Positions 1 through 12,551 of a DNA stretch of 12,551 nt are shown piece after piece. The number at the start of each line of letters is the position of its first letter. Within the stretch, counting starts at the first letter, position 1. The stretch covers positions 74,760 through 87,310 of the forward strand of contig CP054849.1 of NCBI GenBank assembly GCA_044358425.1. The letters run 5' to 3'. Both the position numbers and the translations under genes were made by a program. The notes beneath the pieces were generated by a model. That model saw only the letters and a program-made list of their open reading frames with translations, did no database searches and was not told the origin of the DNA. Origin of the DNA: Marine Group I thaumarchaeote. GTDB taxonomy: Archaea; Thermoproteota; Nitrososphaeria; Nitrososphaerales; Nitrosopumilaceae.

Positions 1-605
1 ATTTTTTTAATCTCTGTTAGTTCTACTTCAAAAGGATCTGTTGCAATTTCTACTAATGGAACACCTAGTCGCTCTAATCCAAATTTTCTCGTAGTTCCTT
101 CTTCGCCTAAAATTTTTGCCGCATCCTCCTCTAAACAAATTGACTGAATTCCTATTTTTGTTTCCCCTGCATTATAAAATCCGCCTTGAGAAATTAACAT
201 AGTACGCTGAAAACCTGTTGTGTTAGAACCATCAATTACTGTTTTTCTCATCGGATAAATCTCACTAAAAATATTTGATTTCAATGATGCAGCAATAACT
301 AATGCAATTTTTCTAGCATCTTCATCTAATTCATGTGGTGGTTCTTCATCTTGTTCAACCAAACAACTACTCTCTTCGTTTGCATAATACATGATAGTTT
401 TTGATTTTGTACTTTCAAAAAGTGCAGCAGGGTCAAATTCACCTAATTCACTTTTTGAAGCTCGTAATTTTCTTTGAAATTTTATTGAATAATCATCTGA
501 TTCTATTGGTGTGCAATTACAAAATAATTTTTTATTAGTTTCAAGCTGTTGGTGAATTTCTAAGCCTACTTTTACGCCTACGTCTTTAATTGAAAATTTT
601 TCCAT
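1..605 (-). CDS. gatE: Glu-tRNA(Gln) amidotransferase subunit E (N-terminal part; runs off the left edge of the window)
   Basis: Hand translation from ATG at 605: MEKFSIKDVGVKVGLEIHQQLETNKKLFCNC...MRKTVIDGSNTTGFQRT...CLEEDAA...LERLGVPLVEIAT, all GatE signature motifs. Lies 12 nt downstream of gatD, with an SD-like AGGT in the gap. Absent from the ORF track. Confidence 0.96.
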   Translation of the reverse strand, partial: MEKFSIKDVGVKVGLEIHQQLETNKKLFCNCTPIESDDYSIKFQRKLRASKSELGEFDPAALFESTKSKTIMYYANEESSCLVEQDEEPPHELDEDARKIALVIAASLKSNIFSEIYPMRKTVIDGSNTTGFQRTMLISQGGFYNAGETKIGIQSICLEEDAAKILGEEGTTRKFGLERLGVPLVEIATDPFEVELTEIKK

Positions 606-617
606 TTTATTACCTGA

Positions 618-1907
618 TCATGTTGAAAATTCTAATGCAATTTCTTTTAACATATTTTCTTTAATTTCATCAAATTTTTCAGTATTTCCCGTTACCCACA
701 TTGCTTTAACTAATGCAATTTCTGGAATCATGTTTTCTAATGGAATAATTCCTAGATTTAATAGATCTCTTCCACTTTCATACACTGTCATTCTAACCCT
801 GCCATCAATACATTGAGAAGTCATTCCCATAAAAATTCCCTTTTCATTTGCAATCTTTACTACTGGATACATGTTTTCACCAATGTGTCCTAATCCTGTT
901 CCTTCAAAAATAATCGCCTTGACTCCTGAATCTATTAAATTTCTTAATAAATCTGGATTGTACCCAGGATGATATTTTACTAAAGCAACTTTTTGATTGA
1001 TTTTAATTTTTGGCTCAAATTCATTAACTTTGAAAAAATCTCTTTTCATATTTTTCTGAATTTTATTATTTACAATCAAAAATGCTGGATCATTTCCTAT
1101 TGTTTTAAATGCCCCTCTTTTACTAGTATGGTTTTTTCTAACACGTGTGCCAATGTGACAGGCAATCGTTTCATCATTTTCATCTTGATGCATTACAATG
1201 TAAATTCCATTTGTTTTTGATTCAGTAAGAAACTTTACTGCTCCAATTAAATTTAATGCAGCATCTGATGATGCTCGATCTGATGATCTTTGTGATCCAA
1301 CTAACGCAATAGGTATCGGAAAACCTGCTAATGCAAAAGACAGATACGATGATGTATAATGCATTGTATCTGTTCCATGAGCAATTATAATTCCCGTATA
1401 CTGAGATTTACTATATTCCTTAACTGTTTCAGCAATTTTTACCCAATGCTCAGGCATAATATTTTCAGAATATTCTGAAAATAGAACTTTAGTTTCAATA
1501 TTTGCTATTTTTCCAAGTTCTGGAACCGATGAATTAAGTTCTTCTGCTGTTAATACTGGTGTAACTGCACCAGTCCTATAGTCAATTTTACTTGCAATTG
1601 TTCCCCCAGTTGATAATAATAAAATATTTGGTAAATTATCATTCTTTTCAATCTTTTCTTTAGTTTCAATTTTTTTTTCTATGGATGACTTCTTTTCAAC
1701 ATTTTCAATATTTTTGATTTCTAAGCCAATATTGTATCCACTTTTTAATTTTAATACAATATGTTTATCGTCACTGTGTTCATATCGTGGCATAACTATT
1801 CCTGAATATGTAATGTCAGCTAAAATTTTAACAGAATCGCCTATTGAAATTTTATTTGCTTTCAAAAATTCTAATGAATTTCCATTATAACCTGTGTATT
1901 CTGACAT
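618..1907 (-). CDS. gatD: Glu-tRNA(Gln) amidotransferase subunit D (asparaginase-like)
   Basis: STGGTIASKIDYRTGAV, HGTDTMHY, GSQRSSDR and RKNHTSKR motifs; GatD-specific N-terminal extension (VLKLKSGYNIG); adjacent to gatE. Confidence 0.97.
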   Translation of the reverse strand: MSEYTGYNGNSLEFLKANKISIGDSVKILADITYSGIVMPRYEHSDDKHIVLKLKSGYNIGLEIKNIENVEKKSSIEKKIETKEKIEKNDNLPNILLLSTGGTIASKIDYRTGAVTPVLTAEELNSSVPELGKIANIETKVLFSEYSENIMPEHWVKIAETVKEYSKSQYTGIIIAHGTDTMHYTSSYLSFALAGFPIPIALVGSQRSSDRASSDAALNLIGAVKFLTESKTNGIYIVMHQDENDETIACHIGTRVRKNHTSKRGAFKTIGNDPAFLIVNNKIQKNMKRDFFKVNEFEPKIKINQKVALVKYHPGYNPDLLRNLIDSGVKAIIFEGTGLGHIGENMYPVVKIANEKGIFMGMTSQCIDGRVRMTVYESGRDLLNLGIIPLENMIPEIALVKAMWVTGNTEKFDEIKENMLKEIALEFST

Positions 1908-1939
1908 TTATGAGAATTAGAATTGCTATTTTATTAAAA

Positions 1940-4141
1940 CTACCTGTAATAGGAGGCGACTAATTTTTCACCCATCTTAAGGTCTTTTTGCTCTCTTACT
2001 TTCTTAACTGCTTCTTCAAAGTGTTTCATAGTTACTTTTGCATCAATGCTGGTTTTTTCAATCTCTTTCACATCTGGATGTGAATCTAGGAATTCGTGAA
2101 TTACTAAAGATACAGCAGTATTTGCTATAGATGCTGTGTCTGCGCCACTTAATCCATCTGTAATTTCTGCTAATTTATCATAATCCACATGTTTTGGATC
2201 ACTTGATTCACTAATAGTTGGAATCTTTTCAGCATTAATTTTTAGAATACTCTTTCTACTTTCTTTATCTGGTAATGGGATTTGAATAATTTTATCAAAT
2301 CTTCCTGGTCTTAATAATGCTGGATCAATCATGTCAGCTCTGTTTGTTGCTGCTAATACTATTACTCCGTGCATATTTTCCATGCCATCTAATTCTGTAA
2401 GTAATTGACTGACAACTCTTTCAGTGACTGCTGTTTCTCCACCAGCTCCTCTAATTGGTGCAATTGAATCAATTTCATCAAAGAAAACCACACATGGTGC
2501 AGATTGTCTTGCTCTCTTGAAAATTTCTCTGATTCCTCTTTCGGATTCACCGACCCATTTTGATAATAGTTCAGGTCCTCTTACAGAAACAAAGTTAGCT
2601 TCACTTTGTGTTGCAACAGCTTTTGCAAGTAATGTCTTACCAGTTCCACTTGGACCGTGAAGTAAGATACCTCTTGGCATACTGTGTCCTAGTTTATCAT
2701 ATAGTCCTGGATATTTCATTGGCCATTCAACAGCTTCTTGTAATTCTCGTTTAACATCCTCTAAACCGCCAACTTCTTCCCATTTTATGTCTGGATTTTC
2801 AATGAATACTTCTCTCATTCCAGATGGAGTAACTTCAATCAAGGCTTTAGTGAAATCATCGTGATTTACAATTAGTTTATCTAGAGTTTCTGGAGGGAGT
2901 TTTTCTTCTTCTAAATTAAGTTCAGGTAGTAATCTTCTCAAACATTTCATTGCTGCTTCTTTACACAAGTACTCCAAGTCTGCACCAACATATCCGTGAC
3001 TGACTGAAGCAATTTTATCAATATTCACTGGTAATTCTTGAGTATCATCTGCTAAAGGCATGTTTCTGCTGTGTATTGCAAGAATATCTCTTCGTCCTTT
3101 TTTATCTGGTACTTTAATCTCGATTTCTCTATCAAATCTTCCTGGTCGTCTTAGTGCAGGATCAATTGCATTAGGTCTGTTTGTTGCAGCAATTACAATT
3201 ACTTTTCCTCTTCCTTCTAATCCGTCCATTAATGATAACATTTGTGAAACAACTCTGCGTTCAACTTCTCCTGTAACTTCTTCTCTTTTTGGTGCAATTG
3301 AATCAATTTCATCAACAAAAATTATTGATGGTGCTTTTTCTCTTGCTTCTTTGAAAATTTCTCTTAATCTAGCTTCACTTTCTCCGTAAAACTTACTCAT
3401 AATTTCAGGACCTGAAATACTAATGAAATGAGCTTGACTTTCATTTGCAACAGCTTTTGCAAGTAATGTCTTACCAGTTCCCGGAGGACCATAAAGTAAA
3501 ACGCCTTTTGGTGCTTCAATTCCAAGTTTCTCAAAAATTTCAGGATGTCTTAATGGAAGCTCAATCATTTCTCTTACTTTCTTAATTTCATTATGTATAC
3601 CGCCAATGTCTTCATAGGTTACTTGTGGAACACCACGTAATGTTTCTCCCTTTTCAGCAATATGGAAAACTGTTTTTTGTGTAATCAAAACTGCATCTGC
3701 AGCTGGTGTAACACCAATTACTTGGAATGTTAATCGTCCGCCAAAGTATGGGACCATAACATTATCACCTTTGATTAATGGAACACTTTCTAGAGCATCT
3801 GCAAGATATCTCTCATCTATTGGAGGAATAGCTTCTAATGGTGCAACTACTACTTTTTCTGCTGCAGTTGCTTTAATTTTTCTAACTGATATTGTGTCTC
3901 CAATTGCAATTCCTGAATTATTTCTTCCTAGTCCATCAATTCTGATAATTCCTTTTCCTTCATCAGATGGATATAATGGAAGACATTTTGCAACTGTTCT
4001 TCTTTTACCTTTAATTTCAATTACATCACCAGTTGATGCATTTAACGTATCCATTGAGTCATAATCAATTCTGGCTACTCCTCTTCCAACATCTCTAGTA
4101 TATGCCTCAAGAACTTTAAGAGAAAGAGCATTTTGACTCAT
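1940..4141 (-). CDS. cdc48: Cdc48/VCP/VAT-family AAA+ ATPase with an N-domain and two ATPase domains
   Basis: N-terminal [11 protein letters not shown]; two Walker A motifs ([16 protein letters not shown]); two Walker B motifs (FVDEID, FFDEID); two SRH motifs (RPGRFD); C-terminal YYR. Confidence 0.97.
2611..3481. repeat. Exact 37-nt intragenic direct repeat (2611-2647 and 3445-3481) at the two Walker A regions of cdc48
   Basis: ttgcaacagcttttgcaagtaatgtcttaccagttcc occurs at both positions. Further exact pairs: 27 nt at 2455-2481/3289-3315 and 18 nt at 2293-2310/3130-3147. Confidence 0.9.
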
Positions 4142-4163
4142 ACAAAAAGAACCTCTAATCTAA

Positions 4164-4218
4164 TTTTTATACCTTTGTGGTAATTCTATCCTATTCTAAT
4201 CCATACCAAAGCTTAAAA
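4164..4218. promoter_or_regulatory. Divergent archaeal BRE/TATA promoters for cdc48 (-) and rpl2 (+)
   Basis: Minus strand CAAAGGTATAAAAA (4177-4164) lies about 25-35 nt upstream of the cdc48 ATG. Plus strand CAAAGCTTAAAA (4207-4218) lies about 30 nt upstream of the rpl2 TTG at 4246. Confidence 0.6.
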
Positions 4219-4245
4219 TTCTCTTTTCAGATTGAAACGATCAAC

Positions 4246-4980
4246 TTGGGTAAAAGACCATTAGTACGTAGACGAGGCCGTGGAGGCAATCAATTTAGAT
4301 CGACTTCCACTGGTAAAGTAGGAAAAACTGCAAATTATCCACGTTTTCCACTAGCAGAAAATCATGTTGGGGAAATTATTGATTTAGTTCACGAGCGTGG
4401 ACGAGAAGCACCTTTATCTAAAGTTAGATTTGAAGACGGTTCTATTTCCTTTATTCCCGCAGTATTAGGAACTAAAGTTGGAGAATCATTACAATTTGGA
4501 TTAAAATCAAAAATTGAACAAGGAAATGTAATTAGTGTTCAAAATATTCCTGACGGAACAATTGTTTGTAATATTGAAAGACATTTTGGTGACGGTGGAG
4601 CTATAGTAAAGTCTGCAGGAACTAACGCAACTATTTTCTCTCATGGAGATGATGGTGTAACAATTAAACTTCCTTCAGGAAAATTTGCAACTCTTAATCC
4701 AAAAAATAGAGCAATGATTGGTACTCTAGCTGGTGGTGGAGCAACCGAACGTCATTTCATGAGTGCTGGAAACAAATGGCGAAGTTTCAAAGCTAAAGGA
4801 AAGAAATATCCAATTGTTAGAGGTGTTGCACAAGCAGCATATGTTCACCCACACGGTGGTGGTCGTCACCAACACGTTGGACAAAGTTCTACTGTTTCTA
4901 GAGATGCTCCTCCTGGTGCAAAGGTAGGAAGTATTGCTGCTAGAAAAACTGGTCGAGCTAGAATTAAAGAAAGAAAGTAG
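4246..4980 (+). CDS. rpl2: 50S ribosomal protein uL2
   Basis: RRRGRGG, HERGREAPL and the C-terminal VRGVAQAAYVHPHGGGRHQH...PPGAKVG motifs. The likely start is TTG at 4246 (MGKRPLVRRRGRG, matching the usual archaeal L2 N-terminus) rather than 4177. Confidence 0.96.
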   Translation: MGKRPLVRRRGRGGNQFRSTSTGKVGKTANYPRFPLAENHVGEIIDLVHERGREAPLSKVRFEDGSISFIPAVLGTKVGESLQFGLKSKIEQGNVISVQNIPDGTIVCNIERHFGDGGAIVKSAGTNATIFSHGDDGVTIKLPSGKFATLNPKNRAMIGTLAGGGATERHFMSAGNKWRSFKAKGKKYPIVRGVAQAAYVHPHGGGRHQHVGQSSTVSRDAPPGAKVGSIAARKTGRARIKERK

Positions 4981-5030
4981 TTTATCTTTAAACTTAAAAT
5001 TGATTAAGAACTTTCTCATGTTTTCTATTA

Positions 5031-5309
5031 ATGACAAATCAACGTGTTAGACTCTTTGTAACTGGTAGGGTACAGGGAGTTTTCTTTCGTCAGAGTCTAA
5101 AAGCTAAATCTATTCAAAATAATATTTTTGGATGGGTAAAAAATCTTCCAGATGGTCGTGTTGAATGTGTTTTAGAAGGTACAGGAGACAATGTTTCTAA
5201 ACTTGTTAAATGGGCACATGTTGGTCCAGCTAATTCAATTGTTGAAAATGTTGAAATACATGATGAAGAATTTAACAATGAATTTTCAAAGTTTGATGTT
5301 TTGTATTAG
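5031..5309 (+). CDS. acyP: Acylphosphatase
   Basis: GRVQGVFFR and GWVKNLPDGRVE signature motifs; 92 aa. Confidence 0.95.
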   Translation: MTNQRVRLFVTGRVQGVFFRQSLKAKSIQNNIFGWVKNLPDGRVECVLEGTGDNVSKLVKWAHVGPANSIVENVEIHDEEFNNEFSKFDVLY

Positions 5310-5644
5310 TGAATATTTTCATAAGCATTTTTGAAAAATTCAGTAAATTCTGAAATTTGTTGTTCTTTTTTTATTTGAATAACCTGAATTGGATCTTTTC
5401 TGCTTTTTTGAATTTTAATTTTTACACCATCTTTTTCTGGTTCTACATCAAGAAACCATCTAAATGTCATTGATTTACAAAATACAACTCTATGCATTCG
5501 AACATCTTCTAATACATTTTCACCTAATTTGAAGCAGAATTCTCTTATTGAATCAAAAAGAGGTAATACATCTGCTGGAATTTGTTTTTTAAAATCGTCA
5601 TAATTTCTTTTATTTCCGAATGAAACAATTCCTTCCATACCCAT
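5306..5644 (-). CDS. Hypothetical protein, possibly DUF5655/YjbR-like
   Basis: 112-aa ORF with TATA-like TTTATAAT about 15-25 nt upstream. The pattern LFDSIREFCFKLGENV..VVFCK..WFLDVEP..VKIKI resembles DUF5655-type domains (recognised by eye only). The start could be either of the first two Met codons. Confidence 0.7.
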   Translation of the reverse strand: MGMEGIVSFGNKRNYDDFKKQIPADVLPLFDSIREFCFKLGENVLEDVRMHRVVFCKSMTFRWFLDVEPEKDGVKIKIQKSRKDPIQVIQIKKEQQISEFTEFFKNAYENIH

Positions 5645-5667
5645 GCAAATTTGATTTTAATTATAAA

Positions 5668-5985
5668 GGTAGTAGATCCGCTGGTTCCAGTCTAGACGAA
5701 TAGCCCCATTTCAAGGCATACAAGATCCGCCACGTAGACGAGGAAGCGTGGATGCTCCACCTTAGGATTGCTCCCTCCCGGACCTCATCCCTTTCGATAG
5801 TTCGGTCTTAGAAGTTATTCCTTCGAATATTTCTAGTCCTGCAACCACCCGCCTCGGCGTGATTTCATTTCCGCACACCAAGCGGGAATTACCCATCTAG
5901 AGATTTACCCAACAGTTGCTGATCTCTGCATATAGCCGGTTTCAGAATAGGGCACGGCTGGCACCCCAATCCTACCTACTACCGC
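5668..5985 (-). ncRNA. ffs: Archaeal signal recognition particle (7S) RNA
   Basis: GC-rich segment of about 316 nt. Terminal helix GGTAGTAG/CTACTACC (5983-5976 with 5675-5668). Helix 8 reads GGAT-GAGG-TCC-GGGA-GGG-AGCA-ATCC (SRP54 site, GNRA loop, about 5790-5765). Helix 6 reads CTAGAAATATTC-GAAG-GAATAACTTCTA (GNAR loop). Alu-like 5' hairpins are present. Confidence 0.95.
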
Positions 5986-6004
5986 TTTTTCTAAAGATGG
6001 TATG

Positions 6005-6016
6005 TTATATTTGCAT
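6005..6016 (-). promoter_or_regulatory. TATA box for SRP RNA
   Basis: Minus strand ATGCAAATATAA lies about 20-30 nt upstream of the predicted SRP RNA 5' end. Confidence 0.6.
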
Positions 6017-6936
6017 TAGGTTTGATTTGATTTTAATTTCAAAACCATAGTGCATACTGAGCATATGTTCCCTGTACATTCAGAACCACATTTTTTACAG
6101 TTTGTTTTATTTTTAGAGTTTGAATCAGAGTTTTTCATTACTTCTGAAACTTTGATTATTGATTGATACAAGTTATTTTTAATTCCACTTCGTTGATTTT
6201 CTAATGAATTTAAAAATTCTCGAATGTCAGTTCTTATACCTTCATTCATGTGAGGACATGGTTCAGATTGAAATGGTAGATTATTTGTAAATGCATAAAA
6301 AACAATTTCAGATTCGTAGATTTCACAAAATGGTTTTATTTTTCTTAAAGAATTTGTAGCTGTATCTGGATTCATCCAACCAACTTTAGTTGTATCTCCT
6401 GAAAGCATATTTATCACAAAAGTTTGTAATGTGTCGTCTAAATTATGCCCTGTCGCAATTAGATCTGCTCCAATATCTTTTGCTGCATAATCCATTGCAC
6501 GTCTTCTAAATGTTCCACACATTGAACATGATGATGTTTTTTCATTTTCTCGCAAGTCTAATGCCTCATCAAGTGTTAATTCAAAAAGATCCTTGTAAGA
6601 ATATATTTTATATTCTACATTTAATTCGTTGCATACTTTTTTCACAATCTCTAATGCTTCATTCCTGTAACCTGGAATACCTTCATCTATTGTAATCACT
6701 TTAATTCTAAAACTGTGAGTTAATGACATTTCATGAATAACCTTTAACAATGCAAGTGAATCTTTACCTCCTGAAACAGCTACGGCAACTAATTCATTAT
6801 GTTTTATCATTTTATATTTTGAAATTGTTTTGGCTGTCTTTTTTACAATGGATTTTGAAAAACATTGTGAACATAATTTCTCTCCAGAATATTTTCTTGT
6901 ATATGCTGGAGGATTTTCACATCTATCGCATGTCAT
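6016..6936 (-). CDS. ncsA: tRNA 2-thiolation protein, NcsA/TtuA/Ctu1 (TIGR00269-type) family
   Basis: PP-loop SGGKDS; N-terminal CDRC/CSQC and C-terminal CKKC/CSVC zinc fingers; central CSMC..RR; ATGHNLDD; later CPH cysteine. Confidence 0.88.
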   Translation of the reverse strand: MTCDRCENPPAYTRKYSGEKLCSQCFSKSIVKKTAKTISKYKMIKHNELVAVAVSGGKDSLALLKVIHEMSLTHSFRIKVITIDEGIPGYRNEALEIVKKVCNELNVEYKIYSYKDLFELTLDEALDLRENEKTSSCSMCGTFRRRAMDYAAKDIGADLIATGHNLDDTLQTFVINMLSGDTTKVGWMNPDTATNSLRKIKPFCEIYESEIVFYAFTNNLPFQSEPCPHMNEGIRTDIREFLNSLENQRSGIKNNLYQSIIKVSEVMKNSDSNSKNKTNCKKCGSECTGNICSVCTMVLKLKSNQT

Positions 6937-6977
6937 AAAATCAATTATAATTTTTCATTAATGATTCTTTAGGTAAA

Positions 6978-8174
6978 TTATATTGTAAACCATCCTGATT
7001 TCATATATGATAAAGCGATATTAAGACCAAACAACACAAACGTGAATGCATAAATTCCCCACATTGTCATTTTAACTGCCTTTTCTGAAATTCTTTTATC
7101 AATAATTATATGAATGAATTTTCCACCGTCTAGAATTGGTAATGGTAACATGTTGATTATTCCTATGAAAAATGAAATCATCCATAACCATAACAAGAAC
7201 ATTGAAACAGTTGGATCATTCCATTCAATGAAATTCATTACAGGTTTGTATGCAAATGAATTGTCTCTCATGATTCCAATTAACCCTCTTTCAGGATCAT
7301 CTGGTGCTGGCATTACTTGTAATTCAAAATTCATAGGTTGACCTTCTCTAATTACTGAAACCGTGGCAGTTTCACCTGGATTCAAACTGGGGAAATCCGC
7401 TGGAATAAGAATCGGTATACCATTAATTGAGGTGATTATATCGTTTGCAAGTAATCCAGCTTGTTCAGCTCCTGAATTTTCTATAATTGAAAGTATCAAA
7501 ACACCTTCAGGTAATTCATAAAATGTACTCAATAGTGGTTCTGGAACAACCATTGCAAAAAATGGATTTGTTAACAAAATAACTCCTAACACTAACGCAA
7601 ACAAAACATTTGAAGTTGCACCTGCTCCTATTACCCTTAATTTAGAAATCTTTTTTGCTTTTTCAAATTCTTCTTCATCTGGTTCAACAAAACCTGCAAA
7701 CATTGCAATAAAAATTGCAAAACCACCTGTCTTGATTCTAATTTTTTCAAGTGCAGCTACAATTCCATGTCCACCTTCATGCATTACGAGTACAATTGGA
7801 ATAGAAAGTAAAAAGTAAGTAATGGCTGGTGCGGAAGTTAATGTAACACCCGGAATTAATACAGTTAATTCGTTAAATTCTGATTGTGCAACAAAAAAGT
7901 TTGAAACATTATTTAGTAAAAACCAAAATGCAAAACCCATCATTATGAATCCTGCAATGACGCTCACATTTGCAAATACAGATACTGCTGATCTTGTTCT
8001 ACCTAGAATTTTTATTAAAAGTTCATTGACTCCTTTATTTTTATAAACTAGACTGTATGCCTTAATTTCAAAACCAAATCGTTCTAATTTTAGAGCTTTG
8101 GCTGATATGAAAATAACTACCCAAGCCATTAAGACATAGATTATCGAATTTTCTGTAATAAAATCAAGTTCCAA
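6978..8174 (-). CDS. Site-2 (M50) intramembrane zinc metalloprotease with PDZ domain
   Basis: HEGGH (HExxH), FVEPDEE, GAGATSN and NMLPLPILDGG motifs; PDZ segment (SGAEQAGLLANDIITSING); several hydrophobic helices; TTG start. Confidence 0.93.
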   Translation of the reverse strand: MELDFITENSIIYVLMAWVVIFISAKALKLERFGFEIKAYSLVYKNKGVNELLIKILGRTRSAVSVFANVSVIAGFIMMGFAFWFLLNNVSNFFVAQSEFNELTVLIPGVTLTSAPAITYFLLSIPIVLVMHEGGHGIVAALEKIRIKTGGFAIFIAMFAGFVEPDEEEFEKAKKISKLRVIGAGATSNVLFALVLGVILLTNPFFAMVVPEPLLSTFYELPEGVLILSIIENSGAEQAGLLANDIITSINGIPILIPADFPSLNPGETATVSVIREGQPMNFELQVMPAPDDPERGLIGIMRDNSFAYKPVMNFIEWNDPTVSMFLLWLWMISFFIGIINMLPLPILDGGKFIHIIIDKRISEKAVKMTMWGIYAFTFVLFGLNIALSYMKSGWFTI

Positions 8175-8217
8175 ACTAATTGTTAATTTTTTAAAGTACG
8201 GGCATTTATCGGTTACT

Positions 8218-8529
8218 ATGAAACCAGTGGTTATTGTATCAACATATCCTAATAAAAAATCAATTTTAAAAATTGCTAATGAACTTGTTAAAAATAAGAC
8301 TATAGCATGTGTTAATATTTCAAAAATTGATTCAGTATATTCCTGGAATGGAAAAATTCAAAATTCACCAGAATATATTGCAATATTCAAAACTGTAACA
8401 AAAAATAAAATTAAACTCAAAAAAGCAATTGAAGAAACTCATCCATATGATGTTCCTGAAATTGCAGAAATTGATGTTACCTCAATAAATAAATCATATT
8501 TGAATTGGTTGATAGAATCAACAAATTAA
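8218..8529 (+). CDS. cutA: Divalent-cation tolerance protein CutA
   Basis: ACVN, SVYSWNGKI, HPYDVPEI and YLNWL motifs. Confidence 0.95.
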   Translation: MKPVVIVSTYPNKKSILKIANELVKNKTIACVNISKIDSVYSWNGKIQNSPEYIAIFKTVTKNKIKLKKAIEETHPYDVPEIAEIDVTSINKSYLNWLIESTN

Positions 8530-9569
8530 GTCTCTAATGAATATCGTAACAAAGAAACTATTCCACCTAAACCTGTAACTCTTAATCCGATATCTGTAGA
8601 TGAATCAACACTGTAAATTTTAACCCCTTTATTTTCTACATCATTTAGGAAATCCATTATTTCTTGTTCATTATTGTCTTGAATTATTTTATCTGAAAAT
8701 ACTAATGACTCCACAGCTCCAATTTGATTGGCATTTATTGTTTCATTATACCCCATTGTGAATTTTTTACTTTTTTTATTTGCAAGAATCATAATTTCAT
8801 CAATTATTGCTGCAGCTTTTGCTAATTTACTATCTGACATTATTTCATGCATTGTTTGAGATTTTGTAAATGTGTAAATACCATCTTCTCCCCCTGAATC
8901 TACTCCATCAACAACTTGAATCTTATATTTTTGTGATTTTTGTAAATGATTTGCAAATCTTTTTTTTGTTTCACCTGGACCAAAAATTATTATCGTGTCT
9001 CCCTCTTTAAAAATAGAATTCATTGCCTGCTGTACATGCTCAAAGAATTTTTCAATTTTAAAATTAGTTTTGTATCTCTTACCTCCAGATCCAGAATACA
9101 TATTTGGCATAAATTCTAAATGGGTTCCTCTTAATCTGGCAATTCCACAGTCCGCAGTATCAATTGCAATTAGTACAAAACTGACTTGATTATTACTTGA
9201 TTTCAAAAGTTTTTTCTCAACTGGCAACCATTTTTTCTTTGAAATTGTAATTCCGTCATTTAGTTCTAAAATAAATGAATGATGTGAACCGTGTGGTACT
9301 GATTCGTTACTTGATTCAGAAATGATTCCACTAATTCTTAGTTTATCTAAAACTTCATCAAGAGAAATTTTTTCCACAGTTAATGCAATTCTAATTTTGA
9401 TTCTTTCACCTTTGTCTGGTCTAGCATATTCTTTATCTTGTTTTAGAACTCGTGTAGTATCACCAATTACTTTGTCATTTTCTCGAATTATTCGTCGTAA
9501 ATTCAATAAATCTTCTGAATCTTCGGGAATTACTGAAATTAAATTCTCATCTATTGTTTTTGTAATCAT
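8526..9569 (-). CDS. pelA: Pelota/Dom34 ribosome-rescue (no-go decay) factor
   Basis: PEDSEDLLNLRRII...GDTTR, LRISGII, GSHHSF, GPGETK and C-terminal GLGGIVSLLRY; eRF1-like three-domain size (347 aa). Confidence 0.93.
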   Translation of the reverse strand: MITKTIDENLISVIPEDSEDLLNLRRIIRENDKVIGDTTRVLKQDKEYARPDKGERIKIRIALTVEKISLDEVLDKLRISGIISESSNESVPHGSHHSFILELNDGITISKKKWLPVEKKLLKSSNNQVSFVLIAIDTADCGIARLRGTHLEFMPNMYSGSGGKRYKTNFKIEKFFEHVQQAMNSIFKEGDTIIIFGPGETKKRFANHLQKSQKYKIQVVDGVDSGGEDGIYTFTKSQTMHEIMSDSKLAKAAAIIDEIMILANKKSKKFTMGYNETINANQIGAVESLVFSDKIIQDNNEQEIMDFLNDVENKGVKIYSVDSSTDIGLRVTGLGGIVSLLRYSLET

Positions 9570-9601
9570 ATTAGTAAAATAATTTACAAAAAGTAAAGTG
9601 T

Positions 9602-10042
9602 TTAGTTTGTAGTTTCAGTTGTTTTCTCTTCTTGTGATTTTTTCTTTAGATAATTTTCAACCCAATCTAAAGTAAGAACACCTGCTTCTGCTAGATTTGT
9701 TAAAGAATTTGGAGAAGCTTCTCCTGTTACTTTGCCTTCCATTCTTCTAATTTGTCTCCATTTGAGTGATGTATTTCCACTTTTTGAATTATAGATTATT
9801 CCAAGAACGTCTCTTGCATTCATAAATTTGATATCTCTGATTTTTTTCAATGTTACTTTATCTGCTGCTTCTACGTATATTGCACCCAAATTATCTTCTC
9901 TTTCTGCAAATACCTCTGAATCTTCTAAATAATTTCTTGGAGCATAAGATTTACACGTACTAGAAATGATAAATCTTCTAAAACTTTCCAATGTTGCAGG
10001 AGTGCTAATCGTGACCATTTTTTTTAACTTACTATTTGCCAT
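9602..10042 (-). CDS. Hypothetical protein (146 aa)
   Basis: ORF fills the gap, with codon usage like the neighbouring genes; no motif recognised. The start may be the second Met (MVTIST). Confidence 0.8.
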   Translation of the reverse strand: MANSKLKKMVTISTPATLESFRRFIISSTCKSYAPRNYLEDSEVFAEREDNLGAIYVEAADKVTLKKIRDIKFMNARDVLGIIYNSKSGNTSLKWRQIRRMEGKVTGEASPNSLTNLAEAGVLTLDWVENYLKKKSQEEKTTETTN

Positions 10043-10092
10043 TTATCAAGCTTCTTGAAAGACTCAAAAGGAATATCTCTAAAAACTGCCTA

Positions 10093-10150
10093 CAGGCTAT
10101 GATGTTCCTATCCCTCTGATTAATGATGAGGATCTTGAGTTCTGAGCCTG
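10093..10150 (+). ncRNA. Box C/D methylation-guide sRNA
   Basis: Terminal stem CAGGC (10093-10097)/GCCTG (10146-10150); box C ATGATGT (10099-10105); guide TCCTATCCCT; box D' CTGA (10116-10119); box C' ATGATGA (10123-10129); 12-nt guide GGATCTTGAGTT; box D CTGA (10142-10145). Intergenic, 58 nt, canonical archaeal geometry. Confidence 0.9.
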
Positions 10151-10187
10151 CTTCATGATTTTAATTGGTAATGAATTTTGAAACATT

Positions 10188-10607
10188 ATGAAATCATTAA
10201 CTAAACATCTTACATTTAATATTAAATCTCGAAGAGGGTTTGTCAATATTACACCTGATGTTAGAAAATTAATAGACCAAAGTAAAGTCCAAGAAGGACT
10301 TTGTCTTGTTAATGCTATGCATATCACTGCAAGTGTTTTTATCAACGATAATGAGGATGGATTACTTCATGATTATGAAAAATGGTTAGAAGAATTAGCA
10401 CCTCATGAACCAATTGAACAATACAAACACAATGATACTGGAGAAGATAATGCTGATGCACATCTAAAAAGACAAGTAATGGGACGTGAAGTAGTTGTTG
10501 CAATTACTAATGGTGATCTAGATTTTGGTCCATGGGAACAAATTTTCTACGGGGAATTTGATGGTAAAAGACCAAAAAGAGTTTTAGTTAAAATTATTGG
10601 TGAATAG
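10188..10607 (+). CDS. yjbQ: YjbQ/UPF0047 family protein (secondary thiamine-phosphate synthase-like)
   Basis: [26 protein letters not shown] and [19 protein letters not shown] motifs. Confidence 0.93.
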
Positions 10608-10611
10608 TTTT

Positions 10612-10776
10612 CTATCCAAAATCTGCATCACGTTTTTGACTCTGTGATTCATTCTTTCTTGCAGCATCTCTAAATGCATCATCATGGTTTTGAGGTCCAT
10701 GTTGACATTTCACACATGCAATTTTGAAACCATCTTCATTTTTAACATAAGTTTCACATCCACAAAAACATGCCAT
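10612..10776 (-). CDS. Small Cys/His-rich putative metal-binding protein (54 aa)
   Basis: Hand translation: MACFCGCETYVKNEDGFKIACVKCQHGPQNHDDAFRDAARKNESQSQKRDADFG*. Fills the yjbQ-dtxR gap and has its own BRE/TATA upstream. Too short for the ORF track. Confidence 0.8.
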   Translation of the reverse strand: MACFCGCETYVKNEDGFKIACVKCQHGPQNHDDAFRDAARKNESQSQKRDADFG

Positions 10777-10797
10777 AATAATTATAATTTCTAATCT

Positions 10798-10810
10798 GAT
10801 ATATCTTTTG
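10798..10810 (-). promoter_or_regulatory. BRE/TATA for the 54-aa ORF (probably a leaderless mRNA)
   Basis: Minus strand CAAAAGATATATC lies 22-34 nt upstream of the ATG at 10776. Confidence 0.55.
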
Positions 10811-10823
10811 GGATATTTTTAAT

Positions 10824-11267
10824 TTATTTACAGCATTCGCCCTTTGGAATATCGTGAGTATGTGGGCATTTTCTTGGATGTCCTAACATTGTACATAATG
10901 CATCTGTGAATTGTTTATTCATGTGATGTTCAATTCCACATACCATTTCTTCATCAATTTCCACTTTTAATGCACTATCCATTAAGACTTCTAGTAATCT
11001 ACTATTTCTCATCATACTGGAACCAATTTCTTCTCCTTCTTCTGTAAGAGTTACACCTGCTTTGTTATACTCTACAAGATTTTTAGCATTTAGTTTTTTT
11101 AGCATTTGAACTACACTTGGTTGTCTAATGTTAAGCATTTTTGCAATTGTGCTAATTTTAACATCCTCGCCTCTTTCTCTAATATGCCAAATTGCTTTTA
11201 GATACATTTCAACATGTTCTGCTTCTGCAGTTCCAACAAATAGTGTTTCATCTTTTAGTATATCCAT
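10824..11267 (-). CDS. DtxR/MntR-family metal-dependent transcriptional repressor
   Basis: EMYLKAI, IAKMLNIRQPSVVQMLKKL (HTH), RLLE, CGIEHH and GHPRKCPH motifs; no FeoA/SH3 domain. The likely start is ATG 11267, 2 nt after the trmB stop and preceded by GAAGGT, not 11348. Confidence 0.92.
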   Translation of the reverse strand: MDILKDETLFVGTAEAEHVEMYLKAIWHIRERGEDVKISTIAKMLNIRQPSVVQMLKKLNAKNLVEYNKAGVTLTEEGEEIGSSMMRNSRLLEVLMDSALKVEIDEEMVCGIEHHMNKQFTDALCTMLGHPRKCPHTHDIPKGECCK

Positions 11268-11269
11268 AA

Positions 11270-12037
11270 CTATACCTTCTTTGAATCTTTTAATAAATAT
11301 TCGAAATATTGACGTGCAATTCCTGCTAAACCAGTATGATCTGCCCAAATTGCAATAATGTCTGATGAATTTTCACCTGCAATTTCAGGACCTAATAAAA
11401 TTACAACATATCTTTTATCTGAAATTATTCCTCCTCCAAACAAACCTTTCTTTATTTTTACATCTGCAACTCTTTTAATTGCTGTAATTGATCCTTTGTC
11501 GATTTTATCTGATGTGAGAATTGTAATTTTTACTCCTTTATCATGTAATGCTCTTAATTTTGGTAATGCTTGTTTAACTAATTCTACACCAGCTTCTGGC
11601 AGCGTGATCATTACTTCGTCTCTGCAACTATCTACCATCTCTAAAATTTTCGCAGTAATGTTTACTGCACCAGATAATACCCAAATATCTGGTCTTTCAC
11701 TTGTACCACTTTTTTCATACAGTGGAACTAATTCATTTAAAATTACATTTTGATTTTGTATAAAGTCACTTTCCATCTTTTGTTTTGTACTTTCTACTCC
11801 AGTTGCTGGTGACTTTGCGAAATATTTTGTTGGTCTTGAATCATCTGACCCAATCCATCCTTTTTCTTCTAATGTCCCTAAAACTTCATAAATTTTTGAA
11901 TATGGTACACCTGATTTTTGACTAAGATCCGATGCTGTCATTTCTCCTGACTTTAACAATGCAGAAAATGTCTTGATTTCATAACTAGTAAGACCAATTT
12001 TTTCTAGAGACTTTTTTGTTTTATCAGATATGCTCAT
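11270..12037 (-). CDS. TrmB-family transcriptional regulator
   Basis: LEKIGLTSYE, SGVPYSKIYEVLGTLEEKGWI and RPTKY (TrmB wHTH) plus a C-terminal effector domain. The likely start is ATG 12037, because a TATA box sits 24-31 nt upstream. Confidence 0.92.
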   Translation of the reverse strand: MSISDKTKKSLEKIGLTSYEIKTFSALLKSGEMTASDLSQKSGVPYSKIYEVLGTLEEKGWIGSDDSRPTKYFAKSPATGVESTKQKMESDFIQNQNVILNELVPLYEKSGTSERPDIWVLSGAVNITAKILEMVDSCRDEVMITLPEAGVELVKQALPKLRALHDKGVKITILTSDKIDKGSITAIKRVADVKIKKGLFGGGIISDKRYVVILLGPEIAGENSSDIIAIWADHTGLAGIARQYFEYLLKDSKKV

Positions 12038-12060
12038 GCGATCTAATCGATCAGTTTTGA

Positions 12061-12126
12061 TATTTAAACCCGTCACGACTATCTACTAAATTCCACACGG
12101 GGGTTAGTATGAAACAGATTATATAC
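12061..12126. promoter_or_regulatory. Divergent promoters of trmB (-) and tes (+) with an intervening inverted repeat
   Basis: Minus strand TTTAAATA (12068-12061); plus strand GAAACAGA-TTATATAC (12111-12126); TACTAA-N14-TTAGTA at 12084-12109. Confidence 0.6.
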
Positions 12127-12153
12127 TGTTTTTTTAGAAATCTAAGTACAAGC

Positions 12154-12551
12154 ATGGCACTAATTCAGATTTCCAATCAATCAAGTAAGAATTTGGGTAA
12201 AAAATCTACTATCAGATTTACTCAAAGTATATGTCCTGATTGTAACATGATTTTAGATGCTGAAGTCTTTGAAAGAGACAATCAAGTTTTCATGTCAAAA
12301 ATTTGTCCAACTCACGGTGAATGTGAGGAATTATACTTTGGTTCTTATGAAATGTACAAAAAATTCAGTACTTATTGGATGGATGGCAAAGGTGCACATT
12401 CTCCAAATGTAATGATTGACAAATGTTCTTGTCCAAATAACTGTGGTTTGTGTTCTAATCACTTATCTCACAGTGGATTAGCAAACATGATTGTAACTAA
12501 TAGATGTGATTTGACATGTTGGTATTGTTTCTTCTATGTAAAGAAGGGACT
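12154..12551 (+). CDS. tes: Radical SAM tetraether lipid synthase (Tes/GDGT-MAS, MJ0619-like), N-terminal part; runs off the right edge
   Basis: Hand translation: MALIQISNQSSKNLGKKSTIRFTQSICPDC...KICPTHG...CSCPNNCGLCSNH...VTNRCDLTCWYCFFY. This gives an N-terminal CxxC/CxxH metal site, an auxiliary-cluster CPxxCGLCxxH motif and the CxxxCxxC radical SAM motif, the architecture of the Tes family. Absent from the ORF track. Confidence 0.85.
   Translation, partial: MALIQISNQSSKNLGKKSTIRFTQSICPDCNMILDAEVFERDNQVFMSKICPTHGECEELYFGSYEMYKKFSTYWMDGKGAHSPNVMIDKCSCPNNCGLCSNHLSHSGLANMIVTNRCDLTCWYCFFYVKKG

Follow-up and report, generated by a model that had tools for sequence, protein, structure and literature searches.

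The sRNA sR47 of Pyrococcus abyssi is described as directing methylation of C34 in tRNA-Leu(CAA) in vitro by means of the sequence upstream of its box D (PMC3413156, PMC5558902), and its published substrate, a 22-mer, contains GACUCAAGAUCC (PMC3413156). According to PMC7994747, four Pyrococcus sRNAs target position 34 of tRNA-Leu(CAA) and tRNA-Leu(UAA) and also of tRNA-Met and of tRNA-Trp, and the same source, citing Lui et al. 2018, states that in sRNAs targeting tRNAs one guide typically works and the other is an orphan. C34 of tRNA-Leu(CAA) is also among the sites that Wolff et al. give as predicted for P. furiosus, and of the predicted sites they state that those other than Cm34, Am38 and m2,2Gm26 "in some tRNAs" went undetected in their set (PMC7668247). 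As these sources present it, the guiding of Cm34 by a box C/D sRNA is not a new function: Pyrococcus was predicted to have it, and P. abyssi sR47 carried it out in a reconstituted system in vitro (PMC3413156, PMC7994747, PMC7668247). Our literature search found no description of C/D sRNAs for Nitrosopumilus or ammonia-oxidising archaea.

Here we describe a candidate RNA of this kind encoded in the window, by which we mean the whole stretch of 12,551 nucleotides analysed, in a 1.36 Mb genome of low GC content (26.6%). As read from its sequence, the window RNA is a counterpart of Pyrococcus sR47, the same target being due to common descent or to convergence. We put the probability that it guides Cm34 formation in tRNA-Leu(CAA) at about 0.85. 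It would add an unannotated RNA gene and a predicted Cm34 in tRNA-Leu(CAA) to ammonia-oxidising archaea, while the understanding of how C/D RNPs work is unchanged by it.

Layout of the sRNA locus

The sRNA lies on the plus strand at 10093-10150 of the window, in a 145-nt gap between a minus-strand ORF that ends at 10042 and a plus-strand ORF that starts at 10188. It begins with the 5' strand of a terminal stem, CAGGC (10093..10097, pairing with 10146-10150), and an unpaired U read from the sequence (10098), followed by box C, AUGAUGU (10099..10105), a 6/7 match to RUGAUGA in which the final base is U and not A. A 10-nt D' spacer, UCCUAUCCCU (10106..10115), with a conserved 3' core, (U)AUCCCU, leads to box D', CUGA (10116..10119), which is UUGA or AUGA in most relatives. 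The D'-C' loop, UUA (10120..10122), has 3 nt, a K-loop type of spacing, and differs in sequence among relatives; box C', AUGAUGA (10123..10129), was read from the sequence and is aligned by the Rfam model. The 12-nt D guide, GGAUCUUGAGUU (10130..10141), is antisense to G30-C41 of the spliced tRNA-Leu(CAA) and is followed by box D, CUGA (10142..10145), invariant in an alignment of 48 sequences, and by the 3' strand of the stem, GCCUG (10146..10150), which pairs with 10093-10097. Direct reading thus bears out the stem-C-D'-C'-D-stem layout of the original prediction in its coordinates and boxes, and its count of G10137 as the fifth base upstream of box D is correct. A search of the window for tRNAs returned none.

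A regular expression for the C-D'-C'-D arrangement matched only once in the 1,357,507-base genome, at the window locus. The same four-box layout matched once in total in 30 simulated genomes, generated by a first-order Markov model with the dinucleotide make-up of the real genome, which corresponds to about 0.03 chance matches per genome, and a flanking stem of at least 4 bp was absent from that one match.

In Rfam, the locus scores 34.9 bits (E = 3e-4) against RF00095, snoPyro_CD, a generic Pyrococcus C/D model, and at E < 0.1 it is the sole match of this model in the whole genome. The alignment is full-length and takes in four boxes and the stem, but the score is under the gathering score of 45, so that the RNA lies outside the family though similar to it. 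Several other Rfam C/D families align end to end over the same span, all under their own cut-offs, and no dedicated Rfam family for a C34 guide matched the locus. Fifteen relatives from other lineages also stay under the snoPyro_CD gathering score (best 44.4), and a search of four Thermococcus-type loci with this model gave no match at E <= 0.01. Since no Rfam model reaches its cut-off at the locus or in the 15 relatives, standard pipelines miss this sRNA gene, as had been expected of them when it was first proposed.

The predicted tRNA-Leu(CAA) target and its intron

The exact 11-mer ACTCAAGATCC occurs in the genome in a sole copy, which is the antisense of the sRNA itself. The tRNA-Leu(CAA) gene, found by ARAGORN on the minus strand (G000:C1:957957-958060, G000 being the host genome), does not contain it because an 18-nt intron splits the target. 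Comparison with two other tRNA-Leu genes and with relatives places this intron directly after G37, and its removal restores the long variable arm. The intron called by ARAGORN (23 nt at position 41) was rejected because the long variable arm, present in the other two tRNA-Leu genes, would be lost with it.

After splicing the anticodon arm reads AGGGA-CUCAAGA-UCCCU, and the arm from A31 to C41 that had been proposed as the target is restored exactly as written. All 12 bases of the guide pair with the spliced tRNA, in 11 consecutive Watson-Crick pairs and a terminal G30.U pair, and C34 faces G10137 at the fifth position upstream of box D, the arrangement that had been predicted. A search of the tRNAs of the genome for the target 11-mer had been proposed as a check; it fails on genomic DNA, where only the antisense copy is found, and succeeds on the spliced tRNA. 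Anyone looking for exact matches among genomic tRNA genes would wrongly discard the prediction, the target being whole only after splicing.

A published prediction rule asks for at least nine Watson-Crick pairs with a stable RNA and for Watson-Crick pairing around the +5 site (PMC4644070), and the D guide duplex has at least nine such pairs in succession, including the fifth position. The next best match of the D guide to a stable RNA is 8 bp (rRNA, 36 tRNAs, tRNA-Leu(UAA) and SRP RNA were compared), and a search for an rRNA target of this guide found none.

All 22 same-genus tRNA-Leu(CAA) genes have an intron of 14-18 nt after G37, and all 22 yield GACUCAAGAUCC after splicing. The intron starts with AUC in each of the 28 intron-bearing tRNA-Leu(CAA) genes examined (22 from the same genus, four from other families of the order, and those of two genomes titled Cenarchaeum and Nitrosotenuis), copying A38-U39-C40; one genome examined has a tRNA-Leu(CAA) gene without an intron. 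Because the first bases of the intron (AUC, then C or U) repeat A38-U39-C40(-C41), the guide duplex survives in the unspliced precursor, with 12 of 12 bases paired (10 Watson-Crick and two G.U), and the intron preserves this duplex in every intron-bearing tRNA-Leu(CAA) gene examined. No such repeat of positions 38-40 was seen by eye in the other intron-bearing tRNAs on the ARAGORN list for this genome.

The AUC start of the intron is consistent with methylation before splicing. If the guide does read the precursor, its duplex would span the 5' splice site, so that methylation of the wobble base would be ordered before splicing and could compete with it. Common ancestry with the intron of tRNA-Leu(UAA), which likewise starts with AUC, would also explain this start. 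As a separate observation, bases 2-5 of the intron, UCCU or UCCA, covary with an AGGA or UGGA close to its 3' end (loci L053-L079, L212 and L215), forming a small hairpin, and reading of the folds showed no textbook bulge-helix-bulge in the intron region.

tRNA-Leu(UAA) as a possible second target

ARAGORN found only 36 tRNA genes in the genome. It missed a tRNA-Leu(UAA)-like gene on the plus strand (G000:C1:~223300-223422) that apparently has more than one intron and consists, around the anticodon, of the arm GGACUUAAG, then an intron, then AUCCUG; other tRNA genes were probably missed for the same reason.

It is conceivable, if rather improbable, that the same RNP also serves tRNA-Leu(UAA), in which case Cm34 and 2'-O-methyl U34 would come from one guide. 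TrmL is reported to act on both leucine isoacceptors in E. coli (PMC4033218), and Pyrococcus is described as having a separate sRNA for tRNA-Leu(UAA) (PMC7994747). The spliced arm, GACUUAAGAUCC, differs from the guide target at position 34 only, and no separate guide with GAUCUUAAGU beside a box D was found in the genome. The base to be methylated would, however, lie in a G.U pair, and substrates with a G.U pair at the target base are generally poor ones for C/D RNPs. The prediction rule wants Watson-Crick pairs around the +5 site (PMC4644070).

Conservation and distribution

By blastn the sRNA was found in 21 of 24 same-genus genomes (E <= 1.7e-9), the three negative genomes being 62, 78 and 96% complete. 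In a second draw of genomes, all at least 90% complete, a C'-guide-D pattern matched in 29 of 29 further genomes of the genus and in 60 of 64 of the family (one of the 60, G228, is unpublished), and a reversed control pattern had no match in 201 genomes. In each of the 22 genus loci the same two genes flank the sRNA. Of these loci, 21 have the same D guide 12-mer and one departs from it at the first base; variation is seen in the D'-C' loop, in the D' spacer towards its 5' end and in the flanks.

An alignment of 48 related sequences, with members picked by genus or by record title, shows UGAUG of box C and CUGA of box D to be invariant. Its six aligned terminal-stem pairs are 95.1% paired, and in five of the six both partners have changed; none of 500 shuffles did as well, and slid partners pair at 16-42%. 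The stem has 5 bp in the window RNA and 6 bp in most relatives, and is mostly absent in lineages with Thermococcus, Thermoplasmat- or Micrarchaeota titles.

A search of one genome per prokaryotic species with the pattern TGA-N4-GATCTTGAGT-N-CTGA gave at least 120 matches. Among the matches listed, 112 of 120 are archaeal by record title and eight are bacterial, a box C lies at the right distance in 105 of the 112 archaeal and in one of the eight bacterial records (a spurious case), and the records closest to the window RNA are titled Nitrosopumilus or Nitrosopumilaceae, in keeping with the archaeal SRP RNA of the window and pointing to an ammonia-oxidiser-like host of the Nitrosopumilaceae type. 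The archaeal groups among the matches listed are Nitrosopumilaceae, other Nitrososphaerota, Bathyarchaeia, Marsarchaeota, Thermoproteales and Micrarchaeota, together with Thermoplasmatota, Thermococcus, DHVE2 and the Njord-, Heimdall- and Hermod-archaeota. A guide reading the same 10-12 bases is present, again among the matches listed, in records titled as Asgard archaea, DPANN (Micrarchaeota), Thermoproteota, Thermoplasmatota and Thermococci.

In two sister families of the same order, the C'-guide-D pattern was found in 0 of 63 (f15) and 0 of 33 (f10) genomes, and a looser pattern applied to five genomes of these families gave nothing C/D-like, only non-C/D contexts. The anticodon arm of tRNA-Leu(CAA) is unchanged in one genome of each (G038 of f15 and G033 of f10). 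In these close relatives the guide could be dispensable and lost, or replaced by another enzyme. The wider pattern may be of interest for the evolution of RNA-guided modification, one guide being common to archaeal phyla and yet not found in the searched genomes of two sister families with the same arm. We would offer as a speculation, to which we attach a low probability, that the guide may belong to the most ancient and most widely retained RNA guides of Archaea, that it acts on the precursor in intron-bearing lineages, and that the D' core serves as an internal stand-in for the target.

We consider 10093-10150 (+) almost certainly to be a genuine archaeal box C/D sRNA of a predicted length of about 58 nt. 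The contrary view, that it is a chance look-alike or a dead relic without function, could draw on the snoPyro_CD score under the cut-off and on the prediction having been made from sequence. It would have to account for a layout expected only about 0.03 times per genome, a guide that is invariant while its flanks drift, compensatory changes in the stem, a perfect target in the same genome and a family found across archaeal phyla, and we regard it as extremely improbable.

The D' spacer

The D' spacer has 10 nt in the window RNA and in nearly all Nitrosopumilaceae-titled sequences, and the D guide has 12; spacers of 10 to 12 nt are typical of guides (PMC4644070). Among Nitrosopumilaceae-titled records the 3' core, (U)AUCCCU, hardly changes, while the bases 5' to it vary. 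No target of at least 9 bp was found for the spacer in a genome-wide search for complements (exact or with one or two mismatches) or with G.U-tolerant patterns, nor in the rRNA operon, the 36 ARAGORN tRNAs and tRNA-Leu(UAA), the SRP RNA, or tRNA-like regions anchored on the T loop. The best matches were 7 bp in domain V of 23S rRNA and 8 bp near the 3' end of 23S rRNA, the latter falling in the part of the spacer that is variable among relatives.

The match in domain V raises the question of whether the D' spacer could be a working second guide for 23S rRNA, in which UAUCCCU would pair with AGGGAUA in the universal stretch CAGGGAUAACAGG. This stretch is present at G000:C1:525165, and the stretch of the spacer conserved in Nitrosopumilaceae-titled records coincides exactly with what would pair, its 5' bases being free to vary. 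The fifth base of the spacer would fall on the A after GGG in domain V, presumably at about A2448 in E. coli numbering. The duplex, however, is of only 7 bp (5-8 in other genera), against a minimum of nine Watson-Crick pairs for prediction (PMC4644070), and by simple arithmetic 4.6 kb of rRNA should contain a 7-mer about 0.3 times by chance. The spacer moreover has 10 nt and not 12, box D' is UUGA or AUGA in most relatives, and other lineages have quite different D' cores despite the universal rRNA stretch, so that we judge a 23S guide to be very unlikely.

Three further partners were considered and rejected. The core equals A38-U43 of tRNA-Leu, and pairing with A27-A31 was discarded on account of the Cenarchaeum-titled genome, in which the stem is AAGGA/UCCUU and the spacer still AUCCC. 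A two-part target formed by AGGG of the 5' exon and AUAGG at the 3' end of the intron showed no compensating change (G005, G006, G009 and G018); the AGGA or UGGA of the intron covaries instead with the intron's own UCCU or UCCA. A general role as a second tRNA-Leu guide was dropped as well, since in Thermoplasmatales the match of the spacer is confined to GGGUUC of the T arm and in Bathyarchaeota the spacer matches nothing in tRNA-Leu(CAA).

Other lineages have conserved D' cores of their own (loci L083-L202). The core is CUCUAGCCC or CUCUGGCCC in records titled Bathyarchaeia, Conexivisphaerales and Nitrosothermus, and ACGAACCCUU, antisense to GGGUUCG of the tRNA T arm, in Thermoplasmat-titled records. 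In Thermococcus it is CUCGGCAG, and in one Thermococcus genome the spacer with this core pairs with U9-G15 of that genome's tRNA-Leu(CAA) through seven Watson-Crick pairs and a G.U pair to U8; its fifth position, in this one genome examined, falls on G10.

A further possible role for the D' core could be that of an internal partner, with AUC(C)CU(C) pairing with the end of box C' and the first four bases of the D guide (GA-GGAU). Such a helix would extend the weak internal K-loop, or would mask the guide until the substrate arrives, and the core would resemble A38-U43 of the tRNA because both complement the same guide bases. The helix is drawn in the minimum-energy and centroid folds, 90.6% of its cells are paired in the 48 sequences (45-60% with a slid partner), and 2 to 13 of 500 shuffles reach the observed measures. 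There is nevertheless almost no covariation, with just two cells changed on both sides, and the first guide base changes without its partner following (eight unpaired cells). The structure was also derived from the same sequence, which inflates the slid-partner control, and the folding z-score is only -1.76. We think this role unlikely, in either of its two forms. The conserved D' core nonetheless counts against the Cm34-guide account to the extent that a single-guide reading does not explain it.

RNP proteins and proposed mechanism

The genome encodes fibrillarin (PF01269, 302.3 bits), Nop5 (PF01798, 230.1 bits) and L7Ae (PF01248, 91.6 bits), all above the Pfam cut-offs. Nop5 and fibrillarin are read in one frame on the minus strand (G000:C1:292299-294035; locus L019:415-2571). 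A 718-aa Nop5-fibrillarin fusion was rejected as probably not real, because the frame runs only through a run of N (five X); the fibrillarin open frame in 37 relatives has 223-371 aa. Between the domains of Nop and fibrillarin, immediately upstream of the N run, lie GGRRE and GGRFDDRRRE repeats reminiscent of the glycine-arginine-rich tracts in eukaryotic fibrillarin, and many same-genus fibrillarin frames exceed the domain by 50-150 aa.

From what is known of the family, the C/D kink-turn and the C'/D' K-loop would be occupied by two copies of L7Ae before Nop5 and fibrillarin join. The 12-nt guide upstream of box D would pair with G30-C41 of tRNA-Leu(CAA), as the unspliced precursor, the spliced tRNA or both, placing G10137 opposite C34. 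Fibrillarin would methylate the 2'-OH of C34, and the resulting Cm34 may stiffen the wobble base for the reading of UUG. The RNA would act as a single guide: on its D' side the spacer has 10 nt, the D' box is often weak and no convincing target was found.

The locus is spanned by assembled contigs of RNA libraries (X1 record 1, 9950-10213, with 4 differences; X7 record 16, 9968-10350, with 22 differences), and those of X2 and X4 end inside it. The contigs over the locus extend into both neighbouring genes and could represent DNA carry-over, and the ends, strand and size of a transcript are not readable from them. Contigs cannot reveal a small RNA, and we therefore take these as no evidence either way on expression.

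Neighbouring genes and other elements

The 146-aa protein encoded at 9602-10042 (-) is without a match in Pfam or NCBIfam. The Atlas cluster nearest to it is named "hypothetical protein" and is 100% archaeal, with Nitrososphaerota the commonest among the few members of known phylum. The 5' end of its gene adjoins the sRNA in all 22 genus loci, and in loci from four other families (L043, L044, L045 and L047) the protein is likewise encoded no more than a few hundred bases away from the blastn match; in L043 the sRNA has the opposite orientation, and in L045 no guide-plus-box-D pattern was recognised near it. Two translation-related neighbours, both on the minus strand, are a PP-loop or TtuA-like tRNA thiolation protein (6016-6936) and a protein with three eRF1 domains, of the Pelota or aRF1 type (8526-9569). 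The window also holds an archaeal SRP RNA at 5670-5981 (-), at 102.3 bits against a gathering score of 96.5.

Outside the window, a second box C/D sRNA lies on the plus strand (G000:C1:387280-387340; locus L258:81-141). It has a 7-bp terminal stem, box C UGAUGA, box D' AUGA, box C' UGAUUA and box D CUGA. Its D' guide, GACGGUGGCUGU, does not vary across 20 of 24 same-genus genomes and two further families, its D guide being variable, and the D' guide forms 9 bp (eight Watson-Crick and one G.U) with UCAGCCGCCG in the 530-loop region of 16S rRNA.

Comparison with known systems

The protein enzymes TrmL (YibK), Trm7-Trm734 and FTSJ1 have the same chemical outcome at position 34 as that predicted here. 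TrmL is listed as forming Cm34 and cmnm5Um34 in tRNA-Leu isoacceptors and Trm7-Trm734 as forming Nm34, and the comparison with TrmL and Trm7 made in the original prediction agrees with this review table (PMC4033218). TrmL and Trm7 are stand-alone proteins, of the SPOUT fold and the RrmJ-type fold, that recognise the tRNA themselves, whereas in the window system specificity would reside in a 12-nt RNA guide and the predicted catalyst is fibrillarin.

In Haloferax volcanii, as given in PMC4033218 and PMC7994747, sR-tMet and the guide in the tRNA-Trp intron (Cm34, Um39) are likewise box C/D RNPs acting on a wobble C34 with an intron beside the anticodon. Their tRNAs are different ones, and the Trp guide is carried within the intron of the very tRNA it targets; the window sRNA gene, by contrast, is separate from its target and 870 kb away. 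The title of the H. volcanii sR-tMet paper reportedly names precursor tRNA as the substrate; here a precursor substrate is suggested only by the AUC start of the intron.

The Thermococcus versions share the C'-guide-D pattern (L091, L098, L173 and L192). They have no flanking stem, a D' spacer of 11-12 nt with another conserved core and an 8-nt D'-C' spacer, in contrast to the 5-6-bp terminal stem, 10-nt D' spacer and 3-nt D'-C' loop of the window RNA, and beyond boxes and guide the Thermococcus and Nitrosopumilaceae versions have nothing alignable in common, with different D' cores, different spacers and different stems. An intron lies across the target in tRNA-Leu(CAA) here but is absent from the Thermococcus gene examined.

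Like P. abyssi sR47, the window RNA is a box C/D RNA with its guide upstream of box D, the same 12-nt target and C34 as the predicted target base. No 16S target was found for it, and sR47 has none either (PMC5558902). The hosts differ, that of sR47 being a hyperthermophile and that of the window RNA a low-GC, marine-type, Nitrosopumilaceae-like archaeon.
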